From Prasinococcaceae sp. CCMP 1430 (taxonomy: Eukaryota; Plantae; Prasinodermophyta): a stretch of DNA of 25,349 nucleotides. Position numbers and translations under genes: made by a program. Within the stretch, counting starts at the first letter, position 1. Each line of letters begins with the position of its first letter. The notes beneath the pieces are model-generated. The model ran no database searches. It was not told where the DNA came from and saw only the letters and a program-made list of their open reading frames with translations. The stretch covers positions 650,377 to 675,725 of the forward strand of contig RQSC01000032.1 of the NCBI GenBank assembly GCA_013416795.1. Reading direction: 5' to 3'. Positions 1-25,349 of the stretch are shown here, piece after piece.

Positions 1-62
1 CTCCTAAATATCTCAACCCTGAAAATCCGAATACTAATAATCAATAGGACTGGATACGAGGG

Positions 63-113
63 TCTAGGGTCTAGGGTCTAGGGTCTAGGGTCTAGGGTCT
101 AGGGTTTAGGGTT
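63..113 (+). repeat. Telomere-type repeat tract (TCTAGGG)x6 + TTTAGGG + TT, running into a 100-N gap
   Basis: Six exact TCTAGGG units at 63-104, then TTTAGGG at 105-111; preceded by an AT-rich 60 bp unlike the rest of the window. Confidence 0.85.
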
Positions 114-213
114 NNNNNNNNNNNNNNNNNNNNNNNNNNNNNNNNNNNNNNNNNNNNNNNNNNNNNNNNNNNNNNNNNNNNNNNNNNNNNNNNNNNNNNN
201 NNNNNNNNNNNNN
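114..213. other. Assembly gap (100 N); other gaps at 8220-8469, 20806-21136, 22730-23655; single-n placeholders at 666, 3861, 9590, 10523, 12999, 18895
   Basis: N runs read directly from the sequence. Confidence 0.99.
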
Positions 214-214
214 C

Positions 215-2943
215 GCGGCCGGCGGCGCCGAGGGCGAGGGGGGCGCTGGCGCGGCCGCGCTCGGGCCGCTGCTCGGGCCGTACGGCGCCGACCTGATCCT
301 CGTGCACAAGGCGTGCGCCATCTGGTCGCCCGAGGTGTACGAGGACGACAACGGGGAGCTCAAGAACATCGAGAAAGCGGTGCGGCGCGGCAGGCACCTG
401 TACTGCTCGTACTGCGGCGAGAAGGGCGCGACGGTCGGCTGCCGCGTCGAGAAGTGCAAGTGCTCCTACCACGTGCTGTGCGCGTACGAGGCGGACTGCC
501 AGCTGGCCAACTGGCTCGTCAGCTGCCCCGACCACGCGGACGCGGCGCACCAGGCCGCCGTCAAGGAGCGCAGGCGGCAGGAGCGCGAGCGCAAGAAACT
601 CGATCGCAAGCGCAAGCGCGGCTCGGCCGCCGCGGCCGATGCGGCCGCCGCTCGCGCGCGGGCGGNTCGGAGGTCGCGTTCTATGCGCGCAAGGGGGCGG
701 ACTGCCTCGGCAAGTTCCACGGCGACGCCGAGCGAGAGCTGCGCCTGCTCTTCGAGCACGCGAGCCAGCACCAGCCGGCGGTCATCTTCTTCGACGAGTT
801 CGACGGGCTGGCCCCTGCGCGCGGAGGGCGCGGCGATTCGGTGCATAGCAGCGTCGTGAGCACGCTCTTGGCACTCATGGACGGCCTGAAGGACCGTGGG
901 CGCGTGGTGGTGCTTGCGGCCACCAATTGCCCGGACGCGCTGGACGCGGCGCTGCGGCGCCCGGGGCGCTTCGACCGCGAGCTGCTCTTCAGTCTGCCCG
1001 CGCGCGCCGATCGCGCGGCGATCCTGCGCGTGCACACGCGCCGCTGGCCGGAGGCGGCGAGGCCCTCCGCTGCGCTGCTCGCGGCGCTCGCGCGCGCGAC
1101 GGAGGGCTTCAGCGCTGCGGAGCTGGCAGCGCTGTGCGCGTCCGCGGTCGTGGTGGCCGCCACGCGGGCGTTTGGCCCCGTGTCCGACCAGGCAGTCGCG
1201 CTCGGGCGAGCCTGCGGCCCCGCCGAGGGCGAATCGGATGCCGGCGGGGCGGAAGCTGGCGGCGACGCTGGCCAACCCTCGCCCGGAGCGGGTGGTCAGG
1301 CGGCGATCGTCGCAAGGCCGCCTGAGGCCGCGTCGTCCGAGGCCCCCGCGCCCGTGCTCGTGTGGGCCAAGGCCAGCGGCTTTCCGTGGTGGCCCGCCGT
1401 CCGCCTACCGCTCGACTCGCCGAGGCTGCCCGCCGGGGCGCGCGCCGCGCGCAAGCCCGGGTGCGCGCTCGTCGAGTTCATCGACAGGGACCGCTCCTGG
1501 GCGTGGCTGCCGTGCGCCGCCGTGCGGCCCTACGCGCCGGGCGCGGACGAGCACGAGGCGATGGCGGCGCAGGCCTCCAAGTCGATTCTGCTGACCGAAG
1601 CTCTCGAGGGCGCCGCCAAGCAACAGGAAAGGCTCGCCGCAAGGGCGAAGCGCGTCGCCGAGCACGCGGCGGCCGCGGCCGAGGAGCGTCGCCGCTCGGA
1701 GGAGGCATCGCGCGCCAAGGAGAGGCGCACGGCGATGGCGAAGGCTGTCGTCGTGCGCCCGCGCGACTGGGCGGCGTCGCTCGCCTCGGCGCCGCCGCCC
1801 TGCGCGCGGCGAGCGGCCGCGGCGAGCGGCCCGCCGGCGCGCAGGCTTCCGCGGTACCTCGCGCCCGCGCTGGCTGCGCCCACCGCTGCGCTGCTTCGCT
1901 CCATGCTGTCGTGGCGCACAGACCTCGGCCCGATGCTTCCAGACGGTCTGCACGAAGGGGCCGACTTGGCCTACCTTGACGCGCTCGATGCCGTCGATCC
2001 CCCGCTCGGCGCACAGCTCGTGGGGGCGGTCGCGGAGGGCGCCGCGCCGCCGAAGGCAGCCGCAGCCGCGAGCGCTCGGGCGCTGAGCGCCTCCGCGCCG
2101 CGGTACACCAGGGCGGCGGCCCTCGCCGCGGCTGCGCTCATGGCCGACGGCGCGCTGGCGCGGACGGACGGTTGCTGGCGAGCGCTCGTTTGCGGCGATG
2201 GGGACCAGGGCCAGCGCGGCGTGGCCTCTGCGGCGCTGGCCGCGCTGCGCGCCGTGCCGTGCGTGATGGCAGATGCAGCGGCGCGCGCCACCGGGGGGGG
2301 CGCCGGCGGGCTGGTGTCGGCCGCCGCGGAGGCGCGCCGACTCGCGGCGTCGAGCGGCATGGCCGTGCTCTTTCTGCCGGACGTGCACACGTGGGCGACT
2401 GCGCCAGTTGGCACGCCCGACGGCGGTGCCGATGCGGTCGGGGGCGCCGATGGCATGCGAGTGGACGCGCCGGTCCCCGACCTCGCCGGCGCGCCGCTCT
2501 CCCAGGAGTGGCAGCTCCTTGAGCAGCAGCTCGAGGGCGCGTGCGTGGCCGTGCTCGCGACGGCATCGGTGCCTCTGGCGGAGGTGCCGCGCTCGCTGTC
2601 GGCGGCCTTCGGCGGCGGCGGCGATGCAGCCGGTGCCAACGGCGCGTCGAACGGCGCCGCAGCGAGCGGTGCGCGGAGCCGGCGCGCCCTGGTGGGCCTG
2701 GGCGCGCTCGAGCCCGCCGACGCGGCTCGCTGCGTGGACGCTGCTGCCTCGGACGTCGCTGCCGCCCTCTCTGCCGCAGGCGTCGCAGACGAGGCGGCGG
2801 GCGGCTGGCGGGCGAAGCTAGCGGCCGTGGGCACGAGCTCCCCTTCATCGGCGGGGGCGCTCGACGATGCCATTGGCGCCGCGCTGCACGGCACTCTCGG
2901 CCCGCTGCGCGCGTCGCTCGGCCTGCGCGCTCCGCCGTCGTGA
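215..2943 (+). CDS. ATAD2/Yta7-family AAA+ ATPase with N-terminal extended PHD finger and PWWP domain (5' truncated; frame change and missing Walker A at n666)
   Basis: 215-665 frame: VHKACAIWSPEVY...CSYCGEKGATVGC...CSYHVLCA (zf-HC5HC2H-like). 667-2943 frame: ARKGADCLGKFHGDAERELRLLF, Walker B IFFDEFDGLAP, VVSTLLALMDGL, AATN, ALRRPGRFDRE; VWAKASGFPWWPA (PWWP); degenerate second AAA module (RALVCGDGDQGQ, VLFLPDVHTW). Stop TGA 2941-2943. Confidence 0.87.
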
Positions 2944-3309
2944 CGCATGCCGCCCCCCTCCCCGTCCCCGCACCCCACCCCACCCCACACAGACACACAG
3001 ACACCCCGCCCCACCCCGCGCGCGCGCGCGCCGCGCCGCGGCGGCCTGATTGATGTACACGTACCTGTACCTGCCACCCGCCACTTGTGGCCTGTGGCCC
3101 GTCGCCGCGCCGCGCCCGCGCGCGACTTCGCCGCCCCGCTCCGCGCGTTCGCCCCCCGCCCGGACCCCCTCAAAATACATCACCATCAACCGCCCGCGCG
3201 CGCCGACGGCCAAACGACGGAAACTCTTTCAAACCCATTTCGAAGGCGATCCCCGCCAGGCGCGGACGGCCCGCCCCGGCCCGTGGGCGTGTTGCTTGCG
3301 GGGCTTGTG

Positions 3310-3708
3310 ATGCTCTTCGCCGCCGCGGGCGAGATCGATGGCCACCACCTCAATCTGCCAACCACCCAGCAACTCATCGAGGACGCCAAGATCGCCATGG
3401 TCGAGATTGACAACCTGGTGCACGCCGACCCCGCGGTGAAGGACACAGACTCGGACGGCCTCAACGACGCCGAGGAGGTAGCGCTGGGCACCTCGATTGT
3501 GCATGCCGACACAGACTCCGATGGCCTCACCGACTTTGAGGAGGTCACGATCACGCAGACCGATCCGCTCAACCCGGACTCCGACGGAAACGGCACCCTC
3601 GATGGCGACCACCCGCAGGAGCGGGAGAAGGTCGCCAAGTACCGCTTGGAACAGATGACAATTGAGGCCGCCAAGCCCGGCGCGCGGCGACTGCACGCGC
3701 TGCAGTAA
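3310..3708 (+). CDS. Small protein with DxDxDG calcium-binding (bacterial TSP3-like) repeats; true start uncertain
   Basis: DTDSDGLNDAEEVALGT, DTDSDGLTDFEEV, TDPLNPDSDGNGTLDGD. Host-like GC3 codon use; hydrophobic segment (GVLLAGLVMLFAAAG) around ATG 3310; stop TAA 3706-3708. Confidence 0.65.
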   Translation: MLFAAAGEIDGHHLNLPTTQQLIEDAKIAMVEIDNLVHADPAVKDTDSDGLNDAEEVALGTSIVHADTDSDGLTDFEEVTITQTDPLNPDSDGNGTLDGDHPQEREKVAKYRLEQMTIEAAKPGARRLHALQ

Positions 3709-3984
3709 GGGCGCGAGCGGGTGCGCAGGCGCGACTCCCAGCGGTAGATTCGCAGACACACACACGACGCACGCGCATTCGCGCAAGCGCGCGACCGAGC
3801 CAGCGCGTGAGAGAGGGGGGGGTGGCGGGGGGAGCGGGGCGGCATGCCCTCGCCCGGGGGNTGCGACGCCGCCGGCGCCCGCTGCCGCGCGCCGGCGGCG
3901 CCACACGCCACCGCGTGGCGCTGACGCGCGACATCCTCGGCGCCCCGCCCGTCGCCCCTTCCCCTGCCTCTCTGCGCCGTGCAG

Positions 3985-5100
3985 ATCTGGTGAAGAAGCA
4001 CCCGTCCTTCCGCGAGCGCTCGGAGAACACGGAGCTCTCGACCGAGATCTCCCTGCAGCCCTACCACGCGTTCAAGCCCGACGGCGTCATCCTCTTCTCG
4101 GACATCCTCACGCCGCTCACGGGCATGAACATCGGCTTCGACATCGACGAGAAGCTCGGGCCGGTGATCGCGTCGCCCATCCGCACGATGGACCGCGTGA
4201 AGGAGCTGAAGCACCTCGACCCGGACGCGTCGTGCCGCTACGGTGCGCAGCGCGCGCCGCCGGGCGCCCCGTGTGCTGCCCTTCCATCGGCGATCCCCAG
4301 CCGCCGCGTCCCTTGAGCTGCGCCGCGCCGCGCCTGTCCCCTGCCGCGCACGGAGCCGCGTGGAGGGAGCCGGGCGCTGACACGCGCGCGCGCGCGCGCG
4401 TTCTGCCTCCTCAGTGGGCGAGACCCTGCGCATCCTGCGCAACGAGGTGGACCCGGAGACCGCGGTGCTGGGTTTCGTGGGCGCGCCGTTCACGCTGGCC
4501 ACCTACATCGTGGAGGGCGGCAGCTCGCGTGAGTACACCACCATCAAGAACATGATGTTCCAGGAGCCCGAGGTGCTGCACGCGCTCATGTCGTCGCTCG
4601 CGGACTCCATCGCGGACTACGTGCGCTACCAGGCGGACAATGGCGCGCAGGTCGTGCAGATCTTCGACTCGTGGGCGGCCAACCTGACGCCCGCCGACTT
4701 CGAGAAGTTTGCCATGCCCTACATCAAGAAGATCGTGGCGAGCGTCAAGGAAACGCACCCCGACCTGCCGATCACGCTCTACATCTTCGGTGCGGGCGGC
4801 CTGCTTGAGCGCATGGCGGACTTCGGTGGCGACTGCATGGGCATCGATTGGACGGTCGACATGACGGACGCTCGCAAGCGCATCGGCGACGACCTGGCGA
4901 TGCAGGGCAACATGGACCCCTGCGTGCTCTTCACTGACAAGGACACCATCTACAGGCACGTGGACGACATCATCGAAAAGGCGGGCGGCCTGTCGGCCAA
5001 GCACGTGATGAACCTCGGGCACGGCGTCATGCAGAAGACGCCGGAGGAGAACGTGGGCCACTTCTTCGAGGCGTGCAGGACGGCGCACCTTCGGAAGTAA
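3985..5100 (+). CDS. hemE: Uroporphyrinogen decarboxylase; exons 3985-4242 and 4415-5100; 5' exon(s) lost at n3861
   Basis: [72 protein letters not shown]. Intron 4243-4414 is GTGCGC...GCTGAC...CAG and joins CRY|VGETL in frame. Upstream acceptor at 3984 with branch GCTGAC 3920-3925. Confidence 0.96.
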
Positions 5101-5461
5101 GCGCCGGCGCGCGCGCGTGCGGCAGGGGACGGGGGCCGCGAGGTGCTGGCGCGCGTGATGGTGGAGTGGCGAAAGGGGCGGGCGTAATGGGGCGGGGGCG
5201 CATTCGGATTGGGGCGGCGTGGGTCGGGCATGGCGCACAGGGCTTGCGCGAAAGGGCGGCGACGTGCCCGCCGATGTGAATAAGAACGCTTATATTCTGT
5301 GTCAGTCGGTCCGCGCGCGCGCGAGCTGCGCAGCGCGGGCTGCTCGGGCAGTAGCGCGGCGCGGCGGTCTCACAACAACAACAAGTTTCTGCTTTGTTCA
5401 TTACAACGATCTCGTATGGTGTACACACATTGCAGTGAGGATTGTACAGCTCGGAAGGACG

Positions 5462-8219
5462 TCACGGGCGCCACAGAGACACGCTGCCGTCCGCGCCGCC
5501 TGCGGCGAGTATCATGGGCCCTCCTTGGCCGCCGCATCGAACAGCGGCGGTCACAGAGTGCGGCAGGGTCATCGAGCCCCGCGCAACGACCCTGGCGGGC
5601 CCGTCGAAGTCTGAGTGCACGTGCCACGCCCGCACGCGGCCGTCGGTCGTGGCTGAGATCGCCCCCATATCGCCGGCGGGGAGCATCTGCATCGACGCGT
5701 GCGCACCGCGGCCGACGCCCAGCGATGGCGCCACTGTCCTCTGCGACGCGCCCGCGCCCACGCAGTCCATTGACCACAGCCTCGACGCGCCGGTCTCGTC
5801 GGCACTCAGGATGTGCAAGCGGCCGCTGGTGTCGGCGCACGCCGACACGCCAGTGACCGCGCCGCCGTGGCCCACCAGCACCCGATCCTTTGCGCGGCCG
5901 CCGCTGAGGCGAAACGTGCGCACGCTCCAGTCGCCGCCGCCTGCCACCAGCGTGTCTGAGCTCGGCGCGAGGCCGAGCGAAGTGACCGCGCGCGCGCAGG
6001 CGCCGTGCTCGCGCAGCAGGGGCTCGCTCGAGCGCATGTCCCACGCGTGCACGCCCCCGCTCTGCGTTCCGGTGGCCAGCACCATCCCCCCTCCGGCGGA
6101 GGCTGCGCCGGGCGTCGCCAGCCCCCCGGAGAGGGCGACGGCGGTCACTGGGGAGAATGCGTGGGCACTTGGGGGTTGGGCGCCGAGAGTGATGGGCGGC
6201 GCACAGCGCCAGAATCCGGCGACCTTGCCAGGCGGGCACCGCACGTCCCACACGTACACGCTGCCGCTCGAAGTGCCCACGGCCACGAGCGGCGCCCCGC
6301 CGGGGGCCGTCGCTGCGGCCGTGGCCGTCGTGCTGCGCGCCTCGCGCTCGGGCAGCGAGCTCTTCCAGCTCGTGGCGACCTGCCGGCCTCCGGTCGCGTC
6401 CGCGACGAGCACGCCGCCAGACTGGAGCACGCAAGCGACGCGCCCCTCGTCGATGGCGCCCACGTGGAGTGCGCCAGCGCCGCCCGCGATCGCGATCGAA
6501 CTGGTCGTCGCCCCCTCCTCGCCTTGCCCCAGCCGCGTCAGCGCAAGCGTGTCGTCCTCCGCGCAGCTCGCGAGGACGTCACCGGCGGCGCTCAGCCCGC
6601 ACACCGAGCGGACACGCCCCGCGTGGGCCTTGGCCGTCAACAGGCAGGCCGAGCGGTCTTCGAAGAGCTCGCGTTCGTGCGCCGAGATCGCGCCCTCCTC
6701 CGCCTCGGCATGGGTGCCCCAGCCCGCCTCGTCGCCGTCAGGCTCACCGAGAGAGCACGCGTCGCGCCGCAGCTCGTGCGCGTGCTGGATGGCCGCGCGC
6801 ACGCTCGCGCGCTCGGCGTGCGCCAGAAAGCCGAAGTTCCGCAGGTGGCCGACGATGTCCCAGGCCTGGTCCGCGCCCCAGCCCAGCTCCTGGAGGCACG
6901 CGGCGGCGAGGAGGGCGACCTCTTCCTTGGCCTCGCGCCTGCTGAGAAGCACCCGCAACGTGGCATAGGAATTCCAGGGCTCGCGCGCCATGTCGGCGAG
7001 CAGGCTCCTCCTGGCGAGGCCTCGCCCGTCGGCGCGCGTGAGCAGGCGCGCGCAGCACATGGCGCTCCACAGGGTGTCCCACCGCGCGGCGTTTGTGGCG
7101 AGCGCCGCGAGTCCCGAGAGCGCACGGCTGGCCTCGTCCGCCGCCTGGGGGGCCAGGGCGATCTCCTCGCCCGCTTCGGCCACCGACGCCGCCAGCTCCG
7201 CGTCGGCCAGGGCGGCCTCGTCCGTGCGAGCGAGCGCAGCGGCGAGCGACGCCTCCGCCTCGTCGTCCCCGCCCGCAGCTCGCTCGGCGATGAGCCCTGC
7301 AGCTGCGGTCGCGCGAGCCTCGGGGAGGGGAGGGGCGCATGGCGTGAAGTACTCCACGTCGAAAGCGGGCGCGGGCTCCTCGACAATGCTCTCGAGCCCG
7401 GCCGCCTGCTTGTGCGCGCCCTCATCGACGAAGCCGCCCGCTTCGTACGAGAGGAAGGCCTGCGTGTTGTGCAGCTGCTCGAGAAAGGACTCCGCCTTCT
7501 GCTGGTCCTTGCCCTTTCCGGCGGCCTCGAGCGCCTCGGCACGCTCGCCTCCCACGCGGGGCAGCAGCGTCCGCAGCGCGCGCCCGAACACCGCGCGCAT
7601 GGCCGCCTCGGTAGGCGGGCCTGCGCGCGCGGCGCCGTCGCCCCGCGCAACCAGCGCGTCGCCGAGGCCTCGACGCAGGTGGGTGCGCGTGCGCTTCGGC
7701 AGCGGCAGGAGCTCCCCCCTCGGCCACGTCACCTCGGAGGTGTCCAGGTCGACCTCCACGACGCCGTCGACCGCCCCAAGCTGCAGCCCGTCGGCGTCCG
7801 TCGCCGCGGTGTTGATGAGCCCCATGAGGAAGGGCGTGGGCGCCTCCAGCGCGTCCGCCAGGCTCAGCGGCAGCACTGGAATGTAGACGTGCTGCCACAC
7901 GAGCGGAGCGAGCAGCGAGCGCAGCGCCTCCGCCGCCAGCGTCAGCATCGCTGGCCGCCGCGCTCGCAGGAGCACGCGCCGCTCGAGGAGGCACGCCACC
8001 CACGCGCGCTCCAGGCACGAGGCCGACACCTCCATCAGCGCCGCGAGCGGCGCCTGATGGGAGAGCTGCGCGGCCTCGGCCGCGACGTCGGCGGTGAGCC
8101 GCGGCGCGCGCGGCGGCGGTGCGCACGCCACGACGCGCCTGCCGACCCGCAGGATGCGTTGCGGCCGCCGCTTCGTCGACGCGGCCGCGCCGGCGTCGCC
8201 CTCGCCCGCGTCGACGACG
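5462..8219 (-). CDS. DENN-domain + C-terminal WD40 repeat protein (SCD1/DENND3-like architecture); 5' end in gap
   Basis: cDENN core LLERRVLL...LRSLLAPLVWQHVYIPVLP...EAPTPFLMG; dDENN-like FLEQLHNTQAF; WD repeats (AHAGRVRSV, GSVYVWD, GGVHAWD, GHGGAVTGV, DGRVRAWH, DGSVSLWRP). Frame is open to the N gap at 8220. Confidence 0.88.
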
Positions 8220-8708
8220 NNNNNNNNNNNNNNNNNNNNNNNNNNNNNNNNNNNNNNNNNNNNNNNNNNNNNNNNNNNNNNNNNNNNNNNNNNNNNNNNN
8301 NNNNNNNNNNNNNNNNNNNNNNNNNNNNNNNNNNNNNNNNNNNNNNNNNNNNNNNNNNNNNNNNNNNNNNNNNNNNNNNNNNNNNNNNNNNNNNNNNNNN
8401 NNNNNNNNNNNNNNNNNNNNNNNNNNNNNNNNNNNNNNNNNNNNNNNNNNNNNNNNNNNNNNNNNNNNNGCGCCGCGCGGCGCGCCGCGCGTCCGCAGCG
8501 GCACCGACGCAGCGGCGTTCGAAATCGAAATTTCGGGCGGCGCCGGCCGCGATTCTTTCGCGCGAGGGCAGTGCGGTCGATGAGCGGCCCGCACGGGCGA
8601 AACCGCGGAGCGGAGCTTTTCGGCGCGCGCCCCCCGAAAAGCGCAACCGCGCCGAGCCGGAGCGTGCGCGCCCGATACCCACGTCGCGACGCGAGAGTCT
8701 CCCGTGTG

Positions 8709-9257
8709 TCATCTTTTCGATGCTTTACGTGACGCTTCGCATGGCGCCGCGCCCTCCTCCTCCTCCTCGTTCGCCTTCAGCCTCACAGCCTCTCTCTCCG
8801 GCTTCTTCGTCGGCGTGCTGTGGCGGAGCGCCCCCTCCTCTCGCTCGCTCGTGCGCGACGACTCCCTCGCGAGCGCCGGGTGTCCGCGCCCTGGATGCTC
8901 GCGCCGCTGCGAGCGAGGGGCCGCGGCGTCGTCGATGGCACGCTCCTCCGTGTCGTCCATCTAGGTCCACACGAGCGCAGGCCGCCGCACGCGCATGCAT
9001 GCATGCACGGATGGGCGGAGCGCCATGTCACAGGCGGGAGCCTCGTCGTACTCGTCGTGCTCGCCTCGAGATGTCTGCACCCTGGACGCTGCTTCGACCC
9101 CAAACACCGCAACCCGAAGTCTGTCCCCGGACGCACACACGCGGCGACGGCGGCGATGCTGGCCATCCCGCCACAGAGATTGAGAGGTCACTTCCAGTTG
9201 ACTGTGCACATCCCACCGACAACTCCCTCCAGCGCAACTGACGCCATCAGAATGCAT
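8709..9257 (-). CDS. Hypothetical low-complexity protein, possibly two exons (9257-9009, 8960-8709)
   Basis: Two same-frame ORFs could be joined by a 48-nt GT...TAG intron (9008-8961); charged composition; no recognisable domain. Confidence 0.3.
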
Positions 9258-9719
9258 TGCGCATTCGTCGTGATGCGAAATACATCAATTCGAATAGGAA
9301 AATCTCATCCCTTTCGAATTGATCTGCGCGCACGTCACGCTCCTCCGCAAGGCGCGACGTGCTCCGCCATGTCCTTCTTCACACGGACACAATTTACGGA
9401 ACGAGATGAGGATCACTCGCATTCCGAGTTTTTTGGATTGTGTGGGTTGCTTTGGCTTTCATTTGTTTGGCTGCCGGCCGCAGCCGGGATCCGGATCCTC
9501 TCGATCAACGATATCGCGCCTGCGCCCGGGGTGCGCGCGCGGCGGAACCCGGCACCGGGGCCGGCGCCGGCGCCCCGTGCGGCGCCCCCNCGCCCGCCGC
9601 GCGCCGGCGAGGGGGGGCGAGCAGCCCCTGCCGGCCGCGGCGCCGCCCGCCGGCGGGATTTCCCGATTTCGGAGGGCGGTGCGGCGGGCGCGCGGGATTG
9701 CATCGCGCGCAATGCGTGG

Positions 9720-9780
9720 GTGTATGTGTGCATGTGTGTGTGTGCGTGTGTGTGTGCGTGGGTGTGCGCGCGCGCGTGCG
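9720..9780. repeat. (TG)n/(CG)n alternating purine-pyrimidine microsatellite
   Basis: tgtatgtgtgcatgtgtgtgtgtgcgtgtg...gcgcgcgcgcgtgcg, upstream of the ATG at 9831. Confidence 0.9.
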
Positions 9781-9830
9781 GGTGGCACACCTCGCACCCA
9801 GCGCACACACCCACACCCCACACAGTCACC

Positions 9831-9932
9831 ATGGCCGCCATCACCTCCTCCTTCATGGGCGCCGCCGTGCAGGCGAAGGCCGTGCGCAAGGCGCAGGCCT
9901 CGAAGCAGCTCGCCGTGCGCGCCGACATCTAG
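9831..9932 (+). pseudogene. Lhcp: Truncated Lhcp first exon: transit peptide only (MAAITSSFMGAAVQAKAVRKAQASKQLAVRADI*)
   Basis: 9822-9874 is identical to 16645-16697, and 9875-9931 is identical to the complement of 16698-16754. It stops at TAG where the paralog has TAC CCG + donor. No LHC body follows. Confidence 0.8.
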
Positions 9933-10664
9933 CGGCGCGTGTGTGGCGCACCTCGCCGCGCCGGCGCGGGCGCGAGCGCGAGCGCCGTGCGGAATCCATA
10001 TGGCAATATAGATGACACAAGACCTTGCAAATGGATTCCTTTTTAATTGAATTCGTCGGATTTGAAGGATTCCTTTTGGAACCACGTCTTATCGGGAACG
10101 GGTGTCCCACGAGTGACCGCCGCGAGGGCGGCGGCGGGGGCGCGGCGGGGGGCCACACTGCGCCCCCCCCACCTCGCTCGTGTCCCCCCTCCCCGCCTCT
10201 GCTGCGGCTGCGGGGGGGGAGAGGTGCCGTGCGTGTGCGTGTCGCGCGCGCGGGCGCGAATCACCACATTTCAATTCCGTCGTTTACCTGTTCACGCCCT
10301 ACATTTCACGTGCCTTCATTCCGTTGCGTGAGGGTTCTGTCGCGGGGACTCCGCGAAAACCCCCGCGGCCGGCCCGGCGCGCCCCCCCCCTCCCGCGCGG
10401 CCGAGGCGGGGGGCGCGCGGCGCGATACCATATTTAAGGTTGAGGCCTTCGAAGGGAGGGTCTACGCGACACGTCGAAACGCACCCGCGCGCGCGCGCGC
10501 GCGCGCGCGCGGATGCGCGGCGNCTCACACACCAGCACCATCGCCGTCGCTGTGGGCGCATGTATAAACAATTAGTGTGACATTGACTACGCGTACTGCA
10601 CGCAGCGGTGCGCGCCACGCAAGGATGCGACCGACCCAAAAGACGCTGCTACAGGAGCATGCCG

Positions 10665-11678
10665 TCAGGGCCTCTGCGCCTGCGCTCGCGCCAGCGCGTC
10701 CTGCGCCCGGGCGTAGCCCTCCGCCTGGCGCGCTTCCCTTGCCGACAGCGCTCGCGCCTCGCTCGCAGCACGCCCGCTGGGCCCCCTGTCGACTTTGCCG
10801 TATGCTGGCAGCGGCCGTCGGTCGCCGTGACCCCACTGCCGTCGCGCCAGGCGAGCATGCGCGTCGGGGAACAATTTCTCCCACGTTCGCGCCATGTGGG
10901 TTGGCAGCGGCGCCTCAGCCGACACGCGGGTGGCCCCCGAGGGGTCTGCCGGGTGCGGCACAGACAACGAACGGCAGTGGAGGTGGAGGCTCGCGGACTC
11001 ACCCCCAGCGGCGTCCGGCCAGGTCAGCGGCTTGTATGCTCGCCTCCGCCGCACCGGGTAGCGCCAGTCGCCTACGATGGGACACCCCAGATGTTCGGCC
11101 ATGTGGCGGCGCAGCTGGTGCTTGCGACCGGTCTCGAGCACGAGCTCAACCCACGCAGCGCTCGTGTCGACGACGCCCACGCCACCGTCACTTTCATTGC
11201 TGTCGACGGCAGTCGCATCGTTGGAAGCGCGAGCCGGGCGGGCAATTCCAGCGCCTCGGTTGACGTTCCTGGCGCCTCCGGCCCCATCACCGCTGCAGCC
11301 GCTACCGCCGCTGCCGTCGCCCAGACGCTTGGTGTGCGCGACCTCCACCACCCTGAAGCGCGAGGCCTCGAGCGCGCCACTCTCGCGACAGCGCGTGACG
11401 ATGCGACCCTCTGCACGCCGCGGCGGCGGCGCAACCAGTGCCCAGTACGTACACCGCGCCGCGCGTGCCGGCGCCGCATTGGATTCACCACCCTCTGCCC
11501 GCGCGGCAGCGCCGAGCACGGCTGCCGCGCTCCCGCAGCTGTCGTCCTCGAAGTCCAACGAAGCCGTCTCTCCTGCCTCCTCGGCGTCGCTGTTGTCGGC
11601 GGCGGCGGCGCGGGCAGCAAGCGCGCGTCTCAGGCGCAGGCACGAGGGGCGAGGGGCGAGGGAGGCGGGGCTCTTGGC
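10665..11678 (-). CDS. RluA/RluD-family pseudouridine-synthase-like protein with transit-peptide-like N-terminus; no in-frame ATG seen
   Basis: CTYWALV, LETGRKHQLRRHMA, PIVGDWRY, LHLHCRSLSVPHP match the C-terminal RluA-family motifs. Canonical HRLD motif absent. Confidence 0.8.
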   Translation of the reverse strand, partial: AKSPASLAPRPSCLRLRRALAARAAAADNSDAEEAGETASLDFEDDSCGSAAAVLGAAARAEGGESNAAPARAARCTYWALVAPPPRRAEGRIVTRCRESGALEASRFRVVEVAHTKRLGDGSGGSGCSGDGAGGARNVNRGAGIARPARASNDATAVDSNESDGGVGVVDTSAAWVELVLETGRKHQLRRHMAEHLGCPIVGDWRYPVRRRRAYKPLTWPDAAGGESASLHLHCRSLSVPHPADPSGATRVSAEAPLPTHMARTWEKLFPDAHARLARRQWGHGDRRPLPAYGKVDRGPSGRAASEARALSAREARQAEGYARAQDALARAQAQRP

Positions 11679-11679
11679 G

Positions 11680-12536
11680 ATGCCCCCCGTGCAGCTGCGG
11701 CGTTGGACACCGCGCGGGCCGCGCACCCACAGCCGCCCGATCGCAGTGCGCAGCGCGCGCGGCGGCGGGCGGCGACGGCGACGCCGGCGCTAACGGCCAA
11801 GACGCTCGCAACCCTCCCGACACGCGACCTGCTCCGCCTCGCCGGGGCCGCGTGCGCCGCATGGGCGGCAACCCTCGCGCTGCGCGAGCTTGTCGGCCCG
11901 CTCGGCGCGACTTTTTTCTGGCTCGTGCTTGGTGCAGCTGCGTTCATCGCGGCCGACGCAGACGCAGGCGCGGAAGCGGAAGCGACGGGTGTCGGCGGCA
12001 GCGACAGGCGCGTGAGGCTCGCAGAGGCGCCCGTCCGCCTCGCACCCTCGCTGCGTCCGGCGCTCGCACCGATGATTGGGCGCTGGGCGAAGGATTACGG
12101 CCGCTCGGACACGCTCGACGCCGCATGCGACCTGTGGCGAATCAACTTCGTTGTGCGCAACGCGATGAACCTCGTCCGAGGCCTCGAGCTGCGCGTGGAG
12201 CGCGGCGGCGGCGGCGAGGAGGCGGAGGAGGAGCAGCTCATCGTGCTGCTACCCAGCGTCGTCAAGTGGTTCAAAATCCGCGAGCACTACTCGCTCGACG
12301 GCAGCAGCGAGACGCGCAATCGCCGGCGCGACTTGCGGCGCGGCGGGGCGCGCAGCTCCGTGCGTGCGTGCCCGGGTGGCGCGGTGCGCATCACCAACGC
12401 CTGGGACGGGTCGCTCACCGGCAGTCTGGTGGACGAGCTCAGCTTGCGCGGGGAAGAGCTGGTGGTGACCTCGACCCTCACCATATGCGGGCAGAAGGTC
12501 GTGTTCAACACGACGTACACGCGCATAGAGGGCTGA
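11680..12536 (+). CDS. Hypothetical membrane-anchored protein with possible calycin/FABP-like domain; probable intron starting 11746
   Basis: Hydrophobic segment LVGPLGATFFWLVLGAAAFIAA, then MIGRWAKDYGRSDTLD (GxW) and beta-rich C-terminus; stop TGA 12534-12536. ATG 11680, donor GTGCGC 11746, branch GCTAAC 11789; both candidate acceptors (11801, 11888) are in frame. Fold assignment is inference. Confidence 0.6.
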
Positions 12537-12864
12537 CGGCCGGTTGTTGTACTCTTACGTGTATCATGTGAACACCGGCTCGGCGAGCGCCGCGCACCAC
12601 GTCCTCGCCCGCGCCGCCGCGCGCGCGGTCCCGCGTCGAGCCCCTGCGCTCGCCGCCGCCGCCCGCGCCTCTCCGCACGCCCGAGCCGTACACCTCGAGG
12701 CCGCCAGCGAAGGCCTCGACGCCCGCGCCGCCGCCCCTCCGTCCCCCCCTCTTGTACACACACACCGTCAGCTTCCTGAACAGGTTCCGCCCGACGCTCG
12801 CACACGCGCACCATCATCCGAGTTCGGACGGGCGCGCGGCGCCTCAAACGGAATCCATAGCTGA

Positions 12865-12914
12865 TTTGGAGCCCGGAGGGCTCCAAACACAGGTTGGAGC
12901 CCGGAGGGCTAACC
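12865..12914. promoter_or_regulatory. Tandem palindromic element upstream of RUVBL1 (17-nt direct repeat, each copy a GGA-loop hairpin)
   Basis: TTGGAGCCCGGAGGGCT at 12866-12882 and 12894-12910; first copy forms a perfect 10-bp stem TTTGGAGCCC/GGGCTCCAAA. Regulatory role is not shown. Confidence 0.45.
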
Positions 12915-13000
12915 CTTTTTTTTCACCTATTTCCCGCAGTGGGCGCCGGGGGCGCTCGGACGGCGCCGGCAGCGACGCGCGCGGCGGCGGCGCGCGCGNC

Positions 13001-14939
<1,939 letters not shown>

Positions 14940-15275
14940 CTGGCAAGGTCTCGCAAACCGAGCGCCAGCGGCAGCTTGTCGCGTGGGCAGGCAGAGATGC
15001 AGCTCCCCAGCGAGCTGGTATCTGGAGAGCAATGAAGCGGAGAGTTGTCGCCGCGCTGTGGTTGGAATCGACAAGGGCGCGCAACGACACGAGACAACGA
15101 AATGAGAGTCTCAGAAGCTTTCCCATGTAAAACCGAAGTTGACGTGAGAGCGCCCGTCGGCACACACCGCGCCCCTCAGACGCGTCAGTAGCGCAGGTGT
15201 GTACATCCATATCTTTACTTTGATGTGTAGTTTTTGTGTGGAATAGCAGAGATTCCTTCGGGCGACTTGGTTGGC

Positions 15276-16528
15276 TCACTTCTTGGAGAGCTCCTCCTCG
15301 ATCGCCTTCCACGCCACCGAGAACACCATGGACTGCATGATGTTGGTGAGGAGGCGCGTCTGCAGGCCGCGGCCGAAGAGCGCAAGAATGCCGTCCTTCT
15401 GGACGACCTGCTGCACGGCCCCGATGTACGACAGGCTGGCATCGGGCGAGGTCTGCTTGACGGTCTTGATGACGCGCAGCGAGTTGGACACGCAATCCGA
15501 CACGGCGGCGGCGCAGATGCCGATGCCGGCGTTGCGCACGAGCTTCATCTTGCCTTCAGCCTGAGGCACCGCCTCCTGCAGGGCGTTGAACTGTGTGTGC
15601 GCGTGGGGGAGGCGCGGGGCGGGCGCGCGCGCGACGAGCGTCAGGAGGAGTTCGCGAGTGGGTTTCCGCTCGCACGAGTGCGCGCATGCCCGCGCGCACG
15701 TACAGTCGCGAACCAGGGGTAGTTGCCCACCCAGTTGGCGGCGAAGCTAGCCGCGGCACCACTGTAGAGCACGCCGATGCCGCCCTTGGCCACCTTCTGG
15801 TTGAGCAGCTGCACCGCCTTAGCGCCCTGCACCTGCATCGTGGTCTTGTACGTGTCCACGGGCATGATGAAGATGCGCCACGTGGCGCCGCCCACCGATG
15901 CGAATGCTGTCTTGATGCCGATCGCTGCGCCAGGGAAGTACGCGTCGGCGATCGCAAGGATGCCCTGGTTGGCCGCGGTGTCGCCGAAGCGCGAGAGCGG
16001 GTTCTGCACGACGGCGAACTGCACGCCCTTGTAGAAGCGGCCGATACCGCCGAGCGTCGCCGCCATGCCCGACTTACCCGCCGCGCCCTCGGCGTACAGC
16101 GCCGAGAGTGCCGACGTCATGTTGCCGCCGTTCATGTACTGGTAGTTCATGGTCGTGCGCAGCCACATGAAGGTAAACACCTGGATGACGCCGGCGGCGA
16201 AGCCCGCCACGCCACCGCGGAAGGCCTTTTTTGACGCGGCCGCCATTACGGCGCCAAAGTCCACCTCCGGCTTCTCGGGTTCCGGCTCCGGCTCAGGCTC
16301 CTTCTTCTTCCTCGCAGCGATCTCGTCGATTGCCTGGTTCGCCGGCGCGCCGGTCGACACGAGAATGGCCTTGCGCATCGACCCCGACTTGCGTGCGCGG
16401 CGGCCGCGCACCTTCCGGACACCGAGCCGGCAGCACGGGGCGCAGAGCGAGGCGAGGGGGAACGCGAGGAGCGCGATCCGCCCGTGGCAAAGCATGCGTG
16501 CGACATGCGAGGCGCACGCGTGCGGCAT
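15276..16528 (-). CDS. Mitochondrial carrier family (SLC25) protein with N-terminal extension; exons 16528-15704 and 15590-15276
   Basis: MPVDTYKT signature (PxDxxK), RFYKGV, LYSGAAA, SNSLRVIKT, LFGRGL three-repeat pattern. Intron 15703-15591 is GTACGT...CCTGAC...CAG, phase 0. Start codon uncertain. Confidence 0.9.
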
Positions 16529-16653
16529 GGTGAGGGGTGGGCGATGGGGTCAGGTAGGATAAGCAGGCGCGACGCGCGGGGCGCGATGCTGCGTGGCGCG
16601 GCGCGGCGCCGACGCGCCACACTGCACTCAGCAGCAGCCTCCCTACAGTCACC

Positions 16654-17821
16654 ATGGCCGCCATCACCTCCTCCTTCATGGGCGCCGCCGTGCAGGCCTT
16701 CCGGCACGCGTTCCGCGTCCGGAGCTTCGTCGAGCGGCACGCGCGGCTGTAGATGGGCCACGCACGAGCGGCCGCGCGAGCGCTTGCGCGGGCGGGCATG
16801 TGAGCGCGGCGCGCACGAGTCGGGAAGGGGATGGGGGAGCGCGCAGGCGAGCGGCGGCGCTGCGGAGCGCGGCACGCGCGCGCAGCTGTCGCGGCCATCG
16901 CGGCTGGCGCCCGCCATTGGGCTGGGCTGCTAGAGCGCCACTCGGATGCGCGCCGGTGCAAGGCTTGGCGGCGCAATCGATGGCTGTGGCGCGCGGGCCC
17001 GCCAACGCCGCTCGCGCTCGCTCGCTGGTGCCACAGCCGCGATCGACGCGAGGCCCGACGGCCCCGACGGCGCGCATCGCCGCTTTTGCGCGTGGGACAC
17101 TCGGCCCGACCGTGACCGCGCGGCGTGCCTGGCACCGCCTCGCCGCTCCCCTCTCCGGCGTGCAAAAGTGTGCTGCAATCAATCGGGCGCTGACTCCCCC
17201 GCCCTCTTCCGCGCCCCCTCGCAGGAGTTCGGCACGTACCCGGGCGGCGGCGAGTCGCCGATCATGCCCTTCTCGGAGGAGAAGAACGCCGAGCGCGAGA
17301 TCATCCACGGCCGCTTCGCCATGCTCGGCGTGACCGGCGCGTGGGCCTCGGAGAACGGCACCGGCATCCCCTGGTTCGAGGCGGGCGCCCTGTGCACCCC
17401 CGACGACTGCACCGCCATCGCGGACAAGTTCCCGGGCGCCGTCGCGCCGCTGGCCCCGGAGGGCTCCGGCTACCCGTCGTTCGCGGCCGTGCTGGGCATT
17501 GAGATCGTCCTCATGGGCCTGGCCGAGGGCTACCGCACCGGCGTGGTGGACCCGGCGTTCGACGAGCTCACCGTCGGCGACGCCAACCCGGGCGGCCGCT
17601 TCGACCCCCTCAACCTGTCGGAGTCGAACGACCTCGAGGAGCTGAAGATCAAGGAGCTCAAGCACTGCCGCCTCGCCATGTTCGCGTGGAACGGCTGCAT
17701 CAACCAGGCCATCGTCACCAAGGAGGGCCCCATCGCCAACTGGTCCGCGCACGTCGCCGACCCCATCCACGAGAACATCATGGCGCCGGGCTTCTGCAAG
17801 GTGAAGTGGGACATGACGTAG
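16654..17821 (+). CDS. Lhcp: Prasinophyte-type light-harvesting chlorophyll-binding protein; exon 1 16654-16758 (16698 onward is written as complement), exon 2 17225-17821
   Basis: Exon 2: EFGTYPGGGESP, EREIIHGRFAMLG, LCTPDDC, KELKHCRLAM. Acceptor CAG 17222-17224 with branch GCTGAC 17189. Decoded exon 1 ends ...VRADIYP|GTGCGT, giving the ADIYPEFGTYPGG junction as I recall it from prasinophyte Lhcp. Confidence 0.95.
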
Positions 17822-18149
17822 GTGATTTACGGAGCGCGTGCCTCCCCGCCGCCGCTTGGATTCGACCACCGCGGCCGCGCCGCGCGTTTTTTGCCAGGGC
17901 GCCACTAGCAGCAGAGCAGTGACGGAATAACGCAGCTCCCTTGTTCTTTACACAACAGATGTGTGGGAGGCGGCCCGCCGTGGGTGGGGGGGGTGGGGGG
18001 CGCATGTGCTGCGCAGGCCGCGGCGGGCGCACGCGACGCGCGTGGGCGCGGGTGCGTGCGGAGGTGGGAGGGGTATCCGGCCCGTCCGCGCACACGAGCG
18101 GCGCGACCGGTCCTGCGACGCGCAACGCATTGGTAGCGAGGTGGCGCGC

Positions 18150-19056
18150 TCAGTCGCCGATGGCGACGCCGCCGCCTGCGCTCTGGGCCCTCTGCTGGCC
18201 CGCCATGGGCTCCTGCTCCGAGCGGTCGATGAGCACGCCGCCGCGCGTGACCTCCTTGCTGTCGTCCCTCCCACCGCCCGCGCTCTCGAGCATGTCGACC
18301 AGCCCGGGCGCGTCCTGCGCGCGCACACGGATTGGGTCGGCACGTGCGATGTCAGGGCGATGCAGCGCCGTGGGGCCGTCGCTGCGGGCGCCGCGCGCCG
18401 CGGAGGGCGCAGACGGGCGCCGCGCGTGCTGCGGGCGCCCGGCGAGGAGGTCACACGCGTCCGCGCGCCTCCCTGGCGTCGCGGCGCACGCACCACGTCC
18501 GAATATATGCACTCGATGGGCAGCATGCCCGCGTGCGTGCGCGCGTCCGCTGCCGCGCCCGCGCGCAGCAGCAGGGCGGCGGCGTCCTCGGCGTCCTCCC
18601 GGCACGCGAAGTGCAGCGGCGTGGAGCCGTCCACAGCAACCGCGTCCACGTCGGCGCCCGCGTCTATTAGCACCTGCACGATGGCGGCGTCGTCCGCCCC
18701 CGCCGCCCAGTGCAGCGGCGTCGCGGCCTGGGCGTCGCGGCTCGACGGCAGCGCGCCCGCCGCCAAGTGCTCCCTCACAGCGGCGGCATCCGACCGAACG
18801 ACGGCGGCCTGTGAGGGGGGAAGCGCGCGGGAGGCGTAGGGGGCAGGGGGGAGAGCGCTGAGGGAGGCCGAGGGGGTCATGAGGGGCGAGAGGANGGGCG
18901 CGTGCCGCTACCGGCGGTGGGCGCGCCTTCATCGACGCGCAGCGCGTCCCCGCGCTGCGTCGTGATGCCACCCTCCGCCCCGCCCCCCGCCTCGGCATCG
19001 TCGCCGTCGCTCCCGCCGCCGCCGTCGTCGCGGGGCGGTGCTCCCTCCTCGGGCAT
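18150..19056 (-). CDS. Ankyrin-repeat protein; exons 19056-(n18895), 18808-18494, 18314-18150
   Basis: ATPLHWAA and GSTPLHFAC ankyrin motifs; intron 18493-18315 is GTGCGT...CCTGAC...CAG, phase 0; candidate ATG at 19056 (MPEEGAPP...). Confidence 0.85.
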
Positions 19057-19096
19057 GGCCGCGAATTCGCCGCGCGCCGCCGCCGCGCGCCGCGCG

Positions 19097-20713
19097 CTAT
19101 TGCGCCGACCCGCCCGCCAGCCGCGAGGTCACCGCGTCCGCCTCGACGCGCAGGTCCCACACGGTGGCCTCGCCCTTGGACCCCGCGGCGGCCAGCAGGT
19201 GCGGCGAGTCGACGCAGAAGGCCACGCCGAACACGCCGCCGCAGCGCACGTCCTTCTCCGCGAGCGGCTGCGCCGCGCCGTCCGCGCCGCCGGAGACGTC
19301 CCACAGCCGCACGAGCGTGTCGGTCGAGCCCGTCGCGAGCAGCCCTCGCGCGCCCGGGTTGAAGGCCATGCAGCACTGCGGCTTCTTGGTGCGCGGCAGC
19401 GTGAGCAGGGGGGGCGAGCCGCCGCCGGCGCGCGCGTCGTAGACGCCGACGCTGCCGTCGTCGGCGCTCGCCGCGAATTTGGTCGGGTCGGCCGCGTCCC
19501 ACGCGATGGCCTCGACGTCCGAGCTGAGCGACCAGCGCAGCGCGGCGCGCGCCGGGTCGTCCACGCGCACGTCCAGCACGCACGCGGCGCCCTCGAAGCC
19601 CCCCGTCGCCAGCACCGCGCCCTCCGCGGGGTTCCACACCACGCTCTGCACCTTGTCCGAGTGGTGCTTGAGAGTGGTCTGGCACTTGCCCTCGACGACG
19701 TCCCACAGCTTGACGGTCTCGTCGGCGCTGCCCGAGGCGAGCACGTTGCGGAAGTGCGCGTTCCAGCTGAGCGACATGACCGCGTCGGCGTGCGAGCCCT
19801 TCTTGACCCCCTTGCCCAGCGTGCCCGCGGCCTTCTTCTTGGCCCTGGCCTTCTTGGTGAGCCGCCCGCCGAGCGTGCGCTCGGGCTCGACCTGGTCGAG
19901 CACGTCGAGGTTGAAGATCTCGATCTCGGGGTCGAAGGTGCCCGTGGCGACGAAGTTGCCGTAGGAGGCGTCCGCGCGCTGCAGCGGGTCGCAGTCCATC
20001 CACGCCAGGCACAGCGGGTAGCTCGGCAGCACCACGTCGTGGTGCACCAGCAGGTTGCCGCCCTCGGGGTCGCCCACGTCGGCCTCCTCGTACACGTAGG
20101 CGACCAGCGAGCTCATCTCCTCGTCCTGGCGCGTGGCCAGGATGAGCAGGTCCGAATCGCGCAGCGTGTACTCCTCGTCGCTGTCCTCGCCGCCGCCCTC
20201 CTCGCCGCCCTCCTCGCCGCCCTGCAGGAAGGGGTCCTCGGCGTTGGACGCGTAGTACATGCCGCCGATGTCCGTGCCCTCGCCGAAGAGCTTCTCGGTG
20301 AGCTCGGGATCCTCCTCGTCCGAGTACTCGTCCATGTTGAGCCCCTCGAGCAGCGCGTCGCTCTTGGAGGCCTTCTTCTTCCCGCCGCGCTCGCTCTGCT
20401 CGCGCCCCGCCGGCTGCTTGGCCGCGCGCCGCGCGCGGCGGTTGCCGCCCGCGGCCATCGCCTCGGCGGCCGCCTCGGCGGCCGCCACCGCCGCCGTCTC
20501 CATGTCCTCGTCGGAGCCCGGCGCGCCCTCGTCGTCGCTCGCCGACCCGAGGTCGTCGTCGTCGTCGCCGGCCTCGAGCGCCTCCATGTCGCCCGCGACG
20601 TCGGCGTCCGAGTCCGACCCGTCCGCGGCCCCCTCCGCCGCCCGCTCGACGTCGTCGCGCTCGGGCACGGCCGCCGGCGCGCCGCGCGGCACCCAGCACA
20701 GCGCGGAGATCAT
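19097..20713 (-). CDS. PWP1: Periodic tryptophan protein 1 (WD40, ribosome biogenesis), single exon, 538 aa
   Basis: MISALCWVPRG N-terminus, acidic tract, LLVHHDVVLPSYPLCLAWMD, GNFVATGTFDPEIEIFNLDV, HADAVMSLSWN, LASGSADETVKLWD, HSDKVQ. Confidence 0.94.
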   Translation of the reverse strand: MISALCWVPRGAPAAVPERDDVERAAEGAADGSDSDADVAGDMEALEAGDDDDDLGSASDDEGAPGSDEDMETAAVAAAEAAAEAMAAGGNRRARRAAKQPAGREQSERGGKKKASKSDALLEGLNMDEYSDEEDPELTEKLFGEGTDIGGMYYASNAEDPFLQGGEEGGEEGGGEDSDEEYTLRDSDLLILATRQDEEMSSLVAYVYEEADVGDPEGGNLLVHHDVVLPSYPLCLAWMDCDPLQRADASYGNFVATGTFDPEIEIFNLDVLDQVEPERTLGGRLTKKARAKKKAAGTLGKGVKKGSHADAVMSLSWNAHFRNVLASGSADETVKLWDVVEGKCQTTLKHHSDKVQSVVWNPAEGAVLATGGFEGAACVLDVRVDDPARAALRWSLSSDVEAIAWDAADPTKFAASADDGSVGVYDARAGGGSPPLLTLPRTKKPQCCMAFNPGARGLLATGSTDTLVRLWDVSGGADGAAQPLAEKDVRCGGVFGVAFCVDSPHLLAAAGSKGEATVWDLRVEADAVTSRLAGGSAQ

Positions 20714-20760
20714 GGCGCGAGCCCTCTCTCCGCTCGCTCGGCGCGGACAGAGGTGTCGGG

Positions 20761-20805
20761 GTGTGTGGGTGTGGGTGTGAGTGTGGGTTTGGGTGTGGGT
20801 GGGTG
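20761..20805. repeat. GT/GGGT-rich simple repeat upstream of PWP1, abutting a gap
   Basis: gtgtgtgggtgtgggtgtgagtgtgggtttgggtgtgggtgggtg. Confidence 0.85.
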
Positions 20806-21389
20806 NNNNNNNNNNNNNNNNNNNNNNNNNNNNNNNNNNNNNNNNNNNNNNNNNNNNNNNNNNNNNNNNNNNNNNNNNNNNNNNNNNNNNNNNNNNNNNN
20901 NNNNNNNNNNNNNNNNNNNNNNNNNNNNNNNNNNNNNNNNNNNNNNNNNNNNNNNNNNNNNNNNNNNNNNNNNNNNNNNNNNNNNNNNNNNNNNNNNNNN
21001 NNNNNNNNNNNNNNNNNNNNNNNNNNNNNNNNNNNNNNNNNNNNNNNNNNNNNNNNNNNNNNNNNNNNNNNNNNNNNNNNNNNNNNNNNNNNNNNNNNNN
21101 NNNNNNNNNNNNNNNNNNNNNNNNNNNNNNNNNNNNGCGCCGGCGGACCGCCTCCGCCGCCGCCGCGGGCGTCGTCGCCCGGGCGCCCCCGCGCCTCCCT
21201 CCGCGTCGTGCGGGTGGTGTGTGTCCGGTGCTCGTGGTCGCCGGTCTCTCTCTCTCTTCAGGCCGAGCGGCTCGCGGCTCTACGGTGGCAGCGAGATGAT
21301 GCCGCGCGGCCGTGTGGTGGGCTGGGGCTACAGGTGTCGTGCCACGGCTGTGTGTTGGGAGTGTGCGCGCGCGTCGCCGACGGGCCGCG

Positions 21390-21960
21390 TCAGAGCGACT
21401 CGAGCAGTTGCCGGTGGGCGACGGCGATGATGCTGTGTATGAGCTTGGTCTCGTCGTCGGGGACGGTCTGTGATGTGACGAAGTGGCGCTTGACGGCGGC
21501 GACGAGCTGGTCCCTGCTGGCGCCCGGCGCGACGTTGGCCACGCGGTACTGCCGCCTGTATCTCCGCAGCGCCTCCGGCCGCAGCTGTGTGAAGTCGAGC
21601 GCCGTCGCCGTCGCCGAGCTCCCGGCGCCCGCCGCGCCCGCCGGCGGCCTCTTGACGACCGGCAGCTTCTTGCCCGCGCGCGGCGCCGCGGGCTTGCGTT
21701 TGTGCGTGCGTTGCCGTTGCCGCGGCCGCGCGTCGAGGTCGCCGTCCGCCGCGCTCGCGGCGAACTCGGCGGCCTTCTTGGCGTCCGGCGGCGCGAGCAC
21801 GTGCAGCGCGTTTCGCTGTAGCCTGCACTGCATGCCGTTGTCCATCACCTGCGGCACGCGGGGCGGGCGGGTGGGTGGGTTGGTTGGTTGGTTGGAGCGG
21901 CGGCGGCGCCGACGCCCCGCCAGCGTCCGCCGACGCCCCGCCAGCGTCCGCAGTCGCCAT
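21390..21960 (-). CDS. SAP30-function-related (AFR1/2-like) Sin3/HDAC complex subunit; last exon 21848-21390, first exon start 21960-21894 apparently truncated
   Basis: VMDNGMQCRLQRNALHVL resembles the plant AFR motif VLTNGIEVKLQRNALSV. C-terminal LDFTQLRPEALRRY...DQLVAAVKRHF is a SAP30 Sin3-binding domain. Acceptor CAG at 21851-21849. Confidence 0.85.
21910..21951. repeat. 21-nt tandem duplication (x2) in the AFR-like first exon, encoding ADAGGAS twice
   Basis: cgacgccccgccagcgtccgc at 21910-21930 and 21931-21951. Confidence 0.9.
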
Positions 21961-23933
21961 CGAGCGCCGCTTCGGGTGCGCAAACGCACAGCAGGGGAAA
22001 ATACGAGTGGGGGGAAACACGGAGTTGCGCGAAGGGGCCCGCGCGGGGCGGGGCCCTCCGCGCGCGCAGCGCGCGACGAGCTGATGACGGACGAGGACCG
22101 ACCGACGAGGCGGTGGCCTGTCTGTGGCTGGCCGGCCGGGGGACCGCGACGCGCGCGACGTCGCGCGCGACTCGCGCATGGATGGATCCATCGCCGCGCC
22201 GATCGATCGACATCGACATCGACGTCGACGCCCGCCCGTCGGCGCGCGTCGGCGACCGCCGGTGCGCGCGTGCAGTGCCGTGCCGTGCACGCCAGCCAAG
22301 GCCCACGATCGCACAACAACGTGCTCGCCCGTCGCGGGACGTGCCGGAGTCTGACGTGTCATGTCGCGGCTCCACGTGCCCTCCCAGCGCACACGTCATC
22401 CCATACCGCAACGCGGCTGCGCCGCCTTTCGGGTATCAATTTTTCTGTGTAGGGTTCGCTCTACCTTCCAGGATCAAACCCTCTCCAATCCTACCCAAAA
22501 AGATCGCGCCGCCACGCCCCCCCGCGAGTGCGCGCCGCCGCACGGGCCTGCGCGCGCGCGCGCGCCGCCCGTCTGGATAGGACGGCAGCAGGAGGCGGGA
22601 TCGCGCGCGCACGCGCTCGTGCGCGGTGGGGGCGGGGTCGGCGGTGCGCAAAGCGCGCGGCAGTGACGCCAGAGGGAGCGCGCGAGGGCCGAGGCCTCGC
22701 CCCAGGCCCGCTCCTCGGCCTCGCCCCAGNNNNNNNNNNNNNNNNNNNNNNNNNNNNNNNNNNNNNNNNNNNNNNNNNNNNNNNNNNNNNNNNNNNNNNN
22801 NNNNNNNNNNNNNNNNNNNNNNNNNNNNNNNNNNNNNNNNNNNNNNNNNNNNNNNNNNNNNNNNNNNNNNNNNNNNNNNNNNNNNNNNNNNNNNNNNNNN
22901 NNNNNNNNNNNNNNNNNNNNNNNNNNNNNNNNNNNNNNNNNNNNNNNNNNNNNNNNNNNNNNNNNNNNNNNNNNNNNNNNNNNNNNNNNNNNNNNNNNNN
23001 NNNNNNNNNNNNNNNNNNNNNNNNNNNNNNNNNNNNNNNNNNNNNNNNNNNNNNNNNNNNNNNNNNNNNNNNNNNNNNNNNNNNNNNNNNNNNNNNNNNN
23101 NNNNNNNNNNNNNNNNNNNNNNNNNNNNNNNNNNNNNNNNNNNNNNNNNNNNNNNNNNNNNNNNNNNNNNNNNNNNNNNNNNNNNNNNNNNNNNNNNNNN
23201 NNNNNNNNNNNNNNNNNNNNNNNNNNNNNNNNNNNNNNNNNNNNNNNNNNNNNNNNNNNNNNNNNNNNNNNNNNNNNNNNNNNNNNNNNNNNNNNNNNNN
23301 NNNNNNNNNNNNNNNNNNNNNNNNNNNNNNNNNNNNNNNNNNNNNNNNNNNNNNNNNNNNNNNNNNNNNNNNNNNNNNNNNNNNNNNNNNNNNNNNNNNN
23401 NNNNNNNNNNNNNNNNNNNNNNNNNNNNNNNNNNNNNNNNNNNNNNNNNNNNNNNNNNNNNNNNNNNNNNNNNNNNNNNNNNNNNNNNNNNNNNNNNNNN
23501 NNNNNNNNNNNNNNNNNNNNNNNNNNNNNNNNNNNNNNNNNNNNNNNNNNNNNNNNNNNNNNNNNNNNNNNNNNNNNNNNNNNNNNNNNNNNNNNNNNNN
23601 NNNNNNNNNNNNNNNNNNNNNNNNNNNNNNNNNNNNNNNNNNNNNNNNNNNNNNNCGCGCGAGGCGCCAGCTCGCGCCGAGGTGCGCGCGCGCGTGCGTG
23701 TGAGAGAGCGCGCCCCGAGCGCGGCGTCGCGGCGACCTCGGCCGCTGAGCCCACGACATCATAATATCCCGAGCGAAAGCATCGCCCCCCGGCTCCCCCC
23801 GCCAGCCCCCCAAGGTGCCACTCCGCTCGCGCCGCGCCGCGTCGCGCGGCGGCGTATCGAACAATGTTACCCGCGATGCGAGGCGCGAGCGCCGGCGGCG
23901 CTACGAGGGGACGCGGGCGTGGACCTCCCTGGC

Positions 23934-24695
23934 TCAATTGAAGAAGTAGAGCTTGAGGCCGACCGCGAGGCCGGCGTGCGCGGCGCAGACCGCAACCAGC
24001 GCCGACCTCCTCGCGGCCGCCGCCGGGGCGCCAGCGACGACGTCGCGCGCGTTGGACACCAGAAAGAGCGTCGACTGCGCGCCCGCGACGGAGATCGCGA
24101 TCCACTCCACCACGTGGGACGGCACCACGCAAATCACGGCGGTCGGCACGAATATGGCCAGCGAGTAGCCGTAGATGCAGGCCAGCTGCGAGAGGAAAGG
24201 CGCCGCGCCGTGCCAGCGCAGGTACAGATACAGCACCAGCGGGGCCACCGTGGCGTACCCGTACCACAGGACAGCCGAGAGGGCGACCTTCTTGATGTCG
24301 ACGAACCAGTCGCTGTCGTCGCTCGTGTGCTTCAGGTACGCGGCGAAATTGCCAGCCATCGCCGAGAGGAACACCAGCGTGGTGCAGATCCAGAACGGCC
24401 CGTACAGGTCAGGGCGCTCCACAGTGGCCTCGGCGAACTTCGGTCGCAGAGGCGTGAAAGTCGACGTGACCGCGGCCATGCGCACCCGCTGGGTGATGTC
24501 GCTCGTGTCGAAGTCGAAGTATCTCGCCCATCCCGAGGGCGTGAAGAGCGATCCGCCGCGCCCACCGCCGCCGCCGCCGCCGCCGCCGCCATCCGACGGC
24601 TGCTGGCCGGACAGGAAACCGCTGCGCTCGTTGTCCCCTCCCGTGATGCCCGTGGCGGCCGCCGTGGCCAGGCTGCCCACCAGCCCCGCGAATGC
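23934..24695 (-). CDS. Yip1-domain protein (YIPF1/2-like), 5' end missing
   Basis: RYFDFDT, RPDLYGPFWICTTLVF, LACIYGYSLAIFVP, multiple TM segments, ends KLYFFN*; poly-Gly from a (CCG)n tract. Confidence 0.91.
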   Translation of the reverse strand, partial: AFAGLVGSLATAAATGITGGDNERSGFLSGQQPSDGGGGGGGGGGRGGSLFTPSGWARYFDFDTSDITQRVRMAAVTSTFTPLRPKFAEATVERPDLYGPFWICTTLVFLSAMAGNFAAYLKHTSDDSDWFVDIKKVALSAVLWYGYATVAPLVLYLYLRWHGAAPFLSQLACIYGYSLAIFVPTAVICVVPSHVVEWIAISVAGAQSTLFLVSNARDVVAGAPAAAARRSALVAVCAAHAGLAVGLKLYFFN

Positions 24696-24779
24696 GCCGC
24701 CGAGAGCTACTTCGACAAGTTCTGGTCCAACGGTGACATGACCGAGCGCTTCTTCGTGGTCGTCAAGGCACGCGCGTAG
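24696..24779 (+). CDS. Orphan 3' end of an unidentified plus-strand gene (AAESYFDKFWSNGDMTERFFVVVKARA*)
   Basis: Strongly host-like codons ending in TAG, followed by an AT-richer 3'UTR-like stretch; the upstream frame is antisense to Yip1. Confidence 0.45.
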   Translation, partial: AAESYFDKFWSNGDMTERFFVVVKARA

Positions 24780-25349
24780 CGCCGCACGCGCCAATTGTAC
24801 AGTAAGTAGTAGGATGTGTACACTGGTGGTGGTGGGGGGGGGGGCGCACCTACGCCGCCTCGACGGCAGAAGCTCTCTCTGAGGCCTCCGCGAGGCTGGC
24901 GGTGCGCCCTTCGGCGACTGGCGCCGCGCCCTGCGCGCCGCCGAGAATGGCTGTCGCGGACGCGTGCGCGCGCAGGCACGGACTGGCACCGACGTCACGG
25001 TTTCCATTCCGGGTCGTATTTGGGGACCCTTTCGAAGCGGCCGTCCGGCGATCAGTTCGGGTTAAAATACGTAGAGTAATATGGGTCAGAATCACTCTAG
25101 GGTTCAAATTGCAATTCATTCCTGCGCGCAGCACAAACGGACGGGCGGACGTGGTGTGCCCTCGGTCGGATCGCCCTGCAACGGAGCAGGTGCGAGCTGC
25201 TTCAGGGCGGCCGGGGGCGCGGGGGAGGGGCTCAGCGGCGGGTCTCCCTCCCCTCTCGCTCTCGCCTCGCGCGGTCTGCTCTGCCTCGATGCGCGCGCCG
25301 CGCAGCGCGCCTCTCGCCGCCTCGTCGACGACGGCGGCGGCGTCCGCGG

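Follow-up and report, generated by a model that had tools for sequence, protein, structure and literature searches.

Segments whose strand identity differs from that of their flanks are a feature of chromosomal inversions, which leave the reverse complement of the ancestral sequence at the inverted site. A number of other situations give rise to text that is complemented or mirrored without being both. The opposite strand of a natural mirror repeat, as found in the homopurine/homopyrimidine tracts that form H-DNA, reads as a reversed, non-complemented copy, and such repeats are short and of low complexity. In colour-space sequencing with two-base encoding of the SOLiD type, a sequence and its complement share one colour string; a single wrong or miscalled colour complements all downstream bases, without reversal, until a second error occurs. 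Strand-handling bugs in software, where reversal or complementation is applied alone, can turn a block into its base-by-base complement in place and collinear with its flanks, with unchanged length and sharp junctions, although they usually affect whole records or contigs. To our knowledge there is no polymerase, and no replication or repair pathway, that synthesises DNA parallel to its template, and in the literature nothing relevant was found on complement-only or reverse-only assembly errors.

The locus described here lies in a stretch of 25,349 nucleotides, referred to below as the window, from the prasinodermophyte alga Prasinococcaceae sp. CCMP 1430 (GenBank assembly GCA_013416795.1, contig RQSC01000032.1, positions 650,377 to 675,725 of the forward strand). 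In window coordinates its genes and gene fragments are:

313-2940, plus strand: AAA ATPase with a PWWP domain
5465-8158, minus strand: DENN/WD40 protein
9822-9931, plus strand: truncated second Lhcp copy (paralog A), 110 nt in normal orientation, i.e. 9 nt of 5' leader and the first 101 nt of the CDS
13000-13857, plus strand: RuvBL1 fragment
15279-16411, minus strand: mitochondrial carrier, two exons
16654-17827, plus strand: Lhcp
23937-25007, minus strand: Yip1-domain protein

Comparison of the window with itself reproduces an observation of the initial annotation, i.e. that the Lhcp gene at 16654-17827 passes within its first exon into its own complement. Positions 16645-16697 are identical to 9822-9874 of the truncated copy (53/53). 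Directly beyond this match, and collinear with it, every base of 16698-16754 is the complement of its counterpart in 9875-9931 read in the same direction (57/57). This 57-nt match is not due to chance. When the window was compared with its own complement, reverse and reverse complement, it was the sole same-direction complement match outside low-complexity sequence, the runners-up in the whole-window search being GC-rich and 20 nt or shorter; in 20 composition-preserving block shuffles of the window the longest complement match was 14-19 nt, against 57 nt in the real sequence. No reverse-complement relation was found for 16698-16754, either in the window self-search or in the comparison with the environmental contigs described below.

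Independent copies of the gene are available from 14 Tara Oceans and other marine metagenome contigs that carry Lhcp with its intron (L002-L015, obtained by exact-protein look-ups) and from one spliced environmental transcript of a close relative (L001). These were compared by BLAST with the window as written and with its complement, and two of the contigs (L003 and L009) were then compared ungapped, position by position, with the following result:

16645-16697: identical as written
16698-16764 (block 1, 67 nt): 67/67 complement
16765-17801: identical as written except for a few SNPs
17802-17856 (block 2, 55 nt exactly): 55/55 complement
from 17857: matching as written once more

Block 2, which was overlooked in the initial annotation, spans the last codons and the stop of the gene and is a 55/55 complement of all 14 contigs, with the ungapped register verified position by position in L003 and L009; block 1 is evident in the five contigs that reach exon 1. 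The transcript L001 shows the same switches together with the spliced junction GACATCTACCCC/GAGTTC. All 14 contigs and the transcript thus have normal sequence at the blocks that they cover, as does the published protein discussed below, though the contigs represent wild populations and not the sequenced strain, and are strictly compatible with a strain-specific change.

Each block is bounded by sharp single-position junctions (16697/16698, 16764/16765, 17801/17802 and 17856/17857), and the flanks on both sides are identical to the contigs as written, barring a few SNPs. At the first junction the window reads GTGCAGGC/CTTCCGG, the normal form being GTGCAGGC/GAAGGCC. The blocks are therefore in-place, collinear, same-direction complements with correct flanks, and they differ from the product of a chromosomal inversion in that base order is kept throughout (67/67 and 55/55 in the same direction); neither block is a reverse-complemented version of the ancestral sequence. 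They also differ from natural mirror repeats in consisting of complex coding, intron and UTR sequence, of which they are exact wild-type transforms.

The environmental contigs also fix the extent of block 1. It had been proposed to continue to at least 16840, with the switch back somewhere before 17189; it ends at 16764, and from 16765 onward the window is right as written in comparison with L003 and L009. Accordingly the C-rich intron start that was obtained by decoding this region has to be given up, since GGGAAGGGGATGGGGG at 16822-16837 is genuine as written and present in L009, and the true intron start is G-rich. With only the two blocks complemented, the gene is made up as follows:

16654-16697, plus strand: first part of exon 1, correct as written, with the ATG at 16654; identical to the paralog at 9831-9874 and to L003 and L009
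16698-16764, no strand assigned: block 1, which decodes to the final 61 nt of exon 1, ending at 16758, plus the donor GTGCGT (16759-16764)
16765-17224, plus strand: rest of the intron, correct as written, with the acceptor CAG at 17222-17224; L003 and L009 match with scattered SNPs
17225-17801, plus strand: exon 2, correct as written, encoding the chlorophyll a/b-binding domain; L002-L015 match over the parts that they cover, with few SNPs
17802-17856, no strand assigned: block 2, decoded as (G)AC TTC ACC CTG TAC TGC ATC CAC TAA and then the beginning of the 3' UTR

As written, exon 1 encodes MAAITSSFMGAAVQAFRHAFRVRSFVERHARL followed by a premature stop and is without a donor, as had been noted initially. 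Once decoded it reads MAAITSSFMGAAVQAKAVRKAQASKQLAVRADIYP and then GTGCGT, so that the end of the exon, QLAVRADIYP/GTGCGT, joins in frame to EFGTYPGG, and the expected spliced junction is GACATCTACCCG/GAGTTC. The YP codons, the donor and the in-frame join had been predicted from the window, and they agree with the junction in L001 and with the published protein; the true intron, 16759-17224, is absent from the spliced transcript. At the other end of the gene, block 2 converts the C-terminus FCKDFTLYCIH and its stop into FCKVKWDMT and a stop, changing the last eight residues and moving the stop codon, whose true position is 17825-17827. The decoded CDS (16654-16758 joined to 17225-17827) has a product of 235 amino acids that is 100% identical to residues 16-250 of PRCOL_00001426-RA (P0126), a protein of the published Prasinoderma coloniale annotation. 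That protein carries the decoded N-terminus MAAITSSFMGAAVQAKAVRKAQASKQLAVRADIYPEFGTYPGG and ends in FCKDFTLYCIH, and the decoded C-terminus matches that of both P0126 and P0125.

The identity of the gene as a member of the prasinophyte Lhcp type is apparent already from exon 2 as written, which matches PF00504 (E=9.5e-24, 85 bits against a cut-off of 22.3) and whose product has prasinophyte Lhcp proteins as its closest relatives, with full-length similarity to annotated Lhcp. Identity to a "prasinophyte specific chlorophyll a/b-binding protein" of Micromonas commoda (P0006) is 82%, and the 90% cluster of the best match holds three published Prasinoderma coloniale proteins. The real gene is thus confirmed as an ordinary, intact two-exon Lhcp gene with the decoded structure. 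The alternative N-terminus of a further Prasinoderma model, PRCOL_00001429-RA (MEASGRGSGGRG), was searched for in the window and is not encoded there, so this model could not be tied to the locus.

The sequence immediately 5' of the gene, 16597-16644, is unlike every locus type among the Tara contigs. It reads HTALSSSLPTVTM in frame, L002, L004 and PRCOL_00001426-RA read CHTAPAATPPTVTM, and the truncated copy A differs again. The copy with this flank is either a third paralog or the site of a further local assembly error.

The scaffold that holds the gene is visibly poor in other respects. The window contains runs of 100, 250, 331 and 926 Ns, plus six single Ns (at 666, 3861, 9590, 10523, 12999 and 18895), of which the one at 12999 sits exactly at the join of unrelated sequences; in this assembly such isolated Ns may stand for contig joins at which sequence is missing, and not for ambiguous calls. 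The truncated Lhcp copy ends in an N-free misjoin at 9931/9932, immediately after the 110 nt that are common to both Lhcp copies. Contig L009 is exactly the same as the window over 9784-9931 and then continues as a complete gene, the window diverging at 9932, and the join looks like a collapsed-repeat misjoin. The unrelated sequence beyond the break includes AT-rich stretches (about 9990-10100 and 10270-10340) that are unusual for a genome of about 70% GC.

The RuvBL1 (TIP49) gene is likewise incomplete, with only residues 88-376 present. Its sequence at 13000-13857 is 99.3% identical at the nucleotide level to Tara contig L016 and is bounded by the single N at 12999 on the left and by an N-free break at 13857/13858 on the right; the missing N-terminal ~87 and C-terminal ~80 residues were searched for in the window in any orientation and base permutation and are absent from it. 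The long ORF around this piece (12752-14650) runs on through unrelated sequence on both sides. The published assembly of Prasinoderma coloniale, produced with PacBio reads, consists of 22 chromosomes and is gap-free, so the window must belong to another assembly, one of draft grade, of this organism or a near-identical one. The Tara MAG study used MEGAHIT, and neither this nor the published genome fits a gap-ridden assembly of at least 184 pieces.

No further complement blocks were found by comparison with homologs in about 4.7 kb of single-copy genes of the window. This includes the RuvBL1 piece (13000-13857), the mitochondrial-carrier exons (15279-15590 and 15650-16411) and, at low resolution given a homolog of just 44% identity, the DENN/WD40 gene (5465-8158). 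The latter encodes a long single-exon protein with a DENN domain and a WD40 beta-propeller, and its sole database relative at E<=1e-20 is a protein of 1096 residues, 44% identical, that is encoded on a marine metagenome contig of 13.9 kb; the N run at 8220-8469, or sequence past it, would hold the N-terminal portion of the DENN domain. A reference-free detector was also tried that follows the sign of the G/C skew at codon positions, on the reasoning that the RNY pattern is the same on either strand and flips under in-place complementation. Its candidate at 7660-8010 was rejected, the DENN domain there being homologous as written, and the detector itself was set aside as too noisy at lengths of 55-67 nt, having missed both real blocks.

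Taken together, these observations indicate that the complement-only text is almost certainly an error of this draft assembly and not a feature of the DNA. Normal sequence is found in many independent samples and in the published proteome, the blocks are perfect complements within a gene that is otherwise intact, unlike a decaying pseudogene, and the scaffold shows N runs, single Ns, misjoins and a partial RuvBL1 gene; no replication or repair process is known that would produce a complement in the same direction. That the gene contains two blocks, and the scaffold misjoins as well, shows that the fault is not a solitary one. The suggestion made at the outset, that complementation without reversal had occurred in assembly or gap filling, is thereby borne out by the 14 contigs, the L001 transcript, the 100% match to P0126 and the other scaffold faults. 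The best explanation is that two pieces of an ordinary Lhcp gene were put into the scaffold with the wrong strand operation, to which we assign a probability of roughly 0.9. A piece in minus orientation would have been reversed without being complemented, or a piece would have been complemented without being reversed; either slip would leave it at its proper position and in register with its flanks, each base being exchanged for its complement.

As to how such a slip came about, a specific mechanism can be put forward at about even odds, namely a strand-handling bug acting on small units of a de Bruijn-type graph. The affected pieces would be such units within a multi-copy gene, and the bug would be located in the step that prints or joins them, i.e. 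in contig joining, scaffolding or gap filling. Unlike the usual strand-handling error, the one seen here is confined to segments a few tens of bases long that are flanked by correct sequence, a pattern suggestive of a unit-level bug in graph traversal, scaffolding or gap filling. The two blocks belong to a multi-copy gene whose copies share about 1.2 kb. Block 2 is exactly 55 nt long, 55 being a common k-mer size, and it ends at 17856. The adjoining site, 17857, varies between gene copies or strains, with differences in L002, L007, L009 and L015, and 17856 is also the exact endpoint of three independent Tara contigs (L003, L004 and L005). The length of block 2 together with its end at a divergence point suggests a de Bruijn branch vertex with k=55, and the sequence shared by the truncated paralog, at exactly 110 nt, is 2 x 55. 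We infer the graph-unit origin from this block length, the branch-point end, the multi-copy location and the 110-nt paralog. Block 1 begins 53 nt into the stretch shared with copy A and 57 nt into that shared with the L002/L004 type, so its limits need k=53 or k=57 rather than 55, and for this block the graph-unit model is tentative.

Other origins for the error have to be weighed against the wrong strand operation in assembly. A decoding error of colour-space (SOLiD-type) data between two miscalled colours would complement a stretch in place and in register, with each switch falling sharply at a single position, as is seen at all four junctions, but it should also have produced blocks of the two other permutation types (A<->C/G<->T or A<->G/C<->T) and blocks of random length. 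Neither was seen: no such permuted blocks matched the contigs or proteins over the few kb that are testable, and a comparison of the base-permuted window with L001-L016 (a nucleotide reference that covers about 2.5 kb of the window) and the RuvBL1 end pieces gave only low-complexity (GT)n matches at 9704-9780. The exact 55-nt length and the branch-point end of block 2 are unexpected from random colour errors, and there is no sign that the alga was ever sequenced in this way, the published data being PacBio and Illumina; a colour-space origin is hence very unlikely. File handling after assembly is another unlikely source, e.g. a case-sensitive complement operation by which soft-masked segments were only reversed, or a later and possibly deliberate edit. 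Blocks complemented in place, irregular in length and preferentially in repeats would result from this as well, and both blocks are in a multi-copy gene. However, the window sequence is without case information, repeat masking would extend over all of the repeated gene of about 1.2 kb rather than 67 and 55 nt, and a length of exactly 55 nt with an end at a graph branch point is more in keeping with an assembler unit.

A biological origin, in which a strain-specific rearrangement copied DNA as its parallel complement and left this Lhcp copy a pseudogene, would account for the window text, in which the premature stop and the lack of a donor are as expected of a dead copy. It had been raised initially as a mirror-copying event of an unknown kind, and it has no support beyond that text. 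No polymerase or repair pathway known to us copies in parallel; the gene is intact outside the blocks, with an exon 2 protein that is 100% identical to the published one, and a pseudogene would not stay so clean; the blocks match the complement of the wild-type sequence at every position (100%); and the independent contigs are normal, whereas plain assembly faults occur on the same scaffold. Such a rearrangement is accordingly extremely improbable, and the chance that the sequenced strain truly carries same-direction complement ("parallel-copied") patches is, if anything, smaller still. If true, such patches would imply an unknown templating process that writes the partner base in the same 5' to 3' order.

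With the wrong strand operation as the preferred explanation, the locus holds no biological novelty, and the value of the finding is in the curation of this assembly. Complement-only patches create false stops, abolish splice sites and alter protein ends, and they leave length and GC content unchanged, so that standard quality checks are blind to them. Gene prediction, pseudogene calls and variant analysis based on this assembly are consequently at risk, and it is advisable to assign further "mirror" findings in this genome to this artefact class unless reads contradict it.
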